Assembly (NCBI GenBank): GCA_013115125.1
Contig: JABANN010000025.1
Span: forward strand, 1 to 64,000
Direction of reading: 5' to 3'
DNA: 64,000 nucleotides
Origin: Perkinsus olseni
Taxonomy: Eukaryota
Shown: piece after piece, positions 1 through 64,000 of the stretch
How the letters are laid out: each line of letters starts with the position of its first letter
Position numbering within the stretch: the stretch's first letter is position 1
Position numbers and translations under genes: made by a program
The notes under the pieces: model-generated
Database searches by the model: none
Seen by the model: only the letters and a program-made list of their open reading frames with translations
Told to the model about the DNA's origin: nothing

Positions 1-17
1 GCTTCAGGACCACCGAG

Positions 18-500
18 TTGTCATTCAAACGCCAGCCTTGCAGTACGGGTGGTTTCAGGTACTTATTGAAAAAGCAACGTGCGATGGCCCAGCTGGTGAC
101 AGGCCTGCGAGAAATACAACGTCAGAGGCGAGAAGAACTGAATCTGCCAGAGCCAGATCTGCTCGAGGCCGTTGATGGCTGTGACGATGGGGATGACGAG
201 GGCGCATCTCAGGATGGCCGCCAGTGGCTGGGACAACAGGGTGACGCGATTTTCCAGCAGGAGCCGAGTGAACTCCATTTCGACCCGCCGCCAAGGGTAG
301 ACGACAAGGGTGGTGGCGAGGATGTCGTGAATGACGACTGTGAAGTATCTCGTGAGTGTGTGGCTAGTGGTGAAGCTGAGAAGGGCGGTGCAGCTGGAAG
401 TGAGGACGTGCCGGAAGTGATGGAGGCGGTGAAGGACGGGCTGAAAACCGAAATGAGAGATTTCCTCCGGTCCCTACGGGAGCAATCCAGTGTGTCATGA
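18..500 (+). CDS. 3' part of a hypothetical acidic protein (gene probably begins upstream of the window)
   Basis: A 160-codon open frame rich in Asp/Glu ends at TGA 498-500. No family recognised. Confidence 0.35.
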   Translation: MSFKRQPCSTGGFRYLLKKQRAMAQLVTGLREIQRQRREELNLPEPDLLEAVDGCDDGDDEGASQDGRQWLGQQGDAIFQQEPSELHFDPPPRVDDKGGGEDVVNDDCEVSRECVASGEAEKGGAAGSEDVPEVMEAVKDGLKTEMRDFLRSLREQSSVS

Positions 501-666
501 GTATTGCTGATGCGGTATGTAGCGTCTCGTATCAGACATCGCAGCTTGCGTTAGTTAGAATGATGCTGATAAGGGTTACTGTGACACTTTTGTACTTGCC
601 TGCTAACTCAACAATCAACAGTTTGATGACGGCTGCAGGTCTACAGCATGATATGGTGCAAATGAA

Positions 667-1831
667 TCAACTTGTCGTTAGGACGTTCTCAGAGGACCCT
701 CGACGCATCGACTGCTCAGCTTTCATCTCATTCAGCTCAGCTACCCAGGGTGGACTGGAAGGAGAGGCCCTTTGTCCACGGAGATCGGACGTGTTGCTCA
801 CTTCCAGCCGACTGGCTCCAAGTTAAACTTGTCAAAGTCACCATCTCTCAGGTTGTATTGGCCAGGCCCGGGGCCCTTTTGCCGTATGTCATCCTGTAGC
901 AGTATTCCTTGATCATCCAGTCAGGCTTCACGGCTCACCTGTGCCTTCTCCCTCCCAGTCAGAGTTATCATTCTCATGCTGGCCCCTGGATGCTGTCGTG
1001 TGTTGTATCTATCATCGGCCCCTGCGGCGGAACCGGCGTATGGCTACCTCCCTACTGATCTGGTCCTGGCTTGAACATCTCCTCCTTGAACAGCTTAGTG
1101 TCCAGTTTACGTGTTTGGATTGTTATCTTTGGGCACAGGTGTCCAGGCTCGACTCTGACGAAAAACAATATCATAGCGAGCAACCCTACCAAGCCCTCCA
1201 ATCATGTATTCGAAGCCGGTGGTGAGTATAGGTTCACAATCGGAGAGAGTAGCTGTGGATAATCGCTACGACAAGCCTTACCGTGTATCGTAGGCAGCAG
1301 GCCCAGGCCCAGCAGCCAGGGAGTGTCGGTACCTGACAGCAACGCCCGTTCTCGCTATGCTTCATAATATGCCTGTGACCTCTCTTCTGGATTGGGGAAT
1401 CTCGGCTTGAGTTTCATGTTAGTGTATATCACTGAGCGCCTCGTGAAGTGCTTGGATGGGTCGTACGAGTCCGGTGATGCTATGTAGTCGCCTCTGACAG
1501 CGAGGGAGCAGGCGTCCTCGAACTGGCTGGAGAGACTGTCCTTACTTTGCCTTGCCGTAGTCGGGCCTGTCTCCTATACCGATGCCAGCGGCTCTGTCCT
1601 GTTCCAAGTTGCCTCTCCAAAAGGCGTTGGAGCCGTAGTAGAGGTCCCCACTCGGCGTAAACCGACCTGCAAGGTTGGACATTCCTCGCCGCCCGGTCCG
1701 CGGTGCTCTGCGGTACCCGTTCTCACTATACTGGGGTCGTTGAGGTAGTCCCGGCTAGCCTTACCGAATCCCCAGCCAGCCCTCCACTTGGCGAACCGTG
1801 CTTCGCTGAAGGATGAGTTTAATTGTACCAT
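667..1831 (-). CDS. ODF3/SHIPPO1-like protein with sperm-tail PG-rich repeats (multi-exon)
   Basis: Minus-strand exons read MVQLNSSFSEARFAKWRAGWGFGKASR...HRGPG, ASPDSYDP, AAGPGPAAYDT and QKGPGPGQYNL. PGPG-x-Y repeats with FG..R spacers are the STPGR signature. Confidence 0.65.
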
Positions 1832-1953
1832 ATTGGTCAGAAGCAGGCGTTTGGCCAAACTGCGCAGTAGCGTTGGGGAATTTCAAGATTGTACAAGAAG
1901 GCAAGATGTTTACGACGTAGCGTCACGTCTTCCTCGACTGATCTCGTCCAGCA

Positions 1954-2759
1954 ATGAGCAACCCTGTGAGCTTCACACAGCTTCAGCGGATAGCCCGGGC
2001 CTTACCGTGCGTCCCCTTCAAAGGCATCGAGAAATTCTACGACATACAGGGCCTGTTGTCCAAGCCTGATGACTTCCAGGAGGCCATATGTCTCCTAGAG
2101 GCTAAGTCAAGGTACTATGGCGGGGAGTATGGCGAGGAGTGGTATGGAAATAAGGTTGGAGGTGGCGCGGTAGCGTAAATGGAGCTGGGACCGTTTATAA
2201 GGGCTGAGTATAGGCTGGATAGAAGGCGTGTGTGGCAGGTCCCTGCGGCCTACTGCCATAGTGGGAATCGATGCTCGAGGCTTCCTCCTTGCGGCCCCTA
2301 TTGCCTTAAGACTCGGTGTGCCGATGGTGATGGCCAGGAAGGCTGGGAAGATGCCGGGATGCTCTCATCGCTCTACTTACGCCAAAGAGTAATAGTATTG
2401 TTGGCTACCGTGGATGAGCAGAGATGAGGCGACCGTCACCACGTCGTCAGGTACGAGACTGGGGACACGATGGAGATACAGGATGGTGCTCTCAAGGAGG
2501 GTGATAGGGTCATCATAATGGACGACCTCCTCGCCACTGGCGGTACAATGAGGGCCGCCGCCTCTCTTGTTGAAGGTAACCGTCAATGAATGTACGTGTG
2601 CTCACAGTTTTCTCCTCAGAGGCTGGTGCTAAGGCCGTCGGGTGCCTTTGTATAGTAGAGCTGGACGCGCTCAAAGGTCGGGAAACTTTGTCCTCCCCTG
2701 AGAGGGAAGTCTGGGCCATGGTTAATCAGGCCGTGTTGGATTCTATCGTCAAGGACTAG
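1954..2759 (+). CDS. APRT: Adenine phosphoribosyltransferase (4 exons)
   Basis: Spliced translation: [16 protein letters not shown] ... [34 protein letters not shown] ... YAKEYE ... [19 protein letters not shown] (PRPP-binding motif) ... [11 protein letters not shown]. Stop TAG at 2757-2759. Confidence 0.95.
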
Positions 2760-3072
2760 TGTCCTCTGTCTTATCCGTAATTTTGCTGTTACTGTTTGGC
2801 AACTAGCGTTTCGACGTTTCCCTGCGCAAGTCAGTGCTACCAGCCGCGTTGTGGTTCTTGCGCTACTCCGATGTTCTTTCCTGTGGGAGCTTGTTGTATG
2901 TTCAATCGTGGAAGTGCGGGATTCCTGCGACGACACGTACCGGGCCTAAACTTCTAAAAATTCTCAAGATGAACTAGACTTTTTACCAATCGTACAGTTC
3001 CAAGGCGGCATAATTCTATTCGGGGCTCATCGGATACTAGCATTTGCTCTCTTCGGCTTCTTTTTCTTTTCA

Positions 3073-4620
3073 ATGGTCAAGCCGTCAGTCCGCCGCTTAA
3101 CCCTTCCTGCCGAAGTTGATGATACGCAGCCGTGTACTGGAGAAGTGAGTGCTGAATCCCTTGGACTGGGTGCTGTTGATGTCTTGCCGGGATGTAGTGT
3201 TACGAACGAGGACATCACAATCGATAAGTCCACTCTTGGGTTGGGCCTTCCCGTTGGGGAAGAGGGAATCTACTCCGGTCTGTCTTGGACGAATCACCAG
3301 CCTGAGTGGTCGTGCGCGCCTTACTCAATTCGGGGTGTGTCCGACTCGGATTCGTCGCTGGGGCATATGAGGTCCCCTTTGCTATGCAGGTCTTGTTGGG
3401 AGAGACTTAGGTTAATACTGTCATCGCACTTGGCTGCGTGAGAGAGAAACTGTACATTTCGAGTAGGATTGAGCATTCATCAGAACCTTCGACCCGCCAG
3501 GCCGATTCGGCGTGTTTCGAGGTACATGGAGGCGATCATTCATGGCTTGACGCGGCTGTGCCCCAACTGTGAGGAGCCAGTCTCGGAGTTCTCACTGTTC
3601 TGACTGGGTGAGCAGGCCGAGGCCCGATGGACCTGAGCTGTCGTGAGTTGTTGGGAGACTCAGTAGTAGAGGGAATAGGAGGCTGCGCGATAGACAGTGA
3701 AGCTAACCGCTGCTCAAGGCCTTCATGGAATGTGATACCGGGCCATGTCAGCCCTGCCACATGTCCTACCGCATCACGCGGGAGGAATCGCCGTGAATCT
3801 ACCGCGTGCATGATACCATGATCGAGACCTTCCGGCGCTTCACGGCATGTCCCGAGTTCACTCGCTCGTCTCTTAGTTGTTTATGGAGGATCCTTGGTTA
3901 ACTCCTGCTCCGCATAGGTTCATGGTACCGAAGCGAGGGATCGGCCTGAGACTGCTGTTCGCCTGTGCAACATTGCTCAGAAAAGCATGCTTTGATCACA
4001 TGAAGATCTTCTAGGCTGTTGCGGCTCGGTTGGGGTGCCATTTTCTCATAGATTGTTCGTGTTTGGTGGTCAATTAACGAGAAAGTGTCGTTAGCTTTAC
4101 AGTTGGCCTGCGTTACTTCGAAAAAATTGTGGCCTTTGTGACGCATGTTCAGCACTGGGAGGCGGTTCGACTCTCCCAGGCTGTCTAGCGTGGTGCCTGG
4201 CCCGGGAACATACGGTAAGGAAACCGTGCTTGCATACGACGGTCGCCGCCCCCTCCTACGTTGCTCGTCTCATCGGCTGGTTCGAGCTATCTCAACATTC
4301 ACTTACTTCTGCTGATCAGAGTCGAAGAGCTGCTTCGAGCCGCCCTTGTCCCCTGAAGTCTCCTACATCGGCTGCCGGGAAAGCGCCGATTGGCTTTTTG
4401 AAGGTTGGCCATCTTGCCTCCCCGTAGCGATTTCACAGCGCAATCCGTTCAGTTTCGCCATCACGCCGGGTGCGTGGAGAAAACAGTGAAGGTTCGCCAC
4501 CGTCGAAGGGCGCTCTGTCGCGAAGTGTTACACAGCTGGAGCAGTCCCTGCGGCTGAGTCGTAGGTCATAACTGAAGTATGGGATCTATAGACCGAGTCA
4601 GGGACGCCTTCAAGCCTATG
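3073..4620 (+). CDS. Hypothetical multi-exon gene with one PG-rich repeat exon
   Basis: ATG 3073 follows a polypyrimidine tract. An exon at about 4154-4214 reads TGRRFDSPRLSSVVPGPGTY and is followed by donor gtaagg. Linkage of these exons and the 3' end are uncertain. Confidence 0.3.
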
Positions 4621-4699
4621 GAGTATGTCGACTAGTGACAGGGACTCCTGGATAGTGCACACAATGGACCGGACTGGCAAAGTGTTGGTGCGGCGGGGC

Positions 4700-7292
4700 G
4701 GGGAAGATCTGCGGGTAGGCTCGACCTGATATCTTGTTCTGTCGTTCTTGCGGAAGTCTCATCGTGAAACTCTCACAAGAGTCGGAGACGCCCGGATATC
4801 GAGTTGCCCAAGGCCTCACTCTCGGGTTAACGAGTCCGTGGTCGTAGCACGGCATAGTTTGTGTATCGGATAGCGGCAAGCCCGCGGGGCTGGGCAAGGT
4901 GTTTGCACATTCCTCAGACTTCATGTGCCCGAGGGCCGGGAATATACTATGATCCCTTGCGAGAACGGGAGCTCAACACCAGCTGTGTGAAGAGCCACAA
5001 CTTTAGAGGCAAGTGCGAGGAGGCCACAGCCCTTTGGTAGGAATCTACGGGGTCTAAATGATCTTACTGTCGTCCTGCAGGCACCGTAGTGCTTACTCGC
5101 ACAAGTATCGAGGGGCTCGACCAGCAGCACATAGTGTATTATCTTTCTCGGGTGAGTCGAGCGTCCGCGAGCGGTTTTCAGCACTCAGAATCGCTGGAAG
5201 ACATTCGCTGTGCGAATCCGTGTGTCCCTGGAGGTTGTGAATTGCACGGCTTTTGACAGTGCACCGACGTTATCAATTGACCGGAAGTATAGCTGACAGT
5301 GGAATCGATTCAGCTCGATGGAGAGGATATCGTCCACGGTGATCCATCAGGTGGCTGGTCGAACCCTCCATTGCCGAGGAACTTCAATCGAAGCTCATTC
5401 ACCGACTACAGCTGGCAGAGCCTATTGGCTGATGCTCGCGAGAGTATAAATGCTTCTGGAAGGCTACTTGCCGAGGAGGTGCTCCTATGGGTACCGAGGG
5501 AGTGATTGACTAATTCCTGTCAGCATCGGCGGCATGCCCACGGTAACACCCACACCGATCTGCAACGCTTTGGTTTGAGTAAAGGATATGTAGCCGACCA
5601 GGCCAATGCTGATCGAAGGTAGGGGAGGACGCTACCTTGAGAGGCGTCTTGTGAGTTCACCTGGTATGTCGCTTAGTCATTCGCCATTCGAAGTGCTGCT
5701 GGCCGGCTCAAGGATGGACGTAGCGGATGCACTGCGGGACATTGTCGATGTTTCGCCACCCGGGAGTGACGCAGGTAGCTTCTCGATGCCAAGCACGGAT
5801 GTCCGCTATTGAGTGGCTTGTCCTTTAGGGACACCGAAGGCTCCGAGACGACCGCTCTTCTCGTTGGAGGAGTGTAGCATCCCTGACGAAGGCTTCGCTT
5901 TGAGCGTTGAAGCCACACCTGAGCATCCTGAGAATCTCTGGCAGAGTTTGGTGTGAGAGCCATTTTACCAGGCCATGCAGTTGAATCCAACCATGGGAGT
6001 GAATCCTCCTTCGATGTTGGGCTAGTGTTGGGCTTGCTAATGACGTTGGGAGGGATCGCCACCTTCAATGGCGAGAGAATGGTGTTGCAATCTGTGTTCC
6101 GTCTACTATCCAGTTCAATCTGTCGTTATGTCGGGCGATGCTGTTGAAGTTGCTGTTGGCTACGACCTATCATACGGCCAGGTTGCTAGTACCGTGAAGA
6201 AACTGATACCACCGTAAAGGTTAGAACTGTCTGCTCCAGTCTCGTTCCAGTTGGCACCCTTCAGATACCGCCCGCTAGGTTTTGGAGAGGTGCACTCATA
6301 TTCCGGTGCTGGGATACTGCCTATCAGCATCAACCCTGATGACAATGAAGTTCTGGTAACCTACTCGGTTGCCTTTTTTTTGCGCTTGTAGGACTTTTGG
6401 CAGGTCCTGGTCCAGAAACTGAAAGGCGCGGATGATGGCATGCGCCTCTTCTACGATTTTGGTGGCCCCAAGCAGGGGCCGCCACTTTTCGGAGTAGCAC
6501 GGGAGCGTCAAGTGCCGATGAGTGGATCTCCGAATTCTCTGGTTATTCCTGGTTAAGTCCTCTTTGAGGTCTGTTTCCTCTCAGTTTCAGCCGAATCGTC
6601 GATCCAGTGTGGGAGCGGGGATCGCTTACGATAGCACTCTGGTCGACGCACTGTAGCGAGAGTTACTTGGCGGTGTTCTCGCGTGCACGACCTCGACCAG
6701 ATTCACACCCTTTGAAACGTCCGAATCGCGCCTTGCTCTCTCGAGGGCCAGCGCTCAGTCATGGGCTAGAGAACGGCTCGTCCAGCTGTCTGGCACGGAA
6801 GACCAGGGACGGGTAGATGCTACTCATTGGACGATACGTCGTGTTCTGATGCTTTGTACGGTACAGGCAATCCAGTGCACGCATGTCAGCAGCCGGACCT
6901 GTGAGGAAGTCACCAATGGCCCTTACATCTGTTACTTGATGCCCGTGCATTTCATACACGCCAGCGCGCTCAAGTGAGTAGTGGGACCGTAGCCCATGCT
7001 GCCTTGCTTCACCAGATGGATTCTTCATCATTCGTAGTTACGCGGCTAAGTTATCCGGGGGCGGGTCTCGACACTTCTCGTGGCTGCCTGCTAAGTGCAT
7101 CACTTGCTTCCCGATAGCACCCCGTCAGTCAACACGCAGTCTCCGTTCAGTAGGGCTCACGTACAGGTCTCACTTCTCCGTCCGCGAAAAGAGCGCGCAG
7201 CGCCTTCAGCATCACGTGCGGACCGCGGATCGTTTTCAGACTCTAGAGCGGCTCGTCCCATCAGTAGTGGAGAAGACGCTCTTACACCTTGA
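4700..7292 (+). CDS. Hypothetical multi-exon protein with a possible NUDIX-like segment
   Basis: Exons join across short GT-AG introns, e.g. RLLAEE|HRRHAHGNTHTDLQRFGLSK and YSGAGILPISINPDDNEVL|VLVQKLKGADDGMRLFYDFGGPKQG. The GAGILP...DFGG pattern resembles NUDIX hydrolases. Both ends are approximate. Confidence 0.35.
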
Positions 7293-7883
7293 CGGTGCCC
7301 CACAAACTCAATATCCATGTAGGTCATGAGACGAATCGTTGTCAATGACAACGATTCGAATCCATGTCAGCCCCTGCTCATGGATGATCCATGATGGATC
7401 GGTACGTCGCTTACGCCGTATGAAACCACGACCCATTGGGTCGGACTCACTACTCGAAGGCCCGAACAAGCCAGACTTGTGCGACCGAGACGCTTATATA
7501 GAGGGCATCCCAGCCACCAGGCTGAGCCTTGTGAAGCTGGGTGCTTCTCCGGACATGAAGGGAATTTCCAGAATGCGGAATTCGTGGGGGTTCCGAACTT
7601 CCTCCGCTTCAGGCCAATTCGAGGTAATGGGTGATCGACTTTAATAACTGACTATCGTTGTTCGGAGCTGCACATAGAACGCTTGAGTGGTGTTCACATG
7701 AAGTTCAAATATAGGAATAGTAACTTGCTGAGGGGTCTGGGTCAATCTGGTGTTGCGTCCGACTTGAACGGTCCAACACAGGCGGCTAACAGCTCTCATT
7801 GCATTTCAAAATGGTTTCCAATGAAAACTTTTCATATCGGGCAGGCGAGCCTTGAACCGTGGGCTGGAGAGGAACTCGCACCG

Positions 7884-8806
7884 CTACCACTTGTCCAGCG
7901 GTGCTGCCTCTTGAAACTCCGATGAGCCATCATACGAGGCCAGTTCATGGCCTCGTGGCTTTGATCGACGTTTCTGGAGATGAAATCAAAGTCACTTGAT
8001 CACTGCACAGTGAGGGCTGGACACTCCAATGAAGGCCGCTCATCCAGCTCGTATGCCAAGGCTGCGGGTGATCCAAAGAGAAGTAGTATCATAGCACTGC
8101 TATGTTAACAGAATTGTTGTTCAGCGCCTTGACCCACACCGACGAGCACAAGTCCGGCATAGCTAGATTCAAGTGACTTCAATCAAGTCCAGTCACGCAA
8201 CTGGAGAAGAAAAGCGTAATCCCTGTACTTTATTAACCCTTTCTCATGAACTAGCAACTGAACACTATGATATCAGCGATACCCGGTTGAGAACACCATC
8301 ATGCAAAAAGGATACGAGGGTCATAAATGATACGATGTCATGAATTAATTATCAGTCAACTACGTCCCCGTCTACGCGAGGATGCTCACCATAAAAAAAG
8401 CAATCATCAACCCCCAAGTCTTCATGTCCTTGACATGCTTAGCACCAGCTTCCGAGACCACTTCAGCGGTTGGGGAAGTAGTGCTATTCCACGGGCATTC
8501 TTGGACAGTGCTCTCGATGCCGAGGTCGCCGAGCACCTTCTCCCACCACGCCGACAGCTTGACAAAATTCAGCCTGAAAAACAATCTATAAGCCAACTAC
8601 CGAGGGTGCTTCCGTACTTACTCTGTGCGGTGTTCCTCTGGAATCGTCCACCAGATCGGAAATTGTGCGGCCCTGAGCTCATAATCGTTGTCCGAACTGT
8701 CAAGCTGGGCCTGCAAGCTGTCCCAGTCCACGGAAGTTTCCGCACGAGTGGAAATGAGGAGACCCACAGAGGTAACGTACATGAGGATACCGGTAGGGAA
8801 CCACAT
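7884..8806 (-). CDS. Hypothetical small membrane or secreted protein
   Basis: A signal-peptide-like start MWFPTGILMYVTSVGLLISTRA is followed by donor gtaagt at about 8621. Exon 2 reads LFFRLNFVKLSAWWEK...WGLMIAFFM, and later exons are hydrophobic. The 3' end is approximate. Confidence 0.4.
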
Positions 8807-9566
8807 TGTAAAGTGTTATCAAGTACTGAACTGTAAAGCACATGACATCCGGCCCCACCTCCGATCAAACATCTTTCGAGTTACAACTTGCAACGCCAGC
8901 CTCGCTCGCCCAACCGTTTCGCATTATTCGAGTGGCGCTCGCCCGAAGAATCCATCGTCGCGCTCGCCCTGGGCGCCTGTCGCTGGCGGTCCGTGCACGG
9001 GCCGCTCAAACGACCAACGCTAGACATCCGGTGATCCACGCCTCCATTGCCGTGATTCAGAGTTACATAGGCTTTGGGCTTCTGCTCCGGTAATCGTTTT
9101 CACAGCTGTGCGGTATAAGTTGTGCATAGAACATCTTTGTTGAGCACTCCTAGAAGTTCACGGGCAACTCCGTTGAAGTCCTTTCACCGGGCCAGAACGG
9201 TAGTGTCGACAATTGGGCAGTTTTATCTTAGCTACAATATTTTGAGTTTGAGTTGACGTGCACGGTGCGCTTTTATACTTCACAAAGGTTCTCTATCACC
9301 AATCTGTGAATCAGATCTGTTCAACCTCTCATTCGATTAAGAAAGTTTGTGTATACCTTGAAACCGGGAGTTTGAAGCTCCCCAACTCGCTGTTCGATCG
9401 ACAACTGCTTGTTATCGTCCCATCTAGAAATAGCAGTACCCGCCTGTAAGGGGTCTACTGTCGGCTTTTCGTCGCATTTCATGGGTTCGCATCTCGGACG
9501 CGCGGAGGGTATTCGTTATAGGGTACAGTCACGTGCTACTACGATAGTTTATATTGCATTCTTGCA

Positions 9567-12500
9567 ATGCCTGTCAACTCTCCTGCTACTGCTAGCATGC
9601 TGACCGGTGAAATCGCCGCGCCTGAGAATCAGAAGGTAGTGAAGGGAATGGAATACAAGTCTTGTAACAGTCCATAATTTTCGCCGTCCTGGCACACATG
9701 CCGGAGTTAGGTCATCGCAGATGGTGTCGGCTTCGATGATGGGAGTTCTCCGCGAGCGGATCCCGGATGTGCCCCGATCGTATGCCTCGAGGTGCTCGAG
9801 AATGAGGTAGGGTACCATGTTGACGCTTCTTATCACTTCTCGTGGGACAGAGCAGCTCGGCGCACTGGCTGATAACGAGTTGTTGGTTTTCGCTGCATTC
9901 ACGCTGCCTTCGCGTTATTCAGCTAACGCGTGTGCTGCATAATCGAGCTGACTCTAACCGTCTTGAGAAGGCCAAAAAGGTGCTGGAAAGATATAAGGGC
10001 AATGACTGGGTAGAGATTAGTCCACGAGAATGGCGGCCGTCATGTGGTCACGCGTGGCAGATTATTCATCAATCCTGTCCGAGCCAGCACGGTTTCCATG
10101 TTTGCGGGTATTCTAGGGTTAAAGTCAGGCACAGAACGGATCTATTTCAGTTACTGGTAGTTACCTGTGGCGGGATGTCGTGGAACATACCGTAACTTTC
10201 GTTACTCAGGTGCTCACTTGGTCGCCAAGATCAAGGAGCCCGATTCATAATCATCCATGCGAGAGGTGCTTTCTAATGCCGCTCCAGGTGATAACACGGC
10301 AGGATGCTTTACAGTTTACCCTTTATTCTAGGGTGATCTCCACGAGGAACGGTATGAAGTTGAGGAGGAGGGACCAACGGGTTTGAGTCATAAACTTATT
10401 GAGAGAACCCCAATACCTATAAGGTTCGTAGCAGCTTCCACTCTCTGCAAAAATCTATTCTCGCCCCTGTAGGACGGCTGCGTGGATCGATAACAGTTTG
10501 GGTTGGCACGCGATTGAGAACTCAGGCGACGGGTTGGGCGTATCGTTGCACTGCTATGTAGTAGCGTCTTGCTGTTTAGTCACGGAGTTACCCGGGGCTG
10601 TACTTAGATTCCGGCATACAGTCAATGTAAAATCATCGACACCATGTCGAAGGAAATACGCAGCGTTGCTTGCCTGCCCAAGGATGTCTGTGTACAGCCC
10701 CTTCATGAAGCGGTCATGGAGAGGACTCGAAAGTGGGACAACTGTGCTGCTCTCTCTCCGCAGGGCTGGCCCGGTTAGGTACATTGCCGCCCAGGAGGAC
10801 TGCTGTTCTGATGACAATCCCCCAATACCGGTGGTCTCGGTAGGTCTCAAGTCTTGGATTGGCAACTGCGATGGATGGTGAGGTCAGGCTCGGGGGAAGC
10901 AAGACATCGAGTCGGCGTTCGCCTCAGCGTCATGTCCGATCGCATTTGAGGAGGAGTGCCCACCTATGGACGACGACTGCCTCAAAAGGGCAGTTGATTT
11001 CACTTGCGATCTTTCTGTGGGATGCAATCGTTGCTGCAGTAGTGGGCAGAGGTTGTCGTCCTACAGGTTAACACGGGTCATCTATTCTTCTTCAATCAAC
11101 TCTTCGCTCGAGCAGATCCCTTGGCGGTTGCAGCGGAGGGCCTTACTGCAGCACTCAACGTTAATATGTAATACCGGCTCGGGGAAGGCCTAGGGTAAAT
11201 CTCCGTGGCTATCAGGTATACTTTCGAGATGGCACCTGTTATGTTACTGATGGAGCATAGGTTACTTCAGCATATGGCATCCTTTCTTGGATGGTACGAG
11301 CATAAAGTCGGGGATACTGGACGATCCACCCCCACTCTGGAAGGTGTGCCGCGAATTGTGCTAGCCGTAGCTAACTGAGGCCTTGGTGTTGCCTTTGGCA
11401 GATGATGGTTTGACGCTGACGAGATTGGCCTCTGGCTTGAGCGATAGGGCCACTGAACAGGTAGACTGGTGGGGCTGCCGGAAATGTGATGTACGCATGC
11501 CCTCTTCAGTTCGACGGAATGCTCCTCCCTGGTGCCTCTCATTGCAACATAACCGCACTGCATGTAGCCAGGCAGCAACTATTTCCTGATACTATCGAGG
11601 AAGGCCTCATGGGGACCTCGGCAAAGGCTGGAGGTAAAGAGATGGGTGGGGGCACCACTCCTGAGACTGGAGTCAGCTTACCTCCGTTAGGTGCTCCCAG
11701 GGGCAGGCTGATGGTATTCACTTCGGCCAACTCCCACTGCTCGATGGAGAGAGGATGCATGATGCTAGGTGGGGAGCATGCTTGCTCATGAGCCTTACGT
11801 TCTATGCCGGGCCGTACTGGAACGTTGATAGACTCCTTTGAGAGCTCATCGCCTTGGTGCTGTTAATCCACTGAATCGATCGATGATTACCAACTTTGGC
11901 AGTGATCCGTCACCAACAAGCTCGCATCTTGGGGGTACGCTCGCCTCTGAGCAGGTCTGGGCAGGAAGAGTCTTGTCTTCGTCAAGTGTGATCCTGAGAC
12001 CTGCCAGATGATCCCCGAGGAGCTCGAGAAGGCGATAAAGGCCGAGGTACAGGAAGAGACCGAGCTTCGCTCCGCTGCGATTTTGGCCTGCAGATTTTGA
12101 ACGGGAATACCCCATTCTTTGTTAATGCCACCGCTGGCAGCACAGTCGCGGGAGCCTTTGACGACTGCAATGCTCTGGCTGAGATTGCCGAGAGGTAATA
12201 CTATCACTCCTGCTAAGATGATCGGATAGGGCTCGGGTCTGAAAACCGAAGTCTTGCTCGATCCAGCCCGATTCTGTTCGGTGACTGGTCTCGGTCTTGT
12301 CTGTGCCTTCGGCTCATTGTGGCATTTAGATTAACTGGGTAATGCAACACAAAGCTCATTGTGGACTTGCTTTTCATCGGCATCAAGTCTTACTGAGCCG
12401 GCGACGGCGTTGAACTCTAAACTGACTCACACACTGATCTCTGAACGTTCTCTTGGGTCAGGTACAGATGCTGGCTGCATGTTGATGGCGCCCTCGGGGC

Positions 12501-13907
12501 CTCCTTCCTGCTTGCCAGGGGTGAGGATCCATATGATAGCCTCACACGTAAGGGGGTAGTACCGTGGGGGTGAGGGGGAGGATGGATGGTATCAGGTGGC
12601 ATGGAGAAGGCTGATTCTATCTCGTGGAACCTACACAAGCTCTTGGGAGTTCCTCTGCAATGCAGTGCCTTGCTCTGTCGACATCCCGGATGCTTGAAGG
12701 CCGCGCATGAGGAGCAACACGGCTCGGAGGTGAGGCGGCGGAGCGAAGCGAGTACGGTTTACCAATTTGGTGGATATCTCTTTGCGAATCTCTAGCATAG
12801 GAGCGATTGATCTTGGATGAGCGACCCAGGTTCGATTCCATGCTCAGGCATTCCCATGTTTGAGTCCGCTAGACACAGTGTACTGCTCATCGATGTCGGG
12901 ACGTAAGGCTGATGCTTTCAAGGCGTGGATACTGTGGAAGAAGATGGGCGACTGTGGCATGGCCAACAGGGTTAGGCTCGTGTAGGTTGCCATGTCTTTC
13001 CATGTGCTCTTCGTACCACTCCTTCCGCAACTCGTAGGTATACGCATACGCAGGAGTTCGCGGCTATGTTGAGAAGCTTCCCTGTGCGGAAGCAGTTCGA
13101 CGAGGCCCAGCAACTGTATGAGGACCCGATCATCGAGAAGGTGAGAGAGGCTGCTGCCAAACCGTAGGGTCATGCATGGCGATTCGCTTAGGGGCCGAGC
13201 GATGTGGACGGAGCCAACGACAATGCCTTTCATCTGGCATTCGAGCCAACCTCAGCATGTGAGAGCTCGAAGTGATGTTGTTGTTTCGAAGGCGAGGTTA
13301 TTGAGGTACATGCTTCTGGTGGGTGCCGTATGACCTGAGGGAGAGGTTCATGAAGGAGGGGCCCCATGCGCTGTCTAGAGAGCTCTTCACTGTCGCTTGC
13401 CGTATGCGATCGGCTTTGCTGTCTGAAGGTGAGTCGCGGTCTGCCAAGGGAAGCGTGGGAGCCCACCGAGCGAGATCGAGGGGACTGCCGTATAGTGTCA
13501 CCATCCTGTGGCCTCCTCGAGTACTCTGCATGGACACGCCTACTGTACTAGAAACGAGCTTGTGAGTGCCGGTGTCCCTTCAGGGTCTCTGATGATATCC
13601 TTCTACTCGACTGACGAGAAGCCTGCATTCTGGCGTATACCCAATATCAATCCGGAGATCTCTCACGAGCACATGTGGGCCATCCTTAAGATCGTCAACA
13701 GGTAGGGTTCATATGCTCATCGGTGGTAGTGGGAGGTGGCAGCCCTACCCTCCTCAGAGTGGGTCATTTCTGTTTCCCGCCTGGCACTAAGAAATGGGAG
13801 AAGGACCTTTGCCGGCCGGGAGAATGCGCAGTGGTGAGCTCTCCTGCGCTGGGCTTCCCTAGAAGTTGCCGGTTCTCAGCGCTCCCGCTTGTCCTCCCCG
13901 GCACTAA
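9567..13907 (+). CDS. Cysteine dioxygenase fused to a group II PLP-dependent decarboxylase (CSAD/GAD family)
   Basis: CDO part (about 9567-10730): YSRVKV..LFQLL|VLTWSPRSRSPIHNHPCERCFLMPLQ|GDLHEERY...AWIDNSLGWHAIENSGDGLGVSLHCY|IPAYSQC. Decarboxylase part (about 10780-13907): DLS|VNTGHLFFFNQLF...LNVNM|YTFEMAPVMLLME, FDGMLLPGASHCN, VFTSANSHCSMERG, PFFVNATAGSTVAGAFDD, WLHVDGALG, ADSISWNLHKLLGVPLQCS (PLP lysine), SGRKADAFKAWILWK and FWRIPNINP. Canonical GT-AG splicing joins the two parts with no stop. Confidence 0.85.
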
Positions 13908-14354
13908 ATCCAGGCAGCTGGTCAGTGCCGCCAGAATTTGACGAGCTCAAGAAGACCCGTTCGGCTGCCCAGCTGCTGGGTGGCATAGAGGGGACTGGCG
14001 AGTTCATATGATACCTTAGTTATCATCTGCCTGTTTCATCGCATTTTCACACACTATTCGTGGCCTGCCGAGTTGGCACCACTTGTATTGCTTGTGACGC
14101 TGGACTTTTTAAAGTAAGGAGGATTATTGTTATCTATGAAGCAGCATGTCATTATTGAAGTCTACTAAGAGGTAGTATATGCCTAATGATTGAATACCGA
14201 CATCGGTCTTGGTACCCTAATGAGACTGGCTGCCAGGCTCTTACGACCGTTAGTGTTGTGTTGAGTGCAATCATCATCAACGGCAGCAGATCTTCGGGCT
14301 TTGGTTATGCGGGTATGCTGGCTTGCTAGTTTTGCCTTTTCATTGCCAAATACC

Positions 14355-17114
14355 ATGAGCGTTGTTAATATTACTATCAAGAAAGTGGACGGCTCTACAG
14401 TGGAAGTTTCGATCGACAACTCCGCTACGGTAGAGGAGCTGAAGAAGGTACGTTTGCTTGGGGCCGGTTTACTCCGATCGAACTTCATGCCGCTGCGCTG
14501 TGACTGAATCCTGCGGATCCGGTGAGGATAGCAGACTCTAGGCCAGGCCTAGGGGCCTGCTCTCGCCACCTTCCGGGAGGCGTTTCAGCGTGATGTCATC
14601 ATGAATTCAGGTAGTCCAAGAAAGAACCCAAATACCCAAGGAAACACAGAGGCTTATATTCCGCGGTCAAATATTAGCCGATGACAAAACACTCAAAGAC
14701 GCAGGTGAGAATGCTAGGGATAGTTGAATCACTGGTTGGAAGAGTTGTCACCATCAGGCTTGGTGGAGGGTGGACAGACAATACATTTGGTGCGCCACTT
14801 AGTGCCTCCAGCCCATCCTAAGGCGCCTGCTCAGCAAACTGCTGCTGGGCAACAGCACCAACAGCAGCCGACGTTGAGGCTGGGTGAGTAGTGTCGCCCT
14901 TTGCGGCGAGAGAAATGTCGTTTCCGTAGGCGCGACACCGGGATCGGCTCCTGCTGGGACGCAAAGTCCCTTCGGCATGCCCGGTATGGGACAGGCCGGA
15001 ATGACTCCCGAAGCGTTATCAGAGATGATGAACAACCCAGTGGTGGAAAGTATGATGTCCAATCCACAAATTATGAGGAGTAGGACGGTCTTAGAAAGAC
15101 AGTTGTCGGGGAAGCACATATCGTCCGCCCTCTTGTAGGTCTCATTGAGATGAACCCGCAAATGCAGCAACTGATGCAACAGAATCCAGAGTTAAGAACT
15201 CTTATAGAGGATCCGGAGGTAGGGAATATCTTCGAGGTTACTGAGGGAAGATACGGTCGAGGTCGAGGTCGACGTGATGCTTGATCGTTTAGTTTTTACG
15301 ACAAACCATGCAAGCTGCCCGTAACCCGAGTATGATGCAGGAAATGATGCGAAACAACGATCGGCAAATGGCCAACTTGGACAGCATACCAGGTGATGCT
15401 GTGGGGCTTTCACCCTCGGTGGGCTCGATGAAGCACAGTCTAGTACCGGTAACTTGGCCGCAGTTGAAGGTGCATTTCGCGTGGGCAGAGGGTACAGCCA
15501 TGTTCTCTCAAATTCGGCCGGGGTCACTTACCCTGAGTGTTACTGGCCTGTAACGGCATGCCTGGGGTTGGCCATCAACTTGGCTCGTCCATAATGTCTA
15601 CTGATTGCTGATGCTCTTAGGTGGGTACGCAGCTCTATCGAGGATGTACCGGGACGTACAGGAGCCCATGTGGAATGCCGCATCAGGAGGTAAGGCATCA
15701 CATCCTCCCTTCGTCTACTGTGTTTCCCTCAGCTGATGCACACGGTGGTACCTCATCGGCGTCGCAGTTGATGCAGGCCATGCAGCAGGATAGGGAGACC
15801 GGCCCTAACAATAGGCCCCTCGGCAACCCATGGGGGACGGCGACCGGTGCACCACCGTCTACTGCAGCAGCCCCTCCTGCTGCAAGCACTGGTAGTACTC
15901 GGGGGTGCATCTTATTCACTGAAATTATTGACAGCCGGGTCGAGCTTGATTGCAATAAGTTGTAGAGTGCAAGGATGCAGGAAGATATCCGTTGCTTGTA
16001 GATTGGAAATCACACTAGGTTCTAGGACTTGGGCTCCACGTTTCATCCCGTGATTGAGAACTGGGAGGATCGAGTCTTTGGAATACCCTATATTAAGCGT
16101 ATGCATCAATAGCGAGTATGGTCTCCTCGAGGTACCCAAGGGCAGCAGCAGCAGCAGCAGCCATCGACGGCGCACACCGGTACTGCTCCTGCTGGAATTC
16201 CGCCGCCCATGGTGAATCCCTTCGCCTCGATGTTCGGGATGGCCCAGCCCTCGACGTCGGCTGCGACAGGGTCATCTCAGCAGCCCCCGGCCGCCACAAC
16301 GCCCAATCCCTTCTCATTCATGGCTATGCCCCAATCACAGGGCACGACACCCGCTGGTAGGCAAGATACCGAAGCGAGATGGATATGGTCGGTTTGTATG
16401 AAGGTGCAGCTCCCTCCGGCGCTGCAGCAGGAGGAACGGCGGCCCCTAGTGGGTCTACCGCCGGCCAGGGGCAGCATAGGAATCCCTTCGCCGAGTGGCT
16501 GTCGAATCCCGGTGTGCAGGATATGATGGGACAAATGATGAGCCAGATGTTCACCTCCCAAACACAACAGCAACAGCAACAGCAGTCACAATCGGGAGCG
16601 GCCTCCAATGTAGTACTCGATAATTTGGGACATCGCTGAACCATCGCGTGGCTCCGACTGGGGAGTTGATATAGCATGGCTATTTGATGGTGTACCTTGA
16701 GTGCTAGTCGTGGTTGAGGGCTCCTGTTTGAGCAGGCTCCACGTACTCTTCTTTCAGTCTAGTACGGCCGCCCCATCGGGGCCCTTCATGTTCCCTATGG
16801 GAATGAACCCTAGTACTACGACGCCTTTTAATCCCTTCCAACCTAGCTCCTCAGCTGCGATGGGCCATCAGGCTTCGCCAGCTCAAGCCGATCCAGCTGT
16901 GCAGTTTCGACCACAACTGTCGGCGTTGGAGAGCATGGGGTTCACTAACAGACAGCAGAATCTGGACGCCCTTAGGAGAGGTGAGTCTCAGCACTACTTT
17001 CCTGTTTCGATCCTTCTTTCCTCAGCCAACGGTAACGTCAACAGGGCTCTCGATCTCCTCCTGGCTGAGCCTCAACCTTCATCCCCGCCGCAGCAGGACG
17101 GCGCCGCCCAGTGA
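14355..17114 (+). CDS. DSK2: Ubiquilin / Dsk2 (UBL-STI1-UBA)
   Basis: N-terminal UBL ([26 protein letters not shown]...[16 protein letters not shown]), STI1 repeats ([42 protein letters not shown]) and C-terminal UBA ([37 protein letters not shown]). Confidence 0.93.
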
Positions 17115-17261
17115 GACCCCTAAGGCTACAGTATGCGCTACCAGGGTTCAATTTTCTGTATAATCTTTGTTTACCATCTCTATGTGAAGCAGCTGTGGAG
17201 TTGAGTGATCAAGGGACAGTCGGTGAGAGTAGTTTTTCTCTGTGCGTTTTGTCTCCTCGAG

Positions 17262-18228
17262 ATGGCGACCCAAGTGTTGGCGGCCGGTTCGGACGGTAGC
17301 CAGGTGGACATTTCCCGATGGAACGTGAGTCGCCGAATATGCGAAAATTGCTGTTTTTCGGTACCGTTGCTCGGAGAGTTGTAGCGACTGAGATGTGTAT
17401 CGTGCACTTCCATCAGTGCCCGATGGTGACAAGTGACTGTCTTAGATTCTCTACCCCAACTACTTGAATGCTGCCAAGACGGTACCGGAGGGACGGAGGA
17501 TAGCCAAGGCGAAGTGGGTCGCTCTGGAGGACTCTCGTATGTTGGGCGCGGACAGCGAGCGCTGTTCAGGTGTGTTGAGAACCCGACTGTACTAGAGATG
17601 GGGGAAGCTTGTAGACACCTGCAGATCCCGTGTGTGTTAGAGGTAAACTTGTCGGATGTTGGCCCGGGTTCGATCCCCGGTATAGGTATTTTTGCTTGTT
17701 AGGATAAGTGTTACCCTAGAGATTGGTTGGTCCGGGGTCGGCTCAGAGTGAAGCTCACTGATGATGATGGCAAGCCGCTGAGGTCAGAGATTGCCGGAAG
17801 TAAGATTACAGTGCTCTCCAATGGAGAGTCTCCGTCCTGATGCCCTCATCCGGATGCCTCTATTATCGCCTTCAATCGGTTCTCCCGTCCGAACATAAAC
17901 TTGAACGATGAGGGACCGAGTACCCAGGTCGACTCGCGACACCCTAACCGACAGCGTCGAGGCACTGAGTGGTGCTAAGCTGCCTGAAAGTCTCCTCTTT
18001 GTTTCACGGCATTCGGTGACGCGCGGTTATAGAGATCCAGGTTTACAGAGTTCGTTCTCAGAACGGCAACTACTGGAGAAGATGGGTGAGGTCATCCCAA
18101 CGTTGAAGTCACGAACGCACCCGCCGAAGGAAGAGCACCACCACGGCAAGGAGGCCCCAGCGGCGTCATCTAAGGCAACCGCTGGCCATCCACATAAGAG
18201 CAATAAGAAGAAGAATAAGAGGAAGTAA
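17262..18228 (+). CDS. SRP19: Signal recognition particle 19 kDa protein
   Basis: Spliced translation: RWN|ILYPNYLNAAKTVPEGRRIAKAK|CVENPTVLEMGEACRHLQIPCVLE|DKCYPRDWLVRGRLRVKL ... RQLLEKMGEVIP, with a Lys-rich tail. Confidence 0.92.
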
Positions 18229-18375
18229 CCGTTCTCGACAAGTTGTACACTGGACATTCGCTGGAGCGCTGCCTTGGGTTCATCCGGCTTGGGCCAGGGG
18301 CCGCCATCTCGAGTATTCAGTGTTATTTCTATTGTAAATGGTTGGAGGACCGATATCGTTGGGAGCAGGAGACCA

Positions 18376-19601
18376 TGGGAGTGAATACCGCCCCCACAGA
18401 CAAGGTCGGGTATGTTCTACTGCTGCTGATGATGGGAGTTTGAAATATCGGGACCGGCCATTAGAGGTAGTACGGGAAGCCGAATGTGGGCAGGCTTATG
18501 TCGTCGTATGGATCAACAATACTGAATAAGACGGAGATTGTCTGTTTGTGATTGGGAGTGGCCGCATGTAAGTGCATGCAGTTGATTGGGGATGGCCTAA
18601 GGAATACCGTTGAGTCGAGGTGTTGCAATTGGAGTGGTACGAGAAATGATAATCTAGAGAATTTTTTTCGACTAACTGGGATCGTCTCGTACAAGACGAG
18701 CAATTCACGGGCTTCGGTTCGTCACAGGATGAGGGTGGAAGGAAAGGCCGATGCGCTTTAGGTCCCTTCGCCGTCGACGTCCTCTCATGACCGGATACGG
18801 AGTCTCTTACCGCACCCTCGCTATGCTGAGCGGAGTCTAACATTCGAAGATCTCTCGTGGCTCGAGGTGGAAGATCGTAATTTCCTCATAACAAGCGTCT
18901 TGAATCACCCACCGAGAGATCGAAAGGTTAAGGAAAAGTAGGTATGGTCTCGGCGGCGCGCTGAGGTTCCCACCTAATCCCGAGTCGCGGTGGGAATGAG
19001 CGTATCGCTGCTCACCTCAGGTACGTGAACCGAGACACTGTTCCGTACTTCGTCCAGCGTCGGCGGTTACTGCGCCGATATGTCTTGGGCAATTCACGAA
19101 GTCTTGTAGATGATGCCGAATTCGGTACGCTGTCTTTGGCAGTTCCCCGGTATCTGTGGCTCACCGGCATTTGTCAGGCGAGCTGTTCCGTACGGTGAAG
19201 GACTTGAAGTCGGAGGGCAGCCATCAGTGTCAGAGCTCGGAGGGACTCCCCATTGGACGCTCTACTCAGGATTCCGGACGGAAACAAATCTGGTTGGTGG
19301 AACGTACTCAATGTAAGTCAGGTGCCATCTTGGGCTGCCTTCGACCGCCTCCTCAGGTGATCGGCCCAACATGCCGATGGCGCCAGGCACTCTGATGGTA
19401 TGCAAATGCATAGACATAGAGGCGCTCTTCCATGACCCAGTGGGAGGGGAGGAGGAGGGCGAGGAAGGAGGCCAGGGCTATAGTCTCGACCGTCATCAGG
19501 GGCGACCGAAGCACTGTATTCGGGAGGACACTCTGGTCGAGATGTTCTTTTCCAAATTGTTCACCCGGTGGGCATTGAAGAACAACATCTGGGCGTTCTA
19601 A
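18376..19601 (+). CDS. Hypothetical multi-exon protein
   Basis: Several GT-AG-bounded coding-like segments (MGVNTAPTDK; HDRIRSLLPHPRYAERSLTFEDLSWLE; last exon ending ALKNNIWAF*). No family recognised, and the model is incomplete. Confidence 0.3.
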
Positions 19602-19843
19602 CAGGGTTCATATTCTCAGGTTTTTCGGGTGTCCAAATTTCGATCGTTTGATCGACGTGTTGCACGACAGCGCTCGAGTTTACTTTTTATTTGAGTTCTT
19701 TGAAGGCGGTGACCTCCTCGATTATATGACAGCTCGAGCCTTGCAGGTGCAGAACCGTCGAAGGTAGTAGTTAGAGGGATGGGCTCACTGCCACTGCTCA
19801 ATGCCAACTGATGAGGGAAGCTTTCTGACACCTCTAGCTGAGG

Positions 19844-22085
19844 TTGCCGGTGTCTTCTCGAAAGACATGGGCCCTTGAACGCATTTGTTTGTTCACCATT
19901 TCGGGGCATCGAGGTGTACCTGGAGGGAATTTCACTCTGAATTTCTTCACTTCCGTTTCACTCAGAAACTCACCATACGGGCTCGAGAGAATTTCACGTG
20001 GGAGGACAGTGAACTCGAGCCGAGCTGCCGTATTCTGTCTCAGGGCATCCGTGGCGGAGTCAGCTCCAGTGGACGATCTCTCCGGGCCTGTGGACGACTC
20101 AGTCAGCGCTGCATCGCCTATGTCCTGTCCTGATGGTGACGCAACGGTTCGCCTGACGGTCGACAGGCAAGGCTTGCGGAAGTTCTTTGAAGAGGTCACA
20201 TCACCGGGGAAGGAAAAACCAGACCAGCCTCACCAGCCACGCGCTGATGAGGTGGGGTTCATGGGGGCGGCCGTAGTCAAGAAATATGGTATAGTTTTAG
20301 GGCGCTCGAGAAGAGGTGGTAGCTATCCCAAGCACTCCGAGTAAAGAGAGTAAGACTGAAGTGCAGGAGGAGACACCGCCAACAGTGGTCCGGCTCAATG
20401 TCAAGGTCGGTCGTGGAAAAATGCAATAATCGTAGCGGAGCGAAGCAGTGATTTAGGAAGTTTGTATTATCCTGGCTAGCCTGACCAATGCTTTGGACTT
20501 ACTCCATTCCCTTCATCTGGCCCACTTGGACGTATCGCCCGAGCAAGTGCTGGTCCACATATCGCCGCACAACGGGCGAGTAGTATCAGCAGCTCTCACC
20601 GATTTGGCTCAGGTAGGTTGCTAGGAACACCATCGTCAATTTATGTAACTTCACTTTCGGTCGCCTTCTTCCCCATCTGCAAGCTTATAGTTGCTTAGCG
20701 TCGCTTCTCAATTTCTTCCGGGCCTCTCAGCTCTCGCGAGGCTTCCGATGTCGATTCAAACGCTTGTCCGTCGACACCGTATAATGCGGAAAATTTCTCT
20801 TGTGTGCAGAATAGTGCCAGACTGGCACTGCCAGTACGATTTGTCTTTCCCGCGCGCTACGAAATTCTGAGACTACCAGCAGTCCTTCGAGCGCTGCCTC
20901 ACGCATTCGCTGGTATATTTCAGTGCAGCACGGTGAATCAGCTGCGCACCTCGTCCCTTCGCAAATCCGGCAAGGCCCTCTACCGCGCCCCCGAGATGTA
21001 TCACCAGTTGCCCGCGGTCCTCGCTGCTAGCCGCCCTCCTAGGTAGGACGGTGACACCACTACTCCACTGATCTGCGAGGACTTTCTCTCAGTCTCTGGC
21101 TGGCTGGAGACATGTGGTCCGTTGGAGTGGTGGGGCTGGTCATGTGCCTCGGTGGACCTCTATGGGCGAGCGCAACTGCTGACGATGAAAAGTGGGTGTA
21201 TCTTTGTTCCCTGTATTAGACCATCATCGAGCTCAGATACCGTCATTTCTTGGAACATGCCGGTCCGGACGTATTCTACTATCTCAGCCAAGTGCAGCAC
21301 CTCCCGAGCGAGCTTGCGGCGCTTCTCGCTGGCCTTCTGCAGCCCCAGCCGCAGGTGAAGATACTTGCCCTCCGTCGCCGTAGTTGTAGTAGTCTTTGTT
21401 CGCCCATCTCAGGAGCGACTGACCATCTCGCTGTGTCGGATGTCGGAAGCGCTGTCTCCTGAGTTCATGGAGCGGCATGACGTTACGGCTGACTCGGAGC
21501 CTCATCAGCTCCTTCAGTGCTCCTTTGATACCGGTAGTAATGATGAGGCCATCCACTGGTTCTCCCCGCTCTAAAACTCCCCTGGGGTACTATTCTAGTG
21601 CTGACTAGATTACTGTATTTTCTTTGTCTAGAGTGAGAAAATTGGAGCGCGACCACTGAGCTTATCTGATCGCAAATGCGCTGCTGGTCCTAACCTGTCC
21701 TAGCAGTCTCTCGGCTGTATCATCAGCTGGTTCAGGTGGCGGATCACAGCCCCATGTAGGGAAGAGAAGAATGCTCTTCAACGCCGTTATCAGGAGCATG
21801 GTCGAGGTCTGGAATAAGGCAATGACCCCCAGCCACAACTTCTCTGCTCTTCCAGTATTCAGTCTCAGGTCTCAATGGCTATACCTTTGTCACCGAAGAT
21901 GGCCCATCGGACGGATACCAACAACACCGCAACTACGGTGGACAGTACCCGCATCGAGTCGCCCAGTCAGCTGCTGCCCCTCGACACCAACTCGGCAGCA
22001 GCCTCACCTCTCAATGAGCAAGCCGGCGTTGAGAAATAGCAAGATCGGCAAGATCACCAAGATTGTCTTTCTACTATTTGATTGA
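19844..22085 (+). CDS. Hypothetical multi-exon protein
   Basis: A 166-codon open frame (19844-20344) plus downstream exon-like segments. No family recognised; boundaries uncertain. Confidence 0.25.
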
Positions 22086-22636
22086 TTACTGCTTGAATTA
22101 AGATCATTTAACGGCACCGCGGCATCATCTATGATAGTATCAGCGGCATGATTGCTCTCTGCTTGGTCTCCGTATCGCCCTCCTGTTGAGGCATCTGAGG
22201 TCGACTCGCGCACGACGAGAGATCTCTTGTGCTTTCAACTTGGTCATTGCATGCTTGAATTGGATGATGAACTGCAGCCCACACTTGCACCATAATCGTC
22301 GTTCGAAGTTGATGTTGTCGTTATCGCTGCTGCCTCGTCTTACTATCGCCAAGTCCACTGGTCTATAAGTATACTGATGTATTCTTGCGAGCACACGTAG
22401 CTCCTCCTCGCCCTCGTCTCGTAGATGATTGCGCAACTGCTCGTCGCCATTCTGCTGCGTTGGCTCAGAACGTCGCCTGATCGAGGCATTCTGGGACTTC
22501 ACCAATACCACCACTGGAGTACCGCTTCCCCGTACAAGTGCCTCAATCACCGTGTGATGTCGTGTTGGCGAATTGCAAGGAGCGGGGCGGTCTATCGACT
22601 GTTCACAGTGTGATTTATTTTGTTAATTTCAAGAGC

Positions 22637-23554
22637 ATGCAGGTGAACACAGAAGCTAGCAACACATCGGCCATGAGGCAGCTCAATCTCAAAAAGCAAA
22701 GAGTATCATAAAACTTCGCTCCGCTAGGGCCGATAAATCTCCACGTAGGTGTGCGAGTCAGCTCTTGAGCACAAGGAGGTCGACCTGTCTTGCGACAGCT
22801 CTGGACTGCTCGACCTTAAGGTCTCCACGGTGCTCAACGCGAACCCTGATTTCGGTGAGAAGCTAAGGTTGCTTCCATCTTTGCATGGCCCCTACCAGGT
22901 TCCCTGGCGGATATCTTGGCACCCAACACCGAGAACGCGGTGGTGAGCGATGCCGACCAGCAACTTCTAATAAAAGTACATCCTAGTCCAGTCGGGTTCG
23001 CTCCAGCCACTATACTCAGTTATCATTCCGCGAGCTCGTGCATGCGAAGTCGATCATCATAGGAGCTGACCATCCTCCACAGGGTGGAGAGGAAGACGAG
23101 GATTCCTATTCAGCCCCTATGGCCGTCAAGGTGGGCAACTACTGCACTACTCGCCGTTACACCTGTGCCGTTGCAGGTGTTCGCCAATCAGCCTGCCATG
23201 GACTTCAATGACATAGAGTCGGGGAGTGTGAGTCCAGGTATCGTCGTCATAGCGTTTCCCTTTCGCTCATTGTTTTCCTGGCACTAGGCGGTGAGTTTAC
23301 CCTGAGCTTCAGTAAAGGAGACGAAGAAATGCCTCTGATGCAGCACAAGTTCTCGGTGAGTGGTGGAGAGCGCTCGCCCGGCTGATCGATTTGAGTGTCC
23401 TGAACAACTATCTTCTCTCTTCTGCTAGCGGGTGAAGGATCTTGCTATATTCGTCGAAGACAATACGTGCCAGACGGAGTTCTCTTACATCAACCGACTT
23501 CGGGTGATGGGGTGCAAGGCGCCTACCTATCATTCTGAATACAAGAAACAATAA
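22637..23554 (+). CDS. PITH (proteasome-interacting thioredoxin-like) domain protein
   Basis: Exons read DADQQLLIK, VK|VFANQPAMDFNDIES and MPLMQHKFS|RVKDLAIFVEDNTCQTEFSYINRLRVMG. These match the PITH pattern (SD.D.QLLI; KLF.N...MDF.D; KF..V..L.IF.E.N). Confidence 0.8.
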
Positions 23555-23703
23555 ACCGCGGTGAAGTGTCGCATTTGTCGTGTTTTGGCTAGTTTCATAC
23601 CGCATCCCTCGTCTTCCGAGTTCGTTGTAGTCACTGAATGCTCTGAGGTCGTGTGGGTGTATGAGAAGTCCCATGTCGCCATTCAGTAGTTGACAGTGTT
23701 GTG

Positions 23704-24542
23704 ATGTTCTTGGCTCGGGTAACCCCTCGACTCAGCGGCCTTGTTACTCCAGCAGCGGCCGTTACGCGCTCCACCACGATCCTCACCGTCAGGAAGGGTA
23801 CGTCTCCTGCGTGCTGCGGGTGGGAGATGAGGATTCTCAGGGCCCGACGTGGTGATCATGGGTGATGGTCAAGTAAGCCTTGGCGATATGATTATTAAAG
23901 ACAATGTTCGTAAACTGAGGCGAATCAACGACAACATCATTGCCGGTTTTGCTGGTAAGCTAATCGTAGTCACAGTAGTGTTGATCGCAGCCTGATTCAC
24001 ATCGTACAGGGTCCACGGCCGACTGCCTGGCCTTGATGGACAAACTCGAGGGGAAGCTGGAGGAACATCCTCAACAGCTTCTGAGGAGCTGCGTGGAGTT
24101 GGCTAAGATGTGGAGGACAGACAAAATCCTACGGCACCTGCAGGTGCGTACGACGTCTGCGCTTATCGCTGTACATTTCTGTGCTCAGGCTGTGATTCTC
24201 GTCGCCGATGAGAACATCACATTGGAAGTGACGGGCAATGGTGACGTGCTGGAAGCTAAAGACGGAATCTTTGCCGTCGGTTCGGGTGGACCCTACGCCT
24301 TGGGTAACTCAGTCTCTTCTCTGGCCTAGCGGTATTCCCGATCTCGTTCAGCCGCGGCGCGGGCGTTGATCGATACGGAGCTGACTGCTCATGAAATCTG
24401 CGAGAAGGCCATGAAAATAGCAGCTGGTGAGGGCCAGGTCTCCGCTGTTGTCCTATGCTCAGTACTGATTGTTTCAGATATATGCGTCCACACCAACCAC
24501 AACTTCACTGTGGAGACGCTGAAAACTGCGACGAAAGATTGA
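23704..24542 (+). CDS. hslV: Mitochondrial HslV (ClpQ) protease subunit
   Basis: An Arg/Ala/Ser-rich, acid-free presequence [23 protein letters not shown] precedes the catalytic TTILTVRKG. Also [49 protein letters not shown] and DICVHTNHN. Confidence 0.95.
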
Positions 24543-25280
24543 GCCCTTTCATGACTTGTTGATATCGTTTTTGGACTCAATGTGTTGTGTGCTCCGTAGT
24601 GTCCTTCATGAAGAGTGCCAAGTCTGGCTCGCGATCTTCGGCTTGCATAATCCCTAGCACGAAGGTGAATGGTGTCGCGAAAACGAGCAACATAAGACCC
24701 GATCAGAGTGGAATACCAAACGGCCGGCTGTTCCTCAATTATGAAAATTATAATGATGTTCATAATTATTAATTATAAAATTTTTCCTCGGTCAATTCAA
24801 AGTCGATGTGAACTTTTATAGAAAAGAATTCCATTTTCCGTGCCTTTCAACTTCACCCGAAAAAATACTTGACTTGATCGGGAAATTGTATATGCCTCTA
24901 GACGCTGGAGAGTAAAGAACTACTGGCGGATTGGAGGCCTTCCGAAAGCTGCTGGGCTTCTGGGCAAGACCATGTTCTCACGTATTGCTCCTTGAGGGCG
25001 CCAGCTAGTGAGCCTTCGCTCGGGTTAGACTGCCGCTAATAACAGGCCAGGAATTCACCCGTCAACGAGTGATGACTATCATAAGCCGTTGTGGCTCCGT
25101 GTGTTAGCGACTTCGACCCCTCCGCAGTGACCCGAGCTGAACTCAAAGACTGATGTATTCTGAAATGGACTGCTGCAGTGCAGAGCTCCGACGATTGAGG
25201 AGTAGCTTTGTTCTCGTTAAAGCTATTGGAAGTGGTAGTAATAGTGCTAGTAGCAGTTATGATGATGATCAGTAGTCAAC

Positions 25281-25308
25281 TCATCCCCTGTTCGACTGCT
25301 GCTGCTGC

Positions 25309-25383
<75 letters not shown>

Positions 25384-28286
25384 CTCTGCACCACCATTTG
25401 CACCATCTGCGTAACCCAGTCGGATGGGGCCACCATGAGGTCCAAGAACGGCGCGCTGGCACGAGGGTTGGGCGACTCCTCGGGTGCAGGGAAAAGCTCT
25501 CTCAGAGGATGGAAACGGAAACTAGGACTCTTCCCAATACGCAGCGGCAGGTCAGGCTTCAAGTATCCCTCTGAAAACAGCAGACACAGCTGGGACTACG
25601 GCAAGAGCAGCGGCAACAGAACGTGGTTACCTTCAAACCATCTTCGCATAGCCTCCCTCGAGAAAGGCCCCTGGACGGTGTCCGACAAGTCTTTATAATA
25701 CCAGCCTCGTTCCGGTGCTGGCGCAAGTTTAGGGCGCTGTGGTGGGGGCGTCGATGGTGGAGTGGCAACCATTGGAGCAGGTGGAGGGACGGGAGGTGCT
25801 GCAGCAGCTACTGGCCGCACTGGGGAGGACCGTCTCGCTTCCCCGCGATCCGAGGAAGCTTCGCTGCTCTTGGCTTCGGGGGACGATTCACGACGACCGC
25901 CGCCATCACCCTTGCTGCTTGGATGTTTGCCTGCAAGTTTGATAATGTCAATCTCATGCTCATGCCCGGCGGCGGCCTACTTTTCTTCTCCGGTTTATCA
26001 CCGTAAGCAGCACGCTCTTCTGGCGGCAGATCCTCAAGATCAACTTCCCCTCTCAAAAGTGCGCTAAACAAGCCTCGACGACGCTCTTCCTCGTTAGAAA
26101 CCTCCTGAGATGATATGTGAAGTTCTCAGAAGCTGTACAACACCCTCGTGCCGTACCGTATTCCCTCCCTCACGACCACCGCTAGTCTCGCTAGTCTCAC
26201 TAGAATCAGGCTGAGGGGACCTGAGGAGAGTAGCATAACCGCTGAACACTCAGCAGAACTCCACTCACTTCCCCGGTGCCCGATAGGCCTTCGAAGCAAC
26301 TGGAGCTGGCGGTCCGTCCAATGCCGTCGCCAGTGCTCGAGGAGAGCTCGGTACGTCCTGAGGCAGATGGCGGTCTGCAGAGTATCACCCAATAACTCTA
26401 TTACATGGAAAGCAGTGGAAGGCTTCCACGTGGCGAAGTACAACTCATCAAACTCGTGGCGACAGATCAGACGACCTGAATGGGGCAAGACGGTGCAGAC
26501 GGGAGGGCAAGGCAGCGGGAGTCACCGTTATAAGAGTAGATGTCGATTTTATTATCAACGCGCATGCGAGGCCAAGTAGTGGCTGTAGAAAAGTGACGTC
26601 CATCAGGAGCCCAAACGCTGATCACCGGGCACTGAGAAGAGTAAGTAAGAATCCTACCGACCGGCAGCATGGACGGGGCCTACTTCTGCTCGGAGGCTTC
26701 CTACAACCTTGTACTCTGCCATATCCCAGAAGTCCATCTCGCCCGCCATGTTGCCGAAGCCGCCCACTACGGCGTACCGTCCGTAGCGATTCCAGCACAC
26801 CTGTCGTGTAACTCTTCACAGACGACGTGCCCGTCTCCCCATTACGGTGTTTCGTTTCGCCTTTCCCATGCTATGTACGGGCTTGAGAGTCCGCAGACTA
26901 GCCGAGCCGTCCTCCGGTCCCGAAGAGTCCGAGTCGGCCTGCTTGATGCTGCTGGTGCTGAGAAGGGCGGTTTCGGGAGGAATCCGGCCCGATATGAGGA
27001 TGAACTGCTCCTCGGGATCCTCGCCCTTGCCTGACCGTGGACGAGACTTGAAGCTCGAGTGAGGAGAGTGATACTATTACCCATTCTGTCCCCCCTGGCG
27101 TTTCCCGGACACCAACCGAGGTCGTGTATTGGGGAGTTGCATGCAACCCTCGAGACGACATTGGACACCATGTCGAAGAGGTAGAGCATGTTGGTGCCGT
27201 AGTACCTGAAAATGCGCGGTTCTCCTTTCACAATCAGAGAGTAGCATTCTCGGCTCACGTGCTCTTCCCGGATTCATCAACGTCCAAACTAAGCAGCCCC
27301 AAGAGCTTGGTCCCGGAGGCGTTCCAATAGAGGGTGACATCGTCGCCCTCGGGGAAGCTGTACGACAAAACGAAGTTTTTGGGATCGCTCAACCTTGCGA
27401 TGTGGACCTGGGGGAGAGGACGACAAGTATATCAGCCGCCGTCCCCAGCTGAGTCCTCGTACCGCAGGCTTCCTCTCGGATCCTCTCGAGACTACACAAG
27501 CTACCTTGGGCTCGCTCTCTACCTCTGAAATACATCAACGCAATCCCCCTTGGCAAACGAAGGGGGCGGTGGCCTACCTGGTCCCGAGGGCGACAACTCG
27601 ATCTGCTGGATGCCCGGGATGGTCTGCTCGTTGGTCGACGCCTTTCTCGAGTTCAGAACTTGCAGCTGACACAACACCAGCACATGGCTCGCTAGGCCCC
27701 CTCCCTCAGCCGTACGATATCGGCATCAGGTAGTATCCGAACGCAGTAAGCCTCGTCATCAGTCCACTTCATGGCTGGCCAGAGGTGCTTGTTCATCCTC
27801 TTCATGCGGCTCTCCACCGCCTTGCATCGCCCTGCTACACTCCAAAGGGCTAAATTGGGTAATTCACGCTTAGCGTCATACCGTTCAAAGGTGACCTGAA
27901 TTAAAATGGAACTTTCAGAAGAAGAGAGCTTCGCTCCGCTATTACCATATAGTTGGACAACGGAGAAAAGTAAAAATTTTTGAAGCCTTTGGAGTTGGGC
28001 TTTGCCACCATGATGATCTCCTTGTAGTCCTTGGTCGCGTCGTACACGGTGATACCGTTATCGTTGTTCATACAAGCACAAAGCGTGCCTGATAATGACA
28101 AGCGTGGGAGTCGAACCCGGGACCTAATGGATGACAAACCGCCGCATTACCATCTGCGTTCCAGTGGAAGCCTTCCGCGTTGGTGACGTGAGACCCTTCC
28201 AATGTGATGAGCTTCTTCAGCGACTTGCTGACGAAGTCGAAGCGGTATATCTCAACGCCGTTCTTACAAACCGCAGCAATATCCAT
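25281..28286 (-). CDS. eIF2A-like WD40 translation factor with a C-terminal GYF domain and polyQ tail
   Basis: FYFSPLSNYMV, WPAMKWTDDEAYC, YYGTNMLY, PIHDLGWCP, WAPDGRHFSTATTWPRMRVDNKIDIY and KAYRAPG are eIF2A motifs. They are followed by WYYKDLSDTVQGPFSREAMRRWFE|EGYLKPDLPLRIG (GYF) and 29 Gln. Confidence 0.85.
25296..25382 (-). repeat. (CAA)24(CAG)5 microsatellite encoding polyQ
   Basis: Pure (ttg)n and (ctg)n run on the + strand, in frame with the last exon of the eIF2A-GYF gene. Confidence 0.95.
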
Positions 28287-28599
28287 CTTAGAAGTCCGGA
28301 TTCGATAAAAGGAGTCAGAAAATTTACAGGGACTAAAAAGGACTTACTTCAACAAAAAAATAGAATATGCCCCGCCCCGGGATCGAACCGGAGATCTCTC
28401 CAAGTTGGCTATCCGCTACTCAACAACAGCCAATCCCAGCGATACTGAATACTCTCATGAAGGCATGCTGGCTGCATCAATGGACTCCGCTGTGGGTCGC
28501 GCTGGGCCCTACAGAGAAAGGCTTGCCGAGAGTTCCTCGAACTACTTCTCACTTGTTCCTTGACAGCTTCTAGGGATGGCTGCCACTTCTCTCCAACCC

Positions 28600-31041
28600 T
28601 GTCCGTCTGAACGCACCACGTCGGGCACGCATCACCGAAGGAGTCGGGGTGAGCCTACTACCTGGCCAGAACCACCCGGAAGGCTCCTCCTTCTGAGCTC
28701 AGGCCGCCGTTCTGTCTTCCTCTGAAGACACCAACCGGCACCACGGCAGGGGTACTGCGGCATACCTGTTCAGTCGCACCGGCGATCGTCCATCTCCGAC
28801 CTTGGCTGCGGTCGGGGCAGCCAGGCCTGTGAACCGTGCAGAACTCGCTGTCTCCTTCCTGACAAGGAGTGTCTGAGAATATAGCAAGGAGGAGGGGCTG
28901 TTACCCTCGGAAAGGGACAGTAACCCTGGCGTCTGAGGACCCAAAAGGCGCAACCATCAGGATCCTTCTTACCAGCTCCACTACGACAGAGTGAGGAGCT
29001 CAGATACTCGGGGCGGATCAGCCTTACCGGTGGATCGAACAAAATCTCGATCTAGACTCTCTAGGGAAGCTACATCGAATACCATAAATTTGGTTAATGA
29101 AATGACACGGCTTCTCTGCCTTCTTCTCCGACACGGCGCCTAGCTCTGAAGAAACCCAATGACAAAAGACAACCACGAGGGTCGTCCACTACCCCTCTTT
29201 GCGCCAGACTCGTCCACTTCCTCTACACCTTCCTCGGGCCCTTCGCCATCCTCCTCTAGGAAAGCGATACGGTTAACCTTCTACATGGGGCGCTACAGTG
29301 CGGTCCCGAAGCGAGGCGCGGCCCGACATGCTGGGCCTTCCGAGCGTCCTCCGCCTCCAACTCCCGAATCTTCCGCACGAACTCGGACTCGGGCTTATGT
29401 CGAAAGAGATCTTCTCGGAGCTCCGCGCTGCTGCAATTCTAGAAAGACAAAAATTTCCTCGGCGGAGCGAAGCTGATACCCTCAAGCAAGGCCTCGGCGG
29501 CCTCCAATCTCCCAGATTGCCTGCTGGCCGAGGAGCTCTGACGGATGCTCTGCTGAGCATCTAACGTGAAGGACAATGCCAAGATGGATGCTCCCTAGAA
29601 CCACTACACTTTCCAACTTCTGGTCGGCCCAGGTTACTAGGCGGTCACGGTCTACAGGCAGCTCCATCGAAGGAAACCTTTCCTCCCCGAGCTCTCGTGA
29701 TAAGAATCTAGTGGATCACCCTTGCCTCACACAGAATAGGTCGAATAACTACTTAGCTACAGCGCAAACAGCATACTGAGGCAGTTGGACAAAGGCATCT
29801 TTGCCCCTGTCGGACGCCAGAGTAACATCAGGGAACACCACCTCGTCTTCTTCGAAAGTATGCCACTGGTCAGGTCCTTGGCAAAGGCCACTCTAGAAAG
29901 GGAGTTCAACCTACGCCCACGGTGCGACTACACGACCTGATCCATAGCACTCAGGATCTCTCGGGCAGCGTGCAGACCAGCGCCACCAACACCCATAATA
30001 GCTCGAAGATTCGCTGACAGGATGTCCTGTGGTTAGTCGTACCAGTAGCTGCAGTACAGTAGGAGTAGGTCTGCAGGACCAGGACGCTGAGATGAGGACT
30101 GTTCTTGAGTATCGTCATGACCCCTCCGTGAGATAGCTTCCCTTCTACTACTGGATCCATGAACACATGCTGTGTGCCTGTGTGCAAGTTTGCATACCAC
30201 TCCAAACCGAACTCTCACTCACCCAGCAACTTAGACCGCATAGCAGCTATATGAAAGAATATCTCGAGAGGGACTCTAGGGCCTCAAGCAACGACCGCGA
30301 CGCATACCTCACAGGCCAACCCCCAGGCCACCACCATCAACGACTCCGGCTTGATCTTGCACTCCTCGATCGCTCGAATGAAGACCTCCGCCTGCTGTCT
30401 GTAGGTGACCTCTAAGATGCCTAGCTACAACGCAGTCGGGGCTTCAGGCCCTCTACCTTGGAGAGATATAGGGTCCGCTTCCCTGGTGGAGGCCCAGTCA
30501 ATCTCAACGCCAAGAGCATTGACTCCAGCTAGGTCATGCAGGGCGGAGGCAACCTTCCACCATCCCACCTACCCCAGGCATACCATCACCCTCCCATCAT
30601 CTACCTACCCAATTCCGTTGTGAATCCTTCTCTGGCTGCGTGGGGCCCATGACGAAGATAACCTGTGAGAAAAGTCCGTAAACAGGACTCTCTGACGGAC
30701 TTACCGTTGGCCTTGGCTTGCTCTCTTCCTCATCCAGCAGCCGTAGCATCACATTAGCCCGAACGCCATCCTTGATCTCAACCTCTACAGTGTCACTCCA
30801 GCAACGGTTGAATTGCCTAAGGCTAGATAGTCCCGAAGCAGGTGGTGATGGTGGCCTACCTGAGCTCTCTGGTGGTGAGCTGGGCCTTACCGTAGGTCCT
30901 CACCAAGTTCCCAGCGACATCCCGACACTCTCGTCGTTCGCTGACCAGCATACCACTGCTAGCCTCTACCTCATACTGGGTGGACGGGCGTCGTGAGAGG
31001 AAGGACGTAGAGCTGGCCATAACGGAGGCAAACTGAGCATC
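28600..31041 (-). CDS. Hypothetical multi-exon protein, possibly a degenerate alpha/beta-hydrolase-like fold
   Basis: Exons read MLSLPPLWPAL.., SKPRPT|VIFVMGPT, WKVASALHDLAGVNALGVEID, TYRQQAEVFIRAIEECKIKPESLMVVAWGLACE and QHVFMDPVVE. The pattern recalls ABH topology but has no GxSxG. The 3' end is approximate. Confidence 0.4.
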
Positions 31042-31125
31042 TTAAAACCGCCATTGGAAACACTCGAAGAATAAACAGCAATTTTCTGTGTAATGTAACA
31101 GGCCGAAAAGCACCACTGGTGGTAA

Positions 31126-32011
31126 TCACTTCTTTGCAGCTGCCTTCTTAGCAGCAGCCTCTCTCTTCTTTTTCTCAAGGATAGCCGCCTTCTCTGCCGC
31201 CTTGGCCTTCTCGATCTCCTCTATCTCAATCAGGTCTTGCTTGTCCTGTATCAGAGAGAATGTGGTGAGATCTATCGGCCCAATTGTAGCCTACCTCAGC
31301 TTCAAGGTCCCTACCGTCTTTGATGTACTCTTCTACGTATCCCACTACTGGATACCTAGAAGCAGGTAGGATAGTGAAGAGGCAAGTACTAGCTCTTACT
31401 TATCATGGAAGTGCTTGACCCAAGAGAGCAAGGCTTTTCTATACTGGACATTCTCCTTCTGAACTGCATCCCAATCCGTCCGATTGGCATCCTCGGCCTT
31501 CAATGAAAGCAGGCACATGGACACAGTGCAGTCCTGATAGAAAAACTGCAAAATTTCAAACAAGAGCCAGCGCAGCCCACCTTGCCCGCCCATATCTTAG
31601 CGTAATGCTCGCCCGGCACGCCGAGCATAGGGCTCTTAGTGACATCATAGACCTTTCCCTTAAGGCCCATGTACATCTTCTTATCGGCGTTATTACGACC
31701 ATCAAACCGCTGCAAAGCTGCGATGGAGTACACCAAGCGGCCCTTGTCATCCTTGTAGGGCTCGGGTATCGGAGCTGGACCTCGCTCCCGAGTCAGGTAC
31801 CTGCACACGGCAGGTCAACCTACATCTAGCTAGGGCCTTAAATCAAGCCAACGACCAGCGAGACGAGGAAGGAGCGTCGCTGGAGAATTCTCAAAGAGCA
31901 AAGAGAAGCGATGGAGTACCATCCTTGCCAGGTCTATTACCACATGAATCCAGCTCCCAGTATGCAGATAAGTGCAATCCAGAAGGGAAGGTAAGTGCTG
32001 TCGTAGAGCAT
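31126..32011 (-). CDS. Cytochrome b5-like heme/steroid-binding protein (MAPR/Dap1 family)
   Basis: N-terminal TM segment (LPFWIALICILGAGFMW), then YSIAALQRFDGRNNADKKMYMGLKGKVYDVTKS...YAKIWAGK|DCT...LLSWVKHFHDK|YPVVGY. Confidence 0.88.
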
Positions 32012-32373
32012 GCTAGTAGAAACTAATAGGAACACTGACAACAACCTGCTTAAATCTCGGATGAAGTTCAAGAAGGCCGCGGTCAATATCTTGCTAACCT
32101 TGTAGATCTTGCCTTTCCTCAACGCTATGTGGCCAGCTGCTGCTGGGCCGCGTGTGGCCCCCTTCTTCGGCTTCAGTATTTGAGTGATCTCGGCTGTCAT
32201 CAGGCTATTATGAACCCATCACGGAGGAGCGCATAAATGGGCATTGCGGTACAAAGTTTGATATCTCTGCCCGGACCCCTGTATCACCTCACTTGCCCAA
32301 GCGAGATCGCTCTGCGTATCTTACGCCTCTCGTCAGCTTTCGATCTTGGGAGGTTAACCTCCTCTGTCCAACT

Positions 32374-35300
32374 ATGTCCGGAGGCCATCTATCCAAGGAT
32401 TTTTTCGAGCTCATAAAAGCTATAGGGGAGAGCAAGTAGTATACTGGTGGTATCTTGGCTGGGAGAGATGGTATCTTAGGTCGAAGCAAGAAGAAGACAA
32501 AATAATCCAGGGAGAGGTGCAAGTATTGAAGCGGAAGCTTTCCGAGCCTAATATTCCTTCGAAGAAAATGAAAGAGTAATATCGGGGGAGTCTTTTTTTC
32601 TGTCCAACGCAAGCATGGTAGGTATATGATTCGGGCTGTGTACGTAGAAATGCTGGGCCATGACGCTTCCTTTGCGCATATCCATGCGGTCAAGCTGGCA
32701 CAAGACAAGGTAGAAAGATACGCCGTAGATATCTTTGAGGTAGTAGTACGTTCAGAACGTATACTGTAAGAAGGTGGGCTACATGGCATGTTCTCTCTTC
32801 CTTAACGGTGACGATGAGCTCATGCTGTTGCTGATTAATACCATGCAGAGGGATCTTGGCAGTAGGTTGACCTCCGACCACATCTTTTGCGTATCATTCC
32901 TTTCCACAAGGTTCGAACTTCCTTGAGACCTGTGCCGCGCTGTCAGCCATCACTCAGCTGGTTAACTCTGAGATGATCCCTGCCATCCTGCCCTTGGTCA
33001 CCAAGCTCTTGACCCATCCTCAGGATGCAGTACGGAAGAAGGCCATCATTTGTAGGAGCCTTCCAGCGAGGCTCTACCTGACTCATCCTCCTCTTCAGGT
33101 ATTCAGCACTTCTTCAGGCTGTCACCGGACTCAGTGGCGGATGACGTACAGCAGGATGTGCGCAGGGCACTGTGCGACCCCGACCCGGCCGTCATGGGAG
33201 CTAGCTTGAATCTGCTAAGGGACATCATACGGAGCGATTCTGAATCTTGCAAGGATCTAGTAAGATACCCGCTGCTCAATCGTGGTGCTGCGGGTATGCA
33301 GTGTACGCAGGTTCCATCCCTGGTTAACATATTGAAGCAGATCATAGAGCATAGACTGCCGAGGGAGTTCGACTATCACCGCATGCCGGCACCCTGGCTG
33401 CAGGTCAATCTGGTTAACCTACTTGGAATGCTGGGAGAGGGAGATCAAGGTCGGTGCTGTTCATGCTGGGATGGTGGTGGCTGCTGCTGATGATGGGTCG
33501 AAAACGCTGCTGTTTGAGTAAAGATAGCTTCCCCAAAATCCGGATAAGATCCGTTCTCAAAGGGGCGACGCCCCAGTCTGTGGTTTTGACCGCTCTGGGT
33601 TGGGCAGCGTCTTCCTGTCCCGTACGAAGAGTTTTGACCAGCTGCCTCGATCGGTTAGGAATATAGTGGTTGTAGCTTGGTGTAGTGGTTAGTACCGGCG
33701 TTTGGACAGCTACCCACGCGGGTTCGATCCTTGGGCAGTGTATAAATATTATTCTCAGATGCTAGCGCCCAGGTCTATGACATCATCCAGGAGACTATGC
33801 GTCGCGCCGATACTGGTGTTAATGCTGGTTACAGTGTCGTCTATGAATGCGTTAAGTGCGCAGCCAAGCTGTACCCCAGCCATACGTTGCTCGAACAGAG
33901 TGCTGCTTCCATATCAAAGTTCATACAGAGTGACAGCCATAACCTCAAGTACCTTGGAGTCACCGGATTGGCGATGATCGTAATACTTGAGTTCATCTAG
34001 CGGAAGATGGTTGTGGACTTGGTCGTCCCCTTGACTTGTTGTTTTCAGATCACAGTGAATCCGGAGTACGCCAGAGAGCATCAACTGAAGGTTGTGGAAT
34101 GCCTGGAGGATCCCGATGAGACGCTTAAACGACGTAAGGATGCTACTTGTTTGGGCTCGTACTTGACAGCGGTAGCGTTGACTGAGAATTAGTACAGTAA
34201 AATCACCATACTACTGTTATAGCGCTAGTAGTTTGCCTATGACGACCTCGCATTTTCAGGTACACTGGACCTCCTCTACCGTATGACTAATCCGGCTAAT
34301 GTCATTGTGGTGTGTGCCAAGATGCTGCAGAACCTCAGATCGTCTCACGATGTCCATCTACGCAGAGATCTGGTAAGGCGCTGGGGCTGTTGTTGAAGCC
34401 TCGGAGAGGCCACTGGGTAGCTCACCGACCTTTTCGCTCGACTCAGTACACCATACGCTCTTACGGGGCATCAGTCCATAGCACTACCAGTGAAAAAGAT
34501 CAACGTCCACCATCCTTTCGTTATCTCTACTACTCGCACTTCATCAGGTCCGTAAAGTGGGTTCATTAGCGGATCGATATTCCCCTTCCAACCAGTGGTA
34601 CGCCGAGACTATGAACCAAGTCTTCAGTCTTGCCCCTACCTTGGTGCCCTCCTCCATGCCCAACTCTCTCATGCGTTTGGTGGCTGAGAGTGGCGAAGAG
34701 GACCCGGAGTTCCGAGTGTAAGCTGCGCTTGTTGTAGTGATGATGGAAGCCTCCTGGCAGGTGGGCTGTTAATACCTACGTCATGATGCTGGCTGATAGT
34801 GGTGACAGTCTACCTGACGTCCTCGTTCGGGTTGTGGCTTGGGTAGGGCATGGCGGTCAATACGGCTGTTGTTGTAGGAATGCTGCCTCGCAGGTCTTGG
34901 GAGAGTACGGCTGCATGTGCACCCTCAGTGGCTACACGACCGATGACATCATCGATCTATTGGCCCAGGAAGTGGATAGACCCGCTTTCACTGAGGTCCT
35001 TTGGGTGTTTCGATCTTCCTTGCTGGAGGCCTCGCGGTCGCTCCCCTTTCATGTCCTCCCAATGACAGGCCCGAGTTACTCGTGGGTATCTCTTCTCCTC
35101 CATGATGAAGCTGCTCAGCCAAGAGCAACAGCAGACTGCCAATACGCCTTCGCTCGAGACGGTACTCGGCCATCTCTTTGCATAGCCCTTCTCACCGCTC
35201 CCTTGGCAGGTTCGTCGAGTACTGCGGAAGTACAGCACGGATCCGGATATGTACCAAAGGGCCCTCGAGTACTGTCTTGGCACCCTTTACTAGTAGCAGA

Positions 35301-37318
35301 GTGATGCCTCGGGTTAGGTACCTGAAAATCTTGGATGGGTCGGATCCGGATCTTCTACCGGCTGCCTTCCCGTATGATGAGACCAACTATGAGCGGTCGG
35401 ACTCCCTTATTGACGTGTCGTTGTCCTTCCTGGATGCCATGGTCGATCAAGCGATAGCGGAAGGGAAGAAAGAGTAGGTCAATTGATAGCCTCTTAGAGG
35501 GGGAAGGCCATGGAAGCTCGAGGTGGTATGGCATACAGTAGCTCTCTCGTTGTAGATACGGTCGCCCTAATGTTGTTGACTACGCGGCCCAGTCATCCTC
35601 GTCGTTTGAGGATCGCCATCGGGCTCTCTCTGGCCTCAACTTCACGCCCTACAGTGCCCCTACGAAGCCCTCCCAAGCTACAGTGTCCCAGCCCAGTACT
35701 ACAGCAGCTGCGGCAACAACGCCAGCGGAGCAGCCGTACCCCGAGCCGTGGCGGGCTACCACAGTGAGTGCGGGACGGGAGACCGACGATGTTCTGATGG
35801 GACGTTATTGTTCAGGCTTCACCGGCACCGAGCCCTCACCAAGCTGGTTCCACCCCTGGCCAGCCTTCGGCCCCAGCGGGTGGGCTCCGAGTAAATGCTC
35901 CCAAGAAATGGGGCCCGAGTGGCTTCAATGCTCGGAAACCCTCCGTTACCTCGGAGGTCTCGGCTGCTGCACCAGCGGCCTCGCCAGCCACGTCTCAACA
36001 GCAGCCACATGCGGCACCAGCGAGCTGTAGGGCAATCTCTTCCTATCACTGTTTCGAAGTTTCCTGCCTGTTATCAGCCCCCGAAACCTCGAGGACACAG
36101 CCATCAGTGGCCCAAACCTATTCCAATCCGGATGATCTCCGCCGTAGGGCTGCCCAAGAGAAGATGGCCGGTGCGCTGTTCGCTGGTATTGGAAGTAACA
36201 GCAGTACGGCGGCGCCACCACCTCGGCAAGCGTTTACTGCCGGCCCGAGATCGATGTAAGGCGGCTGATGAGAGATTCGGACAATGATCCACTAGTCTTG
36301 ATCTCAGGGTGGGAAAGCCTGGCTATACCAGACCGAAGGCTGGATCGGTCGCTAGTGTGCAGTCTGCAGCGCCCAAGCCACAGCCTGCCGAGGCCGTAGA
36401 CTTGCTGGACCTCTTTGGGACTCCTACATCGGAGGAGTCACAGCAGCAACAGCAGGCTACCACCGAGGGTAGCCCAGCATCCACAAGCGTTGGTCCCTTC
36501 GGCGTCACCATGCGGTTTGTCGGGGTCAATCTGTCGATGACTGCACATAGCCTGCGTGACGTGCTAATTCCTTTTCAGCTGCTGCAACAGTACCTGTCCC
36601 TACCACCTCGTCCTTGGATATCTTGTCCTCTAGCGAAGATGACATGATTGGTGGATTCACCACCTCGCCTCCCGTCTCCACTGCACCCCCAGCGGCGGCG
36701 GCGCATCCTACTTCGCAGGAGCCATCGCATGCCGCGGAGGGGCGAAGCAGTAGCGTCGGCGAGGTAGCGGATGGCTGACCTTTCTCCTCATTCGAAAACT
36801 CTCGTCGCTCAGCTTGATCTATTCGCGCCATCCCCCGCGTCCAATCGCGGGCCTTCACTGACTGGAGCTGAGCCACAGCAGCAACAGGAGGAAGAGGACG
36901 TGAAGTTGACTCCTCTGGCCATCACCACGGAACAGCTTGGTGGGGAGTGGCAGAAGCTCCAAGATGCCTGCGAGATACAGCTGTCCTTCTCTCATGTGAG
37001 GCGTGCTTCGCGCCCGCTGTGATGGAAGGGATTTGAAATCGTTCCTTAGGTTCCCGACGTGCCCAGCAAGTTGACCGACAACGTCGGCTTCCATCTGGTG
37101 GAGGTCATCGGAGACGAGCGGATCTTCGCCGCCACCACCCCCTCCGGGCAGATGGTCTTTGCTCACTGTAATGGCAAGCCCTGGCTCCTCTGTGGCCTTT
37201 TAATGGCGTATCTTCAGGTCGGGAAACTGCCTTGCAAGCGGACCTCATCCTAGTGGCCTCCTCATCAGAAGCAGGTTCCCTAGCCCAGGAGCTCATTGAG
37301 AGGGCTACTGGGGCATAG
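32374..37318 (+). CDS. AP4E1: AP-4 complex subunit epsilon
   Basis: [105 protein letters not shown] and [28 protein letters not shown], followed by a disordered hinge and a C-terminal ear. Confidence 0.93.
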
Positions 37319-37405
37319 TTGTTTCCACTGTGTTTTACCACCCAGTAAAGTTTCCTTCAGTGACTAATAGCAGCCGAGCTGAGGATACCAGTCCGCAGGG
37401 GATCC

Positions 37406-38547
37406 ATGTCCTCCTCTCGCTCAGGCTTGCTATTTCTTCCTGCGACCATCGTATCGCACGATTGCTATGTTGCGATTTGTGAATGACCAATCATCACCGT
37501 CATCCAGCCGTCCCTCCCCTGCCCCCTTCGATATTCTTTCTCCGAAGTCCACTGAATTAGTATTTACCACAACAGTTGGGGTGAGCGCCGGCACTCAGAC
37601 TGGTGACAGCGCTGACCTTGAAGACGGCAGCAAGCGGCCCGCTGCTAGTACTACAGTGCTGGGTCCGGATATAAGATGCGACGCTGGTATCCGGAAGCTT
37701 GCCTCGTCGCTCACGAAGCTGCCGCTAGGGGAGAATGGTCGTATGCGGGTGAGGCGGATGATCGGCCAGGTAGGCCTTGGGAGTAGTGGGAGGTGTGGTA
37801 TCAGTCGTGGTGTCTCAGGAAATACGGAAACACCCGGAGTTGAGGCCGGTGGTTCGGTCCATAGGGAAATTAAAGAGCGCGAGCAACGCGGCGCTTGTCG
37901 AGATGTGTATTGTTACCAATACTTTGGACGAGGCTCGGAAGATCTCTCGGGCATACCTAGCGAAGAAAGCTGGGAAGCCGACGAAGCGGGCATCTCCTAC
38001 TGCTGCTTTGGCTTCTCCTTACAGTAGAACATCCGAGATCGAAAGCTGCGGCCTTACTCTGATTGAACGCTTGTTTGCTGATACACTTTCCCACGGGGTC
38101 TGCAAGGACGTCCAGAGTTCCTCCCTCTCTACTGAGAGCACGAAGGCCTCCACTACTGCGGCCACCAGCACTGACTCCTGCTCTAGTAGTCCTTGCACGG
38201 CCTTCAGTAGCGACCCTGAGGATACGATAGTGTTGCCTGAAGACTTTCTTTATGGTGTTGATAAAAGTTCCTTGTCAAGTCAGCCATCGTCATCATCACC
38301 AGCCGGAGCACCACCGTCGTCGTCGTCGTACATCCCGTTGGTGAGTGTAGATAATTTCGACATTTCTTCGTCTCCCGATCGTCTTTTACTAAGCAGTGGT
38401 ATCAGCAGCAACGAGATTGCTGATGGCGGCACAGCTGGCGGTATGCGTCTCCAACAGCAGCCCGTTGACGAGAGCGTTGAGCTCGGTGGAGGTGCTGCTG
38501 CTGCGGCTGCGGCTGCGGCTGCGGCTGCTGGCTTGATGAAAGTATAA
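37406..38547 (+). CDS. Hypothetical protein with a Ser-rich low-complexity C-terminus
   Basis: A 256-codon open frame at 37777-38547 plus upstream exon-like segments. No family recognised. Confidence 0.45.
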
Positions 38548-38690
38548 AGTTATTTGCCTATAAAATGCAGTATAAAGTATAGTCACTGTGTTCCTCCCAG
38601 ACCCCTCTCTGTTGTGCTGTTATTGGACAGGAGTGATAGTTAAACCGTACGGTATGGTAGCATAGCCGTCTTGCAGTTTGTATACCTCCA

Positions 38691-40251
38691 ATGACACTGC
38701 GGATACGCGGCGCCCAATCATCCGCTCAGGGCGAGTTCGGTGGCGGAAGGACCGGCATTGGCTCATCGTCCTCGTCCTCGCATTTTTCGATACAGTAATA
38801 ACTGGGTGTGGGGGTAGACGTTGCGGGGTCAGCTTTAGCTTCCGATCGGTGCAGCATTGGCCGCCAGGCTAGGTCGCTTGAAGGCCTGCCGCACTGTGAT
38901 GGAACCTGAATCTCCGGACCATCTATGCTTGAGCGGTGGTTGCTGTGGGAATGGCGATGTGTTATTGGCATTGTGCGTGTCTTCAGCGTCGGAGGGGCTA
39001 CACCTCCCGGCAGCGATCACCTCGCCGCTGGCCAAGCCCTGCCTCCAGAGGGGCTGGTCCTGAAGCCTCCGGCTGCCCATCAGGTCATAGCCTTCTTGAG
39101 GCTTGTCAGGGAACGTTACTAGCAGGTTCCCTGGCCCTACGACCTGCAGTGCATCCTCAGGCTTCCATTGGACATCGCAGAACGATTGCGGCCCTTGTTG
39201 GTGGAGGTGATATCGCTGTGGCTTCCGCTGTTTAGGATAGCTTACGGCGTGTTAGGAGTACTCTAAGAAGTTGGATGGTGTCATTGACATAACCCCAGTG
39301 GATCGGCCGGTGGAGGGAGAAAAGAGCCGGGCGTTTGCGGTAAAGGTAATAGGAGGTTGAGGAAGCGAGTCTGGCCTGCCTGGCGGCTGCTGTAGGTGTT
39401 TGACGAGACTTTGTCGGGCGTGCTGTTGGACATCCCAACCTTCGTGGAGTCCTTCAAGTCCCCGAACAACCACGTCTTCACTAAAACGGGCGATGTCAGC
39501 CAGATGCTGGTGGCCTTCCGCGGCACCTGGTCGGAGTATTGGCAACGACTTCAGGAGCAGGGAGTCGAGGTAGGGGGATTTCGACTTGGCAGCGAGGGCG
39601 ATGCTGCTGTAGTTGGATCCGGAGTTCCCACTGACTCTGCGAGATGGCCTGACGCCTCCAACGACCCGCATACGGCAGCGGAAGTGGCGGCAGCCTCCTA
39701 ATCCTGATCTAGCCGTCAGGTAGTGGTGATCTCGGCCAGCGGGGGGGGATGGGCGCTTTTAGGAATGCTCGGGCTGAGGAGCAGATTATGAATGTTAATA
39801 AGGGAGGCCATCTCGAGTGGACGGAGGAGACAGACGTGACGGCTTCGGAGATGCGGGTGAGGGAGGAGAACGAGCCCAGCAGCATCTGGAGGCCTACTGA
39901 TGAGATCATTAATACACTCAACGTAGGGCTGTGAGTACCACAGCTGTCGATGTGTGTTCGCTAGGCCACTGGGCTGATGCCCTCTCTGCCACCAGGGGTG
40001 TCACCAGCTAGCCTGTCTTCCTTCGCTATGGGCGATGGAGCTAGCAGCTACACTGGCTTCGATGCTGCCAGCAAGGGGTAGGGGCCCTGACTGATTTGTT
40101 CTGCCTGCGGCGACGCTGCAAGTACAGTTTGTGGGTTGTCAGGAGTCGTGCTACGAAGAAGAGTAAGAAGCATCATCATAAGAAGAGCAAGAAGCATAAG
40201 AAGGAGAGCAAGGAAGAAGACGAGGCCATTGCAGCGTTGAAGAATAGATAG
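38691..40251 (+). CDS. TAF7: TFIID subunit TAF7 (TAFII55 N-terminal domain)
   Basis: YDLQCILRLPLDIAERLR, VLLDIPTFVESFKSPNNHVFTKTGDVSQMLVA and DGLTPPTTRIRQRKWR match the TAF7 motifs QFILRLP, LVDLP.I.ES.KT.D.K..YKT.DI.QML and GITPP...VRKRRFR. The start codon is uncertain. Confidence 0.8.
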
Positions 40252-40489
40252 TGTTTCTTCTGCAGTATCATCAAAGCCTCGTGTTCAGGGGCGCTCTGAG
40301 ATGCTCGGGAAGGGTCGAATTCCCGGTCGTTGGGGGTGTCCGGCGCTAGCTGGCATCGGTAGAGTAGGTCGCTGTTGTGCAGAGTTTACTGAATATGCCA
40401 GTTTGATAGGTGAAGGGCATTAGTCATCGCCTTCGCTCCGTATGATGAATAATACCTCTAACGAAAGGCTATCGAAATGAGAGTATAAA

Positions 40490-40790
40490 CAGTGGACGAG
40501 TTGAGAATCGATCAACCGTCTCACGCAAAATGTGACCGGAAAACCGTTCCGTGTCGTTCCGCGACTCTGTCGAATTCGATATGCAAGTTTTTTTCATCTT
40601 CATGGGACTCAAGCCCTCCCTGTCTGAGTCGGAGCGTGCCACTATCATCCAGCAATCGGCCGGAGGGAAGTCTACTCTCGAGATCGCTCGATATCTGGGT
40701 CGAGACCCTAGGACCGTCAGAAAATACATAGATGATTCTGGCGTACAGTATATCCGACCAACTGGGCCCCGCAAGACCTCCTCAGCGATC
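40490..40790 (+). mobile_element. Truncated Tc1/mariner-type element (5' end and transposase HTH only)
   Basis: MGLKPSLSESERATIIQQSAGGKSTLEIARYLGRDPRTVRKYIDDSG...PTGPRKTS resembles a Tc1/Tc3 N-terminal HTH with a GRPR-like linker. A CAGTG at 40490 may be a left terminus. No DDE domain or right TIR was found. Confidence 0.6.
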
Positions 40791-42441
40791 GGTACTGATC
40801 CTCGCATGGGGGCCGTGGAGGATGCTAAGCAGCGGATAGAGAGGATCATTCGGGTGCGGGGCTTGAGAGGCTCGTGGCTGTTGTGAGTATGTTTCTCAGG
40901 CTCATGAGCGGCGAAATCCGGGGATCGGTGAGCCAGAGGGCGCCGCTGAGGATTGGGCATTTCGTGACGCAGTGAGGGAAGAGTTCGGGATTCACTACCA
41001 TAAAACCCTTAAATCATGGTAGAGCAGCAGCTTCTTTGCGCTGTAGTGTATCGATCCGGGCTCCTACAGGTTCTATTGGCTTCCTGAAGGAGGGACGAGG
41101 GGGAAGAAGTGCATCAAGCCGGGAGTCCTGAATGCCCTGAGGTTCCTTTGCGAGGACAAATCCAAGAGAGAGGAAGCGGAAAAGCTGGGGAAGTGCTCCA
41201 CCACTGCCGTTAGACACCGGGTAAGGAGGTTCATGTCATTATAGCCAGGATGTCATAAGTGATCAGAAGAGGAAACATTACGAGACAATCCAGCCTCCCG
41301 ACTCGGAGAGTAGCACGCCTTCCGACTCCGAAAGTGGCGCGCCCAGCGAAAGTGCCACGCCTTCTGACTCCGAAAGTGGCACGCCTTCCGAAAGTGCCAC
41401 TCCCTCCGAAGGTGCCACGCCTTCCGAAAGTGCCACTCCCTCCGAAAGTGCCTCGCCTTCGGACTCCGAAGGTGGCACGGCCGAGCCGGAGTCTCCGGTC
41501 TGTATTGGTGGCTCTAGACTGAGACGCCGAGTATCGTCATTGGAGTATTTCAGCCCAGGTTGGTGTGGGGAGCCGCTGCGGCTTCTGCATGATTTGCTTG
41601 CAGACGACTGTACTCTGGAAGAGGAGATTGTGGAGAGTGGGGGAGAGGCTGGGAGCTCGCAGTCTCGTCAAGCAAGAGTGAAGCATGATCAAGTCGCTGT
41701 CCTGACGGTGAGAATTGGTCACGTTCGGCCATGCGTTACAGCCTGTACCCTTTAGGCACAAGTTGAGGAATTGAAGGAGAAGCTGAGGGCAAAGGAGAAG
41801 GTGAGACCTTCTCGAAGATGGCACCTCGGACAGTTCGTGAGCTGACTGGATGACCGGACTAGGCCCGCTGTTGGTGATAACGAGTGGGGCTCTCTCAGGA
41901 GCGTGAGTCGGCAGTTGATGAGGTCGAGCGGCTTCGTGAGTTCAATAAGCAACAGAGGTCTGCGAGGAAGGAGGAGATGAGAGCTTTGAGGGGAGACGAC
42001 GAGTAGGGCCATGGCAGCAACTTGGGGAGATATTTTCTTATCAGGTCTCAGGAAAATGTTGTCGGATGTGCAAGGGGAAGTGAAACGTATGAAGGCGGAA
42101 GATGGTAGTAGTCTAGCCTAGACTGTCTAGGTGGTATTCCGTTTTTGACTGGTCAACGAACCCTGTTACTGAACCCTAGTTAAATATTCTCGCTGATATA
42201 AAGAGAGGGGAGATCGCCACCAGGTTGGCGGTACTCGCCTTGTTTTGGTAGGCCGGATGGTTGCACTTCAAAAGACATGCCAGGCAACTCTTAGCGGTGT
42301 TAATTCTCTCCTCAATAGGACTGAGAGCTCACAGGTAGGCGGGGAGAATGTATCCGCTACGATAGTACCGGGACATCGTTTTAGGCCTCTCACCCTAGCA
42401 TCGAGGTAAAGGCTGAGATTATCCGCCAGCGATGGCGCTGA
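40602..42441 (+). CDS. Tandem-array coiled-coil gene, copy 1 (in frame with the upstream transposase HTH)
   Basis: MGAVEDAKQRIERIIR (from 40806) | ..HFRDAVREEFGIHY | KKCIKPGVLNALRFLCED | ... | GLRKMLSDVQGEVKRMKAED | VALQKTCQATLSGVNSLLNR. Exons are homologous to copies 2-4. Confidence 0.6.
41298..41480 (+). repeat. 18/24-nt coding minisatellite (SES[AG]TP / SDSES repeats)
   Basis: Repeated ccgaaagtgccacgcctt and gactccgaaagtggc units translate to PDSESSTPSDSESGAPSESATPSDSESGTPSESATPSEGATPSESATP. Confidence 0.85.
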
Positions 42442-42859
42442 AAGTGGAGGTACTCTCACGTCTGGCATCTCCAGTGCATTCCGAGCTGCGGCCGTTGCTG
42501 CACCCCTGTTTTTGTTGGGTGTTGTCATGGCCCGGCTGCCGCTCGACTCTCTCCTATCCCAGAAGGATTTTTACCAACACGTACATTGTGATTTGACTCC
42601 TTTCATTGCTTGAAGCTGATTCAATGTGTGCATTACCTTTATGACTTGCCACTTGATTGCGTGGTAGTTAATATGATTGTGGGCAGGTCGTCTCCGCTGC
42701 GGGATGATTCCACACGGTTCCGCCGCGAGTCTTGGTCGTCTATGGTTCCGAATCGGTAATTCCTCGGCAACACCCATGAGCATGCCCATTTTCATCTTAC
42801 TTCCGGCCCTGCCTGACAGCAGAATCTCGCTTCACATGAGTCGTACCGAGAGCGTGGTC

Positions 42860-42990
42860 AGGAGAAAAAGGAGGAAGACGACGCCATTTCGGCGTTGAAG
42901 AATAGATAGTTTTCCTTCTCCATCATCGTCATCATCGTCACGATCAAAGCCTTGTGTTCAGGGGTCTCCTGAGAGAGATGGGTCAAATTG
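42860..42990 (+). repeat. Duplicated 3' end of TAF7 and its downstream flank
   Basis: ggaagacgacgccatttcggcgttgaagaatagatag...tcaaagccttgtgttcagggg parallels 40213-40290 (gaagacgaggccattgcagcgttgaagaatagatag...tcaaagcctcgtgttcagggg). Confidence 0.85.
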
Positions 42991-43122
42991 CTGGTCGCTA
43001 GGAGTGTTCAGTGTATAACAGGCGCTGCTAGGGACGGCTGATGATGGTTTTGCGTCCCCTTGTTATGCACTAAGTTCCTATTGAGAATGAATTATCTTTT
43101 TTCTGGTGACCAGGGATCCTGG

Positions 43123-44811
43123 ATGGGAGTTGTGGACGATGCCAAGCAGCGTATGGAGGAACTCATCGAAGGGAGTTACCTCAGAGGGGTGGCATCAGGT
43201 GGGAGGGCTGCCCGATTCAGGAACATTTACTGCGAAATCCCAAGATCGCTGAGCCTGATGGGACCGCTGGTGAGTGGCCATTCCGCGATGCAGTGAAGGA
43301 GCTGTTCGGGATCCTCTACGATAGATCCCAGATAACTTGGTAGGACGGCCACTAGCGGTTGTCTCTCTACTGAGTCTGCTTTAGGTTAGATAGGCTTCCT
43401 CAAGGCGGGAGGAAGGTGAAGAATTGCTCCAAGGCAGGGGTTCTCAATACGCTAGTTTGTGAGGAAAAAGCGCGGAGGGAAACGAAGCAGAAGGCGAAGA
43501 GTTCGTTCACTGCAATCACCAGACGCCGGGTGAGGAAGGCGATTGATATCATAGTAAGAGACTCTGGCCTCTTAGTAGCGAAAGTCGCACGAGAGGGCAC
43601 TACGCGCCGACCTAGATGGTGATGCGGTGTCGTTCACGTCCTCGGAGTCCTCGGCATCCAGCCGACGAGACTACAGGCCGACCCCCGGCAAGAAGCTGAG
43701 GCAGCAAATATCATCATTGAAGTGCTCGAACGCGGGTGGGAGTGGGGAGCCGCTGTGGCTGTTGTATGGTTCGCCTGTAGACCTGAGGAGTGTAGCGGAG
43801 GAGCGTCTGTGGCGTATCAAGGAGCTAGAGGCTGAGAAAGGTAGGGCTCACCGGAGGGGATGAGTACCACAATTCTACCATTTCAGCAGCAGCCTGGAAT
43901 CGTCTAAAGATGACTGAGGACGACGATGACAGCGAATGGGCTGAGAGTTCCGAGTCTTCTCCGAGGTCGGACTCTGATCAAGTTATTGCCTTGATGGTGA
44001 TAACAGCACACAGTCCGCCATGGGCAACGGGCTCCTTTCTCCAGGCAGAGCTTGATGAATGGAAGGAGAGGATGGAGGCGAAGGAAGAGGTGGGTCGCTT
44101 TCCATGATGGTATCTCGTGGGGCATTCGGGCTGAGCTAGGTTCGGGTAGGTCCGGTGGGTAATGGATGGGGCTTCTTCAGGAGTGCAAGTCGGCCGTTGA
44201 GGAGGCCGAGCGGCTTCGTGAGCTCAAGAGGAGGAATGGATCGGCTATGAGGGAGGAGTTGAAGGCTCTGCGGGATGAGACGAAAAGTAGCGGTATGGCA
44301 GCATTGCTGGTTGTTAATCCGTCATCAGGTTTGAGGAAGACACTATCGACTGTGGAAGAAAGATTACATCGCATGGAGGCAGAAGATGGTAGTGGTCGAG
44401 GTGGCTCTCTTATCTAGTCTCTGATGCTCGAAGGAATATGTCTTCGATACTTAGGAAGCAGCGGGGCTCTAGGGCGATGGTATCCATCGATCCATGTGTT
44501 GTTGGCTTCTCTTTGCGCTGGCCTAATAATGCCCCTCTTTGCCTCCTCTTTGCAGGACGCTACATCGCACTCCAAAAGACGTGCCAGGCAACTCTAAGCG
44601 GAGTTAACTCTCTCCTCAATAGAACTGGGAACACGCAGTCAGGCGGGGAGAAGGCACCTGTTTGCTCGGCGCCTATCGCTAGCATATGACTGCGTACTGT
44701 CCTCAGGCCCCTAGCTCTGGCACGGAGGTGAAGGCAGAGACTATCCGCACAAGGAAGGGGAGGTATAGCGGGTTGCTCGATTGGAGGCATTCATTCTCAC
44801 GCGTGGTGTGA
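43123..44811 (+). CDS. Tandem-array coiled-coil gene, copy 2 (first donor reads GG; may be defective)
   Basis: MGVVDDAKQRMEELIE, HFRDAVKELFGILYD, KNCSKAGVLNTLVCEE, ECKSAVEEAERLRELKRR and IALQKTCQATLSGVNSLLNR. Confidence 0.55.
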
Positions 44812-46000
44812 AATCTCGGACAAGCCACTGCTGCTGCTGCTGCTGCTGTCAGGTAATAGTGACGTCGCAGTGCTGTCACTTGACTTCTCCCTATCCCAGA
44901 ATTTTCCCCATTATGTACGTTGCGAGTATATAACCCAAGCTTGGCTTTGACTGCTTTTATTACTTATAGCGGATTCAATATTGGCATTATGTTCATGACT
45001 CAGCACATGTTTCCGCAGTAGTTATTACAATCTTGAGTAGATCATCTCCGCTGCGGGACGGCTCCACAAAGTCCGCCCGCAAGTCTTCCTCAGAATCGAT
45101 CCCGAATCGGTAATTTCTCGGCAGCCCCCATCACCGTATCCACCGTCACCTCACCTCGGGCTCGCTTTGCCAGCAGAATCGCGCTCTAGATCAGTCATAG
45201 CGATCGGTAGGTTGAGCTCGCCTCGGACGTCGGTATTGTCTGCAACACTTCGTCGCCGTTAGGGAGTTCGGGCTTGGCCTAATGGCCGAATATTGGCCCC
45301 TGATAATGGGCCTGATGGCTCATCAGTCTCTCTCTCGCTCTTGGCCGCTGTTCGGCCGGGGGATTCTGCAAAGCCTCGAAGGTTCCGGTAGAGCTTCTAA
45401 GGTCGACACGAAAAGTATACAGAGGCTGACCAGTCCTTGAGGGAAAAGAAAAGGCTAGCATGCCTCGGTCGACGGAACATGCACGGCGTATGTCGAACAG
45501 CTGAGGTAGGCCTTAGTTCTTCTGGAGCTGGTAGGCTTATACTATCCAGAACTGCCAGTGGTGAGCAGCGAGAGTCTTACCAGGACCGCGAAGAGGGGAT
45601 AGTGTAGGTGTGTTGGTGCTGGACGAAGTATGGTGGTTGTTGCTATCGGATGGACTCCGCAGGAGGTGAGAAAGTAAGTCCCGCGAGAGGTTTGCATCAC
45701 GAGACGTGAGTACAGGGTGGATTCGCAGCTAGTGTCACTAGCCTCTTAAAACGTGGAATGCACTGAGCTCATTATGGAGACGAGTCCTGTTTGATACAGC
45801 CTGTTTCTCTCCTGTCGCTACAGCCACGCGTTGCTAGTGGTCTCAATAACCTTGGGCCTTGGATCGGGTTGAGGACTTCACAGGTCGCCCCGGTACCTAT
45901 CCTGTGTTCCGCTCTCATTTCCAATTTTCTGTATCATACAGGATCGTAGGACTCGGCATTAGTACTTTCTGCTAGGAAGCCTTTGATTGATCTTATCAAA

Positions 46001-47370
46001 ATGAGGACGGTAGAAGATACCAGGAAGCGCCTGGAGGAGCTAATTCAGGTTAATGACTCGAGAGAGTGGCTGTTGGAAGGGTCTTCTCACTCAGGAGCAT
46101 TTGCGGCGTAACCCGAGTATTGCGGAGCATGATGGGAGAGTCGAGGATGGGGAATTCCGGGATACAGTGAGGAAGCAGTTCAGAATTTTCTAAATTGCAT
46201 ATGCTTCGAGATGGTAGAGTAGTAGCGTTGGCGCAGCATTGACCGTTACCCTGCTGTCTGTTGTAGGTATTATCATACCGCGAGTGGAAAAACGAGGGCG
46301 AGGAACTGCGCTTTTGTGGGAGTCCTTGACGCACTGCGGCTCATCTGTGAGGACCAGATGAGGAATAAGGAGACCGGGGAGCGGGGTAACTGTTCTATTC
46401 TTCGGGCGAGACTCCCAGTAAGAGGAGCGTCTAGGCTGGCGCCTACTTGATTCGGATTCTCAGAAGCGGAAGTTTTCCGAGGGGGTGGCCCCGAGTAGGG
46501 ACGATGAGTCTTCATCGTCATCTGACGAACTCCGCAGCACGCGAGTCAGCAGCGGCGCTAATCTCCGAGGGGAAGTATCCCGTTTGAAGTGCTCGCGGGC
46601 AGGTCAGAAGGCTCCGTCAGGGAGCGTCTCAATTGAATCGTTACCATTGGCTGACGGTTCATTGCCGATGCGTTCGTAGGTCTTCGAAAATTAGCAGAGG
46701 AACGCCAGGAGCGTATCGACGAGCTGGAGGGTTAGTGGGGTCGGGAGTATCGGAGGGAATGAGGATTGCTGTTATCTTCTCAGCTGCAGCCTGGGCTCGG
46801 AAGGCCGTGGCCGATGGTGCTGACAGCAGCGGAGTGACTGAGGGGGCGGTGCCTGATCAAGTGGATGCCTTAACAGTGAGAGCAGTCCGCTATGGGTGCT
46901 CTTAACACCGTGTACTCTTCAGGGGGAGGTCGGTGAATGGAAAAGAAGTTCGAGAAGGAGATGGAGTTGAGGGACGAGGTTGGCTGCAGCAGCTCGCACG
47001 AGGTCACCCACGAGGTTGGACTCGAATCGAGCGGAAAGGCTCATGCCCTATTGACTTCGCTGTGGCTCGTTCAGAGTAAAGCACTTTCGAAGTCGGAATG
47101 ACGATGTTGTCAGGATCGTCAGGCAGCGGCTGAGGAGTTGGGGCTAGCTCGTGAGGTCAACTCCATGAGGGAATCCGCGATGAGGGGAGAGTTGAAGGCC
47201 TTAAGGGAAGAGACGGCGGGTAGGACTCCTACCGTAGGAGTAGAGTATGAACGTCACTTGAGCTACTGTTGCTTCCCCCAGGTCTGAAGAAGGCGTTATC
47301 GGATGCTCATTCGGAAATCGATCGTTGGATGACGGCCGATCGTAATAGCGATGGAATTATGGAGAGCTGA
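46001..47370 (+). pseudogene. Tandem-array coiled-coil gene, copy 3 (degenerate and truncated)
   Basis: MRTVEDTRKRLEELIQ, EFRDTVRKQFRIF, GVLDALRLICED and GLKKALSDAHSEIDR. There is an apparent 1-nt deletion at about 46940 (tggaaaagaagttcgag versus the WKEKFKE frame in copy 4), and the final exons are missing. Confidence 0.5.
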
Positions 47371-49056
47371 TCGTTCTGGTGATGAGAAACAGCGCCATTC
47401 ATCTTAAGAACGTACAGTAGAAGAAGTAAGATAGAGCGGACATGCGAGGCAACTCTGAACAGTGTGAGGTATATTACGGATTGGACTCAGGGGACGCAGG
47501 TGGGCGGGGAGGGGTGTATCACGATTCGTACTCCTAGAGTTGGAGCACTGCAAACTGCATTCGAACACCATCGGAATCCGTACACCGAGAACTCGAACTT
47601 TGAGCGGGAGCAGAAGCAAGCGAAGCGATTCGATAAATGCATGGGGTATCTGATCTGGGCCTAAGCCGGGTCCCCCATCGGTGAGTTACCAGTGGTAGAG
47701 GGACTAATCGGTACAGAGTCAAACCCGTACACGAATGATTGATGCATCCTACTCTCGTCTGTGTCAGCCAATGGGGTTGCTTCTTATACAACGCCTTCCA
47801 GCACAGTTGCCACTCGTACAGCGGCTTTGCAAACACCGGGAGCCACTGTACGGAATGACACTTTACGGAGTGAAGCAAGATGAGTTGATGTTGAACTGAG
47901 TAGACTGTTCGAGTTGAAGCTGAGCAGGATGAGGCGAAACGAACTGTTACTTGCACGAGTTGCAACCGTACGATATGATCTCCCACGCCGATCGTGAAAA
48001 CTGTTCACTGAACAGTCTCGGGGGCTCCCAATACTGGAAGATCCCCTTCGAAAATGGCAGGGTATGCTTCGTTCAGGTCCCTCGCCCTGTCAAGACTCTC
48101 AAGGCTGAGCTCAAACGGGAGGGAGGGTAGGCTGGAGGATGAGCCATTGTTGAGAAGTGTCGGAGTCTTCCAACCACTGGGCTGGTACTGCTCTAACACT
48201 ATCGAATTCTAACTGCTCATGCGTTTCTCCCCGCAATATTCTCTCTCCGTGAGGAGTTGGCGTGGTGCCAGTCGTCGCTCTTCATGCTGAGACACGTGTC
48301 GATTGTACCATGCACAGCAAGATACATAAGGACAGCATCTGCCAAAAAATTGACACTCGGTTTTCTCCGCAGCTACTTGCTGTCACTGTCAGGTAGTCTC
48401 GGATCTATTCTACTCTGGATTTATCCCACCGATATGCGCTGTGTGACTTCTACGCAAGGTCGCTTTATTTTCATTGCAGCTTATTGTGGGTTTAGTGGAA
48501 CAAATTCTAAAGACACCACTCTCTTGCGTTGCAGTTTATAAAATCACATTTAGTCCCACCACCCATGTCGGCAAGTGTGAATTTCTCTTGGTCTTGCGCT
48601 AGCTCTACCCGAGAATATGGCATATTCAATATGCCCTGAATCTTTGATGACTCACTTCCAATGATTCACCTGTCGATCAGTATCAGTGGAGCTGTCAGAT
48701 TATATCAGTCAGTCTTGCGCCTGGCCTACCCTGGAAGGAGAAGACACATCCTACCTTTTCATGGTGCGCGAATTACATAAGGCTGCTTAAGCGTAGCTTT
48801 TGGAGATTACTCGAGGGGCAGCCTTCTTATATGACATCTCCTTCAACTTGAAGGCTTCAAGGAGATGTCATATGAGGAGGCTGCCCAAGGAGACTCCTTG
48901 GGACCACCACTCTATCGCGTTATGGTCTGCACTATCGATATACTTCAGCTGATGGATGATTTTTGTCGGAAGGAGACAGCACTTCCCGACCTGTCCGAAT
49001 GGGAATTGTTATTTGTACGGTTTACTGTCGTGATTCACAGGCTTGTCGTTTTCGGG

Positions 49057-50861
49057 ATGGGTGCGGTAGAAGAGGCCAAGCAGCGTATGGAGGATCTCAT
49101 CCAGGTGAGGGGCGTGGGAGGGGTGGCTGTTGTGAGGGTCTCGCTCAGGCCCATCTACGGCGAAATCCTAAGATCGCTGAGCCTGATGGGGCCGCGAATG
49201 ATTGGATATTCCGTGACGCGGTGAGGGAGCAGTTCAGGATCTACTACGATAAATTCGGCCTTTTATGGTACTGTTCTGTCATTGTATCAGCGCGATGAGC
49301 CGACCCCTGCATGAGGGTTCCTGCAGGCGCTATAAGCTTTCGAACGGAAGGAGCAGGAAGAAAAACTGCGTTGAAGCCGGGGTCCTCGGCACACTGAGGC
49401 TGGTCTGTGAGGAGCAAGAGATGAGGAAGGAGGCTGCGAAGACAAAGGGAAGAGGATCCAACACCGGGATGAGCCACCGGGTGAGGACGGACTGAATTAC
49501 ACACTGTGGCTGTAGTCTCGTGATCCCTAGAAACGCAGTCTGCACGAGCGGGTACGGCATTCTGAGCTGGAGAGGGACGGGGGGTCGGACATGTCGGAAT
49601 CCTCACTGTCTAGCGCAGCCGAGAGCTCCTACGAGTCGAAGAGAGAAGCACTGGTGTATAGGCTGCGGCAAGAGGTAGCTTCACTGAAATGCTCGAATGC
49701 TGGTGAGAAGTGGTAGCCTTCAAGTCGGGAGGACGATGGGGTCGTAGGTCTGAGGAATATAGCGGAAGAGCGTCTGGAGCGTATAAAGGGGTTGGAGGCT
49801 GGGAGTGGTTCGAACTCCGACGGCTGTACCGCCGACGAGGCAACCGAGGGGAGGGCAGAACTGCCGCCGGGACTGTACCCGGGTGAAGTCGCAGTGTTGA
49901 CGGTAATACGAATCGTGTTATAACATATCGGTCCAAGTAATATATCGTACGTGTATTAGGCGGAAGTCGAAAAGTGGAAGGAAAAATTCAAGGAAGGCAT
50001 GGCGGCGAAGGACAAAGTAAGTTGTTCTTGACGATAGGCGTTCGCTAGAAGGGTCCGAATGGGTGAAGGGGTATGTGGGGCTACTGGATTCTGACAGTTC
50101 AAGGGGTTTGCCTCCAGTGGTGAACTCAGGAGTGCAAGGCGGTCGTTGAGGAGCTGCAGCGCAGTCGTCTGATCAATTCTAAGAGAGAACGCGCGATGAA
50201 GGAGGAACTGAGGAGTTTACGTGAAGAGACAACAAGTAGTCCGATTCCTCGAGTGATGGTTGGGTTAGAATGACTTGATAGGTTTGAGGGAGATGCTGTC
50301 GGATGTCCAGTCGGAGGTCAATCGTATGAAAGCGAAAGATGGTAAGGGGGGCGGGCAGGAAGCTGTTTTCGCTCGGTGACTGATAGCGGCAAAATTCTTT
50401 ATGAAACCCGAGGATATCACCGTTGCTGAGTTCACAAGCTATAGTCGCTGAGCTGTATGCCGGTTCCCCCGAGGGCTAGGCTTCTGTCGTCATTAAAGCC
50501 CTCGTTGTTCACAGAACGCATTGGTGCGATACAGGAGACTCTCTCCAGAAACTCCATCTACCGCCAGGAAACTCTCAGCAGCGTCAAGTGTCTTCTCGAT
50601 GAGGCTAAGAGGATGCAGGTGAGCGGGGATGCGGGTATCCTTTTTTTATGATCGCCATTGGTGATGGGATGCTACTCCTGGTTCAGGCTCCTCGGTCTGA
50701 CATTGATGTGAAGGCTGAGGTCTGTAGCCTCGAAGAGGGTCGGCATGGCGGTTAGGCAACTACTGACGCTTTTGGGGTAGGATACTGCTGGCAGCACGCG
50801 GTGGAACCCTGTTCGGCGCCGCCGATTCGGCGGGCAGATGGCTAGCATCCCTCGATGTTGA
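49057..50861 (+). CDS. Tandem-array coiled-coil gene, copy 4
   Basis: MGAVEEAKQRMEDLIQ|AHLRRNPKIAEPDGAANDWIFRDAVREQFRIYYDKF|...KKNCVEAGVLGTLRLVCEE...|GLREMLSDVQSEVNRMKAKD|ERIGAIQETL...QETLSSVKCLLDE. Confidence 0.6.
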
Positions 50862-51613
50862 AGTCTGCTGCACCTTGTTTAATGAGCAACAGTATCCATC
50901 TGCGTAACCATCTCTGCATGCCTTATCCTCATTTTCGGGACACTTTATACGTCATCATACACGTTCACGACACTTGAATGAAGGAGCCCCTGAGGAATCC
51001 GCTGGACAGCCCAGTCTTGTCGGACTGACTAGTTGGGCGGTCACTGCATAGAGTCTGTCGCTATTACCAAGCGTCGCATGCCCCGGATTGGGATATTTGT
51101 TCATGACATCTTCACTGCCAGCACCTGCGCTTTCACTGTCAGGTAGTGCAAGCTCACCGCTTCTCCTCGGCTACGTCAAAAGGTCCTCCACTTCTGTGCT
51201 GCGTATCACGCAGAATGGCTTCAATCGCTTGAATCGCTTATAGCGGAATAAACGTTTGCAGTTTACCAGGAGGCTCGAGTCCGTCGCTGTCAATTCAATC
51301 ACAACAGGCCCGCTGGGACTTCCCCTCGACTAAGTGGAGTCCACTCTGGTCTTAGGGGCACTCCCTTTTGACAGAAGGGCCGATCTAACGAATCGTTAGT
51401 AACGATGACTCCTCTTGGTCACCAAGACTCGGTGTCACCTGGGGTTGCGGGCTTCGGTTGACAACGACGGCGATTCTCATTCCTCAATTCTCATATTCCT
51501 CATTCCTCGCATATTCTTTTCAATTTGGAGCTACGCCCAGGGCGTGAGCCGGTGCTCTGGGGCTCTGATGATACCGGCCACTTCGTTCTCAGCAACTTCT
51601 TGAAACACCTTAT

Positions 51614-54150
51614 ATGACAGCGACATCTCTGGAGTATTTCGGGAAGGCCACGGAGAGTCTCACAGACATCAAGTTGGAAGATATTGATTTCGAGGTGACG
51701 CTCTGGCAGGCTTGCTTGTGCCCCCGCAAGGTCGTCGACAGCAACCTGTAGTATATTCTCACTCTCCCCAGGCGGTCGACAAGTGTACATCGGCCGCCAA
51801 GCTGGGTCGCTACATAACCCTTCTGGAGGCGGACGGTGGTTACTACCGGGAACTACTGACCAAGGCTAAGGAAAAGCTGCTAAGGGTCGATAGAAAGGCT
51901 TACTACAAGTACGATACAATCGGGATGAAATGTACTGAATCTTTGATTTTGCGTCTTCGGTATACCTGCGTTCTAGCCCATGCGCCTAGAGTAATTGATT
52001 TATATAACTATTTCCTCACGATCTGGAGTCCGTAGCTGCTGACAGCACTGCTCCTCGGAAGAGCATTTGAAAGAATTTTGCCCGTCAGCGCGATATTGCA
52101 GACAGCCACTGGGCTAGAGAGCAGTGGCGCCGGCAGTCCTCGCCTCAGGCTGGCTCTCACTAATTCTGTTGCATGCCTGCTCAGGCTCTATCCGAACTCA
52201 GTAGTCGCCTCCCCGAGGGAAGCTGCCGCTGCTAATTCTACTGTATTGATGTGGGAGCAAGAGCTCAAATCTGTCGACAGGGAAGCGCGCGAAAGGAGCG
52301 AGCAGGCCCCCTCTGGTCGTGTTGTCGGGGTGAGTCGACTGATTCACATCTTCGCAATTCTTCAGACCTGGGCATCGGCGGGAAAGCGTACCCGATCAGA
52401 GAGGTAGTCGCCTGCGATCAGCAGAGGCAGGAGCCCGTTGAACATGAGAGTGCAGCCAAGGAAGAAGCCGACGACAAGGCGAGGAACCCTTACGCCCGGG
52501 ATATGACGGCCATGAAGGATTACTACAGGGCTTGGGACAGGTCAGGTATATAGTGCTCGATAGGGTTGTGGCTGAAACGTCAACGTCTCGGTAGGACCAA
52601 TCATCACTGGTTATCAATCAGGTTCGATGTTGACGCTGCATGCGATGCCGTGGACGTGAAGGCGGCGAAGCAAGAGGAAGGGTATGCTGAACCAGAACTC
52701 GATGAGTTGTTGCAAAATATGAGTTTCACTCAATTCATTGGATAACATTGCACTCATCCTACGCGAAGTCTTCGTTATGTTCTTGCAGCGCATTCTCTGT
52801 TCAGTGTCGTCCCTCCTGTAGCCCCTCTGGATATCGACCAGGATCTGTCTCCCGAGCGGGTAGAGTCCATGTCGGCGGCAGAGAGAGCCGCGGAATGTGA
52901 GGCTGAGAAGATAAAGGGCAATGAGAGTTTTACCTCTGGGGAATTGGACGAGGCAGAGGTAGGCTCCATAAGCTTATGTCAGTTCATGGAACAATACCTC
53001 GTTCTCCAGTTACATTACTCGAGAGCCCTACGCCTCCGTTCGGATATCTCTGCTATCTGGTCGAACAGAGCTCTTGTACGACTCAAGCTTCGCCGACCTA
53101 AGGAAGGGCTGGAGGATGCCCAAAGAGCCATTGCGTTGGACTCGAAAAACTTGAAGGTATAGCTTGGGCCAGAGACGCTTTTTCTCGAAGTACCTGTACC
53201 GGAGGTACAGCGATAGAATGGAGAGTGCTCCTCTGACTTAGGCCTTCCATCGACGAGGAAAAGCTCGAGCGGAGCTCGGATACCTCGAAGAGGCGGTCAA
53301 AGACTTCCAGATAGCTCTCAGGTGAATCTATGGTGACGGGAGCACTCTATACACGATCCACGATGGAGCAGAAGTGTGATTCTGCTGTGTATGCAGGTTA
53401 CTCAACGAAAGCGGCGCAGAGCAGGGCGTAATAGCGAAGGTCAATGCTGACCTCGCTACAGCCCGTCGCGAGCTGCTCACCAAACAGCGCGAGCAACCGA
53501 AAGACGAGAACGAAGATGAAGAGCCGAAAATACAGGAGATTTTCGACGAATCACCGAACATGTGAGCGGACTCCGCTCAGCGGAGCATTGTCTTGGCTGA
53601 TGGTGTGACACCATTGGTGTCATCCTCGATTTTCCTTGGGAAAGTCGGTTGCTGTCTGACGTTCCCAATGGGCTGTTGATTCCGCTTTCCTGACTTGCTC
53701 GTGTTGCATGTTGTGAAGGAGCACCAAGGCTCTAAAATGTGAGTCGCTGATGCTCGGTCGAGAAGAAATACATCCCGTATGTGAAAATAATACTGCGGCA
53801 GGTTTCATTGTTTAGCCAGGATGATTAGTCTGAGACTCCTTCCGAAGGGGAGACTTCGGCGACAGCTCACACTCTGTCTCGCTTCAGCTCGCAAGACCAT
53901 CGAGGCGACGCAAAATCGAGCGAGTTCAGGCGTATCTCCATAGTCGACGAGGACACAGAAACTGAAGACGAAGAACGAGAGGTCCCATCTGTTTGCGGAG
54001 GGATTGCTGAAGTCCTGTGGCGTTGATTCGGTGCAGTCAGCTTTGAGGCCACCGAGTCTCTGTGCATTCTAGGTGTCACAGGGATGTACTGCTTCCGCCG
54101 GAGGATGGAGGAAGGTCGAGGTCTTAGAAGACTCCTCTGAAGAGGACTGA
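51614..54150 (+). CDS. SPAG1: SPAG1/RPAP3-like TPR co-chaperone (axonemal dynein assembly factor family)
   Basis: IDFE|AVDKCTSAAKLGRYITLLEADGGYYRELL resembles the SPAG1 N-terminus. Also MWEQELK, DYYRAWDR|FDVD and the TPR region EKIKGNESF...YSRALRL...WSNRALVRLKL...AIALDSKNLK|AFHRRGKA. Confidence 0.75.
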
Positions 54151-54578
54151 CCAACCCATTGATGCTGTCGTCTCACAGTAACGAGTAGCACTACCCATAA
54201 GTGTATTGCATTCTCCCACTCCGTGCTAGGGAAGGTGAAAGCATGTCGAGCTCGCCTCAGCCCCCTCCCAGTTGTCAGGCTGGCTTTTCATGCAGCACGT
54301 GCCCCGCTTGCGTTTGGTCCTCAATGGGTAATCGGACTAGTCACGTTTGTATGAATGAATAGAACATAATATGTCCCACATACTCTTTATGAGTCATAAA
54401 TTATGGCAGATCAAGCCTAGTTCTGTACCGAGTTCTGAGGTCCCGAACGCCGCCCTCGGGTCGCGTAACAGGATACACTGGCAACACAACAGCAAATTAA
54501 CTTTGCCAAACCTTTGCATTTCAGCAATATTACAATCTCGCGCAACGAATTCTCGGCGGTAGCTCAACTTCTGTGTAG

Positions 54579-55141
54579 CTAGTCCCACGGCAGGTACAGC
54601 ATCACCATACCTCCGGTCTTGACCGGTTCTTCACGCTCCTCGGACAACGGACCATCAAGGATAAACCACGGAGCTTCCGCCCACCTCTCATCAAGAAGCA
54701 CCGGTTCGGAGGTCACCTGAGGCTCAGCGGGTGACGCTGCAGGCTTGCGGTGTAGCGTGCAGTGGTCACTCCAAGCAGCTGCCACCCTATTACACCCCTC
54801 GACCTTACATCCCTTGCCGCCTCCGTGCCTCTGACACATCTGGACCTTCCCTCCAGACCTGGCCGGGGCCCCACAATTGGGGTGCAAACAGCGACGGCCA
54901 CCTCCGTGGGTCTTGCAGAGATCCGTGTTACCAACCGCACTCTTACCGCAATTATTAGCGGCACAACGACGACCACCTCCGTGCTTGATGCAATGCAGAG
55001 AGCCATCACGAGCAGCCGTCTTGCACCTGGTCCTCCACCGTGGTTGATGCAGAAGTACGAACCGGTACGGACGCGTTTCTCACAGTTCGGCACGCTGCAC
55101 GTGATTCCGAGAGAAACTCGCACAGAGGAGTCGTTGCGCAT
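54579..55141 (-). pseudogene. Intronless HGGG-repeat (WRKY19-like) zinc-finger paralog with a frameshift
   Basis: CSVPNCEKRVRTGSYFCINHGGGP, then a frame change at about 55030, then RCKTAARDGSLHCIKHGGGRRCAANNCGKSAVGNTDLCKTHGGGRRC..CQRHGGGKGCKVEGC. Confidence 0.7.
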
Positions 55142-55919
55142 AGCGTTCTTGCTTGTGGGGTTTCATTTGCTAAATCGATTTCGACTTCCGTCCATTACGC
55201 CGGCATTTCGCGAACGTAACAGCCGCACTGTCCAGGAACTTCGAATTAACAACAAAATTCTTTTCTTGTGATCGTATGTTTGCATAATCATGATTAATTA
55301 CACATCCTCGCGTGGAATTCTCGCCGAGAACATGGCGCGATAAGTAGACATCATCTTCATCATCTAAATATTACCGTGGGTGCAATATCATGTCAACTGT
55401 ACAACTTCAACCGTGCTCTTGGTGGAGTCGCAGAGCGAATTCCGCAATTCTAACCAGTATTGTGAATAGTCTCGTGCTTCTCAATGCAACCTCGTACAAA
55501 GATGGCGATGTCATAACAACAATGCGTTCTTTCCTCGTTATCTCGAGTCTCGTCTTCGTGCCACCAAGAGCTTTTGGTACACATCAAGTTGTTTGCAAGT
55601 GCTTAGGGAAGCATACTTGCAACACAAACCGGTAGGACGAATCACATCGCGCACCACATCGTCATGCACAACTGCATGATAGCATGCATTGGTGAAGTAC
55701 AACTGTACTCACGCGCGGGAATGACTATGTCATCATGATCGTCAGGGTCTTCATATCCCATTATACATAAACCGGGCGAAAGGGTGTGTATACATAGTAA
55801 CCTCCTCCTCAGCCTCCTCGTCTTCCTCACTCCTGAGGAAAAAAGAGATAAATCGAGCCTGACAATTCTATAGCAGAGGTGATATAGGATTTCAGGCGAC
55901 AACGGGAAACGAACAGTTC

Positions 55920-56869
55920 TTACTCCGAATCCTCCAGCTCATCTGGCGTGTCGCATGGCGACGGTAGATCTGGATCACCAACTGTGAACAATAAGGGAGG
56001 GCCCAGATCTTCGGCATTACGAAAATCCTCGAGGAAAATGTTCAGAGGCGGGACAGTTATATCTGTCGCTGTGAAACTTGGCCTCGTACTCTCTCTGACC
56101 AGGTTCTTCGAGTTTCTTCCCTTCTTGCCCGCAGCTTCCCCTTTCTTCAGCGTCCCACTAGCTCTTCCTTTCTGCCCAGTTCTTTTTTTCTCTTCTTGGT
56201 CACCACCATCAATATGTCGGTGTTCCGAACAGTAGTCACTTCGAGCTGCGGCACTGCGCCCACATGCTGAGAGGAAGACGACAAATAGCAGCTTGCGCCT
56301 ATGATATATCGTGAAAATCATCACTGACACGGTAGAAAGATGTTTCTGTGTACTTACTTGGAAGAGCGCACCTCTTGCCTCCTCCGTGCTTCATGCACAT
56401 CTGCGGTTGGCCTGGACGCGCAGCAGAAAAGCATCCTGGGAAGGTGCATCGTCTGCCTCCTCCGTGGGCTTTGCAGAAGTCGGTCGAGCCGACCGCACTC
56501 TTGGTGCAGCCAGGCTCCCCGCACCTTCGACCTCCGCCATGAGCAATGCAGTAGATGCTCCCATGCCGAGCAGACGTCGTGCAACCCGCACGCTGAGAAG
56601 GAAATCATCTTTCGCTGAACATTGCAATGAGGAGTAGCTTCTTCGCTCACCTCGCACGTGTTCCCCCCTCCGTGACTTATACAATAGCTCGCGCCCGTAC
56701 GGACCTGACAGTCACTTCAGGGAGCACGTGAGACATATCGTCGACTCACCTGTCGCTCGCACCCCACGGCTTTACAAATCTTGGACGCGCTGGTCGCTGG
56801 TGGTTTGCGCACTCGTTTGAGGTTGTTGCCTGGGCCGGCAGACGAGGGCGCGGCAGTCTTCACTACCAT
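55920..56869 (-). CDS. HGGG-repeat (WRKY19-like) zinc-finger protein, 4 exons
   Basis: CKAVGCERQ|VRTGASYCISHGGGNTCE|RAGCTTSARHGSIYCIAHGGGRRCGEPGCTKSAVGSTDFCKAHGGGRRC..CMKHGGGKRCALP|ACGRSAAARSDYCSEH. Confidence 0.85.
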
Positions 56870-57119
56870 GTTTTAAGAAGATGTGCACGTTATCCTGAGG
56901 GAGCTCTCTCATCAGCTGGACCTCACGACGGGAGATCTAATTGACCAACGCAATTCTCAGGGAAGTAAACAACGAGACCGTTTACGCAGATCAGCACTCA
57001 TCTCGTGCTGCCCAACATGGCTTCATGGGCCCGAAAATTGTGAACATGGCCGCAAAGAGGTGAACGAGCGGATGAATGGAGGCCAGTGGTCGCCCCTGTA
57101 CTCCCAACATACAGCCCAG

Positions 57120-58942
57120 CTACTCTGTTCTGCGACGTTTATATAGCTGCTCCTTCAGCGCTGCGCAGAACTCCCGTGGCTTGCGATGAGCGATCTTGTT
57201 GAGAACCCATCGGGGCACTCCGTTCGGATCGACATGTGAAACCATTGTGAGCTGAGTGCCTGACAACGACCAGCGACCAAACCCTTCTGGTGATACAGTC
57301 TTACCATTCTCGGTCTGCTGCATGAGTTGGCAAGATATGAAAAGATGAGCTCGCTCATACCCAGGTGTACAAGGAACCCTGAGGAGGAATATGTGAACCA
57401 GGAAGACCGGTCAGTGTGCCTCACCGATCTAGCCTATGGGCCACGGGAATGGACGATCCCGCTATAATGTGCATACCTGGTTTGCTGAATATGTTGCGAC
57501 AGCGCAGGCGGAGCTCAGCGACCTCCCTGGGCTTGAAACCAAGAGTCTGAGAAAGAAATGGAGCTAGTCCAGTCGAAGTTTGACCGTCGAACCTTAGCTA
57601 CCTTGGCAAAAGTGGGCATTCTATATTGAGTGAGCCACACCTTGGAGTCGATGTATTCCTGGCCCGGCAACGGCGTGGGCTCTGCCGCGGGCGGGAAGTC
57701 GAACTCATCCCAAGCGTAAGCCCTTGCACATTCGACGTCTTCGTGCCAGGTACCAATCCAATCCTTGTCCGAGAGGGCTTCGAAAACTGCATCGGCAGAA
57801 ACACCAGAGATGTGGCACACGAGCTTCACGCATGGCATAGAACCATCGCCATCGGGGCACTCCTTCTCCTTGCACCAAATCGTGAACTCTTCCGAAGCCT
57901 CGATGAGGTTGTCGAAGATTTCGTGGGTAGACACTTGCCACGCCTTCTCCTTGATCACAAGGCATGCAGCAGGCAGCGGCACCCGCTGCGGCGGTAGCAC
58001 CAGTGACAGTCGGCTGAGAGATGCCGAGTTGCCGCGACACGATATAAAGTTGGCACCACGAGAGACGGATAGGACCGATTCACTCCCGGTTGATAGTATT
58101 GATGGACGCTGCATGAATAACCATGATGACGACGGGGAATGATCGTTGGTGACTGCCTTCGAGGATAAGGCCGACATGAAGCTCACCATCTGGGCGGGGG
58201 CCGTCGCACTACATATCGAATGGAACTACCAGGAGACTCACATCACTGCCTACCATCATCTCACTATGCTCTCACCGAGCGTGATGGCGAGTCATCGAAG
58301 TAAGGCGCGGCCTTCAAGTCGACCGAATAGCGACTCCTCCCTTGGAAGTACTGACAGGAAAACACGTATGAGCTTCACAGTTGGATTGCCTCACACTGTT
58401 GGCAGTTGCAGCATACATCCTTAGAGGAATGTTTGGCACAGCTGAGGGGTCACTTGCACCGGCCAGCATATCACGACCGTCTTCGTCTACCGCCATATCA
58501 TCGGAAGTGGAACCCGGACAACTCTATCACGCGCTCAAATCACCAATTGACAACACCACAAGAAATCACACAGGGTGAGAAACTTCCAGAATGAGGAACA
58601 GACACAAAATTGCACCAGGGTGTCCGTATTGTAGAGAAGGCCTACGGCCGTAGGTCCTCCAGATTACGAAGAGACTCCAGCAACAACTGCCCATACCCGC
58701 TGTCATCACGTACATACGGCCAAGTGTAACAGAGCAGGCCTAACGGAGACAGCACAGAAACTACCTTGAGAATAGGAGAAACAAGCAAGTTGCCAATACA
58801 TCGAGGCTCGAAGGGAATCCCTGAATGAGACGACCGCGTCGAGCTAAAAGATACATTGTCGAATGTATACAATAACAGCTTAGATGTAGTAAGCTGGAAA
58901 GGAAAAACCTAGACAAAACAGTAGGCGACGGGTAGTTGCCAT
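57120..58942 (-). CDS. START/SRPBCC lipid-transfer domain protein
   Basis: VKLVCHISGVSADAVFEALSDKDWIGTWHE and TQLTMVSHVDPNGVPRWVLNKIA match the START pattern DP.G..P.W..N. The start codon is uncertain. Confidence 0.75.
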
Positions 58943-59361
58943 GAGTGGTCCTGTACGACCAAGAGGCAGAGGCCAGCCAGCGTCATCGATCGGCACATGT
59001 TCAGAGAGGATCCTCTAAGGTGTTGTGAACTGATCGTGATGATCGAGGGGAGTACACACTAACCCTCACAGCAACGATACCGCTCACAACGTATCCACAC
59101 GCAAGTACTCGACAGCCGAGTACTACACTTCTGATAGACGACCGATAACGTCAGGAAGCCTGTTACTCGCATTTAAAGGGTAAACGGAGTCGCCGAAAGG
59201 GCAGCAACGATCCGACTGGACGACGTATAGATTAGGATAATCATATAAGAATCAAACTGTGTAACTCTCGTCGGAATGAGGCCTCCTGCCACTAGTGCTT
59301 CTGTGGAGCCTCACGACGTGGGCGCATAAACCGCACATGAGAATTCAACCACCGCCATCTT

Positions 59362-60674
59362 CAACAGCCCATTGCCATAGCCAACTGACACATAGCAGGT
59401 AAGGGTTGATGATGTCGGTGACCTAGAGCAACGCGGCTCGAGCCAGCGTTGTCAAAATGTACAGACCGACGAATAGAGTCTTGTAGAACCGCATAAGCGA
59501 CGAAGAAGAGGAATCAGAGGAAACACAGGGGGCCACAACCACAGGCGAGACATCTAATCCTCGTAGTGCTCCTCGGAATACATTCTCGGCCTTCTATAAG
59601 TCGGAGTTTGGACCTGAGCACCGAGGTGGTGGAACACAGGGGCGGCCTCCCACGAAGCTTACCATGGAGCAAGAGGCAGATCTTCTCACACCGAAGCTGC
59701 TACTAGGAGTCATCACTTGCTGCTGTGGATGGGTGTAATACTCAGGGGCAGCAGCGTAACAGGGAGACTCCGGCTGAGGAAAAACAAATGGTCATACCGG
59801 CGTCGAAAGCTAGAGCCGTATTACCTCCCACTGAGGTTGCTGAACAACATAATAGGCACCTGGAGTGCTGACGTAACAAGGAGAGGAGTAACAAACAGGG
59901 CTATAGTAGACCGGGAGGGGACCATAACAATTCGAGTAGGACTGAGCAGAGAAAGCACGAGTCGCGAGGGATGTCCGAGACGCGTGCTTACCACAGCCAT
60001 GGACGGCAAGGAGCCAGTCGACGCTCGCTTGGGTAGACCGTAAGGAGGCATCTGGGGGCTCACACCGTTACGAGAAAAAGAACAGTATCGAGGGCTGGCA
60101 GGGGGCGAGCACGAAGAGAGACTCTGCAGAACAACCAAGGCAATAACGAATACTTGATCATTGACTAGAAGCCCCTACGTCTGAGTCACCAGCAGAGGTC
60201 AGCTCGGCAGCGCTTTTCTCTGCCTCTCTCTTTCGCATCCTGAGCAACTTCTGCTGGGCTTTAGCCTCAGCGCGTCGCTTCGTAATAAGACTCGGATCGT
60301 TATGCTCCTTCAAGCTGTGAGCGAATCTAACGACAGACACCAAGATACGGAACTCACAGCAACAGCAGCGGCAGCGATAGTCCTACCTGCAGGAGTTCTC
60401 CAGACGACACTTTCCTCGCTTGAAGTGATCGCACAGAGGCTTCGTCTTGGCTGGCTCCTGGCAGCAAAGACCACTACATAGAAAACAAGACCAGAACCCA
60501 CACTACCTTAGCCGACACATCGCTTTGAGTGGAGCCAGAATTACTTATATCGTCCTGGACACCCGGAACGGCCGGCTTGATCTCAACTGCAGAATACCCT
60601 TCACTCACGGCTTCTGGGTACGATTCGCTCGATGACGCTACGTCGGCAGTGCTCTCGATTCTAATAGATGACAT
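59362..60674 (-). CDS. CCCH zinc-finger protein (paralog A)
   Basis: KTKPLCDHFKRGKCRLENSC|RFAHSLKEH gives C-x7-C-x5-C-x3-H. The 3' end is approximate. Confidence 0.75.
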
Positions 60675-60795
60675 TACAGATGCTACCGATCGGCAGTTAA
60701 AATTGAGCTGTACAAGCTGCATAAGGTGCATCACATCTATTCGCGGAACACGACACCTTCAACAACGAAGCAGTGGCGATGGTGCTTAACGGCCA

Positions 60796-62077
60796 TCAGT
60801 CTGTGGGCTGATACGCACCGAAGGCGTAGTTCATAATCAGTGCTTTTGAAAGAAATACTAGTGAGTGAAAAAAATGCTTCCATTTGATGGAGGGCCGAGT
60901 CATCGCGAGCTTAGGGATGCCCGCTAGAAATAGCGATATGTATACACATAGGACGAGACAAGAAACACTCGTCGGTATTTTGAAAGTAAAACGACGACCG
61001 ACACAAAGGACCAGCCCACGGTTAAATATATAGCCAGGTACTGGACGGACAGCTGGCTTCACCAAATCGTAATTATAATAATAGTCAGACTTAGATGATG
61101 CCATCAATCTTCGTAAAACTCCGGCTCAGCAGCACGCAATTGCTCAGCCGTATAAACAGCCAAGGACAACTGAGCGACAATGTCACCGTTATACCGAGCG
61201 TGGGAGGGTAAGCTCCTACCTGGTACGCCGCCCAGCCTAAGGCATCACTTGCACGCTCGGTGGTACAGGTCGAAGCCTGAGCATCAGAAATCAGGAACCC
61301 CCTCGAACTACGCTTGTCGAGAAACTACTCACCTTCGTCGGAACAGTGATACAGCTCCTAGACCTTGGCCTTTGCTTTGGACCGCCACTCAAGCTTAGGT
61401 CTAGACGGCCGGAAGAACTTCTCTCAGCCTCAGTAGGAGGCGCGCTCTTCGTGGTCCTCGTATGAGTAGGTACAGAACTCTTCAAGAGAGATGGGACAAG
61501 CTGAACAGGGTGGTGGACAAGTCAGCCAAAGCGCGACCACCGCTCGAAGACGGAAATGCGACCAAAAACCGTTAGGCGAGCGAAATACGCGCTCCCAGCG
61601 TCACGCGCCACAAAATTAGACCACGAAAAACAAACAACTTAGCAAACCAACTCACCAGTCTTGATGTCGGGCGCAGCAGCTGCGCTGCGACAGAAGAAGC
61701 AACAACCGGGACACTGTCCTCCGACCTCCCCTCTTGCTGCTGCTTCTCTTCCTCCTTCGCACGACGTGAATCGACCAGCTCAGGATGATGGTACTCCTTC
61801 AGAGAGTGGGCAAAACGACAGGCGTTGCCCAACCTGCACCGATCGTTCTTAAAGTACTCGCAGATGGGTCTGTAGGCAGCAGCAGTGGTAGACCAGGAAG
61901 AGCGTCCACGGTCCTAAAGAAAAGGATGGTAAGGCATTAGTCTTGAAGTTGACGCCGCCAATAGCGGAGTGAATTCGAAGCTGCGCCGCGAGATGACCAG
62001 GACTAGCACACTTGTTACTAGCGTGATCGGTACACCGCGGCAGTGGACAGAGGTGAGTGGACTCAGTGGCTTACATG
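60796..62077 (-). CDS. CCCH zinc-finger protein (paralog B)
   Basis: YRPICEYFKNDRCRLGNACRFAHSLKEYHHPELVDSRRAKEE parallels paralog A. Both ends are approximate. Confidence 0.7.
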
Positions 62078-63006
62078 GTCAGCCGAGGATCTCCTTGCAG
62101 AATGTCGACTCGGATACTTCTGACGTTTAAAGGGCATTAGAGTCACTTAAGAATGATAACTTCACAAGCGGAGTGATAGGAGATGTTGTTGCACGCATGG
62201 CCAGCGGCACGTGTGCAGGGCGAGCGAAAATTCGCCTCATCGCTGACGATCGACAATCTGGGAATCGAAGCCTCGATAAAGAGCCAAACGTATCGATCGG
62301 GTGCTCTACAGGGTACGGCAGGGTCGTACATATTGAGCCCGGGCATTGAGCATCCAAGAGCGGAGTACAGACGAAGCAGCTGCATCTCTCGACGTGGGGG
62401 CGCGCCCTGAAATCGTTTCAACAACACTCAGTGCGACTCTTGCAATCTTGCTGTTTCTCAAATTCACACGGCGCTCCTTGTCAAGGCACCTGGATCGCGT
62501 CGTGGCAAACAGCATCACCCCGTGCAGCGTTAGCCATCCGCCCGACCTTGTTTGGCACACGAGGATGTCAATAGACCGTTGCTCTCGCGTTGAGTATCCA
62601 CGTCGAGTTTCGCCGAACCTGGCTCCTGGAAGCCCAAGATAAGGCGACGTAACCCCCGTCATGTTGTGTCAGTGGAGGCTCATCACTCGGCAGCATCACA
62701 CCGCTTACTGCTCGGCGGTGGTTACACGAGTATGGGTACGATACTGTTGAGTTTTCCAGCGATTTTATCGTTGTAATCACATGTCAACACAACCACCACG
62801 TATAGGAGGTGGTCTTTTTTCGAAGTCCCGGCAAGAAGGTCGGAAGGCCAATGCTGATGGAGATGGGAAGCCTCAAGAGGGTGATATGGGGAAGGTAGTA
62901 AAGGGAAGGGCCAACATCCTCCAGTGACTTCAGCTCGATCATTTCGGCTTGTTGAAAGACCGTCACTAGTGTGCTAGGTGGAAGTCGCCTTAAATTCTTC
63001 CCTCAG

Positions 63007-64000
63007 GTTACCGCCCCTGTATCGCTGCCTACCGCCCCCTCGCGTCAGGCTGTGGGGACGGCCGAGTCGTTATTCTCTCCAACGGGCTCGAGCTCCCTCC
63101 CCGGCATCTTCGGGGCCACCAGCAGCAACGGCAGCCAGACTACGAATAGTGACAGTAATACAACTGAAGGGAAGTCCGCTGAGCAGGCTGGGACGGGCCA
63201 GTCGCCCAGCTCCCCCCCGCCACCACCTCCGCCCGAGGTGGGAGCATCGGATAGGACCGGGAGTGATGAGAAGTCCTCCGTGCACTCCGAAGGGGCCGAG
63301 CGCAACCCTTCGCTGGAGCGTCCAGTTTCGACAGCGGCCGAGTCGGTTTTAGTGGCGTTGCGGTCGGTGGTGGACAGTGGCGGTGAATCTGCGAAAGAGA
63401 AGGGCGGCAACAATGCCGCAGGGGAGGGTCAAACCGAGGCCGCCGATGTGGCCTTGGCGGAAGGGGAGCCTCCCAGTGGGCCTCCGCGGTATGTGTCCTC
63501 CCATCGGACTCCGAAGGCCATCAGCGCCAACTCTAATCCGTTCGGAGCAGTCGCCTCGCGGGCTGGAGAGCGCACGGCTCGAGCAGGGGTCACATCCCCG
63601 AGGTACGTCAAACCGTTCCCGCCTGGCATGCACGCCGACAGCGGCGACGATGGTAGTAAGGATGGACAGCGTGGCACGGAGGCTGAGGGGCAGGAGCCGA
63701 TGGCAGCGCCGCCCCAGAGTGGCAGTAGGAGTGTGCACTCCTCGCAACGACATGTACCCGAGCCAGTGAAGGCGTCCTCTGATCCCTTCGGCAGCGTGCC
63801 TCGGCCTAGAACGGAATCAGGGTCCCTGGGCAGCCCAGGTGTCACCTCCCCTCGCTACGTGAACCCCTTCCCGGAAGCCATGCATAAGCCTCTGGGTTCA
63901 CCGAGGTCGGGCGTGGTGATGCCCCCCTCCTTCCACCAGGAGGCGGACTTCCCTCCGCGCCAGGCGCTGGACGCTAAGGCTCTCTTTTCCGAGGATGATT
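63007..64000 (+). CDS. Partial large exon of a disordered Pro/Ser-rich protein with NPF/DPF motifs (runs off the window)
   Basis: A stop-free frame AVGTAESLFSPTG...SNPFG...GVTSPRYVKPFPP...SDPFG...GVTSPRYVNPFPE...ALFSEDD continues to the window end. Confidence 0.6.

Follow-up and report, generated by a model that had tools for sequence, protein, structure and literature searches.

A predicted cysteine dioxygenase fused to a CSAD-like decarboxylase in Perkinsus olseni and its relatives

The gene and its transcript

The window analysed here is a stretch of 64,000 nucleotides from contig JABANN010000025.1 of the clam parasite Perkinsus olseni. Its plus strand carries a gene at 9567..14011, composed of 26 exons and 25 GT–AG introns with a median length of 51 nt (table 1). 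The 2574-nt coding sequence translates into a protein of 857 residues, identical at every residue to NCBI entry KAF4656679.1. In this layout an iron-dependent cysteine dioxygenase (CDO) forms the N-terminal part and leads straight into the N-terminal region of a group II PLP decarboxylase of the CSAD/GADL1/GAD clade.

Where does this gene begin and end? A preliminary description of the locus had placed the start ATG at 9567, correctly, and the end at 13907, which proves to lie inside the last exon; the coding sequence runs on to the stop TGA at 14009–14011. The chain that it had spliced by hand, ...VSLHCY/IPAYSQ...ERTRK/YIAAQ...PVVS/ARGKQ...CDLS/VNTGHLFFFNQLF, reproduces residues 196–319 of KAF4656679.1. 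Three of its four junctions (10557>10608, 10839>10888 and 11016>11067) are joints in RNA, and the fourth (10732>10779) can be read off record 8 of contig set X2, in which the two flanking pieces adjoin. Every motif that it named is present: YSR (Y101, R103), IHNH (H129, H131), RCF (C136), GWH (H185), SLHCY (S197, H199, Y201), NLHK (K577) and HVD (H540, D542).

Is the gene expressed as a unit? We examined assembled Logan contigs from RNA sequencing runs, a form of evidence that leaves room for minor alternative transcripts. Record 8 of X2 is a spliced contig of 2819 nt, the sum of 20, 2574 and 225 nt. Like it, a 2727-nt contig from a second study (X3) spans the whole spliced gene, the domain boundary included; a single spliced contig across 10560–11100 is thus seen in two studies. 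The contigs start at 9547 (X2) and 9548 (X3), and depth bins place the 3′ end at 14236. All 15 splice joints displayed match introns of the model, and the 25 reported in all equal its intron count. One of them, 11633>11691, favours the KAF4656679.1 form over an alternative protein model with an added GKEM (P0176). The RNA pieces covering exon 8 lie within contigs that extend to both sides of it. The only loose ends reported inside the gene are two in X8, at 11170 and 11216, on either side of intron 11. We conclude that the fusion is one expressed gene, read in one frame and covered by a single spliced mRNA contig.

The dinucleotide AG at 9546–9547 directly precedes the mRNA start and is likely to be a spliced-leader acceptor, judging from its position, although no leader letters were seen there. 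The next gene downstream shows a spliced-leader-like loose end at 14328.

Table 1. Exons and transcript of the fusion gene, in window coordinates.
Feature	Coordinates	Strand	Content and support
Mature mRNA	9547..14236	+	20-nt 5′ UTR, coding sequence, at least 225 nt of 3′ UTR; RNA contigs
Exon 1	9567..9635	+	ATG 9567-9569; residues 1-23; gene model; joint 9635>9711 in 4/4 RNA runs
Exon 2	9711..9806	+	Gene model and RNA contigs
Exon 3	9923..10009	+	Gene model and RNA contigs
Exon 4	10061..10156	+	Y101 (10109-10111), R103 (10115-10117), CDO substrate-carboxylate binders; model and alignments
Exon 5	10210..10287	+	Iron ligands H129 (10246-10248), H131 (10252-10254); crosslink Cys C136 (10267-10269); model and alignments
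Exon 6	10332..10423	+	Gene model and RNA contigs
Exon 7	10473..10557	+	Iron ligand H185 (10507-10509); S197-H199-Y201, Y201 at 10555-10557; model and alignments
Exon 8 (junction exon)	10608..10732	+	End of CDO fold IPAYSQCKIIDTM and start of conserved linker/decarboxylase N-terminal region PLHEAVMERTRK
Exon 9	10779..10839	+	Model; 60 record letters between adjacent pieces of X2 record 8; joint 10839>10888
Exon 10	10888..11016	+	Onset of similarity to solved GADL1/CSAD: residue 292 at 10972-10974
Exon 11	11067..11167	+	FFNQLF motif; F319 (11103-11105), counterpart of CSAD Phe94
Exon 12	11216..11343	+	Gene model and RNA contigs
Exon 13	11402..11460	+	Part of ~35-aa insertion relative to animal CSAD; model and RNA contigs
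Exon 14	11510..11633	+	Model and RNA; joint 11633>11691
Exon 15	11691..11768	+	H459, His191 equivalent, in SANSHCS; model and alignment
Exon 16	11955..12046	+	Gene model and RNA contigs
Exon 17	12094..12194	+	Gene model and RNA contigs
Exon 18	12462..12547	+	HVD, D542; model and alignment
Exon 19	12596..12729	+	PLP lysine K577 (12637-12639); last residue E607 (12727-12729) at canonical loop-Tyr place
Exon 20	12848..12981	+	Remainder of divergent catalytic loop AFPCLSPLDTVYCSS and GRKADAFKAW; model; RNA pieces 12596-12727 and 12846-12981 adjoin in contigs
Exon 21	13038..13140	+	Gene model
Exon 22	13192..13258	+	Gene model
Exon 23	13306..13428	+	Gene model
Exon 24	13584..13701	+	R767, Arg466 equivalent, in AFWRIP; model and alignment
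Exon 25	13758..13833	+	End of decarboxylase fold (NRVG) and start of C-terminal extension
Exon 26	13880..14011	+	Rest of C-terminal extension and stop TGA; model; RNA piece 13879-14236

The cysteine dioxygenase half

Both halves were recognized by Pfam, CDO_I (PF05995) matching residues 96–212 at 49.7 bits (cut-off 23) and Pyridoxal_deC (PF00282) scoring 178.5 bits (cut-off 27). When the exons were scanned one by one, decarboxylase exons matched at 29.3 and 28.2 bits and no CDO exon did, these exons being too short. No NCBIfam profile matched above its curated cut-off.

Residues 55–214 aligned with residues 14–170 of rat CDO (PDB 2b5h; E 4e-15), the alignment reaching residue 214 in the exon 8 segment IPAYSQCKIIDTM. 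It puts Y101, R103, H129, H131, C136, H185, S197, H199 and Y201 all in place, and eight of these nine, S197 being the exception, are invariant in 9/9 fused proteins. The three-histidine iron site of the rat enzyme (H86, H88, H140) corresponds to H129, H131 and H185. Y101-S-R103 aligns with the rat Y-T-R, in which Tyr58 and Arg60 bind the cysteine carboxylate; enzymes of this Arg60/Tyr58 kind are the ‘Arg-type’, true CDOs. The crosslink pair Cys93–Tyr157 and the Ser153–His155–Tyr157 triad have their counterparts in C136, S197, H199 and Y201, and the crosslink may form. This half thus belongs to the same CDO_I cupin fold family as mammalian CDO type 1 (rat, 2b5h) and keeps all of its catalytic residues. 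Animal CDO, however, stands alone and has about 200 residues, whereas here the CDO occupies the N-terminal part of an 857-residue chain, with some 54 extra residues in front.

Might the two steps run in the reverse order, cysteine being decarboxylated to cysteamine and then dioxygenated? We rejected this order because the Arg with which true CDOs bind the carboxylate is still present in the dioxygenase and because its sole PCO_ADO signal is one weak match, in P0003 (E 0.048).

The decarboxylase half

CSAD and its paralogs are likewise group II PLP decarboxylases, and the equivalents of their PLP Lys, His191, Asp273 and Arg466 are kept here. K577, H459 and D542 fall in columns occupied by K, H and D in 121–122 of 122 unfused homologs. 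R767, the equivalent of Arg466, which we take to bind the alpha-carboxylate, stands in a column that is Arg in 114 of the 122. With F319, five active-site residues of this half are in place. Arg466 is counted among the key CSAD active-site residues in bioRxiv 10.1101/2020.09.25.308866.

What, then, is the likely substrate? The solved structures of CSAD (6zek, 2jis), GADL1 (6enz) and GAD65/67 (2okk, 3vp6) match residues 292–791 in three stretches at 216–235 bits. GAD65 scores 235 bits, GADL1 233 and CSAD 229; these scores are nearly equal, and overall similarity therefore does not pick the substrate. One pocket position does separate these enzymes: the same source gives it as Phe in CSAD (Phe94), Tyr in GADL1 and Ser in GAD, where it accepts the longer side chain of glutamate (bioRxiv 10.1101/2020.09.25.308866). 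The Perkinsus protein has Phe here (F319) in place of the Ser of animal GAD65/67, within a motif, FFNQLF, that 6zek and 2jis share letter for letter. Among the 122 unfused homologs this column holds Tyr in 57, Phe in 45, Trp in 11 and Ser in 4. Because Phe replaces Ser, the database name ‘Glutamate decarboxylase 2’ is unsupported.

The fusion also departs from mammalian CSAD and its paralogs. It has an insertion of about 35 residues after GW and another of about 35 around residues 667–700; it carries, besides the N-terminal CDO, a C-terminal extension of about 66 residues; its catalytic loop is shorter and lacks the Tyr335 motif. The extension (residues 792–857) occurs, among fusions, only in those of alveolates, with F795 and P796 of its CFPPG motif conserved, and it had no match in the ESM Atlas.

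The canonical catalytic-loop motif Y-[LI]-[FY]-[HQ] is absent in Perkinsus. In the loop-Tyr column, which is Tyr in 116 of the 122 unfused homologs, Perkinsus has either a gap or E607. The profile of unfused homologs aligns E607 to the Tyr position; phmmer sets E607 opposite the Tyr of GAD65, while the Tyr of CSAD and of GADL1 falls opposite a gap. In the profile alignment every other alveolate fusion also lacks Tyr at the canonical position, Vitrella having N-L-F. In a wider alignment, the two proteins of colpodellid type, Colpodella P0006 and the unnamed P0005, do have a Tyr close by, within SPYVM. Farther along the loop the Perkinsus proteins conserve another Tyr (TVY), which is not conserved in other alveolate fusions and might act as a substitute proton donor. 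Since the loop Tyr is absent, we name the domain, by its sequence, CSAD-like rather than CSAD proper.

If intron 19 were read through, the frame would continue to GGYLFANL and a stop, which resembles the lost YLF motif. We regard the resemblance as chance: inclusion always adds the stop, and the RNA contigs skip the intron.

Relatives of the fusion

Is this architecture peculiar to P. olseni? A search for this domain pair, in this order, found it in other alveolates and in one bacterial MAG. The alveolate entries comprise P. marinus and P. chesapeaki (both ‘glutamate decarboxylase’), Vitrella brassicaformis (CEM18328.1), Colpodella angusta (EP00388_P005069) and Besnoitia besnoiti (BESB_015030); unnamed metagenome proteins share the arrangement. 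Names attached to the fusion in databases are “Glutamate decarboxylase 2” or “cysteine dioxygenase”. Annotated alveolate orthologs range from 766 to 1438 residues; in P. marinus and P. chesapeaki the models seem to be incomplete. A homolog search seeded with the fusion alignment returned no further fusion; it missed several members of the alignment too, and so is silent on absence elsewhere, for example in Toxoplasma or the core dinoflagellates. The ESM Atlas held no cluster of at least 50 members with both domains.

In a tree of decarboxylase halves, the nine from alveolates fall together (SH-like support 98) and branch in the same way as the organisms themselves. The closest neighbour of the Flavobacteriaceae MAG fusion (P0100, 634 residues) is instead a Flavobacteriales decarboxylase that is unfused (support 100); the bacterial fusion arose independently of the alveolate one. 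P0100 keeps the CDO catalytic residues; it is compact, with the canonical loop Tyr in place (VYLYQ), and lacks the C-terminal extension. Its gene neighbourhood contained no taurine-related genes. Two independent fusions of the same enzyme pair argue for a functional link between them.

In Besnoitia the CDO residues are intact, while in the decarboxylase half the PLP Lys has become Ala, the His191 equivalent Pro and the Arg466 equivalent Ser.

Discussion

What reaction might the fused protein carry out? We favour, with some confidence, a single gene whose product would perform consecutive CDO and CSAD-like steps from cysteine to hypotaurine. The CDO half would convert L-cysteine and O2 into cysteine sulfinate. 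From this the decarboxylase half, presumably a dimer as its relatives are, would then remove the alpha-carboxylate to yield hypotaurine, the precursor of taurine. Any benefit of fusion could lie in co-regulation, proximity or channelling. The preliminary description had likewise proposed a CSAD/GAD-type decarboxylase giving hypotaurine, which might supply an osmolyte or antioxidant. A PLP decarboxylase with a CSAD-type Phe is indeed what we find, but the conserved catalytic-loop Tyr (CSAD Tyr335) is missing, and for that reason hypotaurine is a likely product and not an assured one.

How much hangs on this one residue? According to bioRxiv 10.1101/2020.09.25.308866, CSAD Tyr335 protonates C-alpha after decarboxylation. 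The loop Tyr of plant group II enzymes does likewise, and plant enzymes with Phe in its place yield aldehydes. An active CDO half might therefore be coupled to a Tyr-less decarboxylase half that subjects cysteine sulfinate to decarboxylation-dependent oxidative deamination or to abortive transamination. Sulfinoacetaldehyde would result; on chemical grounds it would probably break down to acetaldehyde and sulfite or undergo oxidation to sulfoacetaldehyde, and the protein would be a cysteine disposal or sulfonate route, not a hypotaurine synthase. The Tyr is missing from the canonical position by three alignment methods, and in the profile alignment the other alveolate fusions agree. The aromatic aldehyde synthases of plants and insects are also group II decarboxylases without the loop proton donor. 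Those of insects have Asn in place of His. These synthases act, however, on aromatic amino acids, and those of plants have Phe for Tyr, whereas the fusion has a remodelled loop with Glu at the Tyr place and belongs to an acidic-substrate clade. The Y332F mutant of dopa decarboxylase, another enzyme of this kind, makes aldehyde, its amine formation being abolished (PMC7497351). On the other hand, the loop is flexible and aligns poorly, the TVY tyrosine is at hand in Perkinsus, Glu at the Tyr place could itself be the acid, and the colpodellid-type proteins retain the Tyr of SPYVM. In the literature searched, no enzyme of the GAD/CSAD clade that lacks the Tyr was described as having this activity. 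We consider this outcome unlikely.

A broader form of the idea is that the myzozoan fusions as a whole are a distinct enzyme type, one that lost the loop Tyr and turns cysteine sulfinate into an aldehyde, no hypotaurine being released. That generalization strikes us as rather improbable. If true, sulfinoacetaldehyde would lead to sulfite and acetaldehyde, or to sulfoacetaldehyde and isethionate; the protein would be an O2-driven machine for two-step cysteine disposal or for sulfonate formation, dating from the common ancestor of perkinsids and apicomplexans.

Could the decarboxylase half instead act on glutamate or aspartate, or be catalytically dead, the fusion serving regulation or stability? 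GAD65 gives the top PDB score, the NCBI name points that way, and Besnoitia shows that the partnership can decay. Toxoplasma, moreover, makes GABA via the decarboxylase TGME49_280700 (PMC10776954), without kinship of that enzyme to the fusion family being implied. Yet the pocket Phe is that of CSAD, in an identical motif, Ser is rare there even among unfused homologs, Perkinsus retains K577, H459, D542 and R767, and the same pair was fused independently in a bacterium. We hold this explanation to be distinctly doubtful. That gene prediction and contig assembly misjoined two separate genes is very improbable: Logan contigs can chain overlapping transcripts, but within exon 8 a single frame runs from the last part of the CDO fold into the conserved linker, no in-frame stop intervenes, the only internal loose ends reported (X8) are the two sides of intron 11, the full mRNA length lies in one contig in two studies, and transcriptome-derived proteins of Colpodella and Vitrella carry the same fusion.

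Our preferred reading therefore remains the two-step route from cysteine towards hypotaurine. Is the fusion new? The preliminary description knew of no account of it. This holds for papers, none describing a CDO–decarboxylase fusion having been found in the literature searched on these enzymes and this pathway in Perkinsus, Toxoplasma, microalgae and dinoflagellates. It does not hold for public protein databases, where the architecture already stands, under uninformative names, for three Perkinsus species, Vitrella, Colpodella and Besnoitia.

In the marine hosts of Perkinsus, taurine and hypotaurine serve as major osmolytes and antioxidants, and to our knowledge their synthesis in protists is poorly charted. 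A natural fusion is direct genomic evidence linking two steps of the pathway in these organisms, and it corrects misleading database names such as “Glutamate decarboxylase 2”. On this evidence the link goes back to an ancestor that perkinsids, chromerids, colpodellids and coccidia have in common, and the fusion would offer a compact, one-gene route to hypotaurine production. The missing Tyr and the decayed Besnoitia half, finally, make it a case on which ideas about the evolution of reaction specificity in PLP decarboxylases can be tried.

A single spliced gene spans both domains

Do the two catalytic domains belong to one gene? The fusion gene, eukaryotic and rich in introns, lies on the forward strand, and its coding sequence of 2574 nt is divided into 26 exons by 25 introns of 44–267 nt (median 51). 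The GT..AG rule holds at each junction and resolves each of them to a single solution. The preliminary description, which had proposed one such gene at 9567..13907, placed the start correctly, 9567 being the ATG of the spliced coding sequence; its end falls inside the last exon, and the stop codon, TGA, lies at 14009–14011. The product, P0001 (KAF4656679.1), is encoded by the window letter for letter. Exon 8 (10608–10732) by itself codes for the last strand of the cysteine dioxygenase (CDO) fold and for the conserved linker, so that no gene boundary fits between the halves. With one decarboxylase exon as the query, three annotated proteins were matched among 185 candidates, and all three contain both CDO_I (PF05995) and Pyridoxal_deC (PF00282).

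Annotated proteins matched by a single decarboxylase exon
Protein	Organism	Length (aa)	Pfam domains
P0001	Perkinsus olseni	857	CDO_I + Pyridoxal_deC
P0002	P. marinus	766	CDO_I + Pyridoxal_deC
P0003	P. chesapeaki	837	CDO_I + Pyridoxal_deC

Two of these database models look incomplete. That of P. marinus ends early with an unrelated tail, while that of P. chesapeaki is missing about 30 residues, including the His191 region, and has an unspliced-looking insert after SLHCY. A second P. olseni model, P0176 (861 aa), has four residues (GKEM) more than P0001, which would need a splice donor in exon 14 placed 12 nt further downstream (11633–11645); RNA contigs in all four runs compared use the upstream donor, not that of P0176.

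Part of the stretch is present in 24 public runs from 12 studies, and four of these runs were compared with the window. In two studies the whole spliced fusion gene lies within a single contig (X2 record 8, 2819 nt; X3 record 9, 2727 nt). The former, from a library recorded as RNA, comprises a 5′ UTR of 20 nt, the coding sequence and a 3′ UTR of 225 nt. The RNA contigs gave 25 joints, and the 15 compared with the model are all GT..AG and equal to its introns. The joints 10557>10608, 10839>10888 and 11016>11067 lie at and just past the domain boundary; intron 8 (10733–10778), outside these 15, was deduced from 60 record letters between adjacent pieces. Only two loose contig ends were reported within the gene, both from X8, at 11170 and 11216, on either side of intron 11. 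Contigs from X1 cover intron sequence at 9795–9950 and 12232–12489, at a depth below that of the spliced contig, so that this run also has unspliced RNA (pre-mRNA) or genomic DNA. The RNA contigs are compatible with rare alternative transcripts beside the main spliced form.

Since the contigs of the fusion gene begin at 9547 or 9548, directly after an AG, a spliced-leader acceptor at this start of the mRNA is likely. Downstream, a gene judged by eye to be ubiquilin-like (UBL start, STI1-like repeats, UBA end) runs on the same strand from about 14366 to about 17100. Its X3 contig carries 24 loose letters ahead of 14328, which from their resemblance we take to be the Perkinsus/dinoflagellate spliced leader; they point to trans-splicing at the AG at 14326–14327, only about 90 nt past the 3′ end of the fusion-gene mRNA. 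No sulfur-related genes were seen near the fusion gene in the window.

The cysteine dioxygenase half

The CDO_I domain reaches 49.7 bits in the Pfam scan, where the cut-off is 23, and residues 55–214 match residues 14–170 of rat and mouse CDO (E about 4e-15). On alignment to rat CDO, all residues of known importance are present: the iron ligands H129, H131 and H185, the substrate-carboxylate residues Y101 and R103, and the crosslink pair C136 and Y201, with S197-H199-Y201 also kept. Across all nine aligned fused proteins, eight of nine CDO residues are invariant, the exception being S197.

The decarboxylase half and its catalytic loop

What might the second half decarboxylate? Pyridoxal_deC scores 178.5 bits in the Pfam scan, and the PLP lysine K577 is in place, as are H459, D542 and R767. 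The top solved relatives, GAD65, GADL1, CSAD and GAD67, score 216–235 bits, so overall similarity does not choose the substrate. The pocket residue is a better guide. According to a study of CSAD, this position is Phe94 in CSAD, Ser in GAD and Tyr in GADL1 (bioRxiv 10.1101/2020.09.25.308866). In Perkinsus it is F319, within an FFNQLF motif that CSAD shares letter for letter.

A tyrosine of the mobile catalytic loop, Tyr335 in CSAD, is described in the same study as protonating Cα once CO2 has left, and the loop tyrosine of plant enzymes is given the same role (bioRxiv 10.1101/404970). In our MAFFT alignment, Tyr fills the loop column in 116 of the 122 homologs without a fusion, and L/I, F/Y and H/Q come next; the other six are truncated or odd sequences. 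None of the three Perkinsus proteins has Tyr in this column. E607 falls on the Tyr position in the profile of the unfused set (HGSEAF versus kaeYLF) and again with phmmer against GAD65; with CSAD and GADL1, their Tyr stands opposite a gap in the Perkinsus sequence. The exon 19/20 junction falls exactly at the missing Tyr and is supported by RNA. In the profile alignment the loop position lacks Tyr in every alveolate fusion, Vitrella reading N-L-F; in the wider MAFFT alignment a nearby SPYVM is kept by Colpodella and its relative P0005. Unlike the Perkinsus loop, that of a bacterial fusion, P0100, retains VYLYQ.

Intron 19 (12730–12847), translated in the frame of exon 19, gives STVYQFGGYLFANL and then a stop. 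This includes a Y-L-F loop motif exactly where the mature protein is without it. The intron is skipped in the RNA contigs, with no splice form able to include the motif, which is either chance or a relic.

How does the missing Tyr bear on the product? Replacement of the tyrosine in dopa decarboxylase (Y332F) turns amine formation into aldehyde formation (PMC7497351), and plant enzymes with Phe at this position are described as making the aldehyde, not the amine (bioRxiv 10.1101/404970). The loop is hard to align. Perkinsus has another conserved loop Tyr (TVY), and the loop Glu might serve as a substitute acid. The missing Tyr is real evidence against certainty that hypotaurine is made; hypotaurine is nonetheless the most likely product predicted from sequence.

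Distribution and origin of the fusion

Both enzymes, CDO and CSAD, and the cysteine-to-hypotaurine pathway are textbook biochemistry. Full-text searches of the literature on the enzymes and pathway in Perkinsus, Toxoplasma, microalgae and dinoflagellates found no description of a CDO–decarboxylase fusion. The architecture is already visible in public databases, under names that hide it; KAF4656679.1 is labelled ‘Glutamate decarboxylase 2’ in NCBI and ‘cysteine dioxygenase’ in UniRef.

Searched with HMMER, a set of 1.84 billion representative proteins yielded 8090 matches at E ≤ 0.001. Thirty-one proteins were scanned for domains, namely 27 of the best 150 matches, chosen for their length or for a decarboxylase match that starts late, and four hits of another search. 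Seven carry both CDO_I and Pyridoxal_deC; the named organisms are Vitrella brassicaformis, Colpodella angusta and Besnoitia besnoiti, and P0100 is a protein of Flavobacteriaceae MAGs. Four more of the 31 (P0020, P0023, P0030 and P0058) show a different fusion, with an N-terminal PALP domain (PF00291, cysteine synthase/CBS type) ahead of Pyridoxal_deC; P0030 belongs to a cluster of 22 proteins, whose contigs reach 2.2 Mb. Such a pairing might form a further two-step route for sulfur amino acids.

The coccidian member, P0008 of B. besnoiti (BESB_015030, 1438 aa), has all its CDO catalytic residues intact. In its decarboxylase half the PLP Lys is replaced by Ala, the His191 equivalent by Pro and the Arg466 equivalent by Ser, so this half is probably inactive. 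A GABA-forming decarboxylase, TGME49_280700, is known from Toxoplasma.

In a FastTree phylogeny of 132 decarboxylase domains, a quick tree that includes one long branch (Besnoitia) and is therefore provisional in its details, the nine alveolate fusions form a single group (SH-like 98), branching as Besnoitia, (Vitrella, (Colpodella, P0005)) and ((P0160, P0014), the three Perkinsus). P0100 pairs with a Flavobacteriales decarboxylase that is not fused (SH-like 100), and the label ‘fused’ requires two changes on the tree. The alveolate fusion therefore existed before perkinsids parted from apicomplexans and related lineages, and a fusion of this kind arose a second time, in bacteria.
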